Shown: positions 1 to 64,000 of the stretch, piece by piece | How the letters are laid out: each line of letters starts with the position of its first letter | How positions within the stretch are numbered: the stretch's first letter is position 1 | Source: an uncultured Candidatus Saccharibacteria bacterium | Lineage (GTDB): Bacteria; Patescibacteriota; Doudnabacteria; UBA920 | Direction: 5' to 3' | DNA length: 64,000 bases | Assembly (NCBI GenBank): GCA_964474825.1 | Contig: CAYYWQ010000001.1 | Coordinates: forward strand, 1,189 to 65,188 | The notes under the pieces: generated by a model | Seen by the model: the letters and a program-made list of their open reading frames with translations, nothing else | What the model was told of the DNA's origin: nothing | Database searches by the model: none | Position numbers and translations under genes: made by a program

Positions 1-495
<495 letters not shown>

Positions 496-647
496 ATTCT
501 AATTTCTTTGACTAGCAATTTGTGACTCACAATAATCTTTTTTCAGCTTTGCTGAAAATATTATAGCGAGTCATCCCGACGAATGTCGGGATGAAGTTTA
601 TACAATGTTAAGTGCTCCCTTCTTTGTGCTTTATTTAATAAAGCGCG

Positions 648-768
648 ACGAAGGGTGGCATTTCCAGCCGGGCTCGACCTGATCCCATCCCGAACTCAGA
701 AGTCAAAACGGCTTGGGCCAATGATAGTCCTACGCATGTAGGCGCAAAAGTAGGTGGCTGCCCCATTT
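648..768 (+). rRNA. rrf: 5S rRNA
   Basis: The motif cctgatcccatcccgaactcagaagtcaaaacg matches the conserved 5S loop B/helix III region (E. coli CCUGACCCCAUGCCGAACUCAGAAGUGAAACG). It lies ~165 nt downstream of the 23S end. The ends are approximate because I could not pair the terminal helix cleanly by eye. Confidence 0.7.
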
Positions 769-773
769 ATAAA

Positions 774-803
774 AAACCTCTCTTAAAACGAGAGGTTTTT
801 TAT
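774..803 (+). terminator. Rho-independent terminator closing the rRNA operon
   Basis: Stem cctctc / gagagg with a ttaaaac loop, followed by a tttttt run. Confidence 0.7.
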
Positions 804-831
804 TATTTTACTAATCGTATATAATACAGAA

Positions 832-1695
832 ATGGATAATATATCCCTAATTTTACCGGCGTTTTTACTAGGAGGCTTTTTAGAGGCTGCTATTTTGTTA
901 AGGCACAAAGTATCCTGGAAGCGGTTTTTTGCGCTAATAGTTTTAATAGCTGCCGGCAGCGGAATTTTGCAAATTATGGATTTTGCCAGACAAACGGCAA
1001 TTTCCAATATAGTGCTTTTTTATTTTATTTTTTTTGTAATTTCTTACGCGGTAATTTACCCTCAGCATATTCTTCCAAAAATAAGCCGGAGGACTCTTGC
1101 CGGCTTAACCGTGATTTTTTGGTATTTTTATTTAACTTCCGGGCTTACGGTTTTAAGCCAAAGCGGTTTAGTATTGTTCGGCGCTATAATTTTGTCTGTA
1201 ATGGTTTTTGTGGTAACGCTTTTTGCCTGGCCCATACATGAATTTTGGCGCCTGTTATGTTACCTCTGGTTTTTGTTAATGGTGGTTTATTTTAGCATTT
1301 ACCATTTAGTGCCCTCATATATTTTTTCTGTGTTACATCCGGGAGTCGAAAGTAGCAAATTTTTGGTTGCGGGGAATTTAATAGTCCTAGGAATGACTCT
1401 TTTTTATTTGGCAGTAAATATTTTAATGCTGCTGCAAGCACTGCCCTTAAGGTTTTTGGACAAGTCCAAAAGTACAGCTTACGCTTTATGGGAATGGAAA
1501 CAAGGACTTGCGACTTTTTACAGTAAATACCGGAATGATTCTCCACTTGTTTTTGCCGACACTTTAATTGTAGCCGCTGTGTTCTTGGCTGTTTTGCTGT
1601 TAAACCATAAGTTTGTCTTAATCCCTAAGCAGGTTTTAGCCGATATTCTAATTTTGTGGACCGGCTATTTTTTTGACCAAACACAGGCGGAATAG
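832..1695 (+). CDS. Polytopic integral membrane protein, function unknown
   Basis: 287-aa ORF that is highly hydrophobic with multiple predicted TM segments. No recognisable catalytic motif. Confidence 0.5.
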   Translation: MDNISLILPAFLLGGFLEAAILLRHKVSWKRFFALIVLIAAGSGILQIMDFARQTAISNIVLFYFIFFVISYAVIYPQHILPKISRRTLAGLTVIFWYFYLTSGLTVLSQSGLVLFGAIILSVMVFVVTLFAWPIHEFWRLLCYLWFLLMVVYFSIYHLVPSYIFSVLHPGVESSKFLVAGNLIVLGMTLFYLAVNILMLLQALPLRFLDKSKSTAYALWEWKQGLATFYSKYRNDSPLVFADTLIVAAVFLAVLLLNHKFVLIPKQVLADILILWTGYFFDQTQAE

Positions 1696-1721
1696 TTTAG
1701 AATTTCTGCTATAATCAATCT

Positions 1722-2255
1722 ATGTTAATTTCTGCAATTTTAATTGGTTTGTTACTATTCGCTTGCCTTGTATTGTTTGTAATTTTTAGTGAGTTTGTGG
1801 CTTTTGTTAGAACTAGGGTTCCATTTGTACCGACTTACACGAGTGATATTGAGTTTATTGTAAAAAAGCTTAATATAAAACCTAACGATGTTTTTTATGA
1901 TCTTGGCAGCGGTAATGGTAAGGTAGTGTTTTTAGTAGAGGAACTTTCCGGCGCAAAAGTTAAAGGCTTTGAACTTTCCTGGTGGACAATAATATTTTCC
2001 AAAATAAAAGCCAAGCTTAAAGGCTCTAAAGCAGTGTTTGTAAACAAGAATTTTTTTAAACAAGACTGGTCAGAGGCTAATTATATTTATGGCTACCTTT
2101 ACCCGCCCCTTATGGGCAGGGTAAAAGAAAAGTTCTTCGCAGAATGCAAACCCGGCAGCATAGCCATAATCCGCGACTTTCCTTTTCCAGACCTTAAAGC
2201 AGACGAGGTATGCTATATGCCAAAGAAGCACGAGATTTATATTTATAAAAAATAA
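1722..2255 (+). CDS. Membrane-anchored class I SAM-dependent methyltransferase-like protein
   Basis: N-terminal TM helix followed by a DLGSGNGKVVF glycine-rich motif (methyltransferase motif I-like). Confidence 0.4.
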   Translation: MLISAILIGLLLFACLVLFVIFSEFVAFVRTRVPFVPTYTSDIEFIVKKLNIKPNDVFYDLGSGNGKVVFLVEELSGAKVKGFELSWWTIIFSKIKAKLKGSKAVFVNKNFFKQDWSEANYIYGYLYPPLMGRVKEKFFAECKPGSIAIIRDFPFPDLKADEVCYMPKKHEIYIYKK

Positions 2256-2256
2256 T

Positions 2257-2652
2257 ATGAAAAAAATATTAGTTATCATAACATTCATTCTGGTCCTGTC
2301 CGCTTTAGGTTTTGTATTTTACAACAAAAGCCATCAAGCGACCCCCGGCGACTTAAAGGCAGCACATCAGAAACTGCTAAATAATTTTGTTGATTGTGCC
2401 AAACAAGGCGACGCTCAATGTGCTTGTAAGTTTATAACTAAGTCCAGTTGCGATTTATTTAGTTCCTCCACAGAGGGGTTAAAAAGCATCGGGGCAGCTT
2501 TCAACAAGAATTCAAGTACTGAATTACTTGGTGAAGTGGCAGATACTCCAGGGTCAATTCCTGACATCAGTTATAATATTAAAGCAGGTCTATATACTAA
2601 GGCTATTTTTATAAATGAAGAAGGGGTTTGGAAATTGCATACTTTAGATTAA
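2257..2652 (+). CDS. Hypothetical secreted/lipo-protein
   Basis: 131 aa with an N-terminal signal/TM segment. Translationally coupled: its ATG overlaps the upstream stop. Confidence 0.4.
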   Translation: MKKILVIITFILVLSALGFVFYNKSHQATPGDLKAAHQKLLNNFVDCAKQGDAQCACKFITKSSCDLFSSSTEGLKSIGAAFNKNSSTELLGEVADTPGSIPDISYNIKAGLYTKAIFINEEGVWKLHTLD

Positions 2653-2786
2653 TTACAATAAAATTGTAGAAAGATTTTGTTATGTATTTTATAAAAATAG
2701 CCTTTAATTAAAGGCTATTTTTGTTTATCCACAAAAGTGTAGAAAAATAGTTGACAGGCTAATATCAAAAGAGTATTATAGATTAT

Positions 2787-3539
2787 ATGCAAATTGAAGT
2801 TATTTTAAAGAATTTTGGTCTTTCGGAAAAGGAAATTGCCGTTTATTTGGCTTTAATTAGCCTTGGGCCTTCTTCGGTGCGCGATGTTTCCGCCAAGTCC
2901 AAGGTTAACCGCGGGACGAGTTACGATATTTTAAAGTCCTTAATTGCTTTGGGGATTGTTTCTTACTATAATAAAGAATCTAAGCAGTATTTTATGGCAG
3001 AGGCGCCGGAGAAACTGCTTTCGGCCATTGACCAGAAAAAAGAAGATTTAGACGAGGTCCGGGGGAATGTGGAGCAGAGCCTGCCGCTGCTTAAAACTTT
3101 GTTTGAAAAGCAGGGCGGCAAGCCCGTTGTTAAGTTTTATGAAGGCAGTAAAGGCGTAAGGCAAATATTTGAGGACGTGCTAGACGAAGTTGCTACATCA
3201 GTCGATAAGTCTTATTACCTCTACTCTTCTGCAACTGCCGAGCACAGAAAAAATGTTTACGACAGCATGCCGGATTTCAGTAAGCGGAGAATTGCTAAAA
3301 AGATATCAGTCAAAATTATTTCTCTAGGAGAAGGCGGAAAATTAGCAGGAATGGATGAACGAAAGCAAATGCCGGTTTCAAGCAAAGATTTAAAAGCCAC
3401 CCACGAAATAATTTACGCCGGCAAAGTCGCGCACATAAGCATAGACAGCAACGACCAACCCGTAGGCGTAATTATTCAGAACCAGGAAGTTTACAACATG
3501 CAGAAAATGATTTTTGAATTTAATTGGAATAAATTATAG
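2787..3539 (+). CDS. TrmB-family transcriptional regulator
   Basis: N-terminal winged HTH LSEKEIAVYLALISLGPSSVRDVSAKSKVNRGTSYDILKSLIALGIV is typical of TrmB/sugar-specific regulators. A TTGACA-like promoter lies upstream (ttgacaggc near 2751). Confidence 0.6.
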   Translation: MQIEVILKNFGLSEKEIAVYLALISLGPSSVRDVSAKSKVNRGTSYDILKSLIALGIVSYYNKESKQYFMAEAPEKLLSAIDQKKEDLDEVRGNVEQSLPLLKTLFEKQGGKPVVKFYEGSKGVRQIFEDVLDEVATSVDKSYYLYSSATAEHRKNVYDSMPDFSKRRIAKKISVKIISLGEGGKLAGMDERKQMPVSSKDLKATHEIIYAGKVAHISIDSNDQPVGVIIQNQEVYNMQKMIFEFNWNKL

Positions 3540-3540
3540 T

Positions 3541-3640
3541 GAATAGAGAATAGTGCTTAGAGAATAGGATAAAACACTTATTCATTAAGCGCTTGCATTG
3601 TCTTCTCCTATTCTCTACTCGCTAAGCACTAATCGCTAAC
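3541..3640 (+). promoter_or_regulatory. Long imperfect hairpin in the glmS 5' leader; member of the GTAGCG(R)GTAG palindromic repeat family
   Basis: Arms agagaatagtgcttagagaatagga and tcctattctctactcgctaagcac are reverse complements with a bulge. Confidence 0.4.
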
Positions 3641-3644
3641 TCAT

Positions 3645-5465
3645 ATGTGCGGAATTGTTGGATACATTGGAAATAAACAAGCTTTGCCGGTCCTGCTTCA
3701 GGGACTGCGGGATTTAGAATATAGAGGCTACGACAGCGCAGGCGTGGCGGTTTTGGACAATGGAGTTATAGACCGCTTACGTGAAGTGGGTAAGGTGGAC
3801 ATGCTTGTAAAAAAGATAGACGGCAAAAAAATGGACGGCAATGTTGGTATTGCTCATACCCGCTGGGCCACACACGGAGGAGTTACGGAGAGTAACGCGC
3901 ATCCGCATATTGTTGGCAAAGGTAAATTAGCCTTGGTGCATAATGGAATAATAGAAAACTACAGGGAACTAAAGAAAGAGTTAGCGCATCACGACTTTAA
4001 ATCTGAAACCGACAGCGAGGTTTTGGCAGCGCTCATAAACGAAAATTACGACGGGGATTTAACACAAGCTGTAAAAAAATCTTTACTAAAAGTTCGCGGC
4101 ACTTATGGTATTGCTGTTATGCATGCGGAGCATCCGGACATTTTAGTTTTGGCCCGTTTAGGCAGCCCTTTGGCAATAGGCATAGGCGAAGGCGAATACT
4201 ATATTGCTTCGGACGTAACACCAATGCTTCCTTACACTAAGCAGGTGTCTTTCTTAGACGATGGCGAAGTTGCCACAGTAAGCCGTGAGGGCCTTAAAAT
4301 TATAAACTTAAAAGATGAAGTTGTAACTAAAAATATTACGCAAATAGATTGGAACCAGGAAACCGCGCAAAAGGGCGGGTATGAGCATTTTATGCTTAAG
4401 GAAATTTTTGACCAGCCCACTGTTTTTGAAGACGCTATTCGTGGAAGACTTGACATGGACGAAGGCACGGCTCGTTTAGGCGGGCTGAATATGACTTTGG
4501 AACAGATGCGCGATATTAAGCGCGTGATGATTATCGCGGAAGGCACAGCCAGGCATGCCGGACTTATTGCCAAATACGCTTTTGAGCGTTTAGCTAACTT
4601 GCCTACCGAAGTAGATTATTCTTCTGAATTCCGTTACCGGGACCCCATAGTAAATAAATCCACTTTAGTTTTTGTAATTTCGCAGTCAGGTGAAACAGCC
4701 GACACTTTAATGGCTGCCAGGGAAGCAAAAAGAAAAGGCGCCATTGTTCGCGGCATTGTAAATGTAGTTGGCTCTACTATTGCCAGGGAAACCAAAGCCG
4801 GTACATATATTCACGCAGGTCCCGAATTGGCCGTTGCTTCCACTAAAGCTTTTACCAATATGGTTGCCGTACTTATGCTTTATGCATTGCAGTTTGGGCG
4901 TTTAAAGCACACATCTTTAGCCACGGGCCAAAGAATGCTCCAGGCGCTTTTAGAAATTCCTGAAAAAATGAATGAAGTGTTAAAACAGGCAGACACAATA
5001 AAAAAGATTGCGGACGAATATTCAAAATACCAAAACATTTTGTTCATGGGCCGCGGAGTAAATTTCCCTGTGGCTTTGGAAGGCGCGCTTAAACTTAAAG
5101 AAATTTCCTACATTCATGCCGAAGGTTATGCCGGCGGCGAAATGAAGCACGGGCCTTTAGCTTTGGTAAGTAAAGACGTGCCAATTGTGGCAATTTTAAG
5201 TAAAGACCAACTTTACGAAAAAATGAAAAGCAGCATCCAAGAAGTCCGTGCCCGCGGCGCCCGTACTCTAATAATCGCCACAGTCGGCGACGAAGAAGCC
5301 AAAGAAGTGGCAGACGAAATTATTTATGTCCCTGACACCATGGAACTGCTTGAGCCGCTGTTGAACACAATTCCCTTACAGCTATTTGCCTACCATATTG
5401 CGGTTGCGTTAGGACGAGATGTAGACAGGCCTAGGAACTTAGCTAAAAGTGTAACAGTGGAATAA
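3645..5465 (+). CDS. glmS: Glutamine--fructose-6-phosphate aminotransferase (isomerising)
   Basis: N-terminal MCGIVGYIG (Ntn Cys2). Length 606 aa, with two SIS domains and a C-terminal ...AKSVTVE. Confidence 0.95.
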   Translation: MCGIVGYIGNKQALPVLLQGLRDLEYRGYDSAGVAVLDNGVIDRLREVGKVDMLVKKIDGKKMDGNVGIAHTRWATHGGVTESNAHPHIVGKGKLALVHNGIIENYRELKKELAHHDFKSETDSEVLAALINENYDGDLTQAVKKSLLKVRGTYGIAVMHAEHPDILVLARLGSPLAIGIGEGEYYIASDVTPMLPYTKQVSFLDDGEVATVSREGLKIINLKDEVVTKNITQIDWNQETAQKGGYEHFMLKEIFDQPTVFEDAIRGRLDMDEGTARLGGLNMTLEQMRDIKRVMIIAEGTARHAGLIAKYAFERLANLPTEVDYSSEFRYRDPIVNKSTLVFVISQSGETADTLMAAREAKRKGAIVRGIVNVVGSTIARETKAGTYIHAGPELAVASTKAFTNMVAVLMLYALQFGRLKHTSLATGQRMLQALLEIPEKMNEVLKQADTIKKIADEYSKYQNILFMGRGVNFPVALEGALKLKEISYIHAEGYAGGEMKHGPLALVSKDVPIVAILSKDQLYEKMKSSIQEVRARGARTLIIATVGDEEAKEVADEIIYVPDTMELLEPLLNTIPLQLFAYHIAVALGRDVDRPRNLAKSVTVE

Positions 5466-5540
5466 TAGAATTAAGTATGTAGCGTGCCGATTTATCGGCG
5501 AAGTATATTTTAAATTAAAAATTAATCTCTAATAAATTTT

Positions 5541-5810
5541 ATGACTTTCAATAGAGAAAAAGAGCAATTTGAGCAAGAGCCCAAAATTGAAACAGTTGAA
5601 ATTTTAAACCAGAGAATGGAGGGCGAATATCCTATAGTGATGGCTAAGGTATCGGGTCCTGGTTTGGGATTAGAAGGGACGACTGTGACAGTTAAAATGG
5701 GTGGAGATTCGAATCAATTTATCCCAAGAGCTCCCACTTTTATAATTGGTTATGAACAAGAAGTTGTAGACGCCATTAAAGCCAAGCTCTCCGAACAAGG
5801 TGGACATTAA
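5541..5810 (+). CDS. Hypothetical small protein
   Basis: 89-aa ORF in the coding strand between glmS and tdh. No recognisable motif. Confidence 0.35.
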   Translation: MTFNREKEQFEQEPKIETVEILNQRMEGEYPIVMAKVSGPGLGLEGTTVTVKMGGDSNQFIPRAPTFIIGYEQEVVDAIKAKLSEQGGH

Positions 5811-5815
5811 AATTT

Positions 5816-6967
5816 ATGAGAGCATTAATTTTTGACAAATCAAAAACAGAATGGGAAAGCTCGCGCGGGTTTGAGCTCGTAGATGTGGCCGAGCCGGTTT
5901 TGGGGGTGGGTGATGAAGACAAGATTATTTTAAAAGTCCATTATGCCGGAGTGTGCGGCACGGACAAAGGTATTTGGAATAGGCAGGCTTTTAGGGACCA
6001 GATTTTGTCTACTATAGACGAGCAAATAAAGAGCAAGGGTAATCCTTATAGGGTTATTGGCCATGAATTTTTTGGCGAGGTAATAAAAATAGGTTCGGCT
6101 GTAAAGAATGTTAGCGTTGGAGATTTCGTTGCTTGTGAATCCCACGTGGTTTGCAACAAATGCGTTCAGTGTTTAAACGGGCAAAAAGAAGTTTGCACTA
6201 ACGAAAAAATTCTTGGCATAAGTGTTGAAGGCGGGTTTGCGGAATATGCCAAGGTGCCGGCGCAGGTGGCTTGGAAAACAGACACAGGAAAAATAAGGCC
6301 GGAAGTTGCGGCCATGCAGGAACCTTTTGGCAACGCAGTGCACGCGGCCAGCAAAGTAGATTTAAAAGGAAAATCTGTTGCCATTTTTGGTTTAGGTCCC
6401 ATTGGAATGTTTTTGGCTATTGTAGCTAAAGGTATGGGCGCTTCTACTGTAGTTGGTATTGAGCCAAACCCGGTTGCTGAGCATATGGCAAAAAAATTGG
6501 GTGTAGACTACGTTATTCCATTAGGAAAATCAGCCAAAGCTGAACCATACGCGCGCGATGCGGAAGTCATAAAGGAACTTATGGATATTAGCAAGGGCGT
6601 GGGGTTTGACGTAAGTTTTGAAATGGCTGGGTTTAACAGTTCGCTAAATAATTCCATAGCTTCTGTGCGCAGAGGCGGGGACGTAATACTTTTTGGTTTA
6701 AAAAACGGTCATTTTACAATTGACCAGGACTATAACACTTTGGTAATGAAAGGTCTAACCCTACACTGTGTTGCCGGCCGCCAGCTGTGGCAGACTTGGG
6801 AGAAAACCAAAGCGCTTATGGAAGAAGCCAGTAACGGCGTGCAGGAAAAACTTTTTAACGTAATCCTAGACCAAGGCCACGGGACAATTTTGCCCATACA
6901 GGAGTATACTAAAGAAAAGTTTGAGGAAATGATGTCTGAGCACCCTAAATTTTTAATTCAGTTTTAA
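5816..6967 (+). CDS. tdh: Zinc-dependent alcohol dehydrogenase family, L-threonine 3-dehydrogenase-like
   Basis: Catalytic GHEFFGEVIKIG zinc motif, structural-zinc CxxCxxC...C cluster (CNKCVQC), and a Rossmann GLGPIGM. The gene is directly coupled to a downstream kbl. Confidence 0.7.
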   Translation: MRALIFDKSKTEWESSRGFELVDVAEPVLGVGDEDKIILKVHYAGVCGTDKGIWNRQAFRDQILSTIDEQIKSKGNPYRVIGHEFFGEVIKIGSAVKNVSVGDFVACESHVVCNKCVQCLNGQKEVCTNEKILGISVEGGFAEYAKVPAQVAWKTDTGKIRPEVAAMQEPFGNAVHAASKVDLKGKSVAIFGLGPIGMFLAIVAKGMGASTVVGIEPNPVAEHMAKKLGVDYVIPLGKSAKAEPYARDAEVIKELMDISKGVGFDVSFEMAGFNSSLNNSIASVRRGGDVILFGLKNGHFTIDQDYNTLVMKGLTLHCVAGRQLWQTWEKTKALMEEASNGVQEKLFNVILDQGHGTILPIQEYTKEKFEEMMSEHPKFLIQF

Positions 6968-6969
6968 AT

Positions 6970-7800
6970 ATGAATGAAAGCGCGTCTGAATATAAAAATA
7001 ATATTGAACAGCCTAAATCCTTGTTTGTGTATGTGGTAAGGCATGGCAAGACGGATTATATAGAAAGGGGTCATGTCCAAGAAACCGGCAAGTGGAATGA
7101 CGAATTGGACGATTTAACTCCAGAAGGGAAAGAGGGCTTGCTCAAGACGGCGCTTAGAATAAGGGAGGATTTGGACCCCACAAAACACATTATTATTTTT
7201 TTAAGCAGTCCTCGCGCCAGGGCACTTAGGAGCATGGATCAAATTGCCGATTATTTAAAACAGGAAGGTTTTGAAATCGGGCAGCAAAACACAGTCGAGT
7301 CTTTACGTAGCGGTGGAGATAAGGCCCCTTTAGTGGGGAAAAATAAGGAGCTGGTTTTTCCGGAAAATACTACCAGCGAAGGCTATGATATTTCTACAGA
7401 AGACGGAATGGAATCTACAGGTGTAAGATTTAGGCAAATTTTAAGCTATTTTAGTTCAGTGGACAAAGAGCTGTTATGGAAGAAAATTAAATCACCAGAG
7501 GAAAATTCTTTTCACGGAAAAATACCGGTTTTTATTACAGTCACTCACGGCGAAGTAATGCATGCCGGCAACTATACAGATGAAGAATATGGAAAATCTT
7601 TTATTGGAAATTTATACAAAGGGCATAATGAGAGGGTAAAATTAAAGAGAGGCAAGCTTCTAAAATTAGAATTTGATTTAGAGCACCCGGGACAAGCTAA
7701 GGCCTACATAAGACGCGCCATGAGTCCTAAGGGAGAGAAAGAAGTTATCGATTTTTCCATTAACCAAAATAATGGTTCCGTTGAAAGATTAAAAAAATAA
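6970..7800 (+). CDS. Histidine phosphatase superfamily (branch 1, PGAM-like) protein
   Basis: VYVVRHGKTDY (RHG catalytic motif) and a later TVTHGEVMHAG. The gene is tightly wedged between tdh and kbl. Confidence 0.5.
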   Translation: MNESASEYKNNIEQPKSLFVYVVRHGKTDYIERGHVQETGKWNDELDDLTPEGKEGLLKTALRIREDLDPTKHIIIFLSSPRARALRSMDQIADYLKQEGFEIGQQNTVESLRSGGDKAPLVGKNKELVFPENTTSEGYDISTEDGMESTGVRFRQILSYFSSVDKELLWKKIKSPEENSFHGKIPVFITVTHGEVMHAGNYTDEEYGKSFIGNLYKGHNERVKLKRGKLLKLEFDLEHPGQAKAYIRRAMSPKGEKEVIDFSINQNNGSVERLKK

Positions 7801-7807
7801 TAAATAT

Positions 7808-9040
7808 ATGTACACAAGCTACAAACAACAATTTGAACAGGAACTTAAGGAAATAAAAGATTCCGGAATGTGGAAAGACGTGGGGGTTTTGGAAGGTAAG
7901 CAGGGGACAGAGGTAAAAATGGGTGGGAAAACCTTGCTTAACTTTTGTGCCAATAATTATCTCGGCCTTGCTTCATCAGATGAATTGGCAAAAGCAGCCA
8001 AAGATGGTGTTGACAAATATGGTTTTGGTGAGGCAAGTGTTCGTTTTATTGTGGGAACTTCAACTATTCACAAAGATTTAGAAAAAGAAATAAGTAAATT
8101 TTTTGGCACAGAAGATTGTATAACTTATACTTCCTGCTTTGATGCTAACACAGGACTTTTTGAAACTATTCTGCAAGCAGGGGATGCAATTTTTTCAGAT
8201 GAGCTAAATCATGCATCTATAATAGACGGCGTAAGACTCTGTAAAGCCGAACGCTTTAGGTTTAAAAATTCCGACATGGCAGACTTAGAAGCACAGCTTA
8301 AAGAGGCATCATCGCGGCCAGAGAAACCAGAGAATCCCGCGGCGGATGTAAAATACAAACCGCGAAGAATGCTTATTGCTACAGATGGCGTGTTTAGTAT
8401 GGACGGTATAACTGGTAAAATTAAGGAGATTTGCGATTTAGCCGACAAGTATGGCGCTTTGGTTATGGTGGACGACAGTCACGCATCAGGTGTACTTGGA
8501 GAACATGGCAGAGGGAGTGTAGAAGGACTTATGGACCGGGTAGATATTTTAACTTCCACTTTTGGTAAGGCTTTAGGCGGTGCAGGTGGTGGGTTTACTG
8601 CCGGACGAAAAGAAATTATAGACGTGCTTCACCAGCGAAGCCGTACAACACTTTTTAGTAATTCTCTTCCGCCAATGATAGCCTCAGCAGCATTGTATGT
8701 TTTGCAGAATTACGACAGCAAGTTTGACGGATATCGTAAGCAACTTATCGACAACACTGCCTACTTCCGTTCTGCTATGGAAAAATTAGGCTTTAAGTTA
8801 GGCGGCGACGGCAAGCACCCCATAACTCCAGTAATGCTCATGGAAGAAAAACTTGCCCAAGAAATGGCCAAAGCCCTGTTTGAAAAAGGCATTTACGTCC
8901 GTGGCTTCACATATCCGGTCGTCCCCAAAGGCAAAGCTCGTATTCGTGTGCAAATTTCTGCGGCGCACACCAAAGAACAAATGGACAAAGCAGTTAAAGC
9001 GTTTGAAGAAGTAGGTAAGGAAATGAAAATAATTAATTAG
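7808..9040 (+). CDS. kbl: Glycine C-acetyltransferase (2-amino-3-ketobutyrate CoA ligase)
   Basis: 410-aa class II PLP aminotransferase fold of the AONS/KBL family, with a TFGKALGG PLP-lysine motif. It is adjacent to tdh. Confidence 0.85.
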   Translation: MYTSYKQQFEQELKEIKDSGMWKDVGVLEGKQGTEVKMGGKTLLNFCANNYLGLASSDELAKAAKDGVDKYGFGEASVRFIVGTSTIHKDLEKEISKFFGTEDCITYTSCFDANTGLFETILQAGDAIFSDELNHASIIDGVRLCKAERFRFKNSDMADLEAQLKEASSRPEKPENPAADVKYKPRRMLIATDGVFSMDGITGKIKEICDLADKYGALVMVDDSHASGVLGEHGRGSVEGLMDRVDILTSTFGKALGGAGGGFTAGRKEIIDVLHQRSRTTLFSNSLPPMIASAALYVLQNYDSKFDGYRKQLIDNTAYFRSAMEKLGFKLGGDGKHPITPVMLMEEKLAQEMAKALFEKGIYVRGFTYPVVPKGKARIRVQISAAHTKEQMDKAVKAFEEVGKEMKIIN

Positions 9041-9041
9041 C

Positions 9042-9110
9042 CAGTAGGAGGTAGCGAGTAGCTTGTAGGAAACTGCATTGCTACAAACTACCGGCTACTA
9101 GCTACATGCT
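9042..9110 (+). repeat. Palindromic intergenic element of the GTAGCG(R)GTAG family
   Basis: The sequence cagtaggaggtagcgagtagcttgtagg pairs with ctaccggctactagctac. Confidence 0.4.
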
Positions 9111-9115
9111 AAATT

Positions 9116-10090
9116 ATGAAAAATATAGTTATTATTGGCGGAGGGACAGGAACATTTACTTTGCTTTCAGGCCTTCGTAAGTTTCCTTCTAACAATTCAG
9201 TAATAGTATCTTCTGCGGATGACGGGGGGAGTACGGGAGAGCTTCGTAAAGATTTAGGCGTGTTTCCTCCCGGGGACATTCGCCAGTGTTTGGTTGGCCT
9301 TTCCTATACAGAAAGCGAAATGAGAGAATTATTTTCTTACCGTTTTGAAGCCGGGTCTTTAAAAGGACATAACGTTGGAAATATTATTCTTGCTGCTTTA
9401 GAAAAAACTACGGGCAGCATTGAAAAGGCTATTGAGCTTGCTGGAAAAATGTTAAATGTTCGCGGCCAGGTTCTGCCTGGGAGTTTAAAGCCAACTGTGC
9501 TTTCTGCGGTTTTGGAAAATGGTAAAGTTCTAACAGGGGAGCATAATATAGATGACAGGACTCCAAGTGGTAAAGCTTCCCCAATCAAAAATTTAAAACT
9601 ATCAGCTGCTACCGCCAATCCTAAAGCCATAAAAGCTTTACTGGAAGCCGATGCTATTGTTTTTGGCCCAGGAGATTTATATACCAGTATTTTGCCCAAT
9701 TTGTTGGTTAAAGGAGTTAAAGAGGCCATACAAAAGTCCAAAGCCCAAAAGGTTTTTGTAACAAATATTATGACGCGGTTTGGGCAGAGCGACGGCTTTA
9801 GAGCAAGTGATTTTGTTTCGGTGTTGGAAAGCTATTTAGGGTGTAAAATTGACGTTGCGGTTATTAACAATAAAAAACCCTCCTCAGTTTGGCTAAAAAA
9901 ATACAAAAGCCAAAAAGCGCAGTTTGTTGAGCCCAATGCCGTAGTGATTGAGAAAATGGGCACTAAAGTTGTTAAAGCGGACCTTCTTTCCAGTAACGTG
10001 TTTCAAAAATCTTCTGCCGATGTTTTGCAAAGAAGTTTTCTTAGACACGACAGTGACAAGTTAGCCAAATTAATTTGGGGATTACTTTAA
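9116..10090 (+). CDS. YvcK/CofD-family (UPF0052, gluconeogenesis factor / 2-phospho-L-lactate transferase-like) protein
   Basis: N-terminal IVIIGGGTGTFTLLSGLRKF plus an SSADDGGSTGELR motif, characteristic of the CofD/YvcK family. Confidence 0.75.
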   Translation: MKNIVIIGGGTGTFTLLSGLRKFPSNNSVIVSSADDGGSTGELRKDLGVFPPGDIRQCLVGLSYTESEMRELFSYRFEAGSLKGHNVGNIILAALEKTTGSIEKAIELAGKMLNVRGQVLPGSLKPTVLSAVLENGKVLTGEHNIDDRTPSGKASPIKNLKLSAATANPKAIKALLEADAIVFGPGDLYTSILPNLLVKGVKEAIQKSKAQKVFVTNIMTRFGQSDGFRASDFVSVLESYLGCKIDVAVINNKKPSSVWLKKYKSQKAQFVEPNAVVIEKMGTKVVKADLLSSNVFQKSSADVLQRSFLRHDSDKLAKLIWGLL

Positions 10091-10091
10091 T

Positions 10092-10424
10092 ATGGAATTT
10101 AAAAAGGAAACCGTCAAAGAAGCTTTTGCTGTAAAACTTACAGCCCATGAAGGGGGTAAGGAAGTAGGGCGGGCGTTTTTGTATGTGTTAAAAAATGATT
10201 TGCACAAAGAGCCCTTTGGTTTTTTGGAAGACGTTTATGTAGAAGAGGAATATAGGAAACACGGCATTGGCTCCCAGCTTGTGGAAAAGGCTATAGCAGA
10301 AGCTAAAGAACAAGGCTGCTATAAATTAATTGGTAACAGTAGAATGGCCAAAGAAAATGTCCATGCTTTTTACGAACGCTTAGGCCTAAAAAAACATGGG
10401 TACGAGTTTAGGATGGATATATGA
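10092..10424 (+). CDS. GNAT-family N-acetyltransferase
   Basis: Acetyl-CoA binding motif EYRKHGIGSQLVEKAI (R/Q-x-x-G-x-G/A). Length 110 aa. Confidence 0.6.
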   Translation: MEFKKETVKEAFAVKLTAHEGGKEVGRAFLYVLKNDLHKEPFGFLEDVYVEEEYRKHGIGSQLVEKAIAEAKEQGCYKLIGNSRMAKENVHAFYERLGLKKHGYEFRMDI

Positions 10425-11164
10425 GGAATCAGATTGTAATCTTGGCCGCGGGTAAAGGAACCAGAATGGGGCAGAGTAATGTGCCTAAGGTTTTGGTAAT
10501 GCTCCAAAACAAGCCTTTAATTTTGTATTTACTGCACCAATTAGACAAAATTACCCAGCTAATTAAGCCAGTGGTGGTTGTTGGCTATATGTCGGAGAAG
10601 GTGGTGGGGGTGCTAGGGGATGACTATAAATTTGCTTACCAGCAAAAGCAGCTCGGTACGGCTCACGCGCTTTTGTGTGCAAAGCCAAAAATTAAAGCTG
10701 ACAACATTTTAGTGCTGTATGGCGATATGCCGTTTATACAAGCAGGCAGTTTAAAAGAATTTATTAAAATGCATTTACATAGCGGCAGCAACATAAGTAT
10801 GATGTCAGCCCAAGCGCCGGATTTTAAAGGCAAGTTCTCCTCTCTGGAACATTACGGCCGTGTACTGCGTGATGCCTTTCATAATATTATTGGAATTGTT
10901 GAACACAAAGACGCCTCTCTGGTCCAGCGGAAAATAAAAGAAGTTAACCCGGCTATATATATGTTCAACACCAAGTGGCTGTGGCAGCACTTAAAAAAAG
11001 TTGGCAATAAAAATTCGCAAAAAGAATATTATTTAACCGATATTGTGCAAATAGCTATTGAGCACGGAGAAAAAGTTGGCTCGCTGTTAATAAGTCCACA
11101 AGAGGCTATTGGGATAAATAGTAAAGAAGACTTGGTTATAGCAGAGAAATTACTGCAAGATTAG
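10421..11164 (+). CDS. Sugar-phosphate nucleotidyltransferase (GlmU N-terminal-like)
   Basis: ILAAGKGTRM signature motif at the N-terminus, and LVLYGDMP. The gene overlaps the upstream stop (ATGA). Confidence 0.65.
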   Translation: MRNQIVILAAGKGTRMGQSNVPKVLVMLQNKPLILYLLHQLDKITQLIKPVVVVGYMSEKVVGVLGDDYKFAYQQKQLGTAHALLCAKPKIKADNILVLYGDMPFIQAGSLKEFIKMHLHSGSNISMMSAQAPDFKGKFSSLEHYGRVLRDAFHNIIGIVEHKDASLVQRKIKEVNPAIYMFNTKWLWQHLKKVGNKNSQKEYYLTDIVQIAIEHGEKVGSLLISPQEAIGINSKEDLVIAEKLLQD

Positions 11165-11223
11165 AGTGCTGTGTTTGCCCTACGTAGTCCCTTTAGGCAC
11201 GAAGTAGGGGATATCATACGAAT

Positions 11224-11251
11224 TTCCCCCTTAAATAAAAGGGGGATTTTT
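11224..11251 (+). terminator. Rho-independent terminator
   Basis: Stem ccccc ttaaataaaa ggggg followed by atttttag. Confidence 0.6.
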
Positions 11252-11517
11252 AGTGTATTTGGGTTGACCTGAAATAGTATGATAATGTATGATAATATCA
11301 TATAGAGCCTTAAAAAGGGTAGGTGTGGGGACCTAAAACAAAAACTTTTAGGCCCCGCCATCTGCCTTTTCCAGCTTAATGTTTGGCGGTAAGTTATAGA
11401 ACCAAGAGACTTGGTTTTGTAATCTGCCGCCAACCACGTTGTTGGTATCGCCGGCAGAACCCCAATTTGTAGGAGGGGTGGATGCATAAGGTCAAATTTT
11501 TATAAGGGAGAAAGTAG

Positions 11518-12729
11518 TTGGACATACGCCTCAGTTCCACTCTTGGTCAGTTGCAACCGTTGGTCTATCCTCGCTTGGAGAAGGCCAGACTCAACGCCAA
11601 GGCAAAGTTCGGTTCGACCGGAGTCATTAAGTTGACTATCGGAAGTCCCGATCGCCCTGCGCCTGAGAAGATCCGGCAGAAGCTTTCTGCTTCAGCCCAA
11701 GACGCAGAGAAGTATCATTATTCTCTGCCGGCATTCGGTTCACCGGAGCTGCTTAGAGGGGCTTCGGACTATCTGTTTCGCATGGACGAAACACGGCTCA
11801 ATCCCAAAACCCAGATTGTCGGTTTGCCGGGAAGCCGTTACGCAATTGCCGCTGCCATTCGCACGATGATCGATCCAGGGGATTCGGTTTTGGTCCCTGG
11901 GTTCGGCTATCCCGCTTATCGCAACGGTGTTTTGTTGGCTCACGGTCAGGTTGTATACTACTCTGTGAAGCCCACTCTCGACCAATTCGAGCAGATTTAC
12001 AACGCGTATTACAGCGTTGAGCCTGCTCCGCGTGTCCTTGCCGTTTGCTCTCCAGGTAACCCCGCTGGACAGATCAATGAAGAAGACTTCTTCCGGAAGA
12101 TCGTTGCGTTTGCCAAAGAGAACGATCTGTTGATTATTTCGGACGAGGCATATCGGCGGACCTGCTTTGATGGCTTACGGGCACCGGGGTTGATGGAATT
12201 CGACGGAGAAGAGGTTGGAATTTCGACCTGGACTCTGTCCAAGACCATTGATATTCCTGGTCCTCGCGTTGCTTTCGTTCACGGCAACCAGACCATCTGC
12301 GCCGGCCTGAAGAAGATGCATAGCATGTTATTTTATGGAATCTTCCAGGCTATTGAGGATGCTGCAGTAGTAGGACTGGCCGCCGAATTCGACGAGTTTC
12401 CAACGGAAACAGCAGCTATCTATCAGCGACGGCGGGACTTGGTGTGCAACATCTTCGACGCCGCCGGGTTGAATTACATCCGGCCACAAGGCGGAATGTT
12501 TGTTGCTCTGGAAATCCCTAACCGGGGAGATCGGAGCAGTATTGATGTTGCCGCTGAGGTGCTCGAAGCCACCGGCGTTGAGGTGGTTGCAGGAGAAATG
12601 TTCGGACCCGACGGCGAGGACTATCTCCGCATCGCTCTGGTGCAGTCTGATGAGATTATGGAGGATGGTTGCCTGAAGCTCGCAGCTCATTTTCCGGAGA
12701 GCGTCAGAACTCGCGCACGTTTGACCTGA
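11518..12729 (+). CDS. Class I/II (fold type I) PLP-dependent aminotransferase, aspartate/LL-DAP aminotransferase-like. GC-rich foreign-looking gene with a TTG start.
   Basis: 403-aa ORF with aminotransferase class I architecture, including a TLSKT region near the PLP-lysine position. Composition is clearly higher-GC than its neighbours. The start codon is TTG, preceded by gggagaaagtag. Confidence 0.75.
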   Translation: MDIRLSSTLGQLQPLVYPRLEKARLNAKAKFGSTGVIKLTIGSPDRPAPEKIRQKLSASAQDAEKYHYSLPAFGSPELLRGASDYLFRMDETRLNPKTQIVGLPGSRYAIAAAIRTMIDPGDSVLVPGFGYPAYRNGVLLAHGQVVYYSVKPTLDQFEQIYNAYYSVEPAPRVLAVCSPGNPAGQINEEDFFRKIVAFAKENDLLIISDEAYRRTCFDGLRAPGLMEFDGEEVGISTWTLSKTIDIPGPRVAFVHGNQTICAGLKKMHSMLFYGIFQAIEDAAVVGLAAEFDEFPTETAAIYQRRRDLVCNIFDAAGLNYIRPQGGMFVALEIPNRGDRSSIDVAAEVLEATGVEVVAGEMFGPDGEDYLRIALVQSDEIMEDGCLKLAAHFPESVRTRARLT

Positions 12730-12923
12730 TACTCTGGGCGGCGGTTGGTGGATTTTAGCTAGATCCTTCCATACCTCCGCCCTTTGCCCTTTTCTGGAAA
12801 GTTTTTAAAAAGTATGATATCATCATACAGGACATATTAGCATCTTATCATTTTAACATTTTATCATTCTGGTTTCGCAGTTTGATAAAATGATAGTATG
12901 ATAGCATGTTAAAATGATTTTTT

Positions 12924-13766
12924 ATGAATCGTGAACGTTTAACAATTACACTTCGGTCCGACTTGCTTAAGTCGCTGGACTCTTTAATAGACGGCGAGAG
13001 ACTTAGGAACCGCAGCCATGCTATTGAGTATTTTTTGTCGCGCTCTATGGGGGCCAAGAGCGTGAAGGTTTTAATTTTAGCCGGCGGTAAGCCTGTGTAT
13101 TTTGAAAGTGAAAAAAAGAGTTTGCCAAAGACTATGGTTAAAATTGCGGGCAAGCCTTTGCTGGAACAGACTTTGCATAGGCTAAAGGCTTCTAAGTTTA
13201 CAGACATTACTATTTCCATAGGAGAAGGTGGCGAAAGTATAAAAAATTATTTTGGCGACGGCAGCAACATGGGTATAAAAATTAGCTACTTGGAGCAAAA
13301 ATCCCAGAGCGCGGGCAATGCCCAGCCTTTGCTTCAGGCGAAAGAGCATCTTGGCGGCAGCGACTTTCTGATGCTTTATGGTGATGTGCTTTCCGACATA
13401 GATTACAACGATTTTGTAGAATTTCATCGTAGCCAAAAATCTTCAGTCTGCACCATGGCTCTAACCAGCACTGAGTCCGTAGACATGTGGGGCTTGGCGA
13501 GGCTTCAGGGCAATAGAGTAGTGGAGTTTGAAGAAAAGCCCAAAAACCCTAAAACGTTTTCGCGTTTAATTAACGCAGGTATTTACATGATGGAAGCGGA
13601 AATTTTTAAATACATTAGCGGGCAAACAGGAAAATTGGAAGGCCAGGTCTTTCCACGTTTGGCAGAGGAAGGAAAACTGAGCGGATATCCTTTTGAAGGT
13701 TTGTGGCTGGACATTAACAGTAGTGCAGCTTACCGACAAGCGGTTAAGCAAGTTAAAAGTTTATAA
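12924..13766 (+). CDS. Ribbon-helix-helix (CopG/NikR-like) domain fused to a sugar-phosphate nucleotidyltransferase
   Basis: N-terminal RLTITLRSDLLKSLDSLIDGERLRNRSHAIEYFLSRS has a beta-strand + two-helix RHH pattern. It is followed by VLILAGG...LMLYGDVLSDIDY, matching the NTP_transferase fold. Confidence 0.65.
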   Translation: MNRERLTITLRSDLLKSLDSLIDGERLRNRSHAIEYFLSRSMGAKSVKVLILAGGKPVYFESEKKSLPKTMVKIAGKPLLEQTLHRLKASKFTDITISIGEGGESIKNYFGDGSNMGIKISYLEQKSQSAGNAQPLLQAKEHLGGSDFLMLYGDVLSDIDYNDFVEFHRSQKSSVCTMALTSTESVDMWGLARLQGNRVVEFEEKPKNPKTFSRLINAGIYMMEAEIFKYISGQTGKLEGQVFPRLAEEGKLSGYPFEGLWLDINSSAAYRQAVKQVKSL

Positions 13767-13792
13767 AGTTTATAAAGTTAAAAAGGAGAAAC

Positions 13793-14818
13793 ATGGCTAA
13801 AACAACATCTGGCAAAACAAAAATAGCATTAAATGGACTCGGTCGGATTGGCAGAGTTTTTTTACGCATTGCTTATAACAATCCAAATTTTGAAATAGTG
13901 GCCGCGCATAGCAGAAGCCCTTTAGAAATGTACGCGCATCTTTTAAAATACGACACCACCTACGGCACTTGGGACAAGGAAGTTAGGGCAGAGGGCAGTA
14001 ATTTAATAATCGATGGTGTCCGAATTCCTTATGTCCAGGACGAAGGCGGAAAATTGCCTTGGAAAAAATTGGGGGTAGATTTACTGCTAGACGCTACAGG
14101 TAATGCCACCAAAAGGGACAAAGCTTCCCAGCACTTAAAAGACGGGGCAAAATTTGTTGTTGTAACTGCGCCAATGGACGACGCGGACGAAACTTTTGTG
14201 TTTGCGGCCAACCACACAAAGTTTAACCCGGCTAAGCATAAAATTATTTCTGCCGCTTCCTGCACAACGGTTTGCAGCGCTTTAACTATAAAAGTTTTAG
14301 AAGAAAATTTTGGCGTAAAGCAAGGGTTTATAAATACCGTGCACGCGGTTACCAGCGACCAAAGCCTGCTGGACGGCTCCCATAAAGATTTACGTCGCGC
14401 CCGTTCCGCAATGGAGTCCATTATTCCTACTACCACTGGGGTTAGTAAAACTATTATCAAGCTGTACCCGCACCTTAAGGGAAAAATTTCTGCATTGTCC
14501 CTACGTGTTCCTGTGCAAAACCCTTCTATTGTTGTTTTAACCGCGGAACTAAAAAAACCAACCACTTTGGCCGGTTTGAATAAAGCTTTTACAGAAGCCT
14601 CTCAGGGCGAGTTAAAGAGTCATTTAGCTGTTTCTAATTTGCCTTTAGTGTCTACAGATTTCCGCGGCAACCCTAACGGTGCAATAATAGATTTGTTAAG
14701 TAATGAATTAGTAGACGGAAAACTGGCAAACGTTTTAGCCTGGTATGACAATGAGTGGGGATATGTAACGCAGATGTCAAAACTTGTAGAGTATGTTAGC
14801 CAGAGAATTAGAGACTAG
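13793..14818 (+). CDS. gap: Glyceraldehyde-3-phosphate dehydrogenase (type I)
   Basis: NGLGRIGR NAD-binding motif, catalytic ASCTTVC, and a C-terminal WYDNEWGY. Confidence 0.85.
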   Translation: MAKTTSGKTKIALNGLGRIGRVFLRIAYNNPNFEIVAAHSRSPLEMYAHLLKYDTTYGTWDKEVRAEGSNLIIDGVRIPYVQDEGGKLPWKKLGVDLLLDATGNATKRDKASQHLKDGAKFVVVTAPMDDADETFVFAANHTKFNPAKHKIISAASCTTVCSALTIKVLEENFGVKQGFINTVHAVTSDQSLLDGSHKDLRRARSAMESIIPTTTGVSKTIIKLYPHLKGKISALSLRVPVQNPSIVVLTAELKKPTTLAGLNKAFTEASQGELKSHLAVSNLPLVSTDFRGNPNGAIIDLLSNELVDGKLANVLAWYDNEWGYVTQMSKLVEYVSQRIRD

Positions 14819-14850
14819 AAAAAAGCTCGCCTAATGGGCGAGCTTTTTTA
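14818..14850. terminator. Bidirectional rho-independent terminator between gap (+) and the IMPase gene (-)
   Basis: The sequence aaaaaagctcgcctaatgggcgagcttttttaa has A- and T-runs on both flanks. Confidence 0.7.
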
Positions 14851-15613
14851 ATACCTTAAGTAATTGCGAATGAATTTTTCCGTTGCTGGCTACTACTGAG
14901 CGTGTAGTTAGGGTTACTGGTTTGCCTTGCCAATCTGTGGCTTTGCCACCAGCTTCAGTTGTTATGAGTATAGCCGCGCCGTAGTCCCAGACATTAATGT
15001 CGTAACTTATTTGAAAATCATAATTGCCGCCGCCTACTAAACCAATTTGCCAGGCAGAACTGGCTAAAATCCTTAGCTTTCTGCAAACGTCTGCCATAAG
15101 CGTAAAAAGTTTTAGGCCATCCTCTACTTTTAGCCAGCCCACGCCGCCTAGCGCGTGAAGGAGTCTGTTTTCTTTGGAAACTGTAACTGGTTTGGAGTTA
15201 AGTTTTGCGCCTTGGCCTCTGGCTGCGCTAAACATTTGGTTGAGCACGGGGTTGTATAACACGGCGGCCAAAGGGCCCTGGTTGTCCCAAAGGGCAATGG
15301 AAATGCAGCAAAAGGGAATGCCTTGAATGTAATTTGTAGTCCCGTCTATTGGGTCTAGTATCCAAACCAGGTCGTTTTTACCAACCTCGTCTTTAGAAAA
15401 TTCTTCGCCAATAATTTTGTGCGTGGGAAATTTTTTATGCAGAGTTTTTCTAATTTGAGTTTCAATTTTTTTGTCGACCTCGGTTACTAAATCCCGAAAG
15501 TCGTTGTTCTTCATTTGAATATCTGCAGCTTTACCAAAGAATTTTTTAAAAACAGGACCGGCCTTTTTTGCCGAGAGTATAGCGGTTTTTAGGTAAATTT
15601 CAGAATTATTCAT
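14831..15613 (-). CDS. Inositol monophosphatase family protein (SuhB-like)
   Basis: WILDPIDGT motif and a downstream WDYGAA metal-binding motif. Confidence 0.8.
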   Translation of the reverse strand: MNNSEIYLKTAILSAKKAGPVFKKFFGKAADIQMKNNDFRDLVTEVDKKIETQIRKTLHKKFPTHKIIGEEFSKDEVGKNDLVWILDPIDGTTNYIQGIPFCCISIALWDNQGPLAAVLYNPVLNQMFSAARGQGAKLNSKPVTVSKENRLLHALGGVGWLKVEDGLKLFTLMADVCRKLRILASSAWQIGLVGGGNYDFQISYDINVWDYGAAILITTEAGGKATDWQGKPVTLTTRSVVASNGKIHSQLLKVLKKLAH

Positions 15614-15654
15614 ATCTCTTATTATATATTAAATGATGGTATAATACCATAGTT

Positions 15655-16920
15655 ATGAGAATAATTGCGGATCTTCAAATACATTCAAAATATTCTAGGG
15701 CCTGCAGTCAAGACTTAAATCCTTACACTATTGGTGCGTGGGCTGACAAGAAAGGTATTGCTGTTGTTGGTACCGGAGACTTTACTCATCCGCGATGGCT
15801 TTTGGAACTTAAAGAAGCTTTGGAAGAAGTTAAACCGGGGCTTTATAGGCTGAAAGATAAATCCGCCGCCGCTTATTTTATGCTCACTGCCGAGGTGTCG
15901 AGCATTTACAAACAAGGGGACAAAGTGCGAAGGATTCATAATATGATTTTTGCTCCTAACTTTTCAGCAGTAGACAAAATCATTATGAGTTTAGAAAAGA
16001 GAGGGGCAAACTTAAAGGCAGACGGCAGGCCAATAATGGGTGTGCATTGTGACGATTTGGTAAAAATAGCCAAGGAGGCCAACTCAAACATAGAAATAAT
16101 TCCAGCTCATGCGTGGACGCCGCATTTTGGAGTGTTTGGCAGTTTGTCGGGTTTTAACAGTATAGAAGAAGCATTTGGTGACCAGGCTAAATATATTAAA
16201 GCTATTGAAACTGGCTTATCATCCGATCCCAAAATGAACTGGCAAATTAGCGGGCTAGATAAATATTCTTTAACTTCCAATTCCGACGCACATAGTTTGC
16301 GTAAGTTAGGGAGAGAGGCGAATGTTTTTGAAATTGCGGAAGACAAGCTATCTTATGCAGAAATTATTAGTACTTTGTATAGTAAAGACCCAACCAGGTT
16401 TTTATACACCTTGGAGTTTTTTCCGGAGGAGGGAAAGTACCACTTAGATGGCCATCGTGATTGTAAATTTTCCTGCCTGCCCGCACAGACAAAAAAACTA
16501 AAAGGCATTTGCCCGGTTTGCGGTAAAAAATTATTAGTAGGAGTTTTAAATAGAGTAGAAGAATTGGCAGACAGGAAATATGGCTTTACGCCGCAAAGAG
16601 CAGTGCCATTTAAGAGCGTAATTCCTTTGGAAGAAATTATTGCAGAAACTTTAGACGTGGGAACGGGGAGTAAAAAAGTTGTGGCCCAATATGAAGCCAT
16701 GGTTGCTAAAAAACCAGAATTTGAAATTTTGTTAGATTTAAGTGAAGACCAGATTATTCAAATATCATCAGCCGACATCGCAACAAGCGTAATACGAGTG
16801 AGAAACGGTCAGGTTAAGGTAGAAGCCGGGTATGACGGCTTGTTTGGTAAAATCCACATATTCGGAGAAGGCGAGAGGGAAAAAATCTTAAAAAAGCCAA
16901 AACAAATGGGATTATTTTGA
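15655..16920 (+). CDS. Endonuclease Q-like (PHP-domain nuclease with C-terminal zinc ribbon)
   Basis: IADLQIHSKYSRA, VGTGDFTHPRW, GKYHLDGHRDC and CPVCGKKLLVGVLNRVEELAD line up with the conserved blocks of archaeal EndoQ. The corresponding EndoQ blocks are DLHIHSHYSKA, VGTGDSLNPHW, GKYHLTACSRC and CPKCGG...RILELAD. Confidence 0.7.
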   Translation: MRIIADLQIHSKYSRACSQDLNPYTIGAWADKKGIAVVGTGDFTHPRWLLELKEALEEVKPGLYRLKDKSAAAYFMLTAEVSSIYKQGDKVRRIHNMIFAPNFSAVDKIIMSLEKRGANLKADGRPIMGVHCDDLVKIAKEANSNIEIIPAHAWTPHFGVFGSLSGFNSIEEAFGDQAKYIKAIETGLSSDPKMNWQISGLDKYSLTSNSDAHSLRKLGREANVFEIAEDKLSYAEIISTLYSKDPTRFLYTLEFFPEEGKYHLDGHRDCKFSCLPAQTKKLKGICPVCGKKLLVGVLNRVEELADRKYGFTPQRAVPFKSVIPLEEIIAETLDVGTGSKKVVAQYEAMVAKKPEFEILLDLSEDQIIQISSADIATSVIRVRNGQVKVEAGYDGLFGKIHIFGEGEREKILKKPKQMGLF

Positions 16921-16942
16921 GTTTTTTGGTATAATGAATTAA

Positions 16943-17581
16943 ATGGAAAATTTACTTACTACTATTTACTTGGTTCGTCATGGCGAAACTAAAGCCAATT
17001 TTGAGAAGGTTATTGCCGGGCATTTTGACAGCCCTTTAACTGAGAAAGGTAAACAGCAGGCAAGGGAACGCGGAAAACTCCTTCAAGCAGTTAAGTTTGA
17101 CGCGGTTTTTTCTTCCGATCTAATACGTGCCAGGGAAACGGCGGAGTTAATTTCCGTTGACAGGAAGCTTGCCGTAAATACCACAAGGTTAATCCGGGAA
17201 AGATATTTTGGCCACTGGGAAGGGCAAAAAGAAGAATTATTCCGAGAGGAAAATAAACAGTTATTTGAATTCAAGAAAAACTTATCGGAACAGCAAAAGA
17301 GGGATTTTAAATACAGTTACGCTTACGAAAGCGATAATGACATTGCTAGCAGGATGTTACTCTTTTTAAGAGAAATCGCAGTAACTTTCTTGGGTAAAAC
17401 TGTATTGATTGTGGCGCACGGCTCAATCATGAGGGGATTGTTAATGCATTTGGGGTTTGCTGTCAGCGATGAATTGCCGGCGGGGGCAATAGAAAATACG
17501 GGTTATGTAGTTTTGGAGTCCGATGGAGTAGACTTTTTTATTAAAGAAACGAAGGGTATAAATAAACGAACACATGAATAA
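16943..17581 (+). CDS. Histidine phosphatase family protein (phosphoglycerate mutase-like)
   Basis: IYLVRHGETKAN and a later VAHGSIMRGL. The gene overlaps the pyk start. Confidence 0.7.
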   Translation: MENLLTTIYLVRHGETKANFEKVIAGHFDSPLTEKGKQQARERGKLLQAVKFDAVFSSDLIRARETAELISVDRKLAVNTTRLIRERYFGHWEGQKEELFREENKQLFEFKKNLSEQQKRDFKYSYAYESDNDIASRMLLFLREIAVTFLGKTVLIVAHGSIMRGLLMHLGFAVSDELPAGAIENTGYVVLESDGVDFFIKETKGINKRTHE

Positions 17582-18968
17582 AAAAACGAAAATAGTTTGT
17601 ACTTTAGGGCCGACTTCGCAGAGTGTTAAGACTTTAACGGAAATGGTAAAGGCGGGGATGAATGTAGCCAGGCTTAATTTTAGCCATGGCGACCATGAAA
17701 ACCATGCCATGCTTATTCGCAACATCCGCTCCGTTGCTAAAAAGTTAAATACCACTATAACAATTATTCAGGATTTGCACGGGCCCAAAATCCGCGTTTT
17801 GGAAATGAAGGAACCAATCAACGTTAAGGTTGGACAAACTGTAATTATTGGCGAAGACTTTAAACTAGACTTGGACGTAATGAAGTCCATAAGGGCTAAA
17901 CAGAGGATTTTAATAGAAGACGGGCTTATTGAACTGGAGGCGGAAAAAGTAGTGGGCGGCAAAATTTACTGCATTGCCCTTTCTCCGGGGAAAATCCAAA
18001 GCCATAAAGGCGTAAACCTGCCCCGCACCAAACTGCACATTCCTATTCTTACCGACAAAGACATTGCGGATTTAAAATTTGGCTTGGATCAAAATGTGGA
18101 CTATGTTGCGTTGTCTTTTGTCCGCAACGCTAAAGACGTAGTCAAACTTCGGGAGTTAATAGAAAAATATAATCCTAAAACTTTCCAAAAGCCTTTAATT
18201 ATTGCCAAAATAGAAAAACCGGAAGCTGTAAAGAATTTTGATTCCATTTTAAGAGTGACAGATAGCGTTATGGTAGCCAGAGGTGACTTAGGCGTGGAAA
18301 TGCCTGAGAACCAGGTGCCTATTATTCAAAAATCTATAATCCAAAAATGCTTGCATGCCAGTAAGCCCGTAATTGTGGCCACGCAAATGTTAGACAGTAT
18401 GATACGAAATCCACGGCCGACCCGCGCTGAAGTTAGCGACGTGGCCAATGCTGTCATAGACCAAACCGACTGCGTAATGCTTAGCGGCGAAACTGCTTTT
18501 GGAAAGTTCCCGGTTAAAGCCGTAAGCGAAATGGCGCGCATAATTGAAACCACGGAAAAATCTGCCTTCCTGCCTGCTCACAAACATTTAGCCGACCGCA
18601 TTGTAAGCAAGACCGAAGCAGTTGCCGAAAGCGTATTTGATTTAGCTATGCATACCAAAGCTAAGGTAATTGTGGGAGCCACGGAGTCAGGGTTTACCGC
18701 AAGGGAAGTCGCGCACGAGAGGCCTTACCATCAACATTTGGTAATGCTTACTCCCAAGGCCAAAACTTTAAGGCAAATAAATATGATATGGGGAGTCCAG
18801 CCGTTTTTGGTAGGCGAAGCTAAAACTTTTGAAGAATTAATGGAGGTAATGTTGGACACGCTGAAGCAAAAAAAATTGGTAAAAAAAGGCGACAAGGTCG
18901 TGGTCGTAACCGGCGAGCCTTTAGGTCAAAAAGAGAATTTAAATATGGTGGAAGTAAAAACAGTATAA
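17574..18968 (+). CDS. pyk: Pyruvate kinase
   Basis: TKIVCTLGP, ARLNFSHG and MVARGDLGVEMP motifs. Length 464 aa. Confidence 0.9.
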   Translation: MNKKTKIVCTLGPTSQSVKTLTEMVKAGMNVARLNFSHGDHENHAMLIRNIRSVAKKLNTTITIIQDLHGPKIRVLEMKEPINVKVGQTVIIGEDFKLDLDVMKSIRAKQRILIEDGLIELEAEKVVGGKIYCIALSPGKIQSHKGVNLPRTKLHIPILTDKDIADLKFGLDQNVDYVALSFVRNAKDVVKLRELIEKYNPKTFQKPLIIAKIEKPEAVKNFDSILRVTDSVMVARGDLGVEMPENQVPIIQKSIIQKCLHASKPVIVATQMLDSMIRNPRPTRAEVSDVANAVIDQTDCVMLSGETAFGKFPVKAVSEMARIIETTEKSAFLPAHKHLADRIVSKTEAVAESVFDLAMHTKAKVIVGATESGFTAREVAHERPYHQHLVMLTPKAKTLRQINMIWGVQPFLVGEAKTFEELMEVMLDTLKQKKLVKKGDKVVVVTGEPLGQKENLNMVEVKTV

Positions 18969-18977
18969 ATTAAATTT

Positions 18978-19295
18978 ATGAGAAAAATACCACGAGAAGG
19001 TTATGAGCCCAAACATGAGCCAACATCTCTCGATGATGTAATGCAAGGCCTGAACAGTTTAGGTATGGTACAGAATGCTATTAGAAATCCCACAGCCGAA
19101 GATATACTGCTTATGGAAAGTATGAAAGAGCAAATAAGGGGGCAAATAAAAGATTTACATGGTCTGGAAGAAATTAAAGCTGGCTTGAGGAAGCAGAAGG
19201 GTGACGATGCAAAGCTTACACTTGCGGCTTTAGAAAGAGCTGATTTAACATGGCTGGATGAATCTAATGATTCTAGTAAAACCGCCCAGGCTTAG
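18978..19295 (+). CDS. Hypothetical protein
   Basis: 105-aa ORF followed by a clean terminator aaaaccgcccaggcttagtaggcggtttttt (19283-19312). Confidence 0.35.
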   Translation: MRKIPREGYEPKHEPTSLDDVMQGLNSLGMVQNAIRNPTAEDILLMESMKEQIRGQIKDLHGLEEIKAGLRKQKGDDAKLTLAALERADLTWLDESNDSSKTAQA

Positions 19296-19408
19296 TAGGC
19301 GGTTTTTTAATGACAGATTTAAAAAAACAGGATATAATAAAGTTAATGAATCTATCATACTTTGTATGATTTTTTAATAAAAATTTATCCTTAATTAAGA
19401 GAGAATTT

Positions 19409-21883
19409 ATGGATCAAGACAGAGACAAAACGTTTATTTTGTGGTTTGACCAAATCAAAAAGGAAGACGTGCATTTGGTCGGCGGCAAGAATGCCAACTT
19501 AGGGGAAATGTTTCAGAATTTAACGAACGCCGAGAGCGCCACATTTAAAGGTGAGAAAATCTCTGTGCCTTACGGTTTTGCCGTAACAGCAGCGGCTTAC
19601 GCTCATTTTATTAAGGAGAATCAGTTAGACGCCAAAATTAGGCAGGCCCTGGAAGGTTTGAACACCCACGACATAAAACAGTTAGAGCAAAAAGGCCAGC
19701 AGGTCAGGCAATTAATTTTGGAAGCCGACTTCCCAACAGATTTGCGCCAGCAAATTAAGACAGCTTTTGAAGAACTGGGCAAGAAATTAAAACTTACCTC
19801 ACAGGAATTAGATGTAGCTGTTAGGTCCAGTGCCACAGCGGAAGATTTACCAGACGCCAGCTTTGCCGGGCAACAGGAAAGTTACTTAAACGTTCGTGGT
19901 GAATACGAACTTTTGGAAGCTATTAAAAAAGCTTTCGCATCTTTGTTTACCAACCGAGCTATTTCTTATCGTGTTGACCAGAAGTTTGACCATTTTGAAG
20001 TTAAGCTTTCTGTTGCCGTGCAAAAAATGGCAAGGTCCGACAGAGGGGCCAGCGGCGTGGTCTTTACACTGGACACCGAAAGCGGTTTTAAAGATTTAGT
20101 TTTAATTAACGCCTCCTGGGGTTTGGGTGAGTTTGTGGTTAAGGGTGTTGTTACCCCGGACGAATATAAAGTTTTTAAGCCAACTTTGCGTAAAGGTTTT
20201 AAGGCAGTTATAAGCAAAAAAATTGGCAGTAAAGAGAAAAAGTTAATTTACGCTACGGAAGGCACTCAGGCCACTAAAGAATTGCCAGTTGCCGAAGCAG
20301 ACCGTCACCGTTTTGTTTTAAACGACGAGCAAATAATGAAGCTGGCCAAATGGGCAGTTATAATAGAAGACCACTATGGCAGGCCAATGGACATTGAATG
20401 GGCCTACGATGGCTTAGACCAGACTTTATACATTGTGCAGGCCAGGCCGGAGACAGTGCAGGCGCGAAAGAGCGGCACGGTTTTGGAAGAGTTTGTTATG
20501 GAAGAAAAGAATGGTAAAGTCTTGGTAACCGGCGCTGCCGTTGGTGCTAAAATTGGTCAGGGCAAGGCCCATTATATTAAAGACGCAACTCAAATTTCTG
20601 AGTTCAAAAAAGGTGAAGTATTGCTTACGGAAATTACAGATCCAGACTGGGAACCAATCATGAAAATAGCTTCCGCTATTGTAACCAACAGCGGCGGCAG
20701 GACTTCGCATGCTGCTATTGTTTCGCGCGAACTTGGTATTCCGGCTATTGTAGGTTGTGGCCATGCTACAGAGGTTATTAAAGACGGGCAGGAAATTACA
20801 GCGTCATGCGCAGAAGGTGAAGTAGGAAAAGTTTATGAAGGCCTTCTTAAATATGAAGTTAAACGCCATGACTTAACAGACTTCCAGCCCCCAAAGACAG
20901 ACATTAAAATGATAGCCGCAGACCCAGAGCTGGCTTTTAGCCACTGCTTTACACCGAACAAAGGAGTAGGTTTGGCGCGCGTGGAATTTGTTATTTCCAA
21001 CTTTATTAAAATCCACCCTAATGCGTTAATAGATTACGAAAAGTTAACAGATAAAACCGTTAAAGAACAAATAGACGAACTCACAGCCGGATATCCTGAC
21101 AAAGTGGAATATTATTTGAATAAGTTTGCTTACGGTGTGGCCCAGTTGGCCGCGGCGTTTTACCCTTATGATGTATTGCTCCGTTTCTCTGACTTCAAAA
21201 GCAACGAGTACGCCAACTTAATTGGCGGTAAACTTTATGAGCCGGAAGAAGAAAATCCAATGCTTGGTTGGCGCGGAGCCAGCCGTTACTATGACCCAAA
21301 ATTCCAAAAAGCTTTTGCTTTGGAATGCGAGGCAGTAAAAAAAGTTCGTGAAGAAATGGGTCTGTGGAATTTAAGCGTTATGATTCCGTTCTGCAGAACA
21401 CCTGAAGAAGGTAAAAAAGTTGTAGAAGAAATAAACAAGAACGGTTTAACCAGCCGCATAACTCCTGAACAGCGTAAGAAAAAGAAAAACGGCGACTTGG
21501 TGGAAGCCATGGAAATTTGGGTTATGGCCGAAATTCCTTCCAACATTTTGCAGGTAGACGAATTCGCGGAAATTTTTGACGGCTTCTCTATTGGCTCTAA
21601 CGACTTGACCCAGTTAACATTGGGATTAGACCGTGACAACAAAAACATTGCCCACATTGGCAATGAAAGAAGTAAGGCTGTTGCCAAGTTGATCCACATG
21701 CTCATTACCGAAGCCCACGCCCGCGGCCTGAAAGTCGGCATTTGCGGCCAAGGCCCTTCCGACTTCCCGGACTTTGGTGAATACTTGGTGAAAGAAGGAA
21801 TAGACTCAATATCAATCAACCCAGACACAGTCCTTAAAGCCAATATTCAAATTAAGGAAGTAGAAGACAAGATGGGGAAGTAG
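19409..21883 (+). CDS. ppsA: Phosphoenolpyruvate synthase (pyruvate, water dikinase)
   Basis: GGKNANLGEM N-terminal ATP-grasp signature, a central phospho-histidine domain (GGRTSHAAIVSRELGIP), and a C-terminal PEP-utilising TIM barrel. Length 824 aa. Confidence 0.9.
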   Translation: MDQDRDKTFILWFDQIKKEDVHLVGGKNANLGEMFQNLTNAESATFKGEKISVPYGFAVTAAAYAHFIKENQLDAKIRQALEGLNTHDIKQLEQKGQQVRQLILEADFPTDLRQQIKTAFEELGKKLKLTSQELDVAVRSSATAEDLPDASFAGQQESYLNVRGEYELLEAIKKAFASLFTNRAISYRVDQKFDHFEVKLSVAVQKMARSDRGASGVVFTLDTESGFKDLVLINASWGLGEFVVKGVVTPDEYKVFKPTLRKGFKAVISKKIGSKEKKLIYATEGTQATKELPVAEADRHRFVLNDEQIMKLAKWAVIIEDHYGRPMDIEWAYDGLDQTLYIVQARPETVQARKSGTVLEEFVMEEKNGKVLVTGAAVGAKIGQGKAHYIKDATQISEFKKGEVLLTEITDPDWEPIMKIASAIVTNSGGRTSHAAIVSRELGIPAIVGCGHATEVIKDGQEITASCAEGEVGKVYEGLLKYEVKRHDLTDFQPPKTDIKMIAADPELAFSHCFTPNKGVGLARVEFVISNFIKIHPNALIDYEKLTDKTVKEQIDELTAGYPDKVEYYLNKFAYGVAQLAAAFYPYDVLLRFSDFKSNEYANLIGGKLYEPEEENPMLGWRGASRYYDPKFQKAFALECEAVKKVREEMGLWNLSVMIPFCRTPEEGKKVVEEINKNGLTSRITPEQRKKKKNGDLVEAMEIWVMAEIPSNILQVDEFAEIFDGFSIGSNDLTQLTLGLDRDNKNIAHIGNERSKAVAKLIHMLITEAHARGLKVGICGQGPSDFPDFGEYLVKEGIDSISINPDTVLKANIQIKEVEDKMGK

Positions 21884-21912
21884 ATCCTATCGATAACTAT
21901 CGCTATTACAAA

Positions 21913-21943
21913 AACACCCCCGCAAAGGCAGGGGTGTTTTTGA
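21913..21943. terminator. Bidirectional terminator between ppsA (+) and the VanW-like gene (-)
   Basis: The sequence aaaaacacccccgcaaaggcaggggtgtttttg. Confidence 0.7.
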
Positions 21944-21949
21944 TATCTA

Positions 21950-22759
21950 TTAAGGCTTGGCTGTTTCAATAAACGGCTCGTACATCATGATTGCGTGGTT
22001 TTCGGTAATGAGTTCGTCTTTAATTAATTTATTTTGTGGGTCTGTAATTTTTCGGAAAATGGAATTGTGCCTGGTGTAGCCGCCCCACCATTCGTGGTTT
22101 ATGTGGTGGGATTTTTCATAAACTTCGTAGTTAAAGTTGGAGGGGGTATTTGACCGCCATTGTCCAATTAGTTGGTCTTTGGTTAAATTAATTTTAAGTT
22201 GGAAAGTGGCGGAGGTGGGATTAACTATTTGCAAGTCTATATTTGGATAAGCGCAGGTGGCGCCGCTGCCAAAGGGCAGGGTGCGGTTTGCGTCCGGGAA
22301 GACGTCGTACGAATGGCGCCACCGTTCTACTACCTGTAGGGGAGTATGCAGTGTTGCCCAATAAATTAAGTTGCTGACTTGGCATAAACCCCCGCCAGTC
22401 CCGGATTTTACTAACCCGTTGTGGAGTACCATGCCGGTTTTATAGCCGCGGCGTTTAGTTGGCCGGCCAATTAATTTCCAAAAAGAAAATATTTCCCCAG
22501 GGCCTAAAAGCAAACCGTTTATGTGCTGCGCTGCAATTTTTAGGTTGGTAATTTTATTGTGCTGTAAGTGCATATCAACATTGCGAAGCTTGCGCAGCAG
22601 GGTGGATTGGTGCGTAAAAATAACATAAGGAAGTTCTTCCGCTTGAATGCGGCTGGCAAAAGGCAACTTAGAAAAATGCCAGTAAAGTTTTTTTCTAGCT
22701 GTAAAATAAAAACTTCCAAGTATTTTGCGCAGGCGAGACCGGGCTTTAGGTTTGTCCAT
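21950..22759 (-). CDS. VanW-family protein
   Basis: GPGEIFSFWKLIGRP...GTGGGLCQVSNLIY is characteristic of the VanW domain. Confidence 0.65.
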   Translation of the reverse strand: MDKPKARSRLRKILGSFYFTARKKLYWHFSKLPFASRIQAEELPYVIFTHQSTLLRKLRNVDMHLQHNKITNLKIAAQHINGLLLGPGEIFSFWKLIGRPTKRRGYKTGMVLHNGLVKSGTGGGLCQVSNLIYWATLHTPLQVVERWRHSYDVFPDANRTLPFGSGATCAYPNIDLQIVNPTSATFQLKINLTKDQLIGQWRSNTPSNFNYEVYEKSHHINHEWWGGYTRHNSIFRKITDPQNKLIKDELITENHAIMMYEPFIETAKP

Positions 22760-22895
22760 AAATATTGCTTAGCAATGTTAGGGGAATTATATAATATAAA
22801 GCTTGAATTGTCAGGGGCTTTGCTCTTGATAAAGGCCTGTTTTAAGTGTAAAATTAAGCATCGCAGTTTTTGTTTGAATCTGAACGGAGGCCGTA

Positions 22896-23749
22896 TGTTC
22901 AAGTTGTTTTTGCGTTTACAGTTGTGGCTGGTAAAGGCGGCAGAGTGGATCCCGCTGGGGAACTATAAACCCGCAAGAACCAAAGCCCGGCAACTCAACG
23001 GTAGGACAGTGCTTCTCATCTGCGCTCACTGCGACGATGAGTCCATGTCCATGATGCCGTTGGGCGTTCGATACCAGGAGGAAGGCTACCAAGTCGTATG
23101 CCTGACCTTAACCATAGGCAAAGAACCTAAAGACAAAGTCCGGCGCAGAAAGGAGCTGCTAAAGGCCTGTAACTTTATGGGGATACAAAGTGTGCTATTG
23201 GTGCACGAGGGAGTGTTGCGGGAGATCAAAAGCAAGGACCCCGCAGATCACGAAATCGTTATCTCGAGGCTGACTCGAGAGATTGCTATAGTTCGGCCGC
23301 ACACTATTATTCTCCACGGCCTGGACCGGCACCCTGACCACATCGCGGTTTGTAATTTCACGCTGGAAGCACTCAAGCGTATGCCCGGATTTAGTTGTGT
23401 GTTGGCTTTCTCTGAGTTCTGGGGAAAGCTGACGCGGCCAAACGTCCAGGTCCAAATTTCAGTCAAGAACTTAGCGTTCTTGCTGAAAGCGCTTTCGTTC
23501 CACGTTGGCGAACTGAGTCGCAATCCATACCACCTGCTCTGGCCGTTCATGCTCATGCTGAACCGCCTGTACAGTGAAGTGGTATCAGGGTGGGGAGGAA
23601 AAGCTACACCCTTCCCTCTGTCGGCGTTGTACGAGGTGGTCCTGTGTACCGACGGCATGGTGAGCGATTTCATTAAACCGCCCGAAGGCGCCAACGGGAT
23701 CCAACTTGCGCTTACGGACTCCCTTTCCACTTTAATGCCCAGCAACTAA
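22896..23749 (+). CDS. PIG-L/LmbE-family N-acetylglucosaminyl deacetylase-like protein (GC-rich)
   Basis: LLICAHCDDESM (a variant of the AHPDDE zinc-binding motif) and a downstream HPDH. I chose the start at ATG 22896 because of the ggagg RBS. The longer six-frame ORF starting at 22568 overlaps the VanW gene on the other strand. GC content is clearly above the local background. Confidence 0.6.
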
Positions 23750-23906
23750 CAACTCTATGAAAACTGAGGCCGGCGGCAGCGTTTAGCAGACAGTTATCGC
23801 TAAACGAGCCGCCGGTTGCTTGTTTGTAAATTCAGTTTAATTTAAAATAAATGCCCTGGCTTTTATCTGCTGTTTATGATAAAATAATCAAGACTTTTGC
23901 GACCAT

Positions 23907-23996
23907 GGAAGCGTCGCATAGTGGTCGAGTGCACCGCCTTGGAAAGGCGGCAGGGTGTTACAGCCCTCAAGGGTTCGAATCCCTTCGCTTCCGCCA
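23907..23996 (+). tRNA. tRNA-Ser (anticodon GGA)
   Basis: Cloverleaf with a GGAAGCG/CGCTTCC acceptor stem, an anticodon loop TTGGAAA giving anticodon GGA, a long variable arm, a GGTTCGAATCC T-arm, and an encoded CCA. Confidence 0.85.
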
Positions 23997-23997
23997 T

Positions 23998-24030
23998 AAA
24001 AAACGCAAATAATTTTGCGTTTTTTATGCG
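23998..24030 (+). terminator. Rho-independent terminator after tRNA-Ser
   Basis: The sequence aaaaacgcaaataattttgcgttttttat. Confidence 0.6.
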
Positions 24031-24076
24031 CCAAAAACAAGTTGCGGGTATTATTGTTAGGGTTTAATATACATGT

Positions 24077-25837
24077 ATGGCAGACCAAATGCTCCAAGAA
24101 ATTAAAGACCGTTTGAATGTTGCGGATGTCCTTTCTTCATATATTCAAATAAAAAAGGCCGGGCCTAATTTTAAGGCGCTGTGTCCTTTTCATGGTGAAA
24201 AAACACCTTCTTTTCAAATAAGTCCGCAAAAGCAAATTTGGCATTGCTTTGGCTGCCATGAGGGTGGTGATATTTTTGGGTTTGTAATGCGTTATGAGAA
24301 TGTAGACTTTAAGGAAGCTTTAAAAATTTTAGCCCAAAAAGCCGGAGTGCAGCTTCCGCAATACCGTCCTGCAAGCCCACAGGAACAAACGGAAAAAGAA
24401 TTACTGTTTAGGATTAACGACTTTGCCGCTCGCTATTACCATGAACTTTTAATAAAAGACAAGCGGGGAGCGGAGGCCTTAACTTATTTAAAAAACAGGG
24501 GGCTTACACTGGACACCATAAAAAAATGGCAAATTGGTTTTGCGCCGGACGACTTTCATACTTTGGAGCAGGCTTTAGGCAAAAAGAAAATAGCTCCGGC
24601 TATGCTAGTTAAAGCAGGAGTCTCAGCCAAGAATGAGCGCGGCCAAATTTATGACAGGTTTAGGGGTAGGGTAACTTTTCCTATTTATAATTACAACGGC
24701 GAAACAGTTGGGTTTTCGGCAAGAATATTGAAAGATGACGGAAAATCCGCCAAGTACGTAAACTCTCCGGAAACTTTAATTTATAGCAAAAGCAAAGTTT
24801 TGTTTGGTTTGAATTTTGCCAAAAATTCTGTTCGTAAGAATGACGAGGCGATTGTTGTAGAGGGTCAAATGGACTGCATTGCAGCTCACCAGGCTGGGTT
24901 TACCAATGTTGTGGCTAGCAGCGGCACAGCGCTTACATCTGACCAACTGGACTTGCTAGGCCGCCTAACCAGAACTTTAAAATTTTGTTTTGACGCGGAC
25001 GCGGCAGGCCTTGAGGCCACCAAACGTTCTGCCTCTATGTATATGGGACGGGATTATGTTATTAAAATTATTGAATTGGCCGGCGGCAAAGACCCGGACG
25101 ACGTAATTAAAAATAATCCGCAAGATTTTAAAAAGCAGGTGGCCGACGCCAGACTGTTTTTAGACTTTTATATAGACAAGCTGTTTGCTGATTTTAACAG
25201 CTCGTCTGTCCAGCAAAAGAAATTGGTAGCCAAGGAAATTTTACCGTTAATTAAATTACTTACTGACCCTGTTGAGCAGGATCATTATGTAAAGATTTTG
25301 GCCGGAAAATTTAACACTCAATCTAAAGTTTTGTGGGAAGCTTTGGATAAAATTAAGAAAACAACCGCTCCAAGTACTGCAGCATCTGTTAACCAGGTTT
25401 CTGCCGCCAGAGTTTCCCAAGAGGCTTTTTTGGAAAAACAATTGCTTGGGGGAATGCTGCTTTATCCGGATTTTGCCTCCTTTCTTCTAAAACAGGCCTC
25501 TCCGGACGAGTTTAGCGACTCTATTATTAGGGAACTGGTAACCAAACTTGGGTCTGGGCAAGCTTTTGAGATCAAGGCTGAGGTAGTAGCCAAGGAAGCC
25601 CTTTTTATGGTAGAATCACAACGTGATCAATTGGAGGGTGGTAGTGAGCAGCAATTGCGGGAGCTTCGAAAGACTTTCGCGATTTTTAAGCTGGCTGGCA
25701 TAAAAAGGCAGCAGCAACGGCTAAATATGGAAATCAGGCAGGCTGAAACAGCGGGTAATAAAGACCAGATTCATAAGTTGACTGAAGAATTTGCAAAGAG
25801 CGCAAAGCTCCGAATGGAATTTGAGAAATCTATTTAA
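24077..25837 (+). CDS. dnaG: DNA primase
   Basis: Zinc-binding CPFHGEKTPSF...CFGC, a TOPRIM region (EGQMDC), and a length of 586 aa. Confidence 0.9.
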   Translation: MADQMLQEIKDRLNVADVLSSYIQIKKAGPNFKALCPFHGEKTPSFQISPQKQIWHCFGCHEGGDIFGFVMRYENVDFKEALKILAQKAGVQLPQYRPASPQEQTEKELLFRINDFAARYYHELLIKDKRGAEALTYLKNRGLTLDTIKKWQIGFAPDDFHTLEQALGKKKIAPAMLVKAGVSAKNERGQIYDRFRGRVTFPIYNYNGETVGFSARILKDDGKSAKYVNSPETLIYSKSKVLFGLNFAKNSVRKNDEAIVVEGQMDCIAAHQAGFTNVVASSGTALTSDQLDLLGRLTRTLKFCFDADAAGLEATKRSASMYMGRDYVIKIIELAGGKDPDDVIKNNPQDFKKQVADARLFLDFYIDKLFADFNSSSVQQKKLVAKEILPLIKLLTDPVEQDHYVKILAGKFNTQSKVLWEALDKIKKTTAPSTAASVNQVSAARVSQEAFLEKQLLGGMLLYPDFASFLLKQASPDEFSDSIIRELVTKLGSGQAFEIKAEVVAKEALFMVESQRDQLEGGSEQQLRELRKTFAIFKLAGIKRQQQRLNMEIRQAETAGNKDQIHKLTEEFAKSAKLRMEFEKSI

Positions 25838-25857
25838 TAAGTGGGATTTAAGATTTT

Positions 25858-27114
25858 ATGGTAAAAAAGAAGAAGCCGCAAAAACTTAAAAAGAAATTCC
25901 TTCGCAAAATTAAAGCGAAGAATTTTAAACATGTCTCTAAGCCTAAAGTAAAGGCTAAGGTAAAAAAGGCGGCAGCCAAACCTTCCGAAACTGCCGGAGT
26001 TATCCGCGACGAAAAAATAATGGCGCAGTTAATGGAGAAGTCCTTGGAGCGCGGTTTTGTAACCGAAGCGGAACTGCTTCATGCGCTTCCTCAATTTGAA
26101 GACAATATAGCTGAATTGGAAGCCGTAATGGAAGCTTTGGAAAAGCGCGGCGTGGAAATTGTTGACCAGGAAGTGGCTAGTGTTTGGGAGCAGAATAAAA
26201 AGCCCGAAACTGTAGTTCAGCAAAAGACCGGCAAAGGCAAGAAAAAGAAGCAGTCTGAAGACGTAGATGCTTTTGATTTAGGAGACATTTACGACGACAG
26301 CATTCAAATGTATTTGCGCGAAATTGGTAAAGTTTCCTTAATTTCAGGAGCTGAAGAAATAGATTTAGCCAAACGAATTGCAAAAGGCGACGTAGCGGCC
26401 CGCAAAAAACTTACCGAAGCTAACCTGCGTTTGGTTGTGAGCATTGCCAAAAAATATATGGGCAGGAATTTGGGCCTTTTGGATTTAATACAAGAAGGTA
26501 ATTTAGGGTTATTCCGCGCCGTAGAAAAGTTTGACTGGACCAAAGGCTATAAATTTTCCACTTACGCTACCTGGTGGATCCGTCAGGCTATAACCCGCGC
26601 CCTTGCCGACCAAAGCCGTACCATCCGCATTCCTGTGCACATGGTGGAGACCTTAAACAAATACGCGCAGGCCGAACGGTCGCTCGTTCAAGATTTAGGA
26701 CGCGAGCCTTTGCCAGAAGAAATTGCCGCGGAAATGGGCATTGAGGTTGAAAAAGTTTATCATCTCAAGAAGATTTCCCAGGAAACGGTTTCCATAGACG
26801 CTCCGGTGGGGGAAGATGACGGTGAAGATTCTTACCTCGGCGATTTTATTGTAGACGAAGACACTACCAAGCCCAACGAAGTTGCGGGCAGGCAAATTCT
26901 AAAAGAATATGTGGGAAATGTTTTGAAAGACTTGGATCCGCGCGAACAAAAAATCCTAAAAATGCGTTTTGGTTTGGAAGACGGTGTTACCCATACCCTG
27001 GAAGAAGTCGGTGAAGAATTTGGCGTCACCCGCGAGCGCATTCGGCAAATTGAAAGCAAGGCTTTAGAGCGCATTAGGGAACATATAGATATAAATAAAT
27101 TAAGAGATTACTAG
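25858..27114 (+). CDS. rpoD: RNA polymerase sigma-70 factor RpoD
   Basis: Region 2 [18 protein letters not shown] and a region 4 HTH. A lysine-rich N-terminal extension is present. The gene sits directly downstream of dnaG in the classical operon order. Confidence 0.9.
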
Positions 27115-27152
27115 AACACACAGCATAAAGCAGATAGCATTTAGTAGTTAGA

Positions 27153-27189
27153 TAAAATCCGCCCTTAAACTGGGGCGGATTTTTATTTT
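27153..27189 (+). terminator. Rho-independent terminator after rpoD
   Basis: The sequence atccgccc ttaaact gggcggat followed by ttttatttt. Confidence 0.7.
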
Positions 27190-27269
27190 GTGGTTAAATA
27201 AAAGTATTTTTTGGCCGTGGTGGATAACTTTTATTGACCTTAGATTTTGACGGGCGTAAACTTGAAATA

Positions 27270-27455
27270 GAAAGGAACGTAATAGATGCAAAGAGGAGTA
27301 ACTGCAGGTTAGCTTTCCCAAGCTTCTGCGAAAAACCCTTGCGGCCGGTTAGGCCATAATGCATCAGCATTAACAAAAGAACATCGCCTATGGGGAAAGC
27401 TAACCCTTTGTAAAACCCCTTCTATCCTTATTAGGACGAAGGGGTTTTGCTTTTG
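27270..27455 (+). ncRNA. Candidate small structured RNA of unknown class, with its own promoter and terminator
   Basis: Sigma-70-like promoter TTGACC-N17-TAAACT at 27235-27263. A long-range helix forms between ggttagctttccc (27308-27320) and ggggaaagctaacc (27392-27405), with internal palindromes (aatgcatcagcatt). The 3' end is a rho-independent terminator aaaccccttc...gaaggggttttgcttttg. No ORF longer than 8 codons is present. Confidence 0.3.
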
Positions 27456-27472
27456 TATGAGTTAAATTTATC

Positions 27473-28573
27473 TTAAAGCCCGAGTAGTACTGCCGCAATC
27501 CACGGGAATACCACAGTAACATCACTCTGGATAATTTGGTAATAGCTTTGGGTGGAAAGTTTGTCCCAGGTAATTTTTTCTTTACCGCCAGCTCCTGAGT
27601 AGGAGCCGTAAGACATTGGGCTGCTACCGATTTCTATAAATCCTGCCCAGTCGCGGACTTTGTGGATTTTAAGGTCGTGCTTTATGGAAGGCACTACACA
27701 AATAGGGAAGTCCGCGGCAATACCGCCTCCAAGTTGCAAAAAGGCAATGGGGGCGTTTTTACTTTCCTTCATATACCAGTCGTACATTAAGTGGAAGTAT
27801 TCAAGGCCGGTTTTCATTACGTTTTGGTCAACGCTAATGTCACCTTTCTTTTTGTGAATCCCGTTATAAGAGTAGCTGGAAAAAATATTTCCCATAGTGG
27901 AATCTTCAAACCCGGGAATAACAATGGGAATATTTTTTTCAAAAGCAGCGTAAGTCCAGCAGTCGGCTGGGTTGGCAAGTTTGTCGGGCTTTATTAGGTT
28001 TTCTTTAAACAATCTTCTAAAATATTCGTGGGGATAATGTCTTTCTCCGTTTTTTTCCGCCTCTTTCCACATTTTAAGTAAATGCGGCTCCATAATGCGC
28101 ACGCTTTCGTCTTCCGGCAAAAAGGTGTCGGTTATTCTACGTAGGCCGGCATCTCTCAGTTCTGCTTCCTGCTGCGGTGTAAGTTCGGTGTAGCGGGGAA
28201 TATAGGCGTAGTGGGAATGGGCTACATAGCGGTAATATGATTCCTCGTGGTTAGCGCCAGTGGCAGAAACTAAGTGGACTTTGTTCTGCCTAATAAGTTC
28301 GGCTAACATTACCCCAACCTGAAAAGAACTTAAAGCACCGGCAATGGTTACAACTAATTTGCCGCCATTGTCCAAATGCTCCTTTAGCCAAAGAGCAGCC
28401 TGCATAGTAGAGCCGCCGTTTAAGTGCTGCAGGGTTCTTTCTGCGTAAGCCGTAACCGGTTTGCCGGCTTTTTTTACGTGGCTGCTAATTGTGCCTTTTG
28501 TGCCCGTGTTTTTTTCCTGCTCAATTAAATTTCTTAAGCCGGCAGACAGCTTGTTTAATTTAGCTTTTTCCAT
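27473..28573 (-). CDS. Deoxyhypusine synthase-like protein (homospermidine synthase-type)
   Basis: 366 aa, with NAD-binding blocks TIAGALSS and LQLGGGIAADF typical of the DHS family. Confidence 0.7.
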   Translation of the reverse strand: MEKAKLNKLSAGLRNLIEQEKNTGTKGTISSHVKKAGKPVTAYAERTLQHLNGGSTMQAALWLKEHLDNGGKLVVTIAGALSSFQVGVMLAELIRQNKVHLVSATGANHEESYYRYVAHSHYAYIPRYTELTPQQEAELRDAGLRRITDTFLPEDESVRIMEPHLLKMWKEAEKNGERHYPHEYFRRLFKENLIKPDKLANPADCWTYAAFEKNIPIVIPGFEDSTMGNIFSSYSYNGIHKKKGDISVDQNVMKTGLEYFHLMYDWYMKESKNAPIAFLQLGGGIAADFPICVVPSIKHDLKIHKVRDWAGFIEIGSSPMSYGSYSGAGGKEKITWDKLSTQSYYQIIQSDVTVVFPWIAAVLLGL

Positions 28574-28717
28574 TTTTATCCTTTTGCTTCTCGCGAATTT
28601 TTACCCCATCATCCGATAGGGCCTCACCACCTTCAGATCCCGTCTTAGGACAGGAGACATTGTTTTAAGCTTCAGCGAAAAGGATTAATTACAAAATTAT
28701 TTTAACAGATATCAAAC

Positions 28718-29308
28718 TTATGTCAAAGCCGTTCTTTTTAATTGCCAGCGACGAATTAGTATTAGGGTGGCATAACTAAAATCAATCGCAATAACCCAGA
28801 CCGGATACAGAAGCCCAATAAAAGAAAATACCTGGTAAGACGGAAAAGAAAATATATATTCAAATCCTGAGATATAATATGTTGCGGGGGAATCTTCCAG
28901 AGGTTTTCTAAAAGATTTACGGAAACTAGGAATAAAGGCAAACAAATCAATTACACACGAAAGAATAACAGAGAATAACGGTTGTTTAGTAACTAACCAA
29001 ATTACTATTGCAACTATCCCTAGAATCAAACATATAATATCCTTGGCATCATGCTCGGTATAACCCTTTTTTATGCATGCCCCAAATATTAATAAGCAAG
29101 CAATCAAGTTGCTCGCAAGTAATATAGAGCTTATTCCTACTCCGGATAAAATTTGGGCAAAAAAATTAATTGTTAAAATTAGTGACCAAATTAAGAAAGT
29201 GAAAGAATGGGGGCGTATTTTATTTTTGAAAATTGCGAAAAGGTATATTACAGTGGCTGTAATATTTGAACCGACCGACAGCACGAGTAAGATTTTTGCA
29301 AAAATCAT
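28718..29308 (-). CDS. Integral membrane protein, function unknown
   Basis: 196 aa with 5-6 predicted TM helices. It sits between the DHS-like gene and aguA. Confidence 0.45.
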   Translation of the reverse strand: MIFAKILLVLSVGSNITATVIYLFAIFKNKIRPHSFTFLIWSLILTINFFAQILSGVGISSILLASNLIACLLIFGACIKKGYTEHDAKDIICLILGIVAIVIWLVTKQPLFSVILSCVIDLFAFIPSFRKSFRKPLEDSPATYYISGFEYIFSFPSYQVFSFIGLLYPVWVIAIDFSYATLILIRRWQLKRTALT

Positions 29309-29313
29309 TGATT

Positions 29314-30396
29314 TTAGATTGCAGGTTGTTGCTGAGTCATGCAGTGAATGGTGCCGCCGCCGTAGATTATGTTGCTGCAGCTTATACCTATAACTTTACG
29401 GTCAGGGAAGCAGGATTGAATAATCTCCAGGGCTTTGGCGTCACTTTTGTCTTCAAAAGTAGGAACTAAAACAACTTTGTTGCCAATGTAAAAATTGGCA
29501 TAAGAAACCGCTGCTTTTTCTCCTTGTTCTTCGGTGCCTTTTTCATCTCCCGAATGCACGGTATGGCCTTCTTCGTAACGCATGTGCGGCATGGGCAGTT
29601 TTATAACTTCAAATGGTTTGCCGTCCTGGTCAGCAGCATTTTTTAAAACAGTGTAATTGTCTTGTAGGCTCACATAGTTTTCGTCGTTTTCGTCTTCTTC
29701 GTAAGCGGTAACAATTTTATTTGGGGAAACAAACCTGGCCAAGTCATCAATATGCCCGTCTGTGTGGTCGTTTACTAAACCTCTTTTTAGCCAAATAATA
29801 TTACTGACTCCTAAATAATCTTTGAGATACTGCTCTGTTTGTTCTTTGTTTAAGTGGGGATTGCGGTTAGGGTTAAGCAGGCACTGCTCGGTTGTTACTA
29901 AAGTTCCTTGGCCGTTAACTTCAATTGATCCGCCTTCTAAAACTATGCCGGGTTCAAATTTTTGGCCAGGTAGAGCAATTGTATTAAATACATCGTTGTC
30001 TTTTAACAGGGGAGCCCAATAGACCGGGTCTTCGTGGGCTTTACCGTAAACGTTGTAAACCCACTTAGTCCAGGCATTGTTGTTTAGGAATGTGGGGCCG
30101 TAGTCGCGGGTCCAGACGTCCGCGTAATTAATTTTATGAAAATTAATGTTGTTTAAATCAGCTTCCGAGTCTTTAATTAACTTTTCTGCCCGGTTCCGCA
30201 TTTCGTCATTTACAACAAGTAACTCAATCTTTTCGCTGCCTTCTAAAGATTTAATAATTTCACAAAAAGTTTTTTCTGCCTGTTCTATTCCCTGGGTAAA
30301 AGTTGTTATGTCGTGCGGCCAGGCAAGCCAAACAGCGGAATGTTGTTCCCATTCCGCGGGCATGTGTAAATCGAGCTCTTTAGGAGTTTGGGCCAT
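29314..30396 (-). CDS. aguA: Agmatine deiminase
   Basis: DVWTRDYGPTF and the C-terminal GGGTIHCMTQQQP catalytic-Cys motif of the agmatine deiminase/PAD family. Confidence 0.85.
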   Translation of the reverse strand: MAQTPKELDLHMPAEWEQHSAVWLAWPHDITTFTQGIEQAEKTFCEIIKSLEGSEKIELLVVNDEMRNRAEKLIKDSEADLNNINFHKINYADVWTRDYGPTFLNNNAWTKWVYNVYGKAHEDPVYWAPLLKDNDVFNTIALPGQKFEPGIVLEGGSIEVNGQGTLVTTEQCLLNPNRNPHLNKEQTEQYLKDYLGVSNIIWLKRGLVNDHTDGHIDDLARFVSPNKIVTAYEEDENDENYVSLQDNYTVLKNAADQDGKPFEVIKLPMPHMRYEEGHTVHSGDEKGTEEQGEKAAVSYANFYIGNKVVLVPTFEDKSDAKALEIIQSCFPDRKVIGISCSNIIYGGGTIHCMTQQQPAI

Positions 30397-31338
30397 TTAT
30401 TTTTCTCCCAAAAGTTTTTGGACTCTTTTTTCTTCTGCTATCATTTCTTTTGAACGGGTGCGGTTTTTTACAAACTTAGTATCAGTCAGGGAAGAGTAAG
30501 TATCCGGTCTTCTGTCGTGCAAAAATCCCCAGCCGTCGGAAATGTAGTGGTTCATATTTAAATCCACTTTGGCAACAATAACTTCTTCTTTGCTGCTGCT
30601 GGCGCGTTTTAAAACTTTGCCAAAAGCGTCCGAAATAAAAGACTGTCCCCAAAAGCGGGACTTGCCTTCTTCTCCAATGCGGTTGGGAGTTATTACCGGT
30701 ACGCTGTTGGCTATGGCATGGGCGCGCATCATGGTTTCCCAGGCTTCATGCCAGTCGCCTTCGCGGGGAATATAGCCAATTACATTGGCAATGGCCGTGG
30801 GGTAAAAAATCATTTCCGCGCCCGCGAGCCTTGCAGACCGGGCCGCTTCCGGAAACCACTGGTCAAAACAAATAAGCACCGCGAAATTGCCAAACTTGGT
30901 TTTAAATATTTTATAGCCCGTGTCTCCTTTTTCAAAATAATCTTTTTCGTAAAAGCCTGGGTCATGCGGGATATGTATTTTGTGGTAGCGGTCTACCATT
31001 TGTCCTTTTTCGTTAAAGACCACGGCCGTGTTGTAATATTTGCCATTGGCAGCTTTTTCGAACAAAGGGACAATAATAACTATGCCTAATTCTTTTGCCA
31101 GGGCTGACATTATTTTAGTAGTCTTGCCAGGAATGGTTTCTGCGTATTTTTCTTTGGCTACTTTTGCAACCAAAGGAAAATATAAAGTCTGGAACAGTTC
31201 CTGCAAACAAACAATTTGCGCGCCTTTTTTTGCGGCCTGGCGGATTTGCTTAACTGTTTTTTCCACATTAGAATTTATATCTGCCGAGACTTTAGACTGA
31301 ATTGCGGCTACTGTGACAAAACGATTTTTCATAGTCAT
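30397..31338 (-). CDS. aguB: N-carbamoylputrescine amidase (carbon-nitrogen hydrolase family)
   Basis: Nitrilase-superfamily blocks VAAIQ, CLQELF, ICFDQWFPE (catalytic Cys) and YPTAI. The gene is adjacent to aguA. Confidence 0.8.
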   Translation of the reverse strand: MTMKNRFVTVAAIQSKVSADINSNVEKTVKQIRQAAKKGAQIVCLQELFQTLYFPLVAKVAKEKYAETIPGKTTKIMSALAKELGIVIIVPLFEKAANGKYYNTAVVFNEKGQMVDRYHKIHIPHDPGFYEKDYFEKGDTGYKIFKTKFGNFAVLICFDQWFPEAARSARLAGAEMIFYPTAIANVIGYIPREGDWHEAWETMMRAHAIANSVPVITPNRIGEEGKSRFWGQSFISDAFGKVLKRASSSKEEVIVAKVDLNMNHYISDGWGFLHDRRPDTYSSLTDTKFVKNRTRSKEMIAEEKRVQKLLGEK

Positions 31339-31459
31339 TTATAAATAATTACCCCTGTATTCTAACAAAAAAGGCAAAAAAATGCTATAATGAAAACAGA
31401 GGCATAAATGCCCATTTTTTCTTAAGTAGCTATTTAGCAATAGCTTTGAGGACGCAAAA

Positions 31460-32578
31460 ATGATTGGGCATATTAGGGACAGTGTAATCGGTTTTGTTTA
31501 TCGTAAAGTGCTTAAGCCGATTTTTTTTATGCAGGATCCGGAAGATGTGCACGACCGGATGATTACAGCCGGCCGTCTCCTGGGAAGTAATTCGGTAACG
31601 CGGGGAATAACAGGCTTAATGTTTGGTTCCAGTAATTCAATGCTGCAACAAACAGTAGCCGGAATAAAGTTTAACAATCCAATTGGTTTAGCGGCAGGAT
31701 TTGATAAAAATGCCCAACTAACTAAAATTTTACCTTCAGTAGGTTTTGGTTTTGAGGAAATAGGCTCCATAACAGGGGAGCCTTGTCCGGGGAATGAAAG
31801 GCCGAGGTTGTGGCGGCTTAAGCAGTCGCAAAGTTTATTGGTTTATTACGGTTTAAAAAATGACGGGTGTGAAGCCATTGCAAAAAGACTTAAGGGGCGA
31901 AAGTTCGGGTTTCCCTTGGGTATCTCCATAGCTAAAACCAATAATCAGGCTTGCGCGGACGAGCAAACAGGTATAGCCGATTATGTTAAGGCTTATAGGG
32001 AATTTGTTTCCGCTAACATTGGCGATTATTTTACGGTTAATATTTCCTGCCCTAATACTTTTGGGGGCGAGCCGTTTACCACACCGGAAAAATTTGAGCG
32101 GCTTATTTCCGCCTTGCGCCAGGTGTCTTCACAAAAACCAATGTTTATTAAAATGCCTTCGGAAATGCCGTTTAATGTTTTAGACGGTATAATAGAAGTG
32201 GCGCGTAAATACAAAGTTACAGGATTTATTTCCACTAACTTAGCCAAAGACAGAAGTAATCCAAATGTCCATGACAAAGATTTTCCTTCGGTAGGGGGTA
32301 TGTCCGGGAAAGTCGTGGAAGAGTTGGCCAACAAGCAAATTGCTTATTTGTATAAAAAGACCAAGGGTGAATTTATTTTAGTTGGCTGCGGCGGGGTGTT
32401 CTCTGCCGAAGACGCTTATAAAAAAATCCGTTTGGGCGCTAGCCTTATCCAGTTAATTACCGGAATGATATTCCAAGGTCCGCAGCTTATAGGACAAATT
32501 AACCGCGGTTTGGCGACACTGCTTAAGCGAGATGGTTACACAAACATCTCCCAAGCCGTGGGAGTAGACAGTAAATAA
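31460..32578 (+). CDS. pyrD: Dihydroorotate dehydrogenase (quinone), class 2
   Basis: N-terminal membrane-association extension, GFGFEEIGSIT, and GNERPRLWRL, characteristic of class 2 DHODH. Confidence 0.85.
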   Translation: MIGHIRDSVIGFVYRKVLKPIFFMQDPEDVHDRMITAGRLLGSNSVTRGITGLMFGSSNSMLQQTVAGIKFNNPIGLAAGFDKNAQLTKILPSVGFGFEEIGSITGEPCPGNERPRLWRLKQSQSLLVYYGLKNDGCEAIAKRLKGRKFGFPLGISIAKTNNQACADEQTGIADYVKAYREFVSANIGDYFTVNISCPNTFGGEPFTTPEKFERLISALRQVSSQKPMFIKMPSEMPFNVLDGIIEVARKYKVTGFISTNLAKDRSNPNVHDKDFPSVGGMSGKVVEELANKQIAYLYKKTKGEFILVGCGGVFSAEDAYKKIRLGASLIQLITGMIFQGPQLIGQINRGLATLLKRDGYTNISQAVGVDSK

Positions 32579-32581
32579 ATA

Positions 32582-33418
32582 ATGAAATTTCCACAAATAC
32601 CAAAAGACAGTATATTGCTTACTCCCGTGCTCCATCCGGCACCGCTGCCGGTACTAAAACCCAAAGCCAAGGGCAGTTTACGCGTGGCTACTTTTAACGC
32701 GCATTTTGGCCGCAATATTGCCAAAGTGGGCCAGGCATTTTTAAATAATCCCAATTTAGCTTTAGCAGATGTTATTTTACTCCAGGAAATTGAACATAGA
32801 AGCGGAGAAAAAACTTCCAGCGCCAGCCAGTTAGCCAAGCGTTTGGGATTAAATTTTGCATACACCGCGGTTAGGCGCCTTTCTTTGGGACGCGGCACTC
32901 ATGGGTTGGCAATTTTGAGCCGTTTGCCTATTAACAGCACAACAGTTATAAAATTGCCGGTTTACCCGCTTCTGCGTTTTAGGCCGCGCTTGGCTGTTTG
33001 CAGTGAAGTTGATTTTTTAGGCAAGAAAATTAAAATTTATAATGTTCATTTAAATGGCCCGCTTAATTACGCAAAAAGAATTTTGCAGCTGAGGGACGTG
33101 TTAGTAGACATTAGTCTGCAAAATAAATCTGACACCGTAATTTTAGGAGGGGATTTTAACACTATTCCGCTTATGACTTTGGCCGGCACAATGATCCCGC
33201 TTTTTTACGACGACCAAAAAAATAAATTCCATTTGTTTTTAAAAAAGCACGGGTTTATGACTAACTGCGAGGAAATTGGTTATACCATGCGCCGGGGTTT
33301 TGTGCGCTTTCAGCTGGACGGCATTTATCCTAAAAACGCCAAAGTTGCAGCCTTTGGCATAGAACGCAGTATAAAACTTTCAGACCACTTTCCTATGTGG
33401 GCGGATATTAAAGTTTAA
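32582..33418 (+). CDS. Endonuclease/exonuclease/phosphatase (EEP) family protein
   Basis: VATFNAHFG...LLQEIE...GGDFN...SDHFPMWADIKV catalytic blocks of the EEP fold. Confidence 0.6.
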   Translation: MKFPQIPKDSILLTPVLHPAPLPVLKPKAKGSLRVATFNAHFGRNIAKVGQAFLNNPNLALADVILLQEIEHRSGEKTSSASQLAKRLGLNFAYTAVRRLSLGRGTHGLAILSRLPINSTTVIKLPVYPLLRFRPRLAVCSEVDFLGKKIKIYNVHLNGPLNYAKRILQLRDVLVDISLQNKSDTVILGGDFNTIPLMTLAGTMIPLFYDDQKNKFHLFLKKHGFMTNCEEIGYTMRRGFVRFQLDGIYPKNAKVAAFGIERSIKLSDHFPMWADIKV

Positions 33419-33421
33419 AGT

Positions 33422-34222
33422 TTATTTCACCGAAGTATTTTTTACTAAAGTTGCGGTTATGGCAACATCCCCGGAGAGGTGTTTGCCTTCTACTTTGACC
33501 ACATCACCTGTATTAAATTTAGCAAACGGCAAAGACTGGCCGTTTTTATTTTGTAATTTTGCGTTTGTAACGTCTATTCCATAAATTGCGTTACCGCTTC
33601 CGAGAACAGTAAAGCTGTTGCCAATTTTCATGGTAATGGCGCCGGTTATGGTTATGTTTATGTATCTCAAAGTGCCTTCCACAGACTTGGCCGCAATGTC
33701 GGCTTTATTTCTGTCCCAAAGGCCTTTAACAGAAGCGGTCATGCCTAATTGCATATCGCTGAAAGTCGCAGCGCCTTTGTTTTTCTTAAAAGTAGTTAGC
33801 TGGTCAGTGTTAATAGTTTGGGCTCCGTTTGTTTTGCCGTCTATAACAAAACTGGAATTGGCGGGATTTATATAAATTATTTTTCCACTGAATGTGCCGG
33901 TATGCGGGAAAAGGGAGAGGTTGCGTAAGTAGGTAGCGCTTATACTGCTGTCTGCCCAAAGTATGCCTTTGGTTTCTATTTTGTCACCGGGTAAAATTTC
34001 TGTAAACTTCATGGCCGCGCCGTTTTTGCGGACCAATTGCGCGTTGCCGACCTCGGCGCTGTAATTAGCCGCGTTGGTGGTTCTAAAGAAAACCTGGCTG
34101 CCTACTATTTTAGTTACTGTGCCGGTAAAGGTTTTGGGCTGGGTTTGGGCCAAACTTATGGCAGGAACAGCACAAAGTAAAATACTGACTATAATTATTC
34201 TCTCCCAAATTTTTATTCGCAT
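33422..34222 (-). CDS. Hypothetical secreted protein
   Basis: Signal peptide MRIKIWERIIIVSILLCAVPAISLA, followed by a Thr/Gly/Asn-rich beta-type sequence. Confidence 0.45.
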   Translation of the reverse strand: MRIKIWERIIIVSILLCAVPAISLAQTQPKTFTGTVTKIVGSQVFFRTTNAANYSAEVGNAQLVRKNGAAMKFTEILPGDKIETKGILWADSSISATYLRNLSLFPHTGTFSGKIIYINPANSSFVIDGKTNGAQTINTDQLTTFKKNKGAATFSDMQLGMTASVKGLWDRNKADIAAKSVEGTLRYINITITGAITMKIGNSFTVLGSGNAIYGIDVTNAKLQNKNGQSLPFAKFNTGDVVKVEGKHLSGDVAITATLVKNTSVK

Positions 34223-34328
34223 ATTATTAAGATAATTTTATTATATTTATAGGGTATACTGTCGTTCACTAAAAGTCAATTTTAAACTGTGGATAATTAA
34301 AAAAACCGCCAAATCGCGGTTTTTTTAA

Positions 34329-34505
34329 TTATTTCCATTCAAGGTCTTTATCACGTTTAGTTTTTAGGGATTTCACGCGGCTTTTGGAAAGGGAAGTCCA
34401 GGCTAAAACTCCAATGGCTGTCATGAGGGCTTCTTTTTCTTTGGCCTTAAATTTACCATCAGACACCAATTTTATTAAAATATCCGCGGCTTCTTTGTGT
34501 TCCAT
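34329..34505 (-). CDS. Hypothetical 58-aa protein
   Basis: Found by manual translation as MEHKEAADILIKLVSDGKFKAKEKEALMTAIGVLAWTSLSKSRVKSLKTKRDKDLEWK. It is below the ORF-track length cutoff. It sits between the SRPBCC gene and a terminator (34298-34330). Confidence 0.3.
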   Translation of the reverse strand: MEHKEAADILIKLVSDGKFKAKEKEALMTAIGVLAWTSLSKSRVKSLKTKRDKDLEWK

Positions 34506-34523
34506 GTGGTTGCCCTAATATTA

Positions 34524-34961
34524 TTAGTTACTGTTTTCAACGTGTTTTTTAAAATTGTCTAAAATTGCCTGCCAACCCTCCCTTTGCATTTCTTCCGGGT
34601 TTTGGTTTTCCGGGTCAAAGGTTACGGTTACCTTTGTGCCTTCAACAGCCGCGGCAAATTCAACTTTCACATGACGGCTTTTAACTTCAGTGGGAGCTTT
34701 ATCCATATCGTATTCAATAAGTTCGTGTTCTGTTACGGCAGTGTAAGTCCCAGTAAAATCAAAGCTGGCGCTTTTGTCTTTTGCGGCCATGGTAGTTTTA
34801 AATTTTCCACCTACTTTTAAATCATTCTCCGCGGCCGGCGCTTCCCAGTCGTCTGAGGCAAAAGCCCATTTGGTAATATGTTCGGGTTCGCTATAATATT
34901 GCCAAACTTTTTCAATTGGCGCGTTAACAATTGCTTCCACTATAATAGTTTTTGTGTTCAT
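34524..34961 (-). CDS. SRPBCC / AHSA1 (activator of Hsp90 ATPase-like) domain protein
   Basis: IVEAIVNAPIEKVWQYYSEPEHITKWA is typical of AHSA1/SRPBCC ligand-binding proteins. Confidence 0.6.
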   Translation of the reverse strand: MNTKTIIVEAIVNAPIEKVWQYYSEPEHITKWAFASDDWEAPAAENDLKVGGKFKTTMAAKDKSASFDFTGTYTAVTEHELIEYDMDKAPTEVKSRHVKVEFAAAVEGTKVTVTFDPENQNPEEMQREGWQAILDNFKKHVENSN

Positions 34962-35040
34962 ATATAATGTTAATAATTATTAATATTATAATAACAAAAA
35001 ACATTAGCACCTGCTAATGTTTTTTGTTGGTAATGAATTT

Positions 35041-35787
35041 CTACTTTAGCAAAGCGGGGATGATTGCTAAAAGCACAATGTCCGCGGTAAAATGGGCCAC
35101 AATGCTGTATTCCAAACCTTTTTTCCAGTAGAGCCAGCCAAAGACCAGGCCGCCAACTCCGTTAAGTACTATTGCCCTGGCAATAACCAGAGGAGTTATG
35201 GCTGTGAGCGCCGCGGTTATGGGTAAGTGGCCAAGTCCAAAGAGTATTGAAGAAAGTATTATTGCCGCCGACATAATTAGGGCGTTCTTAGTAGGCTCCA
35301 TTGATTTGAAAATTTTGGCAAGTATCCATGCGAATAGCGACATGCAAAATAGACGCATTAATAATTCTTCCACTATGCCGCCGTAGAATGCCGCTAGCAG
35401 TGTCTTCCACATTGTCACGTGGCCGTTAACTACAGTAAGTTCCGGAAGGTATTTTCCAAACTGCACATCGCCAAGTGCAATTAACACAGCGGTTATTACA
35501 CCCGCAGAAACAGTTAATAAAACAAAGCGCGGTAGTTTTTGTTTTGTGGGCGTATTTGGATCAAAAAGCGTAAGTACGGGAATATTTAAGCTCTGAGAAA
35601 GTTTTAACCCAAAAAATATGGCAATGGCTAAAAGAACCGCAGTTTGCGCAATTGATGCCAATATAATTGTTAGCAGTGGCTGCCCAGTTTTTAATATAAT
35701 ATCGTGTTGCAAAGTAAAGGCATAAGGCAGAACAGCGGCCCCGCCCACTAGTCCCGCCAGCCATAATACCAAAAATTTGTGCTTCAT
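35041..35787 (-). CDS. CPBP-family intramembrane metalloprotease (CAAX protease/Abi-like)
   Basis: Multi-TM protein with EELLMRLF (the EExxxR motif) and FGLGH motifs. Confidence 0.65.
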   Translation of the reverse strand: MKHKFLVLWLAGLVGGAAVLPYAFTLQHDIILKTGQPLLTIILASIAQTAVLLAIAIFFGLKLSQSLNIPVLTLFDPNTPTKQKLPRFVLLTVSAGVITAVLIALGDVQFGKYLPELTVVNGHVTMWKTLLAAFYGGIVEELLMRLFCMSLFAWILAKIFKSMEPTKNALIMSAAIILSSILFGLGHLPITAALTAITPLVIARAIVLNGVGGLVFGWLYWKKGLEYSIVAHFTADIVLLAIIPALLK

Positions 35788-35794
35788 AAATAGT

Positions 35795-36199
35795 TTATCT
35801 ATTAATTAAGTCGTTATTGTTTTGTGTGTCAATGCATTTTGGAATTAAGTCGACAGGAAAGCTGTATTTATTGGCCGCGTCGCAGGGGACAATGCCGTTT
35901 CCGTCAAAGGCCAATTCCCACCCATTGGCAGTTTTAGCGGCAAACCATAAACCGCCGCCGCCCGTCCCGGCTTCATTAAAAGTGCCTTTGGCAAAGGTTC
36001 CGCTGTCCGTTGTTACTTTAACATTTATTCCACTTCCGGATAAGTCGTATTTATTCATAAAAATTTCAGTTACCTGTTCTACCGTGGTTTTTTTCTGGTT
36101 ACTGCTTTCTACTTTGGTAAATACGCGTAAAGAAATAATAGTAAGTATGGCAAGAATTATAGCCATAACCATTATGAAGCCAAATATTTTTTTACTCAT
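35795..36199 (-). CDS. Hypothetical secreted protein
   Basis: 134 aa with an N-terminal TM/signal segment. Confidence 0.4.
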   Translation of the reverse strand: MSKKIFGFIMVMAIILAILTIISLRVFTKVESSNQKKTTVEQVTEIFMNKYDLSGSGINVKVTTDSGTFAKGTFNEAGTGGGGLWFAAKTANGWELAFDGNGIVPCDAANKYSFPVDLIPKCIDTQNNNDLINR

Positions 36200-36219
36200 G
36201 TTTTTTAGTTTAATAGTTA

Positions 36220-36864
36220 TTAAATTTGTGGTGATTGGGTTGGTTTAGTGAAAATAATAATCCCGGTTCCCGTTAGTCCCGCAATTAGGAGGGAGATGTC
36301 TTCGGTAACGCCCATTGACAGCGCGGCAGTAAAGCCAAGCAGTGACCATAACAAGGGGATAATAAGCGCATATTTGGGAACCCGTCTTGCCAGGAGAAGG
36401 ACTCCAAAAGTAAATATGGTGGTGGGGCAGGGCAGACCAAAAGTGGGAGAGAAGGGGTAAACGTGGCCTAGATTGCTTCCCAGTAGCGGATAGAGTATTG
36501 TCCCAAAAATCATAAGGAAAAGGCCAATAATGGACTTCCAATTTTTAGTAAATGAAAACCATAAGCGGTTCTTTATTGCTCCTTCAAAAATAAATATTAA
36601 TGCTTGCACAATAAACACAGCGCCAAACAGGCGTGCCGCTGGATTAATGTCGGCAAAAAAAGTCCAGTGGTACATAATGCCCATCCATAGCCAGTAAAGG
36701 GCTAGTATTAGGGCTATTATTTTTCCGGAATTTTTACCCGGCTTAAAAATTAAATATAAAATTAAAGCTGCCGCAAAATAAATAATTATTTGCGCTGGCC
36801 AGACTGAGAGGTTGTATTGTTCGAGTGAGCCAAAAAATTGGGTGGGAGTGAAAGGTAGTTGCAT
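36220..36864 (-). CDS. Integral membrane protein, function unknown
   Basis: 214 aa with ~6 predicted TM helices. Confidence 0.45.
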   Translation of the reverse strand: MQLPFTPTQFFGSLEQYNLSVWPAQIIIYFAAALILYLIFKPGKNSGKIIALILALYWLWMGIMYHWTFFADINPAARLFGAVFIVQALIFIFEGAIKNRLWFSFTKNWKSIIGLFLMIFGTILYPLLGSNLGHVYPFSPTFGLPCPTTIFTFGVLLLARRVPKYALIIPLLWSLLGFTAALSMGVTEDISLLIAGLTGTGIIIFTKPTQSPQI

Positions 36865-37056
36865 AATTAAAAATTAATAAAGGTTTCCGTCGAGGAGCTA
36901 ATAAAAAAAGCTAACGGAAAAATCCGCTAACTTGTGTTTATATTTAGCATGGCAACTAGCTGCTCCTCGGGGGAATCACCCAAAAAATTTACGGGTGATA
37001 TTCGCATGTTTAAAACTTATTACTTTAGCATTATAGCATAAAATATAAATGCGATT

Positions 37057-37449
37057 TCAGCGCCCATTGTTCTCTATGTAATCTGGACAAACCACAGTGC
37101 ATTGGTTTTTTAAGCAAAGGGAAGTCATAGGGCAGCGGGATATTAATAAATATTCAGGCGGCGTTTGGCAGTCTGTGGTTTTTGTGCAGGCAACGTCTAG
37201 GACCTTTTCTACTTTATAAGAGTCCAGGGTGTACCCTTGTGGTAAAGATGGGTTTTCCGGGCATTGGGCAAATTCGCACAAAGGACCGCTTCGGCCTACG
37301 TAAGAGCCGTCCGGACAAAGCTTGGCTTCCATTGTGCAGGCAACCGGTTCCGTGTTCTTTGTTTTATTCTTCTGAGCAAAAAACCAAGCCCCACCTAAAA
37401 TGGCTAAAATAATGATAACAATAATGATTCCTGCGGGTTTGTTTTTCAT
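37057..37449 (-). CDS. Cysteine-rich secreted protein
   Basis: Signal anchor followed by 12 Cys in 100 residues (CTMEAKLCPDG...CEFAQC...). Confidence 0.4.
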   Translation of the reverse strand: MKNKPAGIIIVIIILAILGGAWFFAQKNKTKNTEPVACTMEAKLCPDGSYVGRSGPLCEFAQCPENPSLPQGYTLDSYKVEKVLDVACTKTTDCQTPPEYLLISRCPMTSLCLKNQCTVVCPDYIENNGR

Positions 37450-37508
37450 AAAGTAATTTTAAAGAATAATTAATTTTAATGCCAGCCAGCTTGGTATTCC
37501 CGGCGCGT

Positions 37509-38627
37509 TTATAAATAATTTTTATATCCGTATTTTTTAAAGTCTTTTTTGGCGTTTTTAAAAAATTTGCCGAACTTCCGGTCTTTTTCCCTTTTTTCAG
37601 GCTCTGTCATTCCGTAATGGCTGACTTCCTTTTTTAAGCTAATGTAATTGTTATATTTGCCGCGGTCCAGCTTGTCTGTTTCCAGGGCAGCCAGCACCGC
37701 GCAGCCGGGTTCGTGGACGTGGGTGCAGTCGTTATACTTGCAGCCTGTAGCCAAAGCGGCAATTTCTTCAAAAAAACTTCCCAAATCGGCGCTGACTTCC
37801 GCCAGTCCGACTTCGCGGATTCCGGGGTTGTCTATTACTATTCCGCCGCTTTCCAAAAAATACATTTCGCGGCTCGTGGTCACGTGCTGTCCGCGCCCGG
37901 AATAGGCGCTGACTTTTCCGGTTTTAATTAAATCTTTTCCAATTAATTTATTTATTAAGGAAGATTTGCCCACGCCGGAAGACCCTAAAAAACAGTATGT
38001 CTTACCGGGCAAAATATAAGCATTTAATTTATCCAAGCCGTTACTATTCATTGTGCTGGTGGGGATAACCTCTGCACCAGTAAACCTTTTTTTTATTTCG
38101 GAAAGCTTAATTTCCAACTCTTCAGGAGAAATCAGGTCTGTTTTGTTCAAAACCACGGCTGGCGAAATTCCCGCGTCTTTTATTAAAACAAAATATCTTT
38201 CCAGCCGGTTTAAATTGTAGTCGCGATCCACGGACTCCACCACGAATGCCGCGTCTATGTTGGCGCCAATAACCTGGATGTTAGTTTTGTTGCCAGTTTT
38301 GTTCCTGTCTCCTGAGTTTCTGCTTATTACCGTCTTCCGTGGCAAAACTTTTTGGATTACGGCTTTGCCGGGTCCTGTTTCCGAAATTGCCACCCAGTCT
38401 CCCACAGCAGGGAAGTCTTTCCTTCCCAGGGCCGTAAACATTTGCTTGCCGGTAATTTTTGCAAAAAATATACCGCGTTCGTTAATTACGCTGTAAGCTC
38501 CTTTATGCTCCGCAATTACCCTGCCTACGCTTACTCCGTCTGACATAAGTGGGTCAAAGCTTGAGGCAAAAAATTCGCTGTATCCTAAATCTTCAAGTTT
38601 AAGTTGTCGTGCTTCTTTTGAATCCAT
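37509..38627 (-). CDS. rsgA: Ribosome small-subunit-dependent GTPase A
   Basis: Circularly permuted GTPase motifs (VLNKTDL before GSSGVGKSSLIN) and a C-terminal zinc finger CKYNDCTHVHEPGCAV. A basic Lys-rich C-terminal tail is present. Confidence 0.85.
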   Translation of the reverse strand: MDSKEARQLKLEDLGYSEFFASSFDPLMSDGVSVGRVIAEHKGAYSVINERGIFFAKITGKQMFTALGRKDFPAVGDWVAISETGPGKAVIQKVLPRKTVISRNSGDRNKTGNKTNIQVIGANIDAAFVVESVDRDYNLNRLERYFVLIKDAGISPAVVLNKTDLISPEELEIKLSEIKKRFTGAEVIPTSTMNSNGLDKLNAYILPGKTYCFLGSSGVGKSSLINKLIGKDLIKTGKVSAYSGRGQHVTTSREMYFLESGGIVIDNPGIREVGLAEVSADLGSFFEEIAALATGCKYNDCTHVHEPGCAVLAALETDKLDRGKYNNYISLKKEVSHYGMTEPEKREKDRKFGKFFKNAKKDFKKYGYKNYL

Positions 38628-38745
38628 AAGGTAATTATACCCTTTATTTAAGGCTGTTCATAATTTATGTATAACAATAATAATATATTGACAAACGATA
38701 AATCATAATGTATTATATAAATACTTATTAATAATACTAAATCTT

Positions 38746-39210
38746 ATGAAGAGAGGTTCAACATTGTTTTTAAAAGGGGTTTTAATATTTTTTGCGTTTG
38801 GGGTGCTGGTTTTGTGCGTTTATGGTTTGCCCAGAGTTATTGGTTCCATAGACTTAAAAGGCTACGACCCTCTCTTAATAGGCCTATATGTTCCGTCTTT
38901 CCCGTTTTTATTTGCGCTGTACCAGGCTTGGAATTTGTTAACCTATATAGACACAAACACTGCTTTTTCAAATTTGTCTGTTAAGGCATTAAAAAATATA
39001 AAATATTGTGCTGTGACAATTGGCGTCCTGTTCGCTGCAGGCATGCCATATATATTTATGGTCGCAGACAAAGACGATGCCCCAGGCGTGGTGCTAATTG
39101 GGCTTATTATTATTTCTGCGTCAATTGTAATTGCAACATTCGCCGCAGTCCTACAAAAACTTATACAGAGCGGCCTGGATATAAAGTCGGAAAACGAATT
39201 AACAGTATAA
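38746..39210 (+). CDS. DUF2975-like small membrane protein
   Basis: 4-TM protein. It is the paralog of 39491-39970 and is paired with an XRE/YozG-type HTH. Confidence 0.5.
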   Translation: MKRGSTLFLKGVLIFFAFGVLVLCVYGLPRVIGSIDLKGYDPLLIGLYVPSFPFLFALYQAWNLLTYIDTNTAFSNLSVKALKNIKYCAVTIGVLFAAGMPYIFMVADKDDAPGVVLIGLIIISASIVIATFAAVLQKLIQSGLDIKSENELTV

Positions 39211-39214
39211 CCCT

Positions 39215-39421
39215 ATGTCTATAATTATCAATCTTGATGTCATGCTGGCAAAGCGGAAAATGAGCGTAACTGAGCTTGCAGAAAAAGTTGGAATAACCAT
39301 GGCTAATATTTCCATATTAAAAAATGGAAAAGCCAGAGCCATTCGTTTTTCAACGTTAGAAGCTATTTGTAAAGCGCTGAACTGCCAGCCAGGGGACATT
39401 TTGGAATACAAGAACAGCTAG
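39215..39421 (+). CDS. XRE-family HTH transcriptional regulator (YozG-like)
   Basis: LAKRKMSVTELAEKVGITMANISILKNGKARAIRFSTLEAICKALNCQPGDIL is the canonical short Cro/C1 HTH protein. Confidence 0.7.
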   Translation: MSIIINLDVMLAKRKMSVTELAEKVGITMANISILKNGKARAIRFSTLEAICKALNCQPGDILEYKNS

Positions 39422-39490
39422 TCAGCGAATAGGCTGATCGGCTAATCAGTCGATATGCTACATATTAATAATTAGTGAACAAAAAAATTT

Positions 39491-39970
39491 ATGAAAAAAG
39501 GTTTAACAATATTTCTCCAGATAGTCTTAGTGCTCATCGGCCTCGTGGCACTGGTCATTATGATTAGGTTTCCATTAACTGAAGGAAGAGCAGTAAACTT
39601 AGACCTGTTTAGTATTTACGCTGATCCATTAATTATGTATGGGTACTTGGCGTCCATTGCGTTTTTTGTTGCCCTGTATAAGGCGTTCAAATTACTCGGA
39701 TACATTGGGCAAAATAAAGTATTTTCAGTAAACTCTGTGAAGGCTTTAAGAACTATAAAATATTGTGCTATTGTACTTGGCATTTTAATTGTAATAGCAG
39801 GGCTATATATTAGAATATTTCATGCTACAAATGACGACCCGGCGGGTTTTTTGGCCCTGTGTATTGTAACCACTTTTATTTCTATGGTAATTGCGACTGC
39901 CGCGACTGTGCTTGAAAGAACTTTGCAAAAAGCCTTGGAAATAAAATCCGATAACGACTTAACAGTTTAA
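39491..39970 (+). CDS. DUF2975-like small membrane protein (paralog)
   Basis: Collinear similarity to 38746-39210 (e.g. VKALKNIKYCAVTIGVLF versus VKALRTIKYCAIVLGILI, and a C-terminal D(I/N)KSENELTV/DNDLTV). Confidence 0.5.
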   Translation: MKKGLTIFLQIVLVLIGLVALVIMIRFPLTEGRAVNLDLFSIYADPLIMYGYLASIAFFVALYKAFKLLGYIGQNKVFSVNSVKALRTIKYCAIVLGILIVIAGLYIRIFHATNDDPAGFLALCIVTTFISMVIATAATVLERTLQKALEIKSDNDLTV

Positions 39971-39993
39971 TGGCCAATTAGACTTCATATAAA

Positions 39994-40215
39994 ATGAAAA
40001 GGATGCTAAAAATTTTATTGCCCTTAATTTTGTTAATTTTTGCTTTAGGGATTACCTATGTGGGCCAAGTTAACAAAAATCTTATAAAAGATTGCAACGC
40101 GAGTATACAGGAATACATAAACCCTTCTTGGGGTCCGGGTTCGCAAGGGGAGGGTGTTCAGAAAAAAATTATTTGTGAACATAACTTGAGGTATAACCTA
40201 AACCTACTTCCTTAA
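39994..40215 (+). CDS. Hypothetical small secreted protein
   Basis: 73 aa with a signal peptide. It is followed by a perfect hairpin terminator aaacaatggggcatgcccccattgttttt (40221-40249). Confidence 0.3.
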   Translation: MKRMLKILLPLILLIFALGITYVGQVNKNLIKDCNASIQEYINPSWGPGSQGEGVQKKIICEHNLRYNLNLLP

Positions 40216-40325
40216 TTAAAAAACAATGGGGCATGCCCCCATTGTTTTTGTTTAAACAACAACCCTTGAAAAATCTGGGGGTTTTTGGTAAAATGACGTA
40301 CGTTCAATTTCCCAGGAGGAGTGCC

Positions 40326-40517
40326 ATGAAGAATTCGAAAGACATGAAGGATATGGTGTGGAGCAAGGTGCAGAAATGCCCTTACTGTTTTTCCGACAAG
40401 ATCGTCTGTAGGTTGGGGGAGGGGGTTTACCAGTGTGGCGAGTGTCGCCAGCCCTACAGAAGGCTTAAGCTCGGGTTAGGGAGGTGGGTGCTCTGGTATA
40501 TCACCACCCGAGTCTGA
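40326..40517 (+). CDS. Zinc-ribbon protein (transposase-type Zn ribbon-like)
   Basis: aggagg RBS 6 nt upstream of the ATG. CPYCFSDKIVCRLGEGVYQCGECRQPYR forms a CxxC...CxxC ribbon. The composition is GC-rich relative to its surroundings. Confidence 0.35.
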   Translation: MKNSKDMKDMVWSKVQKCPYCFSDKIVCRLGEGVYQCGECRQPYRRLKLGLGRWVLWYITTRV

Positions 40518-40597
40518 CTTTTCCACTACTTCAAGATAAGAGACCTTTGGGTTACACCAAAGGTCTCAAAAAATAATCGGCGCATTCCCTATTGTTC

Positions 40598-40906
40598 TTA
40601 TTTTTTAGATCGCCTATTAAGTATTCCTTGAATTGAGGGGCTTATGGCTTTGTCTTTCCTATGTATACAGCCCAGCCAGCAACAAGGCCGGCGCATACCT
40701 TCTTTGAGTTCACCGACCACTCTTTTAACATGGTCTTTTCTTGTTTCTTCTTTTTTAACAAAGGTAGTCCAGCAAATCCATTCATTGCGCGCAAGGGGAG
40801 AAAGGCTTTCCCATAATGCCAGCGCTGCTTTGTCCGAAGCCAAAGCCTGTTTTAAGTCAGTAGGAATTTTATGCGCTGTTCCGCTTGAAATTGTTTTTTT
40901 GATCAT
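40598..40906 (-). CDS. YdeI/OmdA-like (bacteriocin-protection family) small protein
   Basis: LSPLARNEWICWTTFVKKEETRKDHVKRVVGELKEGMRRPCCWLGC resembles the YdeI/OmpD-associated domain signature. Confidence 0.4.
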   Translation of the reverse strand: MIKKTISSGTAHKIPTDLKQALASDKAALALWESLSPLARNEWICWTTFVKKEETRKDHVKRVVGELKEGMRRPCCWLGCIHRKDKAISPSIQGILNRRSKK

Positions 40907-41003
40907 AAAAATTCTTTATGCAGACTATATAAACATTCGTAAATTATGGGGTGTGGCCCTCTTTATTACACCTATATTCTAACACAAAGGCATAAATTTG
41001 GCC

Positions 41004-41038
41004 TATTGATAAAATATCAACATAATGATAAAATATCT
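41004..41038 (+). promoter_or_regulatory. Probable sigma-70 promoter for the intron-containing tRNA
   Basis: TTGATA-N17-TAAAAT, with the 12-mer tgataaaatatc directly repeated. Confidence 0.4.
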
Positions 41039-41094
41039 AAGACAATTGAATATTGTCTATATTCGGGAGTAGCTCAGCGGTAGAGCAATCGGCT

Positions 41095-41632
41095 GTGAAT
41101 CCGCCTTTATCAGTAAGCTATAATATATGGCTGATACAAGGAAATATTCCGACCGCGCAGAGTATCTTAAAAAAGCAGTTGATAAAAGACGCAAAAAGAT
41201 CAAAACCATGGCCATTGCCTATAAGGGCAATAAGTGCACATTCTGTGGTTATGATAAATGCGCCGGAGCCCTAGAGTTCCATCATCTTGACCCAAAAGGA
41301 AAAGATTTTGGACTAGGACAAAATGGTTTAACCCGTTCTTGGGAGAAGACCAAAAATGAACTAAACAAATGTGTATTAGTTTGCTCCAACTGCCATAAAG
41401 AAATTCATGCAGGTCTGTTGCAGCCTTCTCAAGTAATTGAGAACGGAAAAACGAGGTGAATTGCTGGAAACCTTTAAAATGGTAATCAGCAGCCAAGCCC
41501 CACCAATGTGGGGAAGGTTCAGAGACTATCTCGCAAGAGAGTACTTAGATCGAAAGATCTTGGGAAGCCCCTCGCATCCCTCCATCGGGGATGATGATAT
41601 AGTCCACTCTTAATAGAAATATTAAGGCAAGG
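41095..41632 (+). mobile_element. Group I self-splicing intron carrying a homing-endonuclease ORF
   Basis: The internal guide sequence GGCUGA (41129-41134) pairs with the exon-1 end UCGGCU, with a U.G pair at the splice site. Adjacent UAUA can form P10 with the exon-2 start UGUA. Conserved core elements are present: P aattgctggaaac, Q aatcagcagcc, R gttcagagactatc and S gatgatatagtcc (the last close to the S consensus AAGAUAUAGUCC). The terminal base is G. Confidence 0.8.
41127..41459 (+). CDS. HNH homing endonuclease, intron-encoded
   Basis: CTFCGYDKCAGALEFHHLDPKGKDF...CVLVCSNCHKEIHAG is an HNH motif with a Cys4 zinc scaffold. The ORF lies entirely in the peripheral P1-P2 region of the intron, and its stop codon abuts the P element. 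Confidence 0.75.
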   Translation: MADTRKYSDRAEYLKKAVDKRRKKIKTMAIAYKGNKCTFCGYDKCAGALEFHHLDPKGKDFGLGQNGLTRSWEKTKNELNKCVLVCSNCHKEIHAGLLQPSQVIENGKTR

Positions 41633-41794
41633 TGTAACCGATGGGTCCTGGGTTCGAATCCCAGCTCCCGAGCCAACAAAGGACATCTCTTAAATGGAGG
41701 TGTTTTTTGTTTAAAAAATGTTAAGTTAAATAGAATGCTGAATAATAAACCTGGTATGATATACTAGCTTAAGAAGCCTTAAAGGCTCGCCCGT

Positions 41795-42091
41795 GTGGCG
41801 GCCTTTTTTTATTTTTTAGGTTTAACTTATATGGATTACACTATTATAGACGTACGCGAGCCTTACGAGTATGCCCTAGGGCATGTGGAGGGCGCTATTA
41901 ACATACCGGCAGGGAGCATTATGGAAAGCCCGGCAGCATTACAAGGCTTGCCTAAAGATGCCAAACTGCTCCTGTATTGCCGGTCGGGGAGTAGGTCAGA
42001 GTATGTTATGATCCTCCTAAAACAAATGGGATTTACAAATATGACCAACGGCATTAACAAAGAGCGAATTAAAGCAACGTTTGGAATTTAA
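41795..42091 (+). CDS. Rhodanese-like single-domain sulfurtransferase
   Basis: IIDVREPYEYALGHVEGAINIP and the active-site loop CRSGSRS. Confidence 0.75.
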   Translation: MAAFFYFLGLTYMDYTIIDVREPYEYALGHVEGAINIPAGSIMESPAALQGLPKDAKLLLYCRSGSRSEYVMILLKQMGFTNMTNGINKERIKATFGI

Positions 42092-42093
42092 CT

Positions 42094-42342
42094 ATGAAAA
42101 TCCAAGTTTTAGGTTCAGGCTGTGCTACCTGTAAAAAACTGTTTGAAATAACCAAACAAGCAGCAGTTCAATTAAAGCTGCCCGACCAGGTGGAATATGT
42201 TACCGACGTTCAGCAAATTCTAAATATGGGGTTAATGTCCAGCCCGGTTTTGGCGGTGGACGGAAAGCCTGTCTTAGTTGGTTTTGTGCCAAATGTGGAA
42301 GAGATTAAAAAAGCCATACTAAAGGCTTCTTCAATGCAATAA
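42094..42342 (+). CDS. Thioredoxin-fold redox-active disulfide protein (Thioredoxin_3-like)
   Basis: MKIQVLGSGCATCKK has an N-terminal CxxC in an 82-aa protein, typical of the TM0983-like family often found beside permeases. Confidence 0.6.
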   Translation: MKIQVLGSGCATCKKLFEITKQAAVQLKLPDQVEYVTDVQQILNMGLMSSPVLAVDGKPVLVGFVPNVEEIKKAILKASSMQ

Positions 42343-42345
42343 CTC

Positions 42346-43314
42346 ATGAATATTTTTTTCCCTTTGCAATTGGCGGCTGATTGGTTAACCTATTCGGTCT
42401 TTAAACTTTTACCGGACAGTTTGGCTGGCATAGCAGTAAATTTTTTTATATTCGACACGGTTAAGATCTTTGTGCTCTTAGCTGTTATAGTGTTTGCGGT
42501 ATCTCTACTCCGTTCATTTTTCCCGCCAGAAAAAATTAGAGGAATTTTGTCACACAAAAATAAATACACTGGGAATGTTGTTGCTTCACTGCTCGGCATT
42601 GTTACGCCGTTTTGCTCATGCTCGGCAATTCCTTTATTCTTAGGTTTTGTCCAGGCCGGCGTACCGCTTGGAACTACTTTTTCTTTTTTAGTTGCTTCGC
42701 CAATGATTAATGAAGTAGCATTAGTACTTTTGCTTGGGTTATTCGGCTGGAAAATAGCCCTTATTTATATTATTAGTGGCCTGATTATTTCTATCCTGTC
42801 GGGTATTGTTATAGGAAGCTTAAACCCGGAAAAATTGGTAGAATCTTTCGTGTTTCAGAATGCTATTAAGTCCAATATAGAATTACCTCAAATGTCCTGG
42901 AAGCAACGCCTGGCTTATGCCAAAGATTACACGCTGGATATTTTAAAAAGAGTTTGGCCTTATATTATTATAGGCATTGGAGTGGGGGCTTTCATACACG
43001 GCTATGTTCCTACAGACTTCTTAGTAAAATACACGGGAAGTAACAAATGGTACGGCGTGCCGCTTGCGGTTCTTATAGGCATACCCCTATATTCCAATAC
43101 CGCGGGAATAATTCCGCTAGTTAGCGTTTTGACAGAAAAAGGAGTTAGTATGGGAACAGCACTAGCCTTTATGATGTCGGTTACGGCCCTCTCCCTGCCT
43201 GAATTTATGATTTTGAAAAAGGTAATGAAATTAAGACTAATATTGATTTTTGCAGGTATTGTGGGGGTAAGCATAACAATTACCGGATACATTTTTAATC
43301 TTTTATTGCGTTAG
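42346..43314 (+). CDS. Predicted permease (DUF318/YraQ-like)
   Basis: 322-aa multi-TM protein with a CSCSAIP motif typical of the permease family associated with redox-active disulfide proteins. Confidence 0.55.
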   Translation: MNIFFPLQLAADWLTYSVFKLLPDSLAGIAVNFFIFDTVKIFVLLAVIVFAVSLLRSFFPPEKIRGILSHKNKYTGNVVASLLGIVTPFCSCSAIPLFLGFVQAGVPLGTTFSFLVASPMINEVALVLLLGLFGWKIALIYIISGLIISILSGIVIGSLNPEKLVESFVFQNAIKSNIELPQMSWKQRLAYAKDYTLDILKRVWPYIIIGIGVGAFIHGYVPTDFLVKYTGSNKWYGVPLAVLIGIPLYSNTAGIIPLVSVLTEKGVSMGTALAFMMSVTALSLPEFMILKKVMKLRLILIFAGIVGVSITITGYIFNLLLR

Positions 43315-43435
43315 CTTTTAGAAATTTAGTAAAAAATTAATTAACAAATTAAATCCCCAATAGGGTGAGCAAACAAAAAACATCAATAAAATTGGTGTTT
43401 TTTGTTTGGGGTAGTGTATAATGAATGTATAATAA

Positions 43436-43885
43436 TTGATTAAATATAATTCAAATATGACAACAATAAATCCTTGGATTAATTTTAATGGTAATGCGGA
43501 AGAAGCATTTATTTTTTACAAATCAGTATTCGGTGGAGAGTTCACCAAAATAATACGTTTTAAAGATCTTGCAAGTGCCGAATTTCCTGTAGCAGAAAAA
43601 GAACAAAATAAAATAATGCTTATTACTTTACCTATTGGTAAAAATAATATGCTCATGGCAAATGACGTGCCGGAAGTTTTAGGAAAAGTAAATGAAAACG
43701 AAAACCGAAGCAAGATTTCCATACACACGGAAAGTAAAGAAGAGGCGGATAAATTATTTACCGGTCTTTCTGCCGGAGGGCAAGTAGAAGGACCAATGGG
43801 TAACGGCCCATGGGGTTCTTACGCTGGTATGTTTAGAGACAAATATGGCATAGAGTGGATAATTGAATTTTACCCAAAAAAATAG
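43436..43885 (+). CDS. VOC-superfamily protein, PhnB/YjdN-like
   Basis: INPWINFNGNAEEAFIFYKSVFGG is the hallmark N-terminus of the PhnB-like (3-demethylubiquinone-9 methyltransferase domain) family. Confidence 0.6.
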   Translation: MIKYNSNMTTINPWINFNGNAEEAFIFYKSVFGGEFTKIIRFKDLASAEFPVAEKEQNKIMLITLPIGKNNMLMANDVPEVLGKVNENENRSKISIHTESKEEADKLFTGLSAGGQVEGPMGNGPWGSYAGMFRDKYGIEWIIEFYPKK

Positions 43886-44012
43886 AATACTTTCCGTAAC
43901 CTACTTTTCCCTAAAACATTTTAGTTAAATTATTATTTCATTTTCTAAATAGTCGGTTGTAATCTGTTCCGCTAGGGAGCCAATAAAAAACACCAACTCT
44001 CGTTGGTGTTTT

Positions 44013-44378
44013 TTATGTTCGTAAAATCTTTTCCATTTGCCTGCCTTTGGCCAGTTCGTCTATTAGCTTATCTAAGTACCTAACTTCCCTCATAACCGGA
44101 TCTTTTATTTCTTCCACCCGCACACCACAAATTACACCGGTAATTAAGGAGCGGGAAGGGTTCATTTTAGGAGCCTTGGCAAAAAAGTTTTGGAAATCAG
44201 TTTTCTTTTCAAGTACCGCTTCTAATCGTTTTTGTGAATACCCTGTAAGCCAGCGAATAATCTCATCCACTTCTTTTTTTGTGCGTCCTTTTTTCTTAGC
44301 CTTAGCAATATAAAAAGGATAAACTCCGGCAAAACTCATTGCATATACACGCTTTAGGGTCTTAGGGTCTTCTTTCAT
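44013..44378 (-). CDS. DUF2200-like protein
   Basis: [38 protein letters not shown] resembles DUF2200. Confidence 0.4.
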
Positions 44379-44533
44379 AGTTTATTCGTCTCCCGGCCAT
44401 TATGATAGTATAAGGATCTATTAAAGTCAACGTCAGGCAGCTTTTTTAAATATGCATATATTAAGACAGATGTTTTTTGATCTCGACAAAGACAACCCCC
44501 TGAGTTATTATTAAAATAATTAACTTAATACTT

Positions 44534-44983
44534 ATGGCAGAAATAAAAACCAAAGCAACAAAAGAAAGCGTTATAAAATTTTTAAATGCGGTAAAGCCTG
44601 ACGACAAGCGGAAGGACGGCCTGGCTTTGCTTAAACTTTTCAAAAAAACCACCGGGGAAAAACCAGTAATGTGGGGAACGAGCATTGTGGGCTTTGGGAA
44701 GTACCATTATAAATCTGAAAAAAGCAGCCAAGAAGGCGACTGGTTCCATGTTGGTTTTTCTCCCAGGAAGCAAAACCTGGCCCTTTATATTCTAGCGTGG
44801 AAGCAGGAAGACCCGGCGCTATTAGCTAAATTAGGAAAATATAAAAGAGGCGGCGGGTGCCTGTATATAAACCACCTTTCCGATGTAAATGAAAAAGTCT
44901 TAGGCTTGCTCATTAAAGCCATATACACATACAGAAAGAAAATCCATTCTAAGTCGTCTTCAGTACTAGCTCATATGGAATAA
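44534..44983 (+). CDS. DUF1801 (YdhG-like) domain protein
   Basis: VIKFLNAV...KPVMWGTSIVGFGKYHYK pattern of DUF1801. Confidence 0.5.
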   Translation: MAEIKTKATKESVIKFLNAVKPDDKRKDGLALLKLFKKTTGEKPVMWGTSIVGFGKYHYKSEKSSQEGDWFHVGFSPRKQNLALYILAWKQEDPALLAKLGKYKRGGGCLYINHLSDVNEKVLGLLIKAIYTYRKKIHSKSSSVLAHME

Positions 44984-45058
44984 AAAAATAGTAAAATATA
45001 TAGCCCCGCAATCTCCAAATAATCTAATTAAAAAGCTGTATTAGCTAAATAAAACAAA

Positions 45059-45571
45059 ATGAAAAGTAAAATTGTCATTGTTCATGACAAAATGCAGAAA
45101 AATTACCGTTACCCGCTGGCGGAGCCGGCAGGCAGGAATTTCCATCCGGATTTTAAGCCGGAACTTACGCCCAAACAAATGCTGTCCTTAGGGGTGTTCG
45201 GCGGAAAATATATGACGGACTGTAAAAAAGAATTTCCAAAAAGCTGGTTTGCCCGCGCCAAGCTTTCTCCCGAGCATCACGACGACTCATTAAATTATTT
45301 CCATAAACACGCCAGCCAGCCGCTTAAAGTCTGGGAGAAAAAAGGCTGGATTAACGAAAAGCATGATCCCCGCGGCTGGTTCCAATGGTACTGCCGATAC
45401 TATATGGGCAGGCGCCTACCTGAAGAAGACGGGCGACAGATAAAGCGATGGAAGGCCATTACGCGTCACATTGCGCAGGTCAAGAAATATTGTAAGCAGG
45501 GTGACTTAACCTGCAGGCCCGGCCAGCGCCAAGCAATTCTCCACTGGGCTTACGACAGCAGGAAAATATAA
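45059..45571 (+). CDS. Hypothetical protein
   Basis: 170-aa ORF that is Trp/Tyr-rich (WFQWYCRYYMGRR). No family recognised. Confidence 0.35.
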   Translation: MKSKIVIVHDKMQKNYRYPLAEPAGRNFHPDFKPELTPKQMLSLGVFGGKYMTDCKKEFPKSWFARAKLSPEHHDDSLNYFHKHASQPLKVWEKKGWINEKHDPRGWFQWYCRYYMGRRLPEEDGRQIKRWKAITRHIAQVKKYCKQGDLTCRPGQRQAILHWAYDSRKI

Positions 45572-45600
45572 ATAACGCTTTAAATAATTAATGTATTTCC

Positions 45601-46194
45601 ATGAGAAAAATAATTGTTTTAGAGTTTATAACTTTAGACGGGGTTATGCAGGCCCCGGGCGGGCCAAAGGAAGACACTTCGGGGGGTTTTAAATACGGCG
45701 GCTGGACCGCGCCTTTTGGCGACAAGATTTTTAACAATGTCCTCAAAAAAGAAATGAAGCCCGCAGACCTTCTTTTGGGAAGAAAAACATTTAAGATTTG
45801 GGAAAACTACTGGCCAAAGCATACAGACGTATGGCCGGGCATAAATGAAGTTACAAAATACGTGTTGTCTAAAACCGTAAAAAAGTCGTCCTGGAAAAAT
45901 TCAGTTTTTCTTAAAAGTGTAGGTGATATTAAAAAACTCAAAGGTTCAAAAGGCGGCGACATTAAAGTTTGGGGCAGTAGTAACCTTGCCCAGTTACTGC
46001 TTAAGAACGACTTAGTAGACGAACTTTGGCTTAAAATTTATCCTTTAACTCTTGGGCAAGGAAAAAAGTTGTTCGGCACTGGCACCATTCCGGCCGCCTT
46101 TAAGTTAACAGAAAGTGTAGTTACCTCCGACGGAATAATTCTTACCAAATACAAGCGAGCAGGAAAAGTTAAAACAGGTACGGTAGGAGATTAA
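45601..46194 (+). CDS. Dihydrofolate reductase-family protein (RibD C-terminal domain, YwjB-like)
   Basis: ITLDGVMQAPGGPKED and WGSSNLAQLLLKNDLVDELWLKIYPLTLGQGKKLF match the RibD_C/DHFR-like fold family. Confidence 0.7.
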   Translation: MRKIIVLEFITLDGVMQAPGGPKEDTSGGFKYGGWTAPFGDKIFNNVLKKEMKPADLLLGRKTFKIWENYWPKHTDVWPGINEVTKYVLSKTVKKSSWKNSVFLKSVGDIKKLKGSKGGDIKVWGSSNLAQLLLKNDLVDELWLKIYPLTLGQGKKLFGTGTIPAAFKLTESVVTSDGIILTKYKRAGKVKTGTVGD

Positions 46195-46295
46195 CCAAAA
46201 ATACCCTAACTTAAGTTAGGGTATTTTTATTGGCATATGTGATGGAATTTGCTAGTATTAATATACTTTTAAAATTAAATTAAACCCATAAATTT

Positions 46296-46772
46296 ATGAC
46301 AAACAAAGAGTTCTTTTTAAGAACCATAAAAGAAGAAGCGTCTAAGTTTAGAAGCGTTATAGAAGCCTTGCCGGAAGACAAACATAGCCATAAAGTTCAT
46401 GAAAAGTCCCGCGAGGCAGGGAATTTGGCCGCGCAATTGGCTTTGCAATGGAAAGCTATTTCCGGGGTAGTAACCAAAGGTTCGCCGAATTTTGATCCCC
46501 ACGAAATGGGTCCGCAAAGCAAGGCAGACATGCTTGCGAAGTTCGACGAAGGCATGGAGCAAATGGTTAAAGACGTAGAAGCGGTTTCTGAAGAAGAGTG
46601 GGAGAACGGGGACGCGGCTATGGGAGAAATGTGGAAAGACAAAAAATATAATATGGCCTGGGGCTTCTTGTTTGATGCCATTCACCACCGCGGCCAGTTG
46701 AGCACATATCTTCGGGCCATGGGCGCAAAAGTCCCTTCCATTTACGGTCCTTCCGCGGACGCGCAAAACTAA
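46296..46772 (+). CDS. DinB/YfiT-like (DinB_2) metal-dependent hydrolase-fold protein
   Basis: C-terminal AIHHRGQLSTYLRAMG. Confidence 0.55.
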   Translation: MTNKEFFLRTIKEEASKFRSVIEALPEDKHSHKVHEKSREAGNLAAQLALQWKAISGVVTKGSPNFDPHEMGPQSKADMLAKFDEGMEQMVKDVEAVSEEEWENGDAAMGEMWKDKKYNMAWGFLFDAIHHRGQLSTYLRAMGAKVPSIYGPSADAQN

Positions 46773-46786
46773 ACACCGGTGTAAAT

Positions 46787-47146
46787 ATGAAGAAACCAAA
46801 AGACGTTGATTCTTATATAAAAGGTGCCCCACCGGAAACCAAAAGCAGGCTTAAAGAGCTTCGTAAAATTATAAAAGCTGTGGCGCCAAAGGCAGAGGAA
46901 AAAATTAGTTATGGCATGCCTTATTACGGGTACTTTGGACGATTAGCTTATTTTGCCTATGCCAAAAATCATGTTGGCTTGTATGTTATGCCCCCAACAG
47001 TTGAAGTGTTTAAACAGGAATTAAAAAGCTATAAAACTTTAAAAGCCACAGTCCAGTTTCCTTTAGTTAAACCGTTGCCTGTGGCCCTCATAAAAAAGTT
47101 AATAAAGTTTGGGATAAAAAGGAACGAGGAAAAGAGTAAAGCCTAA
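46787..47146 (+). CDS. DUF1801 (YdhG-like) domain protein
   Basis: VDSYIKGAPPETKSRLKELRKIIKAVAPKAEEKISYGMPYY is a canonical DUF1801. Confidence 0.55.
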   Translation: MKKPKDVDSYIKGAPPETKSRLKELRKIIKAVAPKAEEKISYGMPYYGYFGRLAYFAYAKNHVGLYVMPPTVEVFKQELKSYKTLKATVQFPLVKPLPVALIKKLIKFGIKRNEEKSKA

Positions 47147-47152
47147 AACAAG

Positions 47153-47668
47153 CTATTCTTCAACAGGCATTGCCAGCTTGTTGATTTTGGATTTGGCTAG
47201 GCTGTTTAATTTTTCGTCCGCGCCTTTTTCTTCTGCCAGGGTTTCTTCCAACAGTTCAGCTGCACGTTCATTGCCAAGAAGCAAGGCCCATTCTTTGGCT
47301 GTGCCATAGCCGGCCATTTCGTAATGCTCAACATACTGGGCCGCGGCAATTAAGGAAGCGTCCAGCGCCTGTTTTCCTTTAACGTTTTTTATGAGCCATT
47401 CCGCGTCTTTAATAAGACCGGCAATGGCCTCCACTTTGGTTTTTTGCGGCTTCATTTTCAGGGTTGCAAAAATTTGTTCCAATCTTTTTGCGTGCTGCTT
47501 GGTTTCCTCCAGGTGTTCTTTAAATCCGGCTTTTAACTGCGGGTCCGCGGAATTCTTTGCCATTTTAGGAAGGGCTTTAATAAGCTGGGATTCTATGTCG
47601 TAAAGCGCCTTTATTTTTAGCAAAAATAGTTCCGGCAAGCCTTCAATTGTTTTGCTGTTGTAAATCAT
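47153..47668 (-). CDS. Ferritin-like protein (YciE/YciF, DUF892)
   Basis: Four-helix-bundle pattern with Glu/His-rich pairs (EHLEETKQHAKRLE). Confidence 0.6.
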   Translation of the reverse strand: MIYNSKTIEGLPELFLLKIKALYDIESQLIKALPKMAKNSADPQLKAGFKEHLEETKQHAKRLEQIFATLKMKPQKTKVEAIAGLIKDAEWLIKNVKGKQALDASLIAAAQYVEHYEMAGYGTAKEWALLLGNERAAELLEETLAEEKGADEKLNSLAKSKINKLAMPVEE

Positions 47669-47855
47669 AAAAGCCCCACTCCTTGGTTAAGGTTAATTTT
47701 CTAGCTTTCTTCGTTGTCCGCGTCTGCGTCGTGGGCTGCCGCGGCGTCCCTGTCCGCCTGGGCGGCCTCATCGCGTTGTTGGTTTGCGGTGTCATCTGCT
47801 TGTGTTGAATCTGCCATATAATTAGTCTCCTTTATAATTTGGTAATTAGGGTTAG

Positions 47856-48095
47856 TTAGTTAGATTGTAAAAATTTCTTTTGTAAATATTTTTCTTCAAA
47901 ATAAGAGAAGTCGCAGTGTGAGGGGCGGGAGCCCAGGAGGTCGGAATAATTATGTGTATTAAAATTAGTTTTGGGCAATTCAAACTCTTCCAAGCCCCCG
48001 CGTTTGTGGGGATTTTTTGAACTTTTTATTACCCTTAGTATGCCTGAGCCGATTTTTTTAAAAGCCTTGGGTAAGGGAAAGGTTTTGTAAAGCAT
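47856..48095 (-). CDS. Hypothetical protein
   Basis: 79-aa ORF with an RBS aaggag upstream. It is followed by a GC-rich hairpin. Confidence 0.3.
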   Translation of the reverse strand: MLYKTFPLPKAFKKIGSGILRVIKSSKNPHKRGGLEEFELPKTNFNTHNYSDLLGSRPSHCDFSYFEEKYLQKKFLQSN

Positions 48096-48431
48096 GAATA
48101 CTCCTTAAAATGGGGGAGAGGCCGGTGTTTAGGCCGGACCTCTCCGTCCACCTAGGTTCTGTTCTTAAGTTTTTCACATTCTGGATTGTTTTCGGGCGCC
48201 CTTTCTTCCTCTGGCAGAAGAAGATGACTTGGTAGTCCTGGAGCGCGAGCGTTTATTCTGTGGCATGGTATTGTCTCCTACAGGGATTTCATACCGATTT
48301 CTTAAGGGCTGTCAGAGCGGGTTTTGCCTCGGCAAAACATGGCTTTGGGACAAGGCCGTTAAAAAGCTAAGGTTATTTCGGTGCGGGTCCCTGTCTATAT
48401 TAGTAAGTTTGGGTATAGGCTTTCGGAAAGC

Positions 48432-48563
48432 TTAATTGTTGCTGCCGCTGTTACCCTGTCCACCCTGGCCGCTTTGGCCACCCTGGCGGTTACCGCTGCC
48501 GGAGTCGTTGTTGTCTTGCTGTCTGTTGGCGTTCGGGGTGTTGGTGTTGTTGGAAGTTGTCAT
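48432..48563 (-). CDS. Small Gly/Asn/Gln-rich low-complexity protein (43 aa)
   Basis: Strong RBS gagaggaggtgaaaaat-ATG. The sequence is MTTSNNTNTPNANRQQDNNDSGSGNRQGGQSGQGGQGNSGSNN. The longer six-frame ORF (85 aa) has no RBS at its first Met. Confidence 0.3.
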   Translation of the reverse strand: MTTSNNTNTPNANRQQDNNDSGSGNRQGGQSGQGGQGNSGSNN

Positions 48564-48842
48564 ATTTTTCACCTCCTCTCGGTGTATTAATAATAAATAA
48601 TTTAATTTACAGTCGCATCCGCAACAGTTAAAATAAAATTTAGGAAAAATAAAAACCGAACACTCTATTACAATGTCCGGTTTCGCCACTGGCCTATCCG
48701 TGATTATAAGGCGACCAAATAATAAATCACGGGTTTTCGGCTTACACTTTATTTAATTCTCTTGCGCATATATTAAAACGAATATCTAACAAGAAAGTTA
48801 CATTTTATGTTGAATAAAATTAACTTCTTGGTTAAAAGGGTT

Positions 48843-49943
48843 TTAGCCGTTTTCTTTTTCTTGGAAACTGAAAGTCAAGGTGGCCAGGAAAATTAAAATA
48901 ATTCCCCAAACCAACATGGCAATTAAATTTTTGGAAATGTCCATGAACCCCGCGTTTTTTGTCATAATATCGCGGAGCGCGGTGGAAAAATAAGTCAGCG
49001 GCAAAAATTTGGCAATGTTTTGGAGCCAGTTTGGCATATTGGAAATTGGGAAAAAGGTTCCGCCTAAAAACAGCATGGGGAAAACAATTAAGTTAGCCAG
49101 CGCTGGGACTGTTTCCACGGTTTTGGAAAGTCCGGAAATTGTATAGCCTAATCCCAGGAACATTAACGCACCTAAAATTACGCAAAGCAAAACCAAAAAC
49201 AGCGAGCCAATAATGTGGGCTTTGAACAGGAACACTCCCACTGCAATAAATATGGCAGTCTGGAGGACGGCAACAATTAGTCTCGTAAAAACATTGGCAG
49301 CTACAAACTGGAAGGGGCGCATTGGAGTGGCAAGCAGGCGCTTAAGCACTCCCTTTTCTTTGTATTGGGCAAAGGCAAAAGCCACTGAGAACACGGACAT
49401 TTGCATAATTGAAAGAGCAATTAAACCCGGCAACAAAAATTCAAAGTAAGTCAGGTTTTTGGAGTTGACTGCTTTTTCTTCCACGGTAAACAGGGTAGGG
49501 GCATTGGTTATGGCTAAGGTGGTTTTGTCCAAATATGTGCTCAATATGGAAAGTACGGTTTGGGATTGAGCGGCTTGTCCTTGGTTAGTGTGGGCAATAA
49601 TTACTTTTGCTTGAGTTGTGGCGGTAGTTTGCGATATTAAATCATTGGGAACTTCCAGCACCACCGTGCGGTTGCCTTCGTTTAATTCTTTAAGTTCACT
49701 GTCCAGTGTACCTTCGTGGATTTTAAAAGTCGGGAAATTTTTTAGCTGGTCAACAAACTGCTGGGTTTCCTGGTTGGGGTGTTGGTCTATTAACCCCACG
49801 TCAAATTTAGGGGGCTTGTCGAAACCAATGAGGCCAAAAACTATCATAATAAGCAGGGGAGAGAACAAAGTAAAAAACAGCGCCTGCTTGTTGCGAAAAA
49901 ACATTTTTATGGAAGACTTTGTAAGGGTTGTTGTTGTAGACAT
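48843..49943 (-). CDS. ABC-2 type transporter permease
   Basis: N-terminal TM helix, a large extracytoplasmic loop, then 5 C-terminal TM helices. It is directly downstream of the ATPase gene. Confidence 0.7.
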   Translation of the reverse strand: MSTTTTLTKSSIKMFFRNKQALFFTLFSPLLIMIVFGLIGFDKPPKFDVGLIDQHPNQETQQFVDQLKNFPTFKIHEGTLDSELKELNEGNRTVVLEVPNDLISQTTATTQAKVIIAHTNQGQAAQSQTVLSILSTYLDKTTLAITNAPTLFTVEEKAVNSKNLTYFEFLLPGLIALSIMQMSVFSVAFAFAQYKEKGVLKRLLATPMRPFQFVAANVFTRLIVAVLQTAIFIAVGVFLFKAHIIGSLFLVLLCVILGALMFLGLGYTISGLSKTVETVPALANLIVFPMLFLGGTFFPISNMPNWLQNIAKFLPLTYFSTALRDIMTKNAGFMDISKNLIAMLVWGIILIFLATLTFSFQEKENG

Positions 49944-49957
49944 AAAAGTTTAAGAAA

Positions 49958-50875
49958 TTAATCCCGTAATTGGTGTCCGGTTAATTTTAAGAAGACGTCT
50001 TCCAGTGTGGCGCGTTTTAAGCTCAGCTCCTCAACCTTAAAGCCCGATCCGCGGCTTAAGGAAAACAGCCCATCTAAAGTGGCTTGAGGATCTTTTGTGG
50101 TGACAAAGTACATAAATTTTTCGCGTTTGACCGCGTCTGCTGCGGGAAGCTTTAACAGCTGGGATTCCGCAATATCAGACCTGGACATGAATTCCACGGT
50201 AGGGCTTACCTCGGTTTGCATAAGCAAGTTTGTGGTTGTGTCTAAAGCTACAATTTTTGCGTGGTCCATAACCGCTATGCGGTCACACAAAACTTCCGCT
50301 TCGTCCATGTAGTGGGTGGTTAAGACAACTGTTTTGCCGCGTTTTTTTATGGACTCCACTAAATCCCAAAGATTCCTGCGGGCCTGCGGGTCTAAGCCCG
50401 TAGTTGGTTCGTCCAAAAAAAGAATTTTTGGGTCATTAACCAAGCCTACGGCAATGGAAAGGCGCTGTTTTTGTCCCCCGGAAAGTTCTTTGACTTGGTT
50501 TTTGGCCTTGTCTTCCAGTTGGACTTCTTTAAGTAAATCCATTGGGTTAACTTTTCTGTTATAAAATGAAGCAAAGGTTTCTATGAGCTCCAATAAATTC
50601 AAGCCTTCAAAAAAAGTTGAAGCCTGTAATTGTACCCCGATTATGGACTTTACCGCTTGTGTTTCTTTGGTAACGTCTTTTCCGTCTAATGTTATTTTTC
50701 CGGAGGTTATGTTTTTTAGGCCCTCTATCATTTCCAGGGTTGTAGTTTTGCCGGCTCCGTTGGGGCCAAGTATTCCAAAAGTTTCTCCGGCTTCCACGTT
50801 AAAAGAAATATTGTCAACGGCCGTGAAATCACCGTATTTTTTGGTCAAGTTTTTTACTTCAATTATAGAAGGCAT
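49958..50875 (-). CDS. ABC transporter ATP-binding protein
   Basis: Walker A GPNGAGKTT, signature LSGGQKQR and Walker B ILFLDEPT. Confidence 0.85.
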   Translation of the reverse strand: MPSIIEVKNLTKKYGDFTAVDNISFNVEAGETFGILGPNGAGKTTTLEMIEGLKNITSGKITLDGKDVTKETQAVKSIIGVQLQASTFFEGLNLLELIETFASFYNRKVNPMDLLKEVQLEDKAKNQVKELSGGQKQRLSIAVGLVNDPKILFLDEPTTGLDPQARRNLWDLVESIKKRGKTVVLTTHYMDEAEVLCDRIAVMDHAKIVALDTTTNLLMQTEVSPTVEFMSRSDIAESQLLKLPAADAVKREKFMYFVTTKDPQATLDGLFSLSRGSGFKVEELSLKRATLEDVFLKLTGHQLRD

Positions 50876-51089
50876 GTTTTATAATATAATTATTTTTTAC
50901 AATATTAGTGAATTATATCTGAAAATTCATTTTCAGGGAAATACTTGAAATTTTATGGATGTATATAGGGTAAAACGAACATTACCCAATAAAGTTTCCC
51001 CCTGTTTGGGACAAGGTTAAAATTTTGTTATAATACAAATTCAAACATTAAAGCCCCTATTAAAGAGGGCTAGGGAGAGGGATAAATTT

Positions 51090-51503
51090 ATGGCTAAAAT
51101 GAACCCGGTGGTACATTTTGAAATGCCCTACGAAGACAAGGCCCGCATGGCAGATTTTTATTCAAAAGCTTTTGGCTGGACAGCGCAAATGCTTGGTCCG
51201 GAAATGGGTGAGTATGTGGTTGTTCATACCAGTGAAACAGACGACAAAAATATGATAAAAGAACCGGGCAGGATTAATGGCGGGTTTTTTAAAAGGACTA
51301 AAGACCACCAGACTCCTTCCGTGGTAATAGCGGTGGACGACATCCAGGAAGCCATGAAGCAAGTTACAGAAGCCGGGGGTAAAATTTTGGGCGGAAGCCA
51401 TGGTCCGGACAAACCGGATGATATTCCCGGGATTGGTTTATATATTGCAATAGTAGACACAGAAGGCAATAAGGTTGCACTGCTGCAGCCAAAGGGAATG
51501 TAG
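51090..51503 (+). CDS. VOC-family (glyoxalase/bleomycin-resistance fold) protein
   Basis: 137 aa with a paired beta-alpha-beta-beta-beta module pattern (VHFEMPYED..., GIGLYIAIVDTEGNKVAL). Confidence 0.55.
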   Translation: MAKMNPVVHFEMPYEDKARMADFYSKAFGWTAQMLGPEMGEYVVVHTSETDDKNMIKEPGRINGGFFKRTKDHQTPSVVIAVDDIQEAMKQVTEAGGKILGGSHGPDKPDDIPGIGLYIAIVDTEGNKVALLQPKGM

Positions 51504-51509
51504 AAATTA

Positions 51510-51532
51510 GTCAGTAGGAAGTAGCGGGTAGT
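51510..51532 (+). repeat. Half-copy of the GTAGCG(R)GTAG repeat family (agtcagtaggaagtagcgggtag)
   Basis: 22/23 identical to 52025-52047. Confidence 0.45.
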
Positions 51533-51554
51533 AATTAATAGAAAGGAATCCTAT

Positions 51555-52019
51555 ATGAAAAAATTACATTTTAACATTACCATCAACGCGCCAAAGGAAA
51601 AGGTTTGGCATGCCATGTTAGACAAAGAGTCTTATAAAGAATGGACATTGGTGTTTAATGCAGGCGGTTCATATTATAAAGGAGATTGGAGTAAGGGTTC
51701 AAAAATACTTTTTATTGGTCCCGATCCAAAAACCGGAAAAGAGGGCGGCATGGTCAGCCGAATTGCCGAGAATAAGCCATATGAATTTATTTCCATAGAG
51801 CATGTAGGAATTGTAAACGACGGAGTAGAGGACACCACAAGCGAAGAGGCTAAAAAATGGACTCCGGCTTTTGAAAATTACACTTTTAAAGAAACCAATG
51901 GGGCGACCGAAGTTTTAGTGGACATGGACGGTGCAGATGAGTATGCGGAAATGTTTGAGGGTATGTGGCCAAAGGCTTTGCAGAGGTTAAAAGAAATAGC
52001 AGAAAAAAGTAACATTTAG
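51555..52019 (+). CDS. SRPBCC/AHSA1 domain protein
   Basis: INAPKEKVWHAMLDKESYKEWT. Confidence 0.6.
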   Translation: MKKLHFNITINAPKEKVWHAMLDKESYKEWTLVFNAGGSYYKGDWSKGSKILFIGPDPKTGKEGGMVSRIAENKPYEFISIEHVGIVNDGVEDTTSEEAKKWTPAFENYTFKETNGATEVLVDMDGADEYAEMFEGMWPKALQRLKEIAEKSNI

Positions 52020-52092
52020 TAAGTAGTCAGTAGGGAGTAGCGGGTAGCAGTTTCTTGGACCGCCTTCCTACTTCCTACCAGCTACTTACTAC
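52019..52092 (+). repeat. Long palindromic intergenic element (~23-bp imperfect stem) of the GTAGCG(R)GTAG family
   Basis: The sequence agtaagtagtcagtagggagtag...ctacttcctaccagctacttact contains the 23-mer agtcagtagggagtagcgggtag, which is shared with 51510-51532. Confidence 0.5.
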
Positions 52093-52103
52093 TCACTAAT
52101 ACA

Positions 52104-52481
52104 ATGAACGCAATCCCATATATTGAAATTCAAGCGGAAAGTCCCGAAAGGGCAGTAAATTTTTATAAGGAAATATTTGGTTGGAAGTTTGAGAAAGACC
52201 CTAATATTCCAATTGAATATTGGCGGCTGGAAGCCGGGGGAGTCCGCGGCGGGGTGCTTAAGCGCCCCGCAAAAACACCCCCCAAGGAACATGGAACCAA
52301 TGCCTTTACTTGTTCTTTTGAAGTGGAAAAGTTTGACGCTACTGCGCAAAAAATTATTGTCCTTGGCGGGCAGGTTGCCATGGAAAAATTTGCAGTTCCA
52401 GGCAAATGTTGGCAAGGATATTTTTTAGACACCGAAAATAATGTTTTTGGCGTATTTGAGCCTGACGAAAACGCAAAATAA
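52104..52481 (+). CDS. VOC-family protein
   Basis: 125 aa with a glyoxalase-like fold pattern. Confidence 0.5.
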   Translation: MNAIPYIEIQAESPERAVNFYKEIFGWKFEKDPNIPIEYWRLEAGGVRGGVLKRPAKTPPKEHGTNAFTCSFEVEKFDATAQKIIVLGGQVAMEKFAVPGKCWQGYFLDTENNVFGVFEPDENAK

Positions 52482-52498
52482 TTAACATAATAAAAATT

Positions 52499-52960
52499 AT
52501 GAGCCAACAAATAACTCCATTTTTGTGGTTTAACAACAACCTGGAAGAAGCAATGAAGTTTTATACTTCTGTCTTTAAAGATTCCAAAATCATTACGGCT
52601 AACCCGGGGCCTGACGGTAAAGTTATGATGGGGATATTTGAGCTCCAAGGACAGAAATTCTACGGCTTAAATGGCGGGCCTGAATTTAAATTTACCGAAG
52701 CAGTTTCTTTTTTTGTAGACTGCGAATCCCAGGAAGAAGTAGATGATCTTTGGAATAAACTTACGGCTAATGGGGGACAAGAATCTCAATGCGGCTGGTT
52801 AAAAGACAAGTATGGCTTGTCATGGCAAATTATCCCAAAAGAATTAGGGCCAATGTTAGGGGATAAAGATCCGGTTAAAGCCAATAGGGTAATGCAGGCT
52901 ATGCTGAAAATGAAAAAGATTATTATTGCGGATTTAGAGGCTGCTTACAATCAAAATTAA
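52499..52960 (+). CDS. VOC-superfamily protein, PhnB-like
   Basis: ITPFLWFNNNLEEAMKFYTSVF. This is a paralog of 43436-43885. Confidence 0.6.
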   Translation: MSQQITPFLWFNNNLEEAMKFYTSVFKDSKIITANPGPDGKVMMGIFELQGQKFYGLNGGPEFKFTEAVSFFVDCESQEEVDDLWNKLTANGGQESQCGWLKDKYGLSWQIIPKELGPMLGDKDPVKANRVMQAMLKMKKIIIADLEAAYNQN

Positions 52961-53020
52961 TCCCTTCAATAAATTAAAACCGCCATTTGTTTTGGCGGTT
53001 TTAATTTGGCCGGAAAAAGG

Positions 53021-53260
53021 CTATCTTATTGAGCGAACCAGTGCAATAAGAACAATGGCCCCTAGCACTGCCACTAAAAAGCTGTAAAGGTTAAATCCGG
53101 TTACGCCGGTTTTGCCAAAGAAGCTCATAAGCCAACCTCCAACAACCGCCCCTATTATACCTACTATAATGTCCGCTAAAAGCCCTTGGTTGTTGCCGGT
53201 AATTAAAGACGCTATCCAACCGGCTATAGCTCCAAAAATTATCCAAAGTATAATCCCCAT
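53021..53260 (-). CDS. GlsB/YeaQ/YmgE-family small membrane protein (transglycosylase-associated)
   Basis: MGIILWIIFGAIAGWIASLITG is the canonical family N-terminus. Confidence 0.7.
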   Translation of the reverse strand: MGIILWIIFGAIAGWIASLITGNNQGLLADIIVGIIGAVVGGWLMSFFGKTGVTGFNLYSFLVAVLGAIVLIALVRSIR

Positions 53261-53274
53261 ATAATTTATATTAA

Positions 53275-53457
53275 TTATCTACGTTTAGCTTTGGGAGTTT
53301 TTGCCCCCATTTTCCTGGCCTCAGAAAGGCCAATTGCTATTGCTTGTTTGCGGCTTGTAACTTTTTTTCCGCTACGCCCGCTTTTTAATTTACCTCTTTT
53401 CATTTCATGCATGGCGCGTTGCACTTTTTTTTGTGCGGTTTTTCCATATTTTGGCAT
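53275..53457 (-). CDS. Small basic protein (60 aa), stress-protein-like
   Basis: aggagg RBS 8 nt upstream of the ATG for MPKYGKTAQKKVQRAMHEMKRGKLKSGRSGKKVTSRKQAIAIGLSEARKMGAK. The upstream in-frame Met of the longer ORF lacks an RBS. Confidence 0.4.
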   Translation of the reverse strand: MPKYGKTAQKKVQRAMHEMKRGKLKSGRSGKKVTSRKQAIAIGLSEARKMGAKTPKAKRR

Positions 53458-53582
53458 GATAACCACCTCCTTCTGCAATATAAAACTCTAAAAGAAACTT
53501 TTTGTTATCAAAAGTGTTTCAATTAAGGCGTTTAAAAACAAAAGTATTGACAAGCTTTTTTGAATAATGTATATTCAACTAT

Positions 53583-53903
53583 ATGGTTGAATATACATTA
53601 TCACTGGACAGCATTTTTGGCTCCTTAGCAGACCCCACCAGGAGGGATATTTTGAGGCGCGTAGCTAAAAAAGAACTTTCTATTGGCCAAATTGCCAAAT
53701 CCTATAAATTAACTTTTGCGGCCATTTCCAAGCATTTAAAAGTTTTGGAAAAGGCCAAGTTAATTGTTAAAAAACGGCGGGGGAAAGAGCAGGTCGTAAG
53801 TATTTATCCGGCAGCCATAAAAGACGCGGAAGCTTACCTTAAAAATTACGAAGCCATTTGGAACCGGCGGTTTGACCGCATAGAGGAATTATTAAAAAAA
53901 TAA
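53583..53903 (+). CDS. ArsR/SmtB-family transcriptional regulator
   Basis: IFGSLADPTRRDILRRVAKKELSIGQIAKSYKLTFAAISKHLKVL is a winged HTH of the ArsR family. Confidence 0.75.
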   Translation: MVEYTLSLDSIFGSLADPTRRDILRRVAKKELSIGQIAKSYKLTFAAISKHLKVLEKAKLIVKKRRGKEQVVSIYPAAIKDAEAYLKNYEAIWNRRFDRIEELLKK

Positions 53904-53930
53904 TCTTAAAATTAATAGAAAGGGAAAAAT

Positions 53931-54410
53931 ATGGGCAATAAAACTACGTTTACAGTAAAAAAAGAAAATTTGGAAGTGGCAATGGAGCGCGTGTTTAATG
54001 CGCCGAGGGAAAAGATTTGGAAAATAATGTCAGACCCAAAATTAATACCGCAATGGTGGGGGCCTGCTGAATATGAGACCACAGTAGATAAAATGGATTT
54101 TAGGGTAGGCGGGGAGTGGCGTTTTGTCCAAAAGGGTAAAGATGCACAGGAATTCGGTTTCCACGGCGTGTACCAGAAAATTGAAGAGCCAAAAATAATA
54201 TCCGACACGTTTAATTTTGAAGGCATTCCCGCCGGCCATGAATTGGTAGAAACAATGGTTTTAGAAGATTTGGGAAACGGTCAAACCAAAGTTATTGGCA
54301 TCTCCAAATACCAAAATATGGAAGACCTTGAAGGAATGGTTAATTCTGGTATGGAAGGGGGCGCGGTGGAAACTTGGGAAAGGCTTGCTCAACTTGTTGA
54401 GAAGGCATAA
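53931..54410 (+). CDS. SRPBCC/AHSA1 domain protein (ArsR-associated)
   Basis: FNAPREKIWKIMSDPKLIPQWWGP. Confidence 0.65.
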   Translation: MGNKTTFTVKKENLEVAMERVFNAPREKIWKIMSDPKLIPQWWGPAEYETTVDKMDFRVGGEWRFVQKGKDAQEFGFHGVYQKIEEPKIISDTFNFEGIPAGHELVETMVLEDLGNGQTKVIGISKYQNMEDLEGMVNSGMEGGAVETWERLAQLVEKA

Positions 54411-54419
54411 AATTACTCC

Positions 54420-54866
54420 ATGGATTACGAAAGATTTATGGAGTTGGCAATAGCGCAGGGAAGGTTGGCAAAAGAGGCCGGTGAATGGCCTTTTGGCGCG
54501 GTAATTGTTTGCGGGGAAAAAGTTGTTGCCCGAAATCGCCGTTCTGAAACGGCAGACAAAAATGCATTGTCCCATGCTGAACTTAAAGCGGTTGGCGATG
54601 CCTGTAAAGCTTTGGGAAAAAATAACCTCAGCGACTGCGTTATTTATTGCACGAACGAACCGTGCCTTATGTGCGCGGCGTCCATTTTCCAGGCCAAAAT
54701 TCCAAAAGTTGTTATTGCGGCTTCCCGAACGGATTTTCCAGATTTGCTCAGGCCAAGAAAATTACACATAGAAGATTTGGCTGCTGACTCGGGTTATAAA
54801 GTGGAAATTATAAAAGGAATTTTAAAAGACAAGGTTTTGGAACTATTTAAAGGCATAAAAAAATAA
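54420..54866 (+). CDS. CMP/dCMP-type nucleoside deaminase (TadA/guanine deaminase-like)
   Basis: Zinc-binding HAE...CTNEPCLMCAASI motifs. Confidence 0.75.
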   Translation: MDYERFMELAIAQGRLAKEAGEWPFGAVIVCGEKVVARNRRSETADKNALSHAELKAVGDACKALGKNNLSDCVIYCTNEPCLMCAASIFQAKIPKVVIAASRTDFPDLLRPRKLHIEDLAADSGYKVEIIKGILKDKVLELFKGIKK

Positions 54867-54904
54867 TACCCGTTTGCTTAGGCTAACGGAAAAGGAGAAT
54901 AACT

Positions 54905-55198
54905 ATGATTATCGTCCACGACACTTTTGTGTGCAAGCCCGGCAATGCTTCCAAAGTGGCCAAAATGTTTAAGGAAGCTATGGAAGGAAATAAGGATGTG
55001 GTTAATATAATGACAGATATGACAGGCCAGTACCACAGGGTAATAATGGTTTCAAAATATGAAAACCTTGCGGCTTACGAAAAAAGTTTTGAAGAGTACA
55101 TGAAAGACACAGAGGAAAACAGGAAAATGGGAGAAAAAATGAAAGGCATGTCAGATATGTATACCAGTGGCGGTCGGGAAATTTATAAGGTTTGGTAA
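54905..55198 (+). CDS. Hypothetical 97-aa protein
   Basis: RBS aaaggagaataact-ATG. No recognisable family. Confidence 0.35.
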   Translation: MIIVHDTFVCKPGNASKVAKMFKEAMEGNKDVVNIMTDMTGQYHRVIMVSKYENLAAYEKSFEEYMKDTEENRKMGEKMKGMSDMYTSGGREIYKVW

Positions 55199-55262
55199 AA
55201 ATAAACACGGCTTAATAAGCCGTGTTTTTATAATGTAAAATTTAGGAGTATACTATATAAAC

Positions 55263-56429
55263 ATGAAGACAAAAATAAAACTTGTTTTTCTCTTGGTTTT
55301 TTTGCTTGCTGTAGGCTTGGGCTTTGTTTATTTTAGAAGCCAACAGCTAAAGCCCTTTTTGTATGTTAAAAATAAGGAAGAACAACCAATTGCTCCAGCG
55401 CCAACACCGCAGCCTACGCTTGATGTCCGTGCTTATGATCAAAAGTTAATGGAGATTGCGAATAATCCTATTGTTCCATCGTCCAGCGCGTCTAGTACCT
55501 TAAACCTAAAACCTAATTTGTGGCCTGTAAAAACTGTTTATCCAAATTATGGCGCGCTGTTGCCTTTTAACCGTATTGTAGCTTACTACGGAAATTTGTA
55601 TTCGCAGAATATGGGGGTGTTGGGCGAGTATCCGGAAGAGGAGATGCTTAAGCGATTATCGGTAGAAGTAAAAAAATGGCAGGCTGCAGACCCAAGTACC
55701 CCTGTTATTCCCGCGTTGCATTACATTGCAATTGTGGCTCAAGCAGGGCCTGGGAGGGATGGTTTATATCGCGCCCGAATGCCGCATTCGGAAATAGACA
55801 AAGTTGTGACTATGGCACAGAAAATAAACCCCGCAACTTTTTGTCAAAAATTGAAAGATGAGAATCTAATACCAGAAGGATCGTCATCACCATCATCGGA
55901 TGAAGTTTCCACAAAGTGCGGGGCAAGCGCCTTAGTGTTTTTAGACATTCAAATTGGGCTTAGTAATGTGCAAACAGAAGTGCCATTGCTTGAAAAATAT
56001 TTAAAACTGCCTAATGTGCATTTGGGTATAGACCCGGAATTTGCAATGGAAGATGGAGAAAAGCCGGGAACGGTTATTGGTTCGCTGGATGCCAGTGACA
56101 TAAATTTCGCCGCGGAATATTTGGCAAAAATTGCCAAAGAAAATAATTTGCCACCAAAAATTTTAATTATCCACCGCTTTACCCAAAACATGGTTACTAA
56201 TTACAAACAAATTACCCCTTTGGAGGATACGCAAGTAATTATGGACATGGACGGCTTTGGCAGCCAAGGGAGCAAGCTAAATACTTACAAACAATACATT
56301 TATAAACAACCCGTGCAGTTTACCGGGTTTAAACTATTTTATAAAAACGACACCGCAGTCGGCCCAATTTTAGAGCCTGAAGATTTGCTAAAGCTTAACC
56401 CAATTCCATTGTATATTCAATTTCAGTAA
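55263..56429 (+). CDS. Hypothetical secreted/lipo-protein, possibly TIM-barrel glycoside-hydrolase-like
   Basis: 388 aa with a signal anchor and a Pro/Ala-rich linker. The C-terminal domain has GIDPEF...HRFT...MDMDGFG blocks. Assignment is tentative. Confidence 0.35.
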   Translation: MKTKIKLVFLLVFLLAVGLGFVYFRSQQLKPFLYVKNKEEQPIAPAPTPQPTLDVRAYDQKLMEIANNPIVPSSSASSTLNLKPNLWPVKTVYPNYGALLPFNRIVAYYGNLYSQNMGVLGEYPEEEMLKRLSVEVKKWQAADPSTPVIPALHYIAIVAQAGPGRDGLYRARMPHSEIDKVVTMAQKINPATFCQKLKDENLIPEGSSSPSSDEVSTKCGASALVFLDIQIGLSNVQTEVPLLEKYLKLPNVHLGIDPEFAMEDGEKPGTVIGSLDASDINFAAEYLAKIAKENNLPPKILIIHRFTQNMVTNYKQITPLEDTQVIMDMDGFGSQGSKLNTYKQYIYKQPVQFTGFKLFYKNDTAVGPILEPEDLLKLNPIPLYIQFQ

Positions 56430-56465
56430 AGTTTTTTAAAAGAGCCCCTTTGTGGGGCTCTTTTT

Positions 56466-56723
56466 TTATGCTTTTATAGTAGAGGAGGCAAGCTTATGCC
56501 TCGTAGCCATTATACCAATAAAGACTACTGCTAAATAAACCAAGCCCTCGCCGCAGACCTGCATTAAGTGAGTCGGTTTGGTAAGGACTAAATATGTGCC
56601 GCTGGCAAAGGTTAGGGTAACTAAGCTGTAAGATACTCGGAGACCTTTTTGCGAAGGCTTTATAAAAATGTAGCCGGTCCAAAGCAGGCCAGAGAGCGCA
56701 ATAATTATGTGGAGAATTAACAT
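56466..56723 (-). CDS. Small membrane protein
   Basis: 85 aa with 2-3 TM helices. It lies downstream of cyoE in the same orientation. Confidence 0.3.
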   Translation of the reverse strand: MLILHIIIALSGLLWTGYIFIKPSQKGLRVSYSLVTLTFASGTYLVLTKPTHLMQVCGEGLVYLAVVFIGIMATRHKLASSTIKA

Positions 56724-56724
56724 G

Positions 56725-57594
56725 TTATTTGTGAATTAATGAACTTATTGAAATTATAACACATAAACTGGTCAGCACCATAAGCGAGGTAGAGAACATT
56801 TTTTTTGCCCATATTTTATCATCCGCCGCGTTAAAACCTTTTATTGCGTACCATAACCATTTTAGACTGATTAAGATAATTACTAACAAATAAACATAAC
56901 CGGTAAATTTAAAATAAGTAAGGGAAGCCGCCGCAACCATAAAGAGCAGGATGTATATAAGCATTTGGATTTTGGTTGCCCTTATGCCTTTTTTTATTGG
57001 CAATACAGGAATGTTTGCTGAAGTGTAGTCGTTTAACCTATGCATTGCTATGGAATAAAAGTGCGGCATTTGCCAAAAGACTAAAATTAAAAATAATATT
57101 AACGCTCCTGCATCGAACCCGTTGGTTACTGCAGTGTAGCCCACAACCGGGGGAGTAGCGCCGGCAATACTGCCAATTAAAGTGGCGTGGACATTTCTGT
57201 GCTTAAAAGGAGTGTAGATTAATACATAAACAATCCATCCGGTTATTGCGGCAATTAGGGCTGAGTTGTTTACGTGATGATGTAGAGCCACAATTCCCAG
57301 AAGTAATAAAATTATTCCGAAGATAATAGCATTAGTTTTGGAAATTTTTCCGGTAACCATGGCGCGGTTTTTGGTGCGCTGCATTTTAGCATCAATGTGC
57401 CGGTCATAAACATTATTAAACACGCAGCCAGAGCCAATAATTAAAGACAGGCCCGCTAAGGCGGCTAAAAATAATCCCACATTAAACTGTCCTTTAGACG
57501 CAAGTAAAAACCCGGCAATTAAGCTCAGGCTATTTCCGTAAATTATACCGGGTTTGGTTAAATGATAATAAGCTTTGATCATACAGAAAATCAT
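56725..57594 (-). CDS. cyoE: Protoheme IX farnesyltransferase (heme O synthase)
   Basis: UbiA-family multi-TM protein with NNVYDRHIDAKMQRTKNR (the Asp-rich prenyltransferase motif). It is the last gene of the oxidase operon. Confidence 0.8.
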   Translation of the reverse strand: MIFCMIKAYYHLTKPGIIYGNSLSLIAGFLLASKGQFNVGLFLAALAGLSLIIGSGCVFNNVYDRHIDAKMQRTKNRAMVTGKISKTNAIIFGIILLLLGIVALHHHVNNSALIAAITGWIVYVLIYTPFKHRNVHATLIGSIAGATPPVVGYTAVTNGFDAGALILFLILVFWQMPHFYSIAMHRLNDYTSANIPVLPIKKGIRATKIQMLIYILLFMVAAASLTYFKFTGYVYLLVIILISLKWLWYAIKGFNAADDKIWAKKMFSTSLMVLTSLCVIISISSLIHK

Positions 57595-57681
57595 TTTTCT
57601 ACTAAATACGAAAATAACTAAAAATACTAAACTTAAACTTCTAGATTTCGTACTTTAGTTTAATTTAGTATTTAGTAGAGA

Positions 57682-58038
57682 TTATTTATGCATGCCCTCA
57701 GACTTCATCATGTAATTATTCATTTCTGTTGGAGTCATGTTGTAGTTTAGGTGGTTCATAATCCAAAGCGAACCAATAACTAAAATAAGAACAATAGAAA
57801 GTGTGGAGAAAAAAACCACTAAGTTCCAGTTTGAGTCTTGACCTTTGCCTAAATGTAAAAAGAAAATTAATTGCACAACCAGTTGCGTAATTGCCAAAAT
57901 CAAGACCATCCAAATTAAGAAGCTGTGTGCATACATATGGTGATGGGAAATAGTATGTCCATGCACAAAATAATACGCTACCAGTGTTAGAATAATCGAT
58001 GTTATAAATCCGGTGAAGTAAGATTTAAAAGTTGCCAT
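57682..58038 (-). CDS. cyoD: Cytochrome o ubiquinol oxidase subunit IV
   Basis: 118-aa 3-TM protein directly downstream of subunit III. Confidence 0.6.
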   Translation of the reverse strand: MATFKSYFTGFITSIILTLVAYYFVHGHTISHHHMYAHSFLIWMVLILAITQLVVQLIFFLHLGKGQDSNWNLVVFFSTLSIVLILVIGSLWIMNHLNYNMTPTEMNNYMMKSEGMHK

Positions 58039-58604
58039 TAGAGTACTCCAATTAAATAAACAATGCTAAAAATAAATATCCAGACAATGTCCAAGAAATG
58101 CCAAAACAGCGCTAAGCGGGTAAGTTTGTCGGAAATAGCCTCTGTCAGTCCTCTTTTCCAAACCATAAACATGGAAACAGCTATCCACAAAAGTCCTACA
58201 ACAATGTGAAGTCCATGGGAGCCAAGCAGAGTAAAGAAAGAAGAGAGAAAGGCACTTCTTTGGGGGCCATTGCCTTCAATTATCAGATGCCGAAATTCCG
58301 TAACTTCCATTATTAAAAAAGCAAAACCCAGCAAGAAAGTAACGCCTAACCAATTTAAAACTTTATTTTTATCTGCCTTTTGCACCGCAATCATAGCAAG
58401 GCCGCAAGTAAAACTGCTGGTTAATAAAATTATAGTTTCAATTAATACAAAGGGCAGGTTGAAGAGTTTGTCCCCGCCCGGACCGCCAAAGGTGTTGTTG
58501 CGGAGAACGGCGTAAGTGGCAAACAAGGCCGCGAACATTATTAGGTCTGTCATTAAATAGACCCAAAAGCCAAATATGCTTTTTTCGTTGGTATTATGTT
58601 CCAT
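58038..58604 (-). CDS. cyoC: Cytochrome o ubiquinol oxidase subunit III
   Basis: Five-TM subunit III fold. I chose the start at MEHNTNEKS (ATG 58604) to avoid a long overlap with cyoB. Confidence 0.7.
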   Translation of the reverse strand: MEHNTNEKSIFGFWVYLMTDLIMFAALFATYAVLRNNTFGGPGGDKLFNLPFVLIETIILLTSSFTCGLAMIAVQKADKNKVLNWLGVTFLLGFAFLIMEVTEFRHLIIEGNGPQRSAFLSSFFTLLGSHGLHIVVGLLWIAVSMFMVWKRGLTEAISDKLTRLALFWHFLDIVWIFIFSIVYLIGVL

Positions 58605-60576
58605 AATGTTTCCTCCCTGCTTCCATTTCCGCAACTTGCGCTGCTGGAATTGCGTACTCAGTTTCTTCGTCGAAAGAACGAATAATAACGCAACCAATTG
58701 AACCAATTAGACCTACAATTATAAGCCAAATTATTTGCCAAATAATAGCAAAACCCATTAAAAATACAAAGCCGGAAATATATATGCCTATTGCCGTATT
58801 TTTTGGCATGGTAATGTCCTGGAAGCTTGTAGTTTGTATTTTATAATCCGGGGATTTTTTTATTTCCCAAAACGCGTCCTTGTCCGTTACTGTGGGAATT
58901 TTGGCAAAATTATAAACAGGGGGAGGGGAAGCAGTAGCCCATTCCAGGGTTCTGCCGTTCCAGGGGTCGTTGTCCGCAATATTTTGTTTGCGATCCCGCA
59001 CGCTTATAAATATTTGTAAAAGTTGAAGTGCTACCCCGCAGGAAATAATTACAAACCCAACTCCCGCTACTATAAACAGCCCTTGCCAGCCCATGGAAGT
59101 GTCGTAGTGGTCAAGGCGTCTTGTCGCGCCCATTAAACCTAAAATATATAAAGGAGTAAAAGAAGTGACTACTCCAATTAGCCAAAACCAAAAGGCGTAT
59201 TTGCCAAGTCGTTCGTTTAACTTAAAACCCGTAACTTTTGGCCACCAGTAAGTAATGCCGGCAAAAATTCCAAACAAGGCACCGCCAATGACCATAGTGT
59301 GGAAATGTGCAACTAAAAATAAGCTATTGTGAAGTTGGAAATCCGCGGCCGGAACTCCAAGCAAGACTCCGGCCATACCCCCAATGGTAAATGTAACAAC
59401 AAAGCCTATAAACCAATACAGGGCGGAATGGAAAATAATTTTTCCCCGGAACATTGTGGCCAGCCAGTTAAAAACTTGTACTCCTGTGGGGATGGCAATA
59501 ATTCCGGTCATAATGCCAAAAAAAGCATTAACATCTGCTCCTGCTCCCATGGTAAAGAAGTGGTGCAACCACACGAGCATAGAGAATAGGGTAATGCCAA
59601 TGGCTCCGCCAACTAAAGATTTGTAGCCAAATAATTTTTTTTGTGAGAACGTGGCCACAACTTCCGAGTAAATGCCAAACGCCGGGATCATAAGAATATA
59701 GACTTCAGGGTGTCCCCATGACCAAATGAGGTTTACGTAAAGCATGGGGTTGCCGCCAAAGCTTGATGTAAAGAAATGCATTCCTAAAGAGCGGTCTAAA
59801 GAAAGAAGAAGTAGAGCAATTGTTAGAATAGGGAAGGCGGAAATAACTAATATCATGCTGCATAGCGAAGTCCAAACAAACATAGGCATGCGCATTAAAG
59901 TCATGCCCGGAGCTCGCATTTTTAAAATAGTAACTAAAATGTTAATGCCCGAAAGTAAACTGCCCAGGCCGGAAATTTGCAAACTCCATATCCAGTAATC
60001 TACCCCAACGCCGGGACTATAGGCTATTTCCGAGAGGGGCGGCATGGCCAGCCAGCCTGTGGCTGCGAATTCCCCGCCAAAAACAAAAAATAAATTAATT
60101 AAAGCGGCGCCTGCCACGTACAGCCAAAAACTTAAAGTGTTTAGCAAAGGAAAAGCTACGTCTCTTGCCCCAATTTGCAGAGGCAAAATAAAATTCATTA
60201 GGCCAAACAAAAAGCCTGTGGTAACAAAAAAGATCATTATGGTGCCGTGCGCGGTAAAGATTTGCTGAAAGTGGTCCGCGTTCAAATAGCCGTGGCTGCT
60301 ACCTACTGAAAGGGATTGCTGTAGCCATATCATTCCGGCGTCTAGAGCACCTCTAAAAAGCATTAAAGACGCCACAATAACATACATAATGCCGATTTTT
60401 TTGGGGTCAGTAGAAGTCAGCCATTCCTGCCATAGCCATTTCCAGCGTTTAAAATAAGTAAGAGCTATGGCGACACTAAGGCCGCCCAAAATTAAACTAA
60501 CGGTTCCGCCAATGGTAAACCATTCGTGGGGAAGAGCGGCAAGAGTTAATTTTCCAAATAAGAAGTTCATAAGCAA
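58594..60576 (-). CDS. cyoB: Cytochrome o ubiquinol oxidase subunit I (heme-copper oxidase catalytic subunit)
   Basis: 660 aa. It has the heme-copper oxidase His ligands (WGHPEVYI, HHFFTMG) and a C-terminal extension typical of quinol oxidases. Confidence 0.9.
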   Translation of the reverse strand: MLMNFLFGKLTLAALPHEWFTIGGTVSLILGGLSVAIALTYFKRWKWLWQEWLTSTDPKKIGIMYVIVASLMLFRGALDAGMIWLQQSLSVGSSHGYLNADHFQQIFTAHGTIMIFFVTTGFLFGLMNFILPLQIGARDVAFPLLNTLSFWLYVAGAALINLFFVFGGEFAATGWLAMPPLSEIAYSPGVGVDYWIWSLQISGLGSLLSGINILVTILKMRAPGMTLMRMPMFVWTSLCSMILVISAFPILTIALLLLSLDRSLGMHFFTSSFGGNPMLYVNLIWSWGHPEVYILMIPAFGIYSEVVATFSQKKLFGYKSLVGGAIGITLFSMLVWLHHFFTMGAGADVNAFFGIMTGIIAIPTGVQVFNWLATMFRGKIIFHSALYWFIGFVVTFTIGGMAGVLLGVPAADFQLHNSLFLVAHFHTMVIGGALFGIFAGITYWWPKVTGFKLNERLGKYAFWFWLIGVVTSFTPLYILGLMGATRRLDHYDTSMGWQGLFIVAGVGFVIISCGVALQLLQIFISVRDRKQNIADNDPWNGRTLEWATASPPPVYNFAKIPTVTDKDAFWEIKKSPDYKIQTTSFQDITMPKNTAIGIYISGFVFLMGFAIIWQIIWLIIVGLIGSIGCVIIRSFDEETEYAIPAAQVAEMEAGRKHYGT

Positions 60577-60618
60577 GTAAGTTAATAAGAGAGTAATCTG
60601 ATCCGCAGATTAGCTGAT

Positions 60619-61518
60619 TTACTGATTAGCTGGGGGCGGTGTCATATATTTCATCATAATATTATTATAGAGATTTTCATTAACCCTGGAATAAACAGTT
60701 TTCGGATTATTTTCACTTGGCTTCACTAGTTCGTTGTACGTCTCCATGGTTAGTATTTTTTCTGACAATTTTACTGTTTGCAACCATAGGTCAAAATCTT
60801 TTTGCGACGTTGACTTGGCAATAAACCGCATACCGGCAAATCCTTTGCCGCTTATGTCCGCAGCAGAGCCTTTAAATTCACCCGGCTTGTCTGCTATTAA
60901 ATGAAGTTGTGTTGACATTCCGGCCATGGCGTACATTTGTCCGCCAAGTTCCGGGATCCAAAAAGAATTCATTGGAGCATCGGCCGTTAGTTCAAAATTA
61001 ATAGGGGTGTTTTCCGGGAACTCCACAAAATTTACTGTGGCAATGTTGCTTTCCGGATATATAAACAGCCATTTCCATTGCAGGGCAACGACTTGGATGG
61101 TTATAGGCTTTTGGTTAGACGCAATGGGCTTGTAAGGGTCAAGCGTATGGGCGCTTTTCCAGTTTAAAATGGAAACCGCAAAAATAATCGCAGCCGGTAA
61201 TACCCAAAGTAAAGCGGTGGTTAATGGAGTACTTTCCGTGTCCGGAGAATATTGGGCGTTGCTTCCCTTTTTATATTTTAAAAGGATAACAAACAACAAA
61301 ATAAAAACAGGGATCACTATTATTAGCATTAGAAGCACTGCGCCAACAATAAGATTTTTTTGCTGCTGGGCAATAGAACCTTTAGGGCTTAAAAGAGCAA
61401 AGTTACCCAGGCTAAAATGCGGCCAGGGTATTTGGTAAAGTGAGAGTCCAATTAGCGCAAGGGCAATAATTAGGACAACGAAAACCGATAATTTGTATTT
61501 TTTCCCTTTGTTTTCCAT
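60619..61518 (-). CDS. cyoA: Cytochrome o ubiquinol oxidase subunit II (no CuA site)
   Basis: Signal peptide plus 2 TM helices, then a cupredoxin domain. It lacks the H..C.E.CG..H CuA ligands, which indicates a quinol rather than cytochrome-c oxidase. Confidence 0.75.
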   Translation of the reverse strand: MENKGKKYKLSVFVVLIIALALIGLSLYQIPWPHFSLGNFALLSPKGSIAQQQKNLIVGAVLLMLIIVIPVFILLFVILLKYKKGSNAQYSPDTESTPLTTALLWVLPAAIIFAVSILNWKSAHTLDPYKPIASNQKPITIQVVALQWKWLFIYPESNIATVNFVEFPENTPINFELTADAPMNSFWIPELGGQMYAMAGMSTQLHLIADKPGEFKGSAADISGKGFAGMRFIAKSTSQKDFDLWLQTVKLSEKILTMETYNELVKPSENNPKTVYSRVNENLYNNIMMKYMTPPPANQ

Positions 61519-61557
61519 GCAATTGAATATATATGATTATACCATAAAAAAACCGCC

Positions 61558-61848
61558 CTAGCTTTGGGGCGGTTTTTCCATTTCTATTTTTATTAACCAA
61601 CCTTGATCTTCCTCGTCAGGAGTGGTATCTATTTTTCGAAGTAACTCTTGAACAGCTTCTCTGGCATCTTTGCTGTGAACGGTTACTTCCATGGTATCTT
61701 CTTTACCAGCAAGCTTAGTTTTGGCTGTAAATTCTCCATTTTCATTTTGTCTAACTTCCACCACTGCTGATCTGGATTCGTCCCAATTTTCTATTTCAAA
61801 AGAAGAAATTTTTTCTCTAAGCTCTGGATTTTCGTTTATTTCGCCCAT
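61558..61848 (-). CDS. Hypothetical acidic protein
   Basis: 96-aa ORF between cyoA and purB on the same strand. Confidence 0.35.
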   Translation of the reverse strand: MGEINENPELREKISSFEIENWDESRSAVVEVRQNENGEFTAKTKLAGKEDTMEVTVHSKDAREAVQELLRKIDTTPDEEDQGWLIKIEMEKPPQS

Positions 61849-61849
61849 A

Positions 61850-63226
61850 TTATTGTGAGGCTAATTTAGTTGCTAAGCCTGTGTAGTTTTCCGGTGTGAA
61901 TTGTTTAAGTTCTTTTTTAATTTTGTCAGAAACTTCCAAGTTGTCTATAAATTTGCTAAAGTCTGCTAAAGTAATGTGTTTACCGCGAGTCAGTTCCTTT
62001 AATTGTTCGTAAGGCATTTTTGCTCCTTCTCTTCTGAGCACAGTTTGAATGGCTTCGGCAATAACTTCTGAATGGTTATTTAATTCCTCACGGACCTTTT
62101 GTTCATTAACTGTAATCCGGGAAAGTCCTTTGAGTAAATATTCGTATGCAATTAAGCAGTGAGCAAGAGCGGTGCCAAAGTTGCGTTCTACGGTGGAGTC
62201 GGAAAGATCACGTTGCAGCCGGGAAATGGGAAGCTTGCGTGAAAAGAATTCAAACAACGCGTTAGCTAAACCTAAATTGCCTTCGCTGTTTTCAAACTTT
62301 ATTGGGTTAATTTTGTGAGGCATTGTGCTGCTTCCTACAGCGCCTTCTACCGGTTTTTGGATAATCCATTCGTCTGAAATGTAGCGCCAAATGTCTTGGT
62401 TAAAATCTAGTAATATAGTATTTACTCGGCGGAGGTTGTCAAAAATTTCTGCTTCGCGGTCATGCGGGTCAATTTGGGTTGTGACTTCGTTTAGTTCAAT
62501 TGCAATGGATCTGTTTTTGTTAAATTTACCAACAAAATTTTGGGCAAATTTTGGCCAGTTTGTTTTAGGGAATGCCGCAACAAGGGCATTATAGTTTCCG
62601 CTGGCACCACTGAATTTAACAGAAGTTCTTTGTTGTTTTAATTGTTCCAGTTGTTTTTGTAGTCTAACTTCAAAAACTTTAAACTCCTTGCCAAAAGTAG
62701 TAGGGGACGCAGGTTGGCCGTGAGTGCGGGAGAGCATGGGTAAATCTTTGTATTTCGAAATTAAAAGATTTAAAGAGTGAATTATTTCTTTTAGTTTAGG
62801 TAAAATAACTTGTCCTAAGCCGTCGCTAAACATGAGGCCTCTAGCTAAGGTATTTGTATCGTAAGAAGTTAGACCAAAATGTAAAAATTCTAACACGTCT
62901 TTTAGACTGCTATTTCCCAGCCTGTCCTTCATAAAATATTCTACGGCTTTAACGTCGTGGTCTGTGGCTTTTATGTTTTTATAGCCCTTGGTTTCTATGT
63001 CGGAAATTATTTGCGCATCAGATTCCGATAAGTTATAAAGCGATTGAATAAGTTTTTTTTCTTTGTCGCTTAGTTTGCGTATTAGTTTCCCTTCAGAAAG
63101 CGCAATAAAATATTCGCCCTCAACAATTAGGCGATACTTCATTAGCCCCATTTCGGAAAAAATGGGGGAAAGAGGTACAGTGGATTTTGCGTAGCGGCCG
63201 TCAATGGGGGAAATGGAAGAAAGCAT
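61850..63226 (-). CDS. purB: Adenylosuccinate lyase
   Basis: N-terminal SPIDGRY, the fumarate-lyase signature region, and a length of 458 aa. Confidence 0.9.
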   Translation of the reverse strand: MLSSISPIDGRYAKSTVPLSPIFSEMGLMKYRLIVEGEYFIALSEGKLIRKLSDKEKKLIQSLYNLSESDAQIISDIETKGYKNIKATDHDVKAVEYFMKDRLGNSSLKDVLEFLHFGLTSYDTNTLARGLMFSDGLGQVILPKLKEIIHSLNLLISKYKDLPMLSRTHGQPASPTTFGKEFKVFEVRLQKQLEQLKQQRTSVKFSGASGNYNALVAAFPKTNWPKFAQNFVGKFNKNRSIAIELNEVTTQIDPHDREAEIFDNLRRVNTILLDFNQDIWRYISDEWIIQKPVEGAVGSSTMPHKINPIKFENSEGNLGLANALFEFFSRKLPISRLQRDLSDSTVERNFGTALAHCLIAYEYLLKGLSRITVNEQKVREELNNHSEVIAEAIQTVLRREGAKMPYEQLKELTRGKHITLADFSKFIDNLEVSDKIKKELKQFTPENYTGLATKLASQ

Positions 63227-63252
63227 AGGTTTTAGCTGTTAGCTTTTAGGTG

Positions 63253-64000
63253 TTAGGATTGATATTTTTCTAAGTTTTTTTCTATCCTGTCCAAAATTGG
63301 AGTTTCTAAATCGGTTTCGAATTTTTGTCCCGTGATCTGCTCGTAAATTTGAATGTAGCGGGAGGAGAGTTCGGCTATCATGTCTTTTGGCGCGGCGGGT
63401 AGCTCTTTGTCATTGTAGGGGTCGCAGTTTTGTTTAAACCACAGGCGCAAGAATTCTTTGTCAAAGTTGTGGGGTTCTTGGCCGGCATCTATCCTTGCCT
63501 GATAGGAATCTGCTTGCCAGTAACGGGAGGAGTCTGGCGTATGGATTTCGTCTATTAACATTAATTTTCCGTCTTCCGCCAAACCGAATTCATACTTAGT
63601 GTCTACTAAAATAAGTCCATGCTGCAATGCAAGTTCCTGGCCGCGTTTGAACAATTTAATGGCAGTTTCGGCCAGTTGATTCCACAGTTCTTCCGGCACA
63701 ATTTTTTGCTCAATAATTTCCTTTGTTGTAAGTGGGGCGTCGTGGTCGTCCGACTTTGTTGTGGGTGTTAAAACCGGCTCTGGTAATTTTTGATTTTTTT
63801 TCATGCCATCGGGCAAAGTAAAATCGCCAAAATCTCTTTGGCCGCCGGTGTAAAGCGTCCAAAGTGAAGTGCCGGTTACGCCGGTAATGTAGCCGCGAAC
63901 AACCATTTCTATTGGGATTACCGAGCCTTTTTTCACTACAACAACATTTGGGTCCGGGGACTCAATAAGATGATTTTGAATAATGTCCTTAGTATGGTCA
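63253..64000 (-). CDS. purC: Phosphoribosylaminoimidazole-succinocarboxamide synthase, 5'-truncated by the window edge
   Basis: GSVIPIEMVVRGYITG...LILVDTKYEFG SAICAR-synthetase motifs. The reading frame stays open upstream of the nominal Met to the window end. Confidence 0.8.
   Translation of the reverse strand, partial: DHTKDIIQNHLIESPDPNVVVVKKGSVIPIEMVVRGYITGVTGTSLWTLYTGGQRDFGDFTLPDGMKKNQKLPEPVLTPTTKSDDHDAPLTTKEIIEQKIVPEELWNQLAETAIKLFKRGQELALQHGLILVDTKYEFGLAEDGKLMLIDEIHTPDSSRYWQADSYQARIDAGQEPHNFDKEFLRLWFKQNCDPYNDKELPAAPKDMIAELSSRYIQIYEQITGQKFETDLETPILDRIEKNLEKYQS

Follow-up and report, generated by a model that had tools for sequence, protein, structure and literature searches.

A conserved slot for foreign, GC-rich aminotransferase genes beside a putative RHH regulator in Doudnabacteria

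The aminotransferase gene at 11518-12729 lies in a conserved slot between a GlmU-like gene (10421-11164) and the RHH-NT gene (12924-13766), the product of which joins an RHH domain to a sugar-nucleotidyltransferase-like domain. We consider it probable that this slot receives foreign aminotransferase genes by replacement in situ and that the boxes surrounding the gene are putative operators of RHH-NT. The window is the whole stretch of 64,000 nucleotides that was analysed; it belongs to a very small genome of the Doudnabacteria type (CPR/Patescibacteria), and promoters and transcription starts in it were called by consensus match only. The features used below are as follows.

11207-11219, minus strand: isolated half-site GGGGATATCATAC, with GTATGATA on the minus strand at 11212-11219 (pattern search)
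11225-11251, plus strand: intrinsic terminator of the GNAT/GlmU-like operon (8-bp stem with 5 G-C pairs, T-run)
11264-11303, plus strand: predicted aminotransferase promoter and putative operator (promoter scan, pattern searches)
11264-11269, plus strand: predicted -35 TTGACC of this promoter (promoter scan)
11277-11284, plus strand: box GTATGATA in the same promoter (pattern search)
11287-11303, plus strand: upstream palindrome GTATGATAATATCATAT, the left half of which holds the predicted -10 TATGAT (11288-11293)
11317-11370, plus strand: leader hairpin HP1 and U-tract, terminator- or attenuator-like, part of the conserved framework outside the cassette
11371-12811, plus strand: variable cassette, GC 52.4% (blastn boundaries against L004, L009, L012 and other loci)
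11460-11505, plus strand: proximal leader module, hairpin and 7-codon uORF (read from the sequence)
11518-12729, plus strand: aminotransferase gene (class I/II PLP, AlaA/DapL-like, slot cargo), 403 aa, TTG start
12736-12785, plus strand: terminator hairpin, GC-rich, GGGCGGCGG...CCTCCGCCC and short T-run, closing the cassette on the right
12795-12828, plus strand: predicted RHH-NT promoter and putative operator (promoter scan, pattern search)
12812-12828, plus strand: downstream palindrome GTATGATATCATCATAC, overlapping the predicted -10 TATCAT
12844-12918, plus strand: AT-rich leader hairpin of the RHH-NT mRNA (read from the sequence)
12924-13766, plus strand: RHH-NT gene (RHH domain, residues 1-45; sugar-1-phosphate nucleotidyltransferase-like domain, residues 48-280)
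19354-19370, plus strand: third putative operator, ATCATAC-TTT-GTATGAT, between a TATAAT-like -10 and the start codon (19409) of the pyruvate phosphate dikinase (PPDK) gene

The cargo gene: identity and composition

The 403-residue protein matches Pfam PF00155 with 171 bits (cut-off 19.7) over residues 35-380, in agreement with the class I/II assignment and the TTG start of the earlier note. An in-frame TAG lies directly 5' of the TTG (11515-11517), a Shine-Dalgarno sequence AAGGGAG is found at 11504-11510 and NCBIfam profiles align to the protein from residue 4, so that TTG is the real start. Among the slot cargos the TTG start is secure for the window gene only. The TTG starts of the cargo in some relatives (for example loci L007 and L012) are longest-ORF artefacts located inside the leader hairpin. 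A 108-aa antisense ORF (11161-11487) was rejected as spurious; it is without a Pfam match and overlaps the terminator, promoter and leader.

The best full-length NCBIfam models for the protein are AlaA alanine transaminase and DapL LL-diaminopimelate aminotransferase, with scores below the equivalog cut-offs (248.5 versus 507 bits for PRK09276 and 245 versus 593 for TIGR03540; PRK08175 gives 221 bits, below its cut-off of 647). The catalytic residues Tyr68, Tyr131, Asn181, Asp209, Tyr212, Lys242 and Arg371 are intact. Together with Ser241, which precedes the lysine, they are invariant across 16 slot aminotransferases and six reference sequences, and all 16 cargo aminotransferases examined thus retain the catalytic set. 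The solved relatives are all amino-acid aminotransferases. The protein is a class I α-amino-acid aminotransferase of the AlaA/DapL type, and its sequence is best explained by a functional enzyme of this kind. The role in an amino-sugar pathway that had been proposed for it is not borne out: PF00155 is its sole Pfam match, with no match to DegT/DnrJ/EryC1/StrS (PF01041), and its putative operator is shared with the PPDK gene.

The gene has a GC content of 53.6% in a window of 41.5% (60, 43 and 58% at the three codon positions), close enough to the earlier estimate of about 55% in about 40%. The 57 window ORFs have a mean GC of 42.0% (sd 3.4) and a mean GC3 of 42% (sd 6). The aminotransferase gene has the highest GC of these ORFs (z of about 3.4, and z = 7.2 against the 14 neighbouring ORFs); native genes of about 55% GC would have spoken for an ordinary composition, and no other window ORF reaches its value. 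Its codon bias is indeed different: the codon-adaptation index, with all other window ORFs as reference, is 0.619 compared with a mean of 0.746 (sd 0.037), the lowest of the 57 ORFs (z = -3.5). The GC shift is present at all three codon positions and extends to the amino-acid composition. Along the GC profile, steps occur at the cassette ends, at about 11400-11500 and at 12800, and the cassette thus combines the atypical composition and codon usage of an islet with sharp borders. Horizontal transfer from a GC-rich donor followed by partial amelioration would explain the GC content, the foreign codon usage and the GC-shifted amino acids alike.

A sharp change of composition at both cassette ends in MAG-derived sequences could also betray an assembly or binning chimera. 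This is exceedingly improbable: an identical 21-kb stretch is present in an independent Logan assembly and in a 1.21-Mb contig, the same architecture recurs in more than 20 MAGs or metagenome contigs from different studies, and the conserved promoter and leader directly abut the ORF.

The slot in related genomes

The slot was found in about 25 Doudnabacteria relatives, where it bears the same palindromes and its cargo is nearly always an aminotransferase. In 20 of 21 loci the slot ORF is the GC-richest ORF of its own locus. The cargo proteins are 21-30% identical across clades, compared with 50-90% for the RHH-NT, GlmU-like and GAPDH proteins of the flanks. The sister genomes L016 and L018 provide a sharp break: their flanking proteins are 87-90% identical and their aminotransferases 22%, and nucleotide homology ends 53 nt past the upstream palindrome and returns 30 nt before the downstream one. 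In L004, the closest relative of the window by its flanks (RHH-NT 81% identical), the aminotransferase is 27% identical to that of the window. Cargos other than aminotransferases are a HAD-kinase in L017 and a PfkB protein in L030. The slot is decayed in L014 and empty in L049 and L024.

The orthologs of 10421-11164 and 12924-13766 are separated in L049 by 125 bp, which include a single palindrome, and in L024 by 169 bp; the adjacency of these two genes that the earlier note had suggested looking for is therefore found in relatives. The aminotransferases are also incongruent with their flanks, as judged from the identity matrices of cargo and flanking proteins. Patchy presence and incongruence with the flanks, seen in the identity matrices, break-points and empty slots, are again those of an islet. 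No mobility genes and no adjacent tRNA were found next to the slot. Judged from these comparisons, the cargo has been replaced or lost many times, and the window aminotransferase is one state of the slot.

Foreign origin and amelioration

The cargo of L022 is 82-86% identical to aminotransferases encoded on Mb-size contigs, some of them named 'Candidatus Limn...'. One such donor-like locus has a GC content of 74%, a GC3 of 96% in its aminotransferase gene and a gatCAB housekeeping context, and its similarity to L022, 80% at the nucleotide level, is confined to the ORF. The L022-type junctions were seen again in an independent assembly as well as in a second lineage, which confirms them. These data establish a foreign origin for one cargo type. 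The GC3 values of 96% in the donor-like locus, 80 and 73% in L022 and L129, and 58 and 55% in the window and L016 form an amelioration series.

A donor-like lineage was found for the L022-type cargo only. For the window aminotransferase, a search for a close donor returned P0002 (49% identical), which sits in the same slot of a relative, and then matches at or below 36%, the best beyond this one ortholog being Bacillota DapL-like proteins at 36%. The ortholog, in L002/L016, is equally GC-rich, and its identity of 49% in the same slot of one relative indicates that the acquisition is not recent. That both genes are GC-rich at this distance requires either slow amelioration or two separate imports. 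Given its composition, the variability of the slot and the presence of 85%-identical cargo on a 74% GC genome, we conclude that the window aminotransferase gene was acquired horizontally as a cassette and has been ameliorated in part. The earlier note had placed such a cassette in the regulatory region of the RHH-NT gene, and its foreign composition, discrete borders and the same box on both sides uphold this. The insertion was not a one-off event, as the slot has been repeatedly refilled and emptied.

The alternative of a native, vertically inherited gene, made GC-rich and fast-evolving by a local process such as GC-biased gene conversion at a hot spot of recombination, or by mRNA selection, would suit the gradual decay of scores with which most cargo aminotransferases match the same broad AlaA/DapL models, the GC-richness common to nearly all cargos and, again, the GC-rich orthologs of the window and L016. 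We regard it as quite unlikely. No nucleotide homology is left between the aminotransferase genes of L016 and L018, the flanks of which share about 80% of their nucleotides. The cargo of L022 and L129 is from another aminotransferase subfamily and is 85% identical to genes of the 74% GC genome, the non-aminotransferase cargos are GC-rich too and the shift affects every codon position.

Boxes and palindromes

The box GTATGATA occurs eight times in the window, compared with 1.04 copies expected, a count reached in none of 100 shuffles, and five of the eight copies lie within 11212-12903. The palindrome GTATGAT-N3-ATCATAC, with up to two mismatches, is present exactly twice in the 64 kb, with one copy on either side of the aminotransferase gene (11287-11303 and 12812-12828); the expectation is 0.12 per window and two copies were obtained in none of 100 shuffles. 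Both copies overlap predicted -10 hexamers, and palindromes stand at the same two places in the relative L002. The layout TTGACA-N-GTATGATnnt-GTATGATAnTATCATAC is kept in 13 relatives.

The elements around the palindromes are conserved to different degrees. The half-site at 11207-11219 precedes the terminator of the GlmU-like gene, and GTGGATATCATAC is kept there in most relatives. Hairpins equivalent to the terminator at 11225-11251 are found in relatives too. The cassette contains the second leader hairpin, the uORF, the aminotransferase gene and the GC-rich terminator; hairpins of the GGGCGG...CCGCCC style close the cassettes of relatives too. The leader hairpin of the RHH-NT mRNA is built from an inner inverted repeat TTTTATCA/TGATAAAA (12859-12866 and 12883-12890) and an outer one, ATCATTTTAACAT/ATGTTAAAATGAT, with an extra box GTATGATA at 12896-12903 in the same leader region. 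In relatives the hairpin at this position is made of other repeats, for example CTACAGAA. An operator-type site precedes the PPDK gene in four to six genomes. Its half-sites are in everted order; L009 and L015 have a degenerate copy, L002, L018 and L005 a conserved one.

The earlier note had already described boxes on both sides of the gene. These are present, with a palindrome on each side, at coordinates that differ by 1-8 nt: the left array is at 11277-11302 (given as 11278-11303), the right palindrome at 12812-12828 (12811-12827), GTATGATAGCATG at 12896-12908 (12888-12900) and the inverted repeat TTTTATCA-N16-TGATAAAA at 12859-12890 (12858-12889). That the boxes had been split or duplicated by the insertion agrees with the evidence as far as the same box on both sides is concerned. 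The empty slot of L049, which is nested among occupied relatives, looks like a loss, so that a duplication caused by the insertion does not follow from it.

The palindromes might instead be primarily recombination sites, att-like or homology anchors, for insertion, swap and excision of the cassette, with regulation secondary. They bracket the variable segment almost exactly, within about 30-55 nt, the cargo has been replaced repeatedly, and the one copy retained in L049 is what recombination between two identical copies would leave. Against this, an integrase or recombinase is absent from all of the roughly 25 loci, and cassette-less lineages have the half-sites, in tandem direct repeats, ahead of their RHH-NT genes. 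Half-sites also precede the PPDK gene. The overlap with the -10 hexamers also speaks for regulation, as does the identity of the half-site to the NikR box next to a gene for a protein with a NikR-like RHH. Moreover, the swapped ORF is separated from the upstream palindrome by two conserved leader elements, HP1 and the uORF module, so that the junctions are not at the palindrome. A primary role in recombination is thus unlikely.

The RHH-NT protein as candidate regulator

We favour the boxes as putative operators of RHH-NT. Its N-terminal domain matches RHH_1 (PF01402) with 22.8 bits (cut-off 20.5), and E. coli NikR is the only PDB match of this domain (E = 1.6e-3). In an AlphaFold2 model made with an alignment of 40 database proteins, residues 1-11 are extended and are followed by helices at residues 12-21 and 30-45 and then by the nucleotidyltransferase domain. 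Across the family there is little or no variation in the β-strand RERLTITL and in the helix motif RNRSHAIE. Arg5, Thr7 and Thr9 presumably correspond to the NikR contact residues Arg3, Thr5 and Thr7 (2HZV structure).

The C-terminal domain belongs to PF00483 NTP_transferase (112.9 bits, cut-off 21.2), with UGPase, ManC and RmlA types as best solved relatives. The G-x-G-T-R loop is required for nucleotidyltransferase catalysis. This loop (AGKGTRV or GGFGTRL in solved enzymes) is replaced by GGKPVYF in RHH-NT, with Pro57, Val58 and Phe60 nearly invariant in the family, and because of this replacement the fold may serve as a sensor rather than as an enzyme. No record was found for the exact sequence of the RHH-NT protein, and the literature covered by a search gave no description of an RHH and sugar-nucleotidyltransferase fusion.

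Within 155 nt upstream of the RHH-NT gene, exact GTATGAT is enriched 25- to 50-fold across three divergence classes. It is found in 25 of 32, 33 of 56 and 6 of 18 loci, frequently as tandem copies with a 10-bp period. In relatives the palindrome or tandem boxes are located 15-185 nt upstream of the RHH-NT gene, and boxes recur at this position across CPR lineages; upstream of some RHH-NT homologs there are no GTATGAT boxes. The half-sites GTATGAT and ATCATAC are identical to those of the enterobacterial NikR signal GTATGAT-N13/14-ATCATAC (PMC545781; PMC7055735). The spacer is N3 in all palindrome copies, outside the N13-16 range of NikR. The ATGATA boxes are most likely candidate binding sites for the NikR-like domain of RHH-NT. 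We infer binding and repression by RHH-NT, its ligand, the transcription starts and the donor of the window aminotransferase.

Another regulator encoded elsewhere in the genome, a true NikR or other RHH protein, could own the boxes and have RHH-NT as one target. The half-site would fit, as it is that of enterobacterial NikR, and the operator-site scan covered 64 kb of a 1.21-Mb genome. Yet the boxes accompany RHH-NT genes in distantly related CPR lineages and in different neighbourhoods, the RHH domain of RHH-NT is itself nearly invariant and NikR-like, the window encodes no second protein with an RHH of this type, and a spacing of N3 is unfit for the NikR tetramer, which spans N13-16. We consider such a regulator very improbable.

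Leader RNA of the aminotransferase gene

The leader of the aminotransferase gene has a fold z-score of -6.2. Across 16 loci the basal stem of HP1 is invariant and compensatory changes occur at seven distal pairs. Nucleotide homology with relatives stops at 11370, the last position of HP1 and its U-tract. Within the cassette, the proximal module contains the hairpin CCCC-N11-GGGG (11460-11478), which includes GGAGG, and an uORF from ATG to TAA (11482-11505) encoding MHKVKFL. This module precedes unrelated aminotransferases in ten loci with differing stem sequences. The HP3/HP4 structure proposed for it rests on single-sequence folds; RNAalifold on MAFFT alignments, which are not structure-aware, recovered an outer 6-bp stem or nothing.

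At gathering scores, an Rfam search of the whole window gave no family for either the aminotransferase or the RHH-NT leader, and in E-value mode the region 11150-13000 gave chance-level hairpin-like (miRNA-type) matches only. A conserved, structured leader without an Rfam family is one testable item of the locus. The HP1 arm CCGCCATCTGCC was rejected as a DNA-uptake sequence, as it has one exact copy in 64 kb and a count at up to two mismatches that is not above chance.

Proposed mechanism

In the arrangement that we propose, the slot would consist, in order, of a terminator, a σ70-type promoter with its -10 in the palindrome, a structured leader in which HP1 and its U-tract are followed by another hairpin module and a small uORF, then the cargo ORF, its GC-rich terminator and the second palindrome, which would cover the RHH-NT promoter. 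The aminotransferase gene would have entered the lineage horizontally from a GC-rich donor and been ameliorated in part. In relatives, the cargo would have been displaced by unrelated aminotransferases or other GC-rich genes, or lost, which amounts to xenologous displacement in situ, and it probably spread between relatives through recombination in the conserved flanks. The boxes would be operator half-sites for the RHH domain of RHH-NT and not insertion scars. RHH dimers bound to them in a 10-bp register would occlude the -10 of the aminotransferase promoter and the promoter of RHH-NT itself, and may act on the similar site directly downstream of the PPDK promoter. Lacking the canonical GxGTR, the nucleotidyltransferase-like domain probably senses a nucleotide or sugar nucleotide and so sets the affinity for DNA.

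Significance

Taken alone, the horizontal acquisition of an aminotransferase gene is ordinary. A broader and more speculative joint reading, which we put forward tentatively, is that Doudnabacteria maintain an 'expression socket' for foreign GC-rich aminotransferase ORFs, together with an undescribed NikR-derived regulator of RHH and altered sugar-nucleotidyltransferase domains and a new leader RNA. The socket would be the resident promoter, the NikR-type operator and the structured leader with its uORF, into which aminotransferase ORFs are repeatedly plugged, one exchanged for another, with the bacteria on which Doudnabacteria live as their possible source. If this reading is true, the nearest relatives of the cargo would indicate which bacteria are the hosts (for L022, the 74% GC 'Candidatus Limn...' lineage), the nucleotidyltransferase fold would be a nucleotide-sugar or NTP sensor that ties alanine and pyruvate metabolism (aminotransferase and PPDK) to the status of cell-envelope precursors, and HP1, HP3/HP4 and the uORF of the conserved leader would together form a cis-regulatory RNA of a new kind.

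The CPR/Patescibacteria are uncultured, and hardly anything has been charted of how they regulate their genes. RHH-NT and GTATGAT-N3-ATCATAC are a candidate regulator-operator pair, conserved over hundreds of metagenomic loci and testable in vitro. They would exemplify a NikR-type DNA-reading head joined to another kind of domain, sensor or enzyme, and half-sites brought closer together by one helical turn. The slot also offers an ORF-precise replacement series of one enzyme in a fixed, regulated position, with one import traceable to a 74% GC genome, and an empirical amelioration series that may show the DNA-exchange partners of episymbionts.

Comparison with known systems

The aminotransferase resembles AlaA and DapL, its best full-length models, and has the catalytic residues of fold type I. 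It differs in scoring far under the family cut-offs, and its closest homolog outside Doudnabacteria is 36% identical.

The slot resembles sites of in situ xenologous displacement and replacement-type flexible islets in that, among close relatives, conserved flanks surround non-orthologous genes of the same function and atypical composition. In contrast to these, the slot carries a cytoplasmic aminotransferase instead of a gene for surface structures or glycosylation, the exchange is in essence ORF-precise, with promoter, putative operator and leader conserved ahead of it, and the host is a reduced CPR genome. With integron cassettes the slot shares promoter-less single ORFs that are swapped at a fixed site behind a resident promoter, and palindromic borders. 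An identity as integron cassette was nevertheless rejected: there is no integrase in any locus and no attI/attC-type site, and the palindrome, a perfect 17-bp repeat, is also present at non-cassette promoters.

RHH-NT shares with NikR (PDB entries 1Q5V and 2HZV) an N-terminal RHH domain (RERLTITLRSDLLKSLDSL..NRSHAIE compared with QRVTITLDDDLLETLDSL..NRSEAIR in NikR), identical 7-bp half-sites and a palindromic operator, here putative, at the promoter. Unlike NikR, it carries a sugar-nucleotidyltransferase fold in place of the ACT-like nickel-binding tetramerization domain, its sites at the slot have the N3 spacer instead of N13-16, tandem direct arrays of boxes are also seen at RHH-NT genes, and the predicted targets are the aminotransferase, RHH-NT and PPDK genes and not nickel transport.

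Repressors fused to or derived from enzymes include PutA (RHH and proline dehydrogenase), NadR (HTH and NMN adenylyltransferase) and BirA (HTH and biotin ligase). As in these proteins, a DNA-binding domain is joined in RHH-NT to a metabolic or nucleotidyl-transfer domain, with a predicted autoregulatory operator and a possible small-molecule site that could couple metabolism to transcription. RHH-NT differs from them in its partner domain, which is of the RmlA/GlmU/ManC type.

The aminotransferase gene

The slot between the GlmU-like gene and the gene of RHH-NT, a ribbon-helix-helix (RHH) and nucleotidyltransferase-like fusion protein, is occupied in the window by an aminotransferase (AT) gene with its leader:

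11287–11303: upstream palindrome, GTATGAT-N3-ATCATAC
11317–11366, then a U-tract: leader hairpin HP1, found in at least 16 loci
11482–11505: short upstream ORF (uORF) in the window, MHKVKFL*
11518–12729 (+): AT ORF, 403 aa, TTG start
12812–12828: second palindrome, GTATGAT-N3-ATCATAC

The earlier note had described a foreign cassette in the RHH-NT regulatory region with the same box on both sides, and this is right in substance. The boxes that it listed are real; their positions were 1 nt off and in one case 8 nt off. The AT gene has a GC content of 53.6% (GC1/2/3 of 60/43/58%), the highest of the 57 window ORFs, which average 42.0% (sd 3.4; whole window 41.5%). Its codon adaptation is the lowest among them (0.619 versus 0.746, sd 0.037; z = −3.5). 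An in-frame TAG lies directly 5′ of the TTG codon, and a Shine–Dalgarno sequence, AAGGGAG, precedes that codon by 7 nt. Since the family profiles match from residue 4 onward, TTG can be accepted as the start codon. The protein is present on a 1.21-Mb contig, with an identical copy in an independent Logan assembly.

AT is a class I/II aminotransferase (PF00155, 171 bits in Pfam), with LL-DAP aminotransferase and alanine transaminase as top models at scores far under the family cut-offs. Upstream lie GlmS, a GlmU N-terminal-domain homolog and GNAT, and also Tdh/Kbl, while the downstream genes are glycolytic. A proposed role in amino-sugar metabolism finds no support in the Pfam profile search, which gave no DegT-type match, or in the solved relatives, which are all α-amino-acid aminotransferases. 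The gene is predicted to encode an amino-acid and not a sugar aminotransferase. The ATs that occupy the slot in different genomes appear to be working enzymes rather than decaying copies because the catalytic Tyr, Asn, Asp, Tyr, Lys and Arg are kept in all 16 examined.

A second GC-rich gene in the window, which looks like another import, encodes a PIG-L/LmbE-type deacetylase (22895–23749, +; enclosing ORF 22568–23749 with 49% GC and GC3 of 60%). It is followed by a GGCGG...CCGCC terminator hairpin (23770–23815) in the style of that of the AT cassette and adjoins tRNA-Ser(GGA) (23907–23996). The window starts with rRNA (1–766), consisting of the 23S 3′ end (1–500) and 5S (651–766).

Cargo exchange in the slot

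Around RHH-NT homologs, which carry the source names Candidatus Doudnabacteria or Patescibacteria, 44 genome loci and 80 metagenome loci were collected. Doudnabacteria-like loci keep the gene order Kbl, CofD/YvcK, GNAT, GlmU-like, slot, RHH-NT, GAPDH and IMPase. In about 20 relatives a single ORF of 340–450 aa, nearly always a PF00155 AT, fills the slot, and in 20 of 21 cases this ORF is the GC-richest of its own locus (z up to 9). The cargo proteins form at least eight groups with 21–30% identity between groups; the flanking RHH-NT, GlmU-like and GAPDH proteins are 50–90% identical across the same relatives. The contrast is sharpest for the related loci L016 (the same as L002) and L018. Their flanks share 87–90% protein and about 80% DNA identity, and their ATs are only 22% identical. 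Their DNA homology ends 53 nt past the upstream palindrome and restarts 30 nt before the downstream one. L004 is the closest relative of the window by its flanks (RHH-NT 81% identical), yet the identity between their ATs is just 27%. L016 is more distant and carries an AT ortholog that is 49% identical and equally GC-rich (52.3%; flanks 40%).

Other cargo consists of a HAD-kinase fusion (L017) or a PfkB kinase (L030). L014 contains a decayed remnant with both palindromes retained, and in L024 the flanking genes are 169 bp apart across the slot. L049 is empty, with neighbouring genes 125 bp apart and one palindrome; this is probably a loss, as L049 is nested among occupied relatives.

Further arrangements were observed. 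The L057 slot (3040–5553; 3.1 kb between two perfect palindromes) contains a 405 aa ORF of native composition and a GC-rich 399 aa ORF (52% versus 38.5% GC for the rest of the locus), the latter giving no AT match. In L002 (9050–9075 and 9614–9635), and likewise in L018, a distinct palindrome, AAATGACGGCCGTCATTTATA, brackets a gene for a 174 aa PaaX_M/Cas2-like protein. This gene, which is missing from the window, has the GlmU-like gene on one side and the AT promoter on the other. In L129 (2897–3443) a BrnT/BrnA (CopG-type antitoxin) toxin–antitoxin pair is inserted between an AT cargo of the L022 type and RHH-NT.

The leader that separates the operator from the AT start is 214 nt long and has an unusually strong fold (z = −6.2); no Rfam family matches it. 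The basal stem of HP1 is invariant, with compensatory changes at seven distal pairs, and HP1 is retained without an AT (L014) and with other cargo (L017 and L057). The last element of the proximal module, which has two hairpins, is GGAGGGGTG(A)ATG, where the uORF starts; the module precedes unrelated ATs in ten loci with differing stem sequences. Because the same leader module fronts unrelated ATs, the swaps in essence exchange one ORF for another, while promoter, operator and leader stay in place.

The RHH-NT leader (12844–12918 in the window) is a long AT-rich hairpin, as it is in L009. In L006, L013, L008, L005, L019 and L049 the hairpin at this position is built from different repeats (CTACAGAA/TTCTGTAG), the structure being kept and the sequence replaced. 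Elsewhere in the window, a c-di-GMP-II-GAG riboswitch aptamer (48666–48754, −; RF03169, 42.2 bits versus a gathering score of 40) is placed upstream of minus-strand genes.

Origin of the cargo

Foreign origin is demonstrated for one cargo type, that of L022, with 63% GC and GC3 of 80% between flanks of 40% GC. It shares 82–86% identity with ATs from contigs of Mb size, of which some are named 'Candidatus Limn...'. In one of these loci, donor-like and of 74% GC, the AT (GC3 of 96%) is sited among gatCAB genes, and the 80% DNA identity to L022 is confined to the ORF. The L022 cargo junctions are seen again in an independent assembly (L130) and in a second Doudnabacteria lineage (L129).

Amelioration series (locus; GC3 of the AT; identity of the flanks, RHH-NT etc.)
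Donor-like locus; 96%; not applicable
L022 / L129; 80% / 73%; 76%
Window / L016; 58% / 55%; 63–69%

Given this series, the window AT needs no special force and can be accounted for by an old import from a donor of very high GC. A donor was not found, the best homologs after the L016 ortholog being 36% identical Bacillota DapL-like proteins. The ATs of the window and L016 may possibly be two separate imports of related genes. The window AT is an old import, and the slot that it occupies has been refilled again and again, the window showing one of its states.

Predicted operators of RHH-NT

The N-terminus of RHH-NT matches RHH_1 (22.8 bits versus a cut-off of 20.5). Its AlphaFold2 model (mean pLDDT 82.5) has an N-terminal extended strand followed by helices 12–21 and 30–45. 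This domain is near-invariant over the family (RERLTITL...LRNRSHAIE), its sole solved relative is Escherichia coli NikR, and the window encodes no second RHH of this kind. The second part matches PF00483 (113 bits) and has the fold of a sugar-1-phosphate nucleotidyltransferase. It carries GGKPVYF at the position of GxGTR in solved enzymes and may therefore be a ligand sensor.

The box GTATGATA occurs eight times in the window (1.04 expected), with five copies within 11212–12903, and the 17 bp palindrome exactly twice in 64 kb (0.12 expected). Relatives keep the layout of an isolated half-site, a terminator, TTGACA (−35), a box GTATGATnn and the palindrome, the left half of which is the predicted −10 TATGAT, followed by leader, cargo, GC-rich terminator, AT-rich stretch and the second palindrome, which overlaps the −10 of the predicted RHH-NT promoter. 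Upstream of RHH-NT genes, exact GTATGAT is strongly enriched over background within 155 nt.

GTATGAT upstream of RHH-NT (RHH-NT identity to window; density; background; loci)
60% or more; 8.8 per kb; 0.18 per kb; 25/32
45–60%; 5.6 per kb; 0.16 per kb; 33/56
Below 45%; 3.2 per kb; 0.13 per kb; 6/18

In other CPR lineages these upstream sites are often tandem repeats with a 10 bp period. A third site lies before the pyruvate phosphate dikinase (PPDK) gene and is kept in L002, L018 and L005:

19354–19370: ATCATAC-TTT-GTATGAT, between TATAAT and the PPDK start codon

We read the boxes, which the earlier note saw as split or duplicated around the cassette, as operators of the NikR-like fusion protein and not as insertion scars. 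RHH-NT would then regulate its own gene together with those for the slot cargo and PPDK, which makes PPDK the putative co-regulated partner of AT. That RHH-NT binds, represses and has a ligand is what we infer.

Solitary GTATGATA boxes also occur inside the pyruvate kinase gene (18397–18404; maybe by chance) and at 41754–41761, just 3′ of a group I intron (41353–41626, +; RF00028, 91.7 bits in Rfam). In L049 the single palindrome, GTATGATACTATCATAT (5986–6002), overlaps the RHH-NT ATG 17 nt after TTGACA, which suggests a leaderless, operator-covered start.

Comparison with known systems

The enterobacterial NikR signal is GTATGAT-N13/14-ATCATAC (PMC545781), also given as GTATGA-N16-TCATAC (PMC7055735). 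Its half-sites are identical to the window boxes, whereas the window spacer is about one helical turn shorter. Taken singly, horizontal transfer, xenologous displacement in situ and repression by an RHH protein are of kinds already known. The specific combination found here appears to be undescribed in the searchable literature: a nucleotidyltransferase fold that carries a NikR-type head, an N3-spaced operator, a leader whose structure is conserved and, in a CPR genome, the ORF-precise exchange of a cytoplasmic enzyme.

What the first reader, a model, noticed from the sequence alone, without database searches (positions are those of the whole stretch)
12850..13766. Ribbon-helix-helix domain fused to a sugar-phosphate nucleotidyltransferase, preceded by candidate operator inverted repeats
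The first ~45 residues (MNRERLTITLRSDLLKSLDSLIDGERLRNRSHAIEYFLSRS) have the beta-strand/helix/helix pattern of CopG/ParD/NikR DNA-binding domains. They run directly into a canonical NTP_transferase domain (VLILAGG...LMLYGDVLSD). A one-polypeptide DNA-binding metabolic enzyme of this kind is uncommon. Upstream inverted repeats (TTTTATCA/TGATAAAA and ATGATA boxes overlapping a TTGATA-N-TAAAAT promoter) are plausible autoregulatory operators. One reading is sugar-nucleotide or substrate-responsive autorepression.
Basis: inference. Interest (0 to 1): 0.55.

Follow-up and report, generated by a model that had tools for sequence, protein, structure and literature searches.

The report
Sugar-enzyme-derived repressor of glycolysis genes
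This gene most likely encodes a previously unrecognised type of transcription repressor that is widespread in the tiny-celled Patescibacteria: a nickel-regulator-like DNA-binding head fused to a sugar-nucleotide enzyme fold that probably acts as a sensor, apparently controlling its own operon and central sugar-metabolism genes.

Summary
The ORF 12924-13766 is real. It fuses a NikR-type ribbon-helix-helix (RHH) domain (residues 1-45) to a GDP-mannose/UDP-glucose-pyrophosphorylase-like fold (residues 48-277). The fusion is no accident of one genome. It is full-length in more than 240 protein clusters and at least 80 Patescibacteria species, and the RHH is its best-conserved part. Databases call it only "sugar phosphate nucleotidyltransferase".

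Its inverted repeats are the arms of a lineage-specific 84-nt leader hairpin (12833-12916). The conserved operator is the perfect palindrome GTATGAT-ATC-ATCATAC at 12812-12828, centred on an extended -10. It lies 22 nt upstream of the finding's start coordinate.

GTATGAT half-sites spaced 10 bp apart, direct or inverted, precede the orthologue in 65 of 80 species, a 51-fold enrichment. They also precede the aminotransferase (11277-11303) and ppsA (19354-19370) in this window. GTATGAT is the enterobacterial NikR half-site.

Neighbouring and operator-linked genes are glycolytic or gluconeogenic: gap, pgk, pfk, glpX, ROK kinase, ppsA. The catalytic Gly-Thr-Arg loop is degenerate (GGKPVYF here) while the ligand pocket is invariant. 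A shorter paralogue has lost the catalytic segments altogether.

Best reading: a one-component repressor with an enzyme-derived sugar-nucleotide sensor, functionally comparable to CggR. All of this is computational; nothing has been tested at the bench.

The parts
12924..13766 (+). Gene for the RHH-nucleotidyltransferase-fold fusion protein (280 aa)
   Evidence: ORF list. Pfam and NCBIfam matches. Full-length orthologues in more than 240 clusters and 80 species.
12924..13058 (+). NikR-type ribbon-helix-helix DNA-binding domain (residues 1-45): putative beta-strand RLTITL, helix 12-21, helix 30-45 with the N-cap motif RNRS
   Evidence: RHH_1 scores 23 bits when scanned alone. NikR matches. A profile search of the PDB returns only RHH proteins. 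The AF2 model gives extended segment, helix, helix. 38% of columns are at least 95% conserved, against 14% in the rest of the protein.
13065..13754 (+). Sugar-1-phosphate nucleotidyltransferase fold (residues 48-277) with a degenerate catalytic G-loop (GGKPVYF) and a conserved ligand pocket; proposed effector-sensing domain
   Evidence: PF00483 at E 2e-32. Foldseek top hits are RmlA, a UDP-glucose pyrophosphorylase, GDP-mannose pyrophosphorylases and MurU. Alignments to solved enzymes show GTR replaced by PVY.
12812..12828 (.). Operator O-self: perfect palindrome GTATGAT-ATC-ATCATAC, centred on the extended -10 TGaTATCAT (12815-12823) of the predicted promoter TGGAAA-N17-TATCAT
   Evidence: Repeat I11. 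The pattern occurs twice in the window against 0.06 expected. The promoter scan is. Equivalent sites lie upstream of 65 of 80 orthologues.
12833..12916 (+). Leader hairpin (39-nt imperfect arms), followed by a T6 run and then the ATG.
   Evidence: No Rfam family reaches threshold. Orthologues with long leaders carry hairpins of unrelated sequence.
11277..11303 (+). Operator O-AT: three half-sites, GTATGAT-aat-GTATGAT-aat-ATCATAT, overlapping the promoter TTGACC-N18-TATGAT upstream of the class I/II aminotransferase gene (11518-12729)
   Evidence: The same three-half-site arrangement lies at the equivalent position, upstream of the aminotransferase where one was called, in most Doudnabacteria loci.
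19354..19370 (.). Candidate third operator: ATCATAC-ttt-GTATGAT (everted pair, 10-bp register), 39 nt upstream of the PEP synthase gene (19409-21883)
   Evidence: Its conservation in other genomes was not tested.
13793..14818 (+). gap (glyceraldehyde-3-phosphate dehydrogenase). It starts 27 nt after the regulator's stop codon, has its own Shine-Dalgarno sequence, and no terminator was predicted between the two genes. It is the probable second gene of the autoregulated operon.
   Evidence: GAPDH lies directly downstream in 24 of 75 loci.

Best explanation
The gene encodes a one-component transcriptional repressor.

DNA binding. The N-terminal NikR-type RHH domain is expected to form the usual intertwined dimer. 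Each dimer would read a 7-bp half-site, GTATGAT. Operators hold two or three half-sites in a strict 10-bp register, in direct, inverted or everted orientation. Adjacent RHH dimers would therefore sit on one face of the DNA.

Repression. In this window the palindrome at 12812-12828 covers the extended -10 of the regulator's own promoter, so a bound protein would exclude RNA polymerase. This would autorepress the regulator-gap operon. Further operators precede the aminotransferase and ppsA genes. Across the phylum the linked genes are glycolytic or gluconeogenic.

Sensing. The C-terminal nucleotidyltransferase fold is proposed to be the effector-binding and oligomerising module. It would sense a nucleotide-sugar or hexose-1-phosphate, most probably of the GDP-mannose or UDP-glucose type. 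In this Doudnabacteria clade it is probably non-catalytic.

What is shown and what is inferred. Shown computationally: the domain identities, the conservation of the fusion, the operator motif and its specificity and promoter overlap, the gene linkage, and the degeneracy of the G-loop. Inferred: DNA binding by this particular protein, the direction of regulation, the identity of the ligand, and the loss of catalysis.
For: RHH identity:
- Pfam, NCBIfam and PDB matches to RHH and NikR.
- The AF2 model shows an extended N-terminal segment followed by two helices.
- The RHH is the most conserved part of the protein across 80 species.

Operator:
- Site density is 4.6 per kb in the 200 nt upstream of the gene and 0.089 per kb elsewhere in 610 kb of loci. 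65 of 80 loci carry a site.
- Of the direct-repeat sites, 90 are co-oriented with the gene and 1 is not.
- The window holds only three site clusters. The inverted pattern occurs twice against 0.06 expected.
- The sites overlap predicted -10 elements.
- The half-site equals the E. coli and enterobacterial NikR half-site: GTATGA-N16-TCATAC (PMC7055735) and GTATGAT-N13/14-ATCATAC (PMC545781).

Independent test of the RHH-motif link. A shorter paralogous family shares the same RHH but has a decayed C-terminal domain. It carries a (G/A)TATGA-N5-TCATAT palindrome abutting its own start codon.

Regulon:
- Directly downstream lie gap in 24 loci, pgk in 7 and a ROK kinase in 3. pfk, a PfkB kinase and an IMPase/FBPase-family gene lie nearby.
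- An unbiased metagenome scan with the operator 17-mer recovered glpX FBPase, pfk and a GH63-like glycosidase behind TTGAC-N-operator promoters.

Sensor:
- Arg occupies the catalytic G-loop position in 3 of 80 orthologues and Thr occupies its position in 2 of 80.
- P68-K69, G131, D154, E204 and P206, G219, W261 are invariant, and K205, N217 and D263 nearly so.
- Solved active enzymes, and the window's own second nucleotidyltransferase (10421-11164, GKGTRM), keep the G-T-R motif.
- The short paralogue lacks the G-loop/PK segment and the EKP segment entirely. It heads ManC-PMM-ROK operons.
Against: - There are no experimental data for any member of the family.
- CopG has the same RLTITL strand. 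From memory, it reads a different operator. Sharing a half-site with NikR is therefore suggestive, not proof.
- About half of the family carries Lys in place of the catalytic Arg, together with an otherwise near-canonical loop (GGxGxKMRP). Those members may still be active enzymes.
- 15 of 80 loci lack a site with at most one mismatch within 200 nt upstream.
- Regulon inference outside the window rests on 8-kb loci. The roughly 20 Doudnabacteria loci share synteny and are not independent observations.
- The ppsA site was seen in this one genome only.
- The ligand and the sign of its effect are unknown.
Confidence: 0.7

Rival explanations
1. It is a true bifunctional, moonlighting protein in the manner of PutA, BirA or NadR. 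On this reading it is an active sugar-1-phosphate nucleotidyltransferase that also represses its own operon, with substrate or product occupancy of the active site setting DNA affinity.
For: The whole ligand and metal pocket is conserved: PK, YGD, EKP, NAG and WxD. About half of the orthologues have GGxGxKMRP, a conservative Arg-to-Lys change. Non-Doudnabacteria members score 121 bits against GDP-mannose pyrophosphorylases.
Against: In this window's protein the G-T-R / R-P-L-T motif reads P-V-Y / E-S-E-K. The Arg position varies freely across the family: K, Y, N, F, D, Q. A paralogue with the same RHH has lost the catalytic segments. The short paralogue sits next to a separate, canonical ManC. 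The window encodes another nucleotidyltransferase that retains GKGTRM.
Confidence: 0.2
2. The operators are the TTTTATCA/TGATAAAA and ATGATA boxes between 12850 and 12923, overlapping a TTGATA...TAAAAT promoter.
For: The boxes exist. The region contains ATGAT/ATCAT cores and one perfect GTATGAT heptamer (12896-12902) that overlaps a weak candidate promoter, TTCGCA-N17-TATGAT. These could be auxiliary low-affinity sites.
Against: The boxes are the paired arms of one hairpin. This sequence recurs only in L006, only in its left arm, and the L006 leader folds weakly there (z = -1.6). Other orthologues have unrelated hairpins or no long leader at all. The proposed promoter has a 22-nt spacer and was not found by the scan. 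The half-site spacing here is 8 or 16 bp, not the family's 10 bp.
Confidence: 0.07
3. The N-terminal domain does not bind DNA. It would instead be a dimerisation module or an antitoxin-like remnant, and the GTATGAT repeats would be a special promoter architecture or the site of a different factor.
For: The second half-site supplies the -10 (TAGTAT, TATGAT or TATCAT), so part of the motif's conservation could be promoter conservation. A TrmB-like regulator gene lies in 17 of the loci.
Against: The first half-site lies in the promoter spacer, which normally is not conserved. Palindromic and three-half-site versions exist. The motif is essentially confined to this gene's neighbourhood rather than being found at promoters in general. 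It also travels with the RHH in the short paralogue family. The TrmB-like gene is absent from most loci.
Confidence: 0.03

Closest known systems
NikR (nickel-responsive RHH repressor)
   Same: It is the closest sequence relative of the DNA-binding domain: ERLTITLRSDLLKSLDSL here against QRVTITLDDDLLETLDSL in E. coli NikR. The half-site GTATGA(T) is identical (PMC7055735, PMC545781). Both have an N-terminal RHH followed by a C-terminal effector and oligomerisation domain (PMC11672702).
   Different: The C-terminal domain is a nucleotidyltransferase fold, not the ACT-like nickel-binding domain. The half-sites are 3 bp apart (10-bp register), not 13-16 bp apart, and may be direct repeats. The linked genes concern sugar metabolism, not nickel uptake.
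CggR (central glycolytic genes repressor, Bacillus subtilis)
   Same: This is a functional analogy and rests on my own knowledge. CggR is an autoregulated repressor encoded as the first gene immediately upstream of gapA and the glycolytic genes. Its effector domain has a sugar-phosphate-enzyme-like fold.
   Different: The two are not homologous. CggR is a SorC/DeoR-type HTH protein that senses fructose-1,6-bisphosphate. Here the DNA-binding domain is an RHH and the sensor is a nucleotidyltransferase fold.
PutA, BirA and NadR (enzyme-repressor fusions)
   Same: Each is a single polypeptide that combines a DNA-binding domain with an enzyme fold. PutA uses an RHH. NadR carries a nucleotidyltransferase of a different superfamily. 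This comparison rests on my own knowledge.
   Different: Those enzymes are catalytically active. Here the catalytic loop is degenerate, and the enzyme fold (PF00483) has not, to my knowledge and in two literature searches, been described as a transcription-factor module.
GMPPA (catalytically inactive paralogue of GDP-mannose pyrophosphorylase)
   Same: It is a nucleotidyltransferase-fold protein re-used as a sensor of GDP-mannose. PDB 7d72 is among the structural hits. Its sensor role is from my own knowledge.
   Different: GMPPA regulates an enzyme partner allosterically. It has no DNA-binding domain.
Omega repressor, CopG, Arc and MetJ (RHH repressors on repeated short sites)
   Same: Several RHH dimers bind adjacent short repeats that overlap promoters. 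From my own knowledge, omega accepts both direct and inverted heptads. CopG shares the RLTITL strand.
   Different: Those are small stand-alone RHH proteins without a fused sensor fold, apart from MetJ's SAM site.

Membership tests
Ribbon-helix-helix superfamily (Pfam RHH_1 / CopG-MetJ-Arc) | Sequence match to the RHH profile over the strand-helix-helix unit | tested here: met
   PF01402 scores 23.0 bits when residues 1-45 are scanned alone (cut-off 20.5) and 19.2 bits in the full protein. A profile of the domain hits only RHH proteins in the PDB.
Ribbon-helix-helix superfamily (Pfam RHH_1 / CopG-MetJ-Arc) | N-terminal beta-strand followed by two helices | tested here: met
   The AF2 model has an extended segment at residues 1-11, then helices 12-21 and 30-45. 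Block-mean pLDDT across residues 1-50 runs from 78 to 94. DSSP assigns no strand because the pairing strand of a partner subunit is absent from a monomer model.
Ribbon-helix-helix superfamily (Pfam RHH_1 / CopG-MetJ-Arc) | Intertwined homodimer whose two-stranded sheet enters the major groove | not testable with these tools
   Only single-chain prediction was available.
NikR | C-terminal ACT-like tetramerisation domain with a His/Cys nickel site | tested here: not met
   Residues 48-277 form a nucleotidyltransferase fold. The NikR NCBIfam models match residues 3-41 only and score far below their cut-offs.
NikR | Operator made of two GTATGA half-sites about two helical turns apart | tested here: not met
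   The half-site sequence is the same, but the spacing is N3 (10-bp register) and the orientation varies.
Sugar-1-phosphate nucleotidyltransferases (PF00483) | The fold and a profile match | tested here: met
   E 2e-32. Foldseek gives query-normalised TM-scores of about 0.7-0.75 to RmlA, a UDP-glucose pyrophosphorylase, GDP-mannose pyrophosphorylases and MurU.
Sugar-1-phosphate nucleotidyltransferases (PF00483) | N-terminal signature G-x-G-T-R-(L/M)-x-P-(L/I)-T carrying the catalytic Arg | tested here: not met
   The window protein reads GGKPVYFESEKK where solved enzymes read GKGTRVRPIT or GFGTRLRPLT. Arg is present in 3 of 80 orthologues and Thr in 2 of 80.
Sugar-1-phosphate nucleotidyltransferases (PF00483) | Pocket and metal residues (PK lysine, GD aspartate, EKP, WxD aspartate) | tested here: met
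   K69, D154 and E204 are invariant in both alignments. K205 is K in 78 of 80 and D263 is D in 79 of 80.
Sugar-1-phosphate nucleotidyltransferases (PF00483) | Pyrophosphorylase activity | not testable with these tools
   This needs an enzyme assay.
CggR / SorC family | N-terminal winged-helix DNA-binding domain plus a SorC sugar-binding domain | tested here: not met
   The Pfam scan of the protein, listing families up to E = 1, returned neither domain. The resemblance lies only in gene position and inferred role.

The most novel reading that the evidence does not exclude
The family would be the principal regulator of central carbon metabolism and sugar activation across much of the Patescibacteria. 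It would be a repressor built by capturing a GDP-mannose/UDP-glucose-pyrophosphorylase fold as a now non-catalytic nucleotide-sugar sensor and joining it to a NikR-like RHH. It would feed the level of an activated sugar back onto transcription of the gap, pgk, glpX, pfk and ppsA genes. This would be the first case of this enzyme fold serving as a transcription-factor sensor. It would also be one of the first regulons defined for this largely uncultured phylum.
Probability: 0.45. Interest if true: 0.8.

Novelty: new variant of a known kind. Interest (0 to 1): 0.7.

Why it matters
Patescibacteria (the Candidate Phyla Radiation) make up a large share of bacterial diversity. They have very small genomes and, to my knowledge, almost no characterised transcription factors.

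This finding offers three things:
- A phylum-wide, testable regulator together with its operator sequence. That makes regulon prediction possible in hundreds of uncultured genomes.
- A clear example of an enzyme fold recruited as a sensor. It comes with intermediates: a near-canonical loop, a degenerate loop, and a paralogue with the catalytic segments deleted.
- A correction to annotation. Every named member among the proteins retrieved here is labelled a nucleotidyltransferase-type enzyme or a hypothetical protein. That inflates the inferred sugar-nucleotide biosynthetic capacity of these organisms.

The identity of the half-site with that of NikR also provides a natural experiment on how an RHH domain sets its DNA specificity.

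Tried and rejected
- Rfam search of 11100-13000 at E up to 1 returned only chance matches to microRNA-precursor models over the leader hairpin and nothing at a gathering score. The hairpin is not a known RNA family.
- I tested whether the leader hairpin is a general feature of this genome. It is not; it is the longest inverted repeat in the window.
- I tested whether the hairpin is conserved. Orthologues with long leaders often have strong hairpins, but of unrelated sequence, and about half of the loci have leaders of 36 nt or less. I therefore rejected it as the conserved operator.
- The metagenome scan with the exact 17-mer operator returned mostly microsatellite-like or chance hits. Only about ten loci were informative.
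- I could not retrieve the NikR-DNA co-crystal paper or a text naming the base-contacting residues. That point rests on memory.
- The afdb50 fold library was unavailable, so UniProt-level taxonomy of the architecture was not obtained.
- Cluster look-up of the short paralogues gave no organism names.
- The frameshift or split-gene explanation is rejected.
- A MurU/AmgK-type salvage pair was considered for the downstream kinase-like gene. That gene is only DUF6206-like with a weak protein-kinase-fold signal, and NCBIfam MurU scores 88 bits against a cut-off of 250.
Full report
OBSERVATION. The ORF 12924-13766 (+) encodes 280 residues. Pfam places NTP_transferase on residues 48-277 (E 2e-32). RHH_1 falls on residues 5-35, at 19.2 bits in the whole protein and 23.0 bits when residues 1-45 are scanned alone; the cut-off is 20.5. 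NCBIfam and the PDB both single out the DNA-binding domain of NikR as the closest relative of the N-terminus: ERLTITLRSDLLKSLDSL...NRSHAI here against QRVTITLDDDLLETLDSL...NRSEAI in E. coli NikR. A profile built from 24 family N-termini hits only RHH proteins among 177,635 PDB sequences. These are E. coli NikR (E 1e-6), CopG, antitoxin Rv0298 and P. horikoshii NikR. An AlphaFold2 model (mean pLDDT 89.5, pTM 0.82) has an extended N-terminal segment, helices 12-21 and 30-45, and then a complete nucleotidyltransferase fold. Foldseek against the PDB returns nucleotidyltransferases only, aligned over about 240 columns, so no solved structure has this architecture.

THE FUSION IS CONSERVED. Full-length relatives fill the top 120 clusters of each of two database searches. 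Those that carry a name are called sugar phosphate nucleotidyltransferase, NDP-sugar pyrophosphorylase or hypothetical protein. Only 2 of the 240 have a precomputed RHH hit. A scan of one genome per GTDB species returned 486 relatives. All of the best 80 carry the N-terminal domain, with tblastn matches starting at query residue 1-3. By their record titles they span Doudna-, Buchanan-, Falkow-, Uhr-, Morani-, Kerfeld-, Berkel- and Spechtbacteria and Paceibacterota. The RHH is the best-conserved part of the protein. RLTITL and (I/L)RNRSHAIEY are almost invariant while overall identity falls to 41%. In the RHH 38% of columns are at least 95% conserved, against 14% in the rest. This excludes a frameshift or a split gene.

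THE OPERATOR. As RNA this folds at -30.5 kcal/mol, z = -6.2. It is the longest inverted repeat in the window and matches no Rfam family. Its sequence is shared, on the left arm only, with one orthologous locus (L006).

Inspection of the 150 nt upstream of all 80 orthologues shows a different conserved element. It consists of GTATGAT half-sites in a 10-bp register. They are inverted (GTATGAT-N3-ATCATAC) in Doudnabacteria and direct (GTATGAT-N3-GTATGAT) in most other lineages. In the window this element is the perfect palindrome at 12812-12828.

The statistics are as follows:
- At one mismatch or fewer, 65 of 80 loci have a site within 200 nt upstream of the gene.
- Site density there is 4.6 per kb, against 0.089 per kb in the remaining 594 kb.
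- Of the direct-repeat sites, 90 are co-oriented with the gene and 1 is not.
- In the window the inverted pattern occurs twice against 0.06 expected, and the heptamer 12 times against 4.1 expected.

The sites overlap core promoters. In this window the centre of the palindrome is an extended -10, TGaTATCAT, in the predicted promoter TGGAAA-N17-TATCAT. In 19 of the 45 loci with direct-repeat sites a TTGAC -35 lies exactly 9 nt upstream of the site, which makes TAGTAT the -10. The half-site equals that of NikR: E. coli GTATGA-N16-TCATAC (PMC7055735) and the enterobacterial consensus GTATGAT-N13/14-ATCATAC (PMC545781). One caveat applies. CopG shares the RLTITL strand but, from memory, reads a different operator.

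AN INDEPENDENT TEST OF THE RHH-MOTIF LINK. A phmmer search with the RHH alone against 1.84 billion representative proteins found a second population of 201-223-residue proteins. They carry the same RHH, but their C-terminal domain is no longer recognised by Pfam. Profile-profile comparison shows that this domain is a decayed nucleotidyltransferase fold (probability 100%, E 3e-51). Both the G-loop/PK segment and the EKP segment are deleted. In contigs of about 0.9 Mb these genes head operons encoding a ManC-type nucleotidyltransferase, a phosphomannomutase-family enzyme and a ROK kinase. Each carries a (G/A)TATGA-N5-TCATAT palindrome that ends in its own ATG. The motif therefore follows the RHH. 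The nucleotidyltransferase fold is evidently used without catalysis in at least one branch of the family.

REGULON AND CONTEXT. The window contains two further site clusters. One has three half-sites at 11277-11303, overlapping TTGACC-N18-TATGAT upstream of the aminotransferase; the same three-half-site arrangement recurs at the equivalent position in most Doudnabacteria loci. The other is an everted pair at 19354-19370, 39 nt upstream of the PEP synthase gene.

The regulator is followed after 27 nt by gap, with no predicted terminator between them. Among 75 loci where the gene could be placed, the next co-directional gene is gap in 24, a DUF6206-like kinase-fold gene in 12, pgk in 7 and a ROK kinase in 3. 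At least one glycolytic or gluconeogenic gene (gap, pgk, pfk, a PfkB kinase, a ROK kinase or an IMPase/FBPase-family gene) lies within 4 kb in 44 of the 75. An unbiased scan of metagenomes with the exact 17-mer was noisy. Among hits with a proper -35 it recovered the regulator itself, glpX FBPase, pfk and a GH63-like glycosidase. The roughly 20 Doudnabacteria loci share synteny, so these counts overstate independence. Even so, the association recurs in several lineages.

ENZYME OR SENSOR. Solved active relatives read G-x-G-T-R-x-R-P-(L/I)-T, whereas the window protein reads G-G-K-P-V-Y-F-E-S-E-K. Across 80 species Arg occupies the catalytic position in 3; the others have K (39), Y (13), N (9), F, D or Q. 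Thr occupies its position in 2. By contrast P68-K69, G131, D154, E204 and P206, G219 and W261 are invariant, and K205, N217 and D263 nearly so. The window's other nucleotidyltransferase (10421-11164) keeps GKGTRM. Non-Doudnabacteria members resemble GDP-mannose pyrophosphorylases most closely, at 121 bits. The pattern is a conserved pocket, a relaxed catalytic loop and a paralogue with the catalytic segments deleted. It favours a ligand-sensing role. Activity in the Lys-containing members cannot be excluded.

MECHANISM. RHH dimers bind adjacent GTATGAT half-sites over the -10 and block RNA polymerase. The nucleotidyltransferase-fold domains tether the dimers, and on binding a nucleotide-sugar or hexose phosphate they change DNA affinity. 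The result is autoregulation of the regulator-gap operon and control of the aminotransferase gene, ppsA and, elsewhere in the phylum, other glycolytic and gluconeogenic genes. The direction of the effect and the identity of the ligand are inferences. By analogy with end-product feedback, an activated sugar acting as corepressor is plausible.

THE LEADER HAIRPIN. With the predicted -10 at 12818-12823, transcription should start near 12830, so the hairpin would sit at the extreme 5' end of the mRNA. It ends 7 nt before the ATG and is followed by T6, and no Shine-Dalgarno sequence is visible. Possible roles are 5'-end stabilisation, attenuation or translational control. None was testable here. 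The region also holds one isolated perfect heptamer (12896-12902), which overlaps a weak candidate promoter.

COMPARISON AND NOVELTY. The protein is not a NikR, because it has no nickel-binding domain and a different operator geometry. It is not a canonical member of the active sugar-1-phosphate nucleotidyltransferases, because the signature loop is not met. It works like an RHH one-component repressor and, by gene position and linked genes, like CggR, to which it is unrelated. Two literature searches found no description of this architecture. I rate it a new variant of a known kind, with interest 0.7.

Noticed in passing
window 11315-11370 (and on to about 11517): The roughly 215-nt leader of the aminotransferase gene begins, right after the operator, with a conserved hairpin: GG(C/T)AG(A/G)TG.GGGAG, then a variable stem-loop, then CCCCGCCATCTGCC, followed by a U-run. 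In 11 Doudnabacteria sequences 8 of its 20 pairs show compensatory changes (alifold -25.8 kcal/mol). A second conserved hairpin follows (TTGGCGGCAAG...CTTGCCGC). It has no Rfam match. It may be an attenuator or an undescribed cis-regulatory RNA.
   Followed up: partly
L202-L204, gene at 4001-4651: A paralogous family of about 201-223 residues has the same NikR-like RHH fused to a decayed nucleotidyltransferase-like domain. It is the first gene of ManC-PMM-ROK operons in contigs of about 0.9 Mb. A GTATGA-N5-TCATAT palindrome abuts its start codon, which suggests a leaderless, autoregulated mRNA.
   Followed up: partly
L022 4915-5853, L074 5211-6245 and 14 other loci: A gene family of about 330 residues lies directly downstream of the regulator in 12 non-Doudnabacteria loci. 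It has only weak DUF6206 and protein-kinase-fold similarity. It may be an uncharacterised sugar kinase. In L046 and L074 it is preceded by its own GTATGAT operator.
   Followed up: partly
L003, L005, L010, L016, L039, L052, L043, L059, L030 (leaders upstream of the orthologue): Leaders between the operator and the start codon are often long hairpins built from short repeated words that differ between species: CTACAGAA/TTCTGTAG, GGTAGGTT/CTACCAAT, ACAAATT/AATTTGT. L030 instead has a tandem AGGAAGT array. The structure recurs without sequence conservation. Their origin and role are unknown.
   Followed up: partly
window 19354-19370: A perfect everted pair of half-sites, ATCATAC-ttt-GTATGAT, lies between a terminator-like hairpin (about 19285-19310) and the PEP synthase gene. 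It is probably a third operator. Its conservation in other genomes was not checked.
   Followed up: partly
window 15655-16920: This 421-residue ORF is syntenic in 15 loci and starts with a PHP-like DLQIHS motif, yet it has no Pfam match at E 1e-4. It sits divergently from the IMPase/FBPase-family gene.
   Followed up: no
L016 1677-2423 and 16 other loci: A TrmB-like (sugar-specific regulator) gene of about 247 residues lies a few genes away from the RHH regulator in 17 loci. It is upstream in some Doudnabacteria-type loci and downstream in several others. It is a second candidate sugar regulator in the same neighbourhood.
   Followed up: no

Follow-up and report, generated by a model that had tools for sequence, protein, structure and literature searches.

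The locus at positions 41063-41675 on the forward strand of the window (the whole 64,000-nucleotide stretch of DNA analysed here) is, with high confidence, a gene for tRNA-Asn(GUU), probably from a Patescibacteria (CPR) bacterium, into which a 538-nt group I intron of subgroup IA is inserted between tRNA positions 35 and 36 (41097-41634); the P1 loop of this intron contains an HNH open reading frame that most likely encodes a homing endonuclease. A preliminary description of the locus had recognized a split tRNA, a group I intron and an HNH ORF, and all three are real; however, while the detection was correct the detailed reading was not, as that description made the gene a tRNA-Thr(UGU) with its intron at 33/34. 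The arrangement itself is already published for Patescibacteria, in which group I introns at 35/36 of tRNA-Asn(GUU) have been described (Nakagawa et al., mSystems 2026, PMC13011429; preprint 10.1101/2025.07.03.662931). Coordinates of all features are collected in Table 1.

The two tRNA halves are separated by 538 nt and, as first described, can pair with each other both in the acceptor stem (TCGGGAG/CTCCCGA), after which come G73 and CCA, and in the anticodon stem (ATCGG/CCGAT). A promoter-like site lies 29 nt upstream of the tRNA. On the 3' side a terminator-like hairpin followed by a T run is evident on inspection, and was not called by the terminator scan; this stretch is partly conserved 3' of intron-less alleles of the gene, where BLAST alignments extend to ~41711 (loci L085, L092 and L093).

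The intervening sequence matches the Rfam group I family Intron_gpI (RF00028) at 41353-41626 on the forward strand with 91.7 bits (gathering score 50, E 3e-22), across the full model (1-253); comparison with a covariance model had been proposed in the preliminary description as a check on its group I assignment, which is thus upheld. Covariation was evaluated in an alignment of 64 homologous cores extending from the guide to the terminal G, using a secondary structure written from the sequence of the window. Over 55 pairs in 64 sequences, 91.8% of the cells are standard-paired, versus 33-47% when the 3' partners are slid; the number of cells with double changes is 695, versus 113-134 with slid partners, and 43 of the pairs have double changes. 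None of 500 shuffles equalled any of the five observed measures. The invariance of P7 makes this helix uninformative for covariation. From what is generally known of group I introns, P7 would be expected to be the guanosine-binding helix. The elements first labelled P, Q, R and S correspond to the true P4, P4', P7/J6-7 and P7' strands, respectively. The presence of two hairpins, P7.1 and P7.2, in the segment that joins the 5' strand of P7 to the 3' strand of P3 is, as judged from the sequence, the signature of subgroup IA, the subgroup to which this intron class has been assigned (PMC13011429).

Table 1. Features of the interrupted tRNA gene and its surroundings (window coordinates; paired strands are separated by a slash)
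Feature	Position	Strand	Evidence or remark
Promoter-like site: TTGATA, 17-nt spacer, TAAAAT, TG before second hexamer	41006..41034	+	Consensus scan, 10/12 matches; a pattern, with putative function
tRNA-Asn exon 1: acceptor 5' arm, D arm, anticodon-stem 5' arm, C32 U33 G34 U35	41063..41096	+	
Group I intron, 538 nt, between tRNA positions 35/36	41097..41634	+	Rfam RF00028, junction conservation, core covariation
HNH endonuclease ORF, 110 aa	41127..41459	+	In P1 loop; stop TGA 41457-41459
Internal guide GCAGCC	41420..41425	+	Pairs with exon GGCUGU (41091-41096) as P1; U41096.G41420 at the 5' splice site
P2 hairpin: UUCUCAA, GUAA loop, UUGAGAA	41426-32/41437-43	+	Seven pairs, all double-changed; 98.8% of cells paired
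P3: CGAGG/CCUCG	41452-56/41570-74	+	97.1% of cells paired; 4/5 pairs double-changed
P4	41461-66/41487-92	+	P4-P6a helices (domain 41461..41517): 94-100% of cells paired, compensatory changes
P5	41471-72/41481-82	+	As P4 (P4-P5-P6 domain)
P6	41493-94/41516-17	+	As P4 (P4-P5-P6 domain)
P6a	41498-501/41510-13	+	As P4 (P4-P5-P6 domain)
P7: G, bulged A, GACUA (41522..41528)/UAGUCC	41522, 41524-28/41600-05	+	Pseudoknot; six pairs invariant in 64 sequences
P7.1, GCAA loop	41529-32/41537-40	+	98.8% of cells paired
P7.2, GAAA loop	41547-51/41556-60	+	72.6% of cells paired
P8 hairpin (41575..41593)	41575-80/41588-93	+	88.4% of cells paired; 6/6 pairs double-changed
P9 hairpin, GAAA loop (41608..41627)	41608-15/41620-27	+	7/8 pairs double-changed; also in Rfam alignment
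Omega-G (intron terminal guanosine)	41634	+	G in 76/76 distinct loci
tRNA-Asn exon 2: U36 A37 A38, anticodon-stem 3' arm, variable loop, T arm, acceptor 3' arm, G73, encoded CCA	41635..41675	+	
Terminator-like hairpin: ACAUCUC, loop, GAGGUGU, then T run	41683..41708	+	Read directly from sequence
Junction of the preliminary description (Thr-UGU)	41094/41633	+	Exon 1 end CU at 41094; exon 2 start UGUAA at 41633; anticodon loop CUUGUAA
Alternative junction (Asn-GUU)	41096/41635	+	Exon 1 end CUGU at 41096; exon 2 start UAA at 41635; anticodon loop CUGUUAA

The 110-residue ORF noted in the preliminary description is present, together with its motif C-x2-C...HH...C-x2-C-H. Its position relative to the ribozyme is other than was proposed: it does not start inside the guide, but begins 30 nt past the 5' splice site and extends across the guide, P2 and the P3 5' strand, and therefore fills the P1 loop, with the guide inside its 3' end. 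In all loci the stop codon falls 13-178 nt past the start of the guide. There is no obvious Shine-Dalgarno-like sequence before the ATG. Residues C37, C40, H52, H53, C86, N88, C89, H90 and H94 are invariant or nearly so in 24 diverse homologues. PHROG HNH families 2255 and 3106 match the protein at 2e-28 and 2e-24; Pfam and NCBIfam give nothing above their cut-offs for the ORF, with the Pfam HNH family PF01844 at 16.6 vs 21.4 bits, and sequence or profile matches in the PDB are marginal (the endonuclease domain of a group II maturase and McrA, E 0.04-0.07). The AlphaFold model (mean pLDDT 73.8) consists of an N-terminal helix and a zinc-bound HNH core, for which the best Foldseek matches in the PDB are HNH nucleases (Cap5, ZRANB3, Gme HNH, Cas9 HNH and T5 SciA), all weak with E of at least 0.1. 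The protein is a predicted HNH nuclease. Comparison of the first 97 codons with those of nine relatives gives 163, 101 and 369 differences at codon positions 1, 2 and 3, respectively; this excess at third positions indicates that purifying selection acts on the protein in a region clear of its overlap with the ribozyme.

Of the 922 homologues of the ORF product, those with names come from CPR bacteria. A scan of species-representative genomes found at least 500 stretches encoding relatives, and the best 80 of these are almost all from Patescibacteria MAGs; the loci nearest to the ORF of the window belong to Doudnabacteria, Saccharibacteria and Patescibacteria MAGs, with 83-89% protein identity. 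In 77 of the best 80 of these at least 500 genome loci the ORF lies inside this same intron: ARAGORN finds the split tRNA around the ORF in 74 of them, labelling it now Thr(tgt) i33, now Asn(gtt) i35, with no apparent pattern, and three more (L047, L069 and L080) have the same arrangement cut by the end of the contig. The rarity at first ascribed to such an intron does not hold, as HNH-bearing tRNA-Asn(GUU) introns are both published (PMC13011429) and common in draft genomes. In two further loci the HNH gene is free-standing: in L081 it is located just upstream of a tRNA-Asn that has an ORF-less intron of 244 nt, and in L079 it immediately precedes a tRNA-Asn that lacks an intron, and the last His of the encoded motif is replaced.

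A search for the uninterrupted tRNA, also proposed at the outset, was made with the Asn-spliced sequence and found it, as tRNA-Asn, in 20 metagenome contigs, eight of which are identical to the predicted spliced product of the window over all 75 nt; none of the 20 intron-less contigs encodes a relative of the HNH protein. Flanking genes are common to the window and L088, L092, L093 and L094, with nucleotide identities to the window of 74-83% in L088, L093 and L094 and of 65% for the gene shared with L092 and L093. Related organisms therefore possess this tRNA gene both with and without the intron.

These alleles bear on whether the HNH protein is still engaged in homing. Splicing might proceed as described here with an HNH protein that no longer homes, having been domesticated as a nicking or other-target nuclease or being kept for the sake of its 3' end, which encodes P1, P2 and P3, so that the intron would be inherited vertically. 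This alternative is improbable, though it has some points in its favor: the nearly invariant Gln99 codon, CAG, doubles as part of the guide, and it and the neighbouring codons are constrained by the RNA, while the free-standing homologue of L079 lies with its altered motif beside an intron-less tRNA-Asn that is uncut. Against it, purifying selection is seen along the first 97 codons, all of which are upstream of the overlap with the ribozyme; none of the catalytic residues or zinc ligands varies among the 24 diverse homologues; and the occurrence, in related genomes, of identical tRNA-Asn alleles that have or lack the intron is the pattern expected of gain and loss. A homing role for the HNH protein is the most likely one.

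It is very unlikely that the interrupted gene is a non-functional relic whose work is done by an intact tRNA-Asn elsewhere in the genome. The window covers 64 kb, and the sole default ARAGORN call there is a tRNA-Ser(GGA), which leaves room for such a gene; however, the exons are identical to intron-less genes that look functional, the ribozyme core and omega-G are intact and conserved, and in the published survey there is often no tRNA-Asn gene besides the interrupted copy, and copies of the same anticodon with and without introns rarely coexist (PMC13011429).

The identity of the tRNA depends on the exact splice sites. Two pairs of sites fit the window (Table 1), each giving an anticodon loop of seven bases, a U ahead of the 5' site and a G as the last base of the intron, and both spliced products fold as tRNAs in ARAGORN, which calls the Asn product tRNA-Asn(gtt); the choice between them is not decidable from the window alone. 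In 76 of 76 distinct homologous loci exon 1 ends in CTGT and the intron ends in G directly before TAA, which places the end of exon 1 at U41096 and the end of the intron at G41634, so that the sites first proposed lie 2 nt too far 5'. The claim that the intron terminates in G therefore stands, but not for the base that was named, as the position of G41632 is A in 16 of the 76 loci. All host tRNAs of the homologous loci have U1-A72 and G73, which we take to be hallmarks of bacterial tRNA-Asn. Since it alone fits every one of the 76 loci, Asn(GUU) with insertion at 35/36 is the only reading kept, and as far as sequence comparison can tell no other junction is compatible with all of them. The reading as tRNA-Thr(UGU) with an intron at 33/34 (41095-41632), a guide GGCUGA (41129-41134) over the start codon and a P10 pairing UAUA with UGUA is scarcely credible: its junctions formally fit the window (U41094 would precede the 5' site and G41632 would end the intron), a pairing of 7 bp (AUCGGCU/GGCUGAU) is present there, and ARAGORN, which by default misses the split gene, returns Thr(tgt) i(33,538) when introns are allowed, but its terminal base varies as noted above, two further loci would acquire a CGU anticodon, its guide pairs by at least 5 bp in just 1 of 71 distinct loci, the tRNA body with U1-A72 and G73 is identical to that of uninterrupted tRNA-Asn genes, and the published mature tRNA of a homologue results from excision at 35/36, with Thr(UGU) 33/34 named as a tool artefact (PMC13011429).

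The proposed guide GGCUGA is made up of the third base of the ATG start codon and the five that follow it (GCT GA), and 55 of the 71 loci offer only a trivial G.U pair at that place; the accompanying P10 of UAUA with UGUA depends on the wrong junction. A free search for the best complement of the exon end returned numerous chance sites, among them GCAGTT in Lys-Ala-Val codons and GCAGCC in the P4' strand, and was replaced by a positional search next to P2. By this means GCAGC(Y) was found directly 5' of the P2 hairpin, with its GNRA-type loop, in 76 of 76 distinct loci, corresponding to GCAGCC in the window. The resulting P1 has 6 bp in the window and 4-6 bp in homologues. It is almost invariant because the anticodon loop is invariant; in 12 loci position 31 is A with no compensating change in the guide, and P1 is therefore reduced to 4 bp there, so covariation cannot support P1, and the helix is assigned from its position and conservation instead. 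Independent support for this guide comes from the intron of GCA_016700035.1, which was spliced in vitro and which has GCAGCC before P2. No conserved P10 pairing was found of the 5' end of exon 2 with the sequence preceding the guide; the sole possible one is AAC with GUU, with one skipped base, and lies in an unconserved stretch.

The published introns (PMC13011429) share with that of the window the host tRNA, the 35/36 site and, probably, the phylum, as well as the GCAGCC guide followed by P2 with its GUAA loop, the conserved core elements and P7.1/P7.2; there is no difference in kind. The window's exon sequence is absent from the portion of the supplementary tables of that work that was searched. 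In the GCA_016700035.1 intron the 5' splice site is followed by uaaag, GCAGCC and P2; its core and the core of the window's intron share 64% identity, and both end in AGGUG before UAACC. This comparison shows the HNH-bearing form to be the same intron, into whose P1 loop an ORF has been inserted. A homologous ORF-less tRNA-Asn intron self-splices in vitro at 35/36, with its product sequenced, and a terminal G-to-C mutant loses ligation (PMC13011429). HNH proteins are likewise encoded in four tRNA-Asn introns longer than 500 bp in that study, which reports the same Thr(UGU) 33/34 mis-call for the class by ARAGORN, and by tFind, and attributes it to a shift of two bases. tFind and a naming scheme for intron-split tRNA genes come from an earlier preprint (Williams 2020, 10.1101/2020.01.27.920355), in which, according to Nakagawa et al. 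(PMC13011429), the class was already listed as Asn.4Ug.

The cyanobacterial tRNA-fMet(CAU) intron is likewise a group I intron that interrupts a bacterial anticodon loop and encodes its own homing endonuclease, but it differs in host tRNA, in site (33/34) and in endonuclease family, which is PD-(D/E)XK, the endonuclease in question being I-Ssp6803I. The cyanobacterial and plastid tRNA-Leu(UAA) intron is similar in that it self-splices, is located in the anticodon loop and forms P1 from nucleotides of the anticodon arm; unlike the intron of the window it is at 34/35, belongs to subgroup IC and is usually ~250 nt long without an ORF. With phage intron HNH endonucleases and PHROG 2255/3106 the ORF product has in common an HNH (beta-beta-alpha-metal) nuclease encoded inside a group I intron; the phage introns, in contrast, interrupt protein-coding genes, and the enzymes they encode exceed the 110 residues found here and have additional DNA-binding modules. 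A phage example is I-HmuI of SPO1. For the tRNA-fMet(CAU) intron, PF11645 cases are listed in PMC13011429, where the tRNA-Leu(UAA) intron served as positive control, and most non-patescibacterial tRNA introns are of subgroup IC, not IA (PMC13011429).

By analogy with its homologues the window's own copy would be expected to splice in the following way. The whole gene would be transcribed as a single precursor, in which exon sequence GGCUGU would pair with the guide GCAGCC to form P1, closing a loop of 323 nt that contains the HNH ORF, and the P2-P9 core would fold downstream (41426-41627). Attack by free guanosine after U41096 would then be followed by entry of G41634 into the P7 site and by exon ligation, giving a tRNA-Asn of 75 nt with the anticodon loop CUGUUAA. 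The HNH protein would cleave tRNA-Asn alleles that lack the intron, close to the insertion site, and repair would copy the intron in; DNA cleavage and homing, like the source of the HNH message, are inferences.

For annotation, the locus would appear as a missing tRNA-Asn or as a spurious extra tRNA-Thr, and such mis-annotation distorts tRNA-based estimates of the completeness of Patescibacteria genomes; the published remedy, which is to check against intron-less homologues, works at this locus. The biology adds little beyond the published account save for abundance in draft genomes and endonuclease genes outside the intron. The additions are modest: the HNH form is widespread in draft genomes (the 77 of the best 80 loci, out of at least 500, given above), the guide lies inside the ORF, and there are two loci with free-standing HNH genes, variants of the L079 and L081 type not being described in PMC13011429. 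That survey took complete genomes only and called HNH-bearing copies rare; the HNH form is far commoner in drafts than its four complete-genome cases, and this weakens its inference of limited mobility. A further suggestion, which we consider tentative and rather doubtful, is that the association of HNH gene and intron is recent and fluid. The 3' codons of the ORF (Leu-Gln-Pro in the window) double as the guide, and translating ribosomes and P1 would therefore exclude each other; if so, this exclusion would couple expression of the endonuclease to splicing, and L081 and L079 would be living intermediates of an endonuclease gene entering or leaving the intron.

The 5′ arm of the anticodon stem of the split tRNA gene (window 41088-41094, AUCGGCU) is complementary over 7 bp to the start of the intron-encoded HNH ORF (41129-41135, GGCUGAU), and it was there, at the ORF start, that the preliminary description had placed the internal guide of the intron; that placement is not upheld, as the underlying complementarity is limited to the window lineage (1 of 71 loci). 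The 7-bp match is probably due to chance, and the pairing could mask the ORF start codon locally.

Five introns at loci encoding relatives of the HNH protein (L003, L006, L007, L063 and L072) carry, in the stretch from the P3 5′ strand to the P4 3′ strand, an additional insertion of ~70-100 nt, which interrupts the P4 5′ strand (GAATTG - insert - CTGGAA). The core length of these introns is 269-316 nt, and all five were excluded from the covariation alignment.

Among the best 80 of 500 such loci, the contigs of seven (L027, L031, L043, L047, L060, L068 and L080) stop 206-256 nt past the ORF end, a break point that corresponds approximately to the downstream tRNA exon (the L047 contig stops after the first few bases of exon 2); one further contig of the same 80, that of L069, stops within the intron core. 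Assemblies seem to break at the tRNA-Asn intron locus, perhaps because strains differ in the sequence 3′ of the tRNA or in whether they have the intron. Many MAGs with a patescibacterial-type tRNA-Asn intron (e.g., L010, L013, L017, L021 and L023) have the record title "uncultured Gammaproteobacteria" or "Pseudomonadales", which probably reflects loose record-level taxonomy and not the true hosts.

At the start of the window, the 3′ part of the 23S rRNA has 76 nt (about 352-427) versus 17 in the Rfam model, and no group I intron match was found within positions 1-766, which hold the 23S 3′ end and the 5S gene. The c-di-GMP-II-GAG aptamer match sits in an apparent Patescibacteria genome.

RNA features of the window and HNH genes lying outside the intron
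Feature	Location	Strand	Record	Remarks
c-di-GMP-II-GAG riboswitch aptamer	48666-48754	-	window	Rfam 42.2 bits, narrowly over the gathering score of 40
23S rRNA gene, 3′ end	1-500		window	Rfam model comparison
5S rRNA gene	651-766		window	downstream of 23S rRNA 3′ end
L081	1501-2155		JANLIM010000042.1, Zambryskiibacteriota MAG	free-standing HNH homologue and tRNA-Asn with ORF-less intron
L079	1480-1889		JAUYKS010000012.1	free-standing HNH homologue and intron-less tRNA-Asn(GTT)
L078	524-814			free-standing HNH homologue, without a tRNA-Asn exon nearby

HNH homologues also occur as free-standing genes, a word absent from PMC13011429 (Nakagawa et al., mSystems 2026) in a text search of that paper. 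In L078, tRNA-Ala(GGC) lies just 3′ of the homologue on the opposite strand. In L081 the homologue ends 10 nt from the downstream tRNA-Asn gene, whose 35/36 intron is 244 nt long with the guide GCAGC 8 nt past the 5′ splice site; the Gln codon of the HNH ORF is CAA, and its guide role is lost. In L079 the homologue, in which the final motif His is substituted (..CHREVEAG..), stops 15 nt 5′ of the tRNA gene, and this locus may represent an intermediate in the association of the endonuclease gene with the intron, or its remnant.
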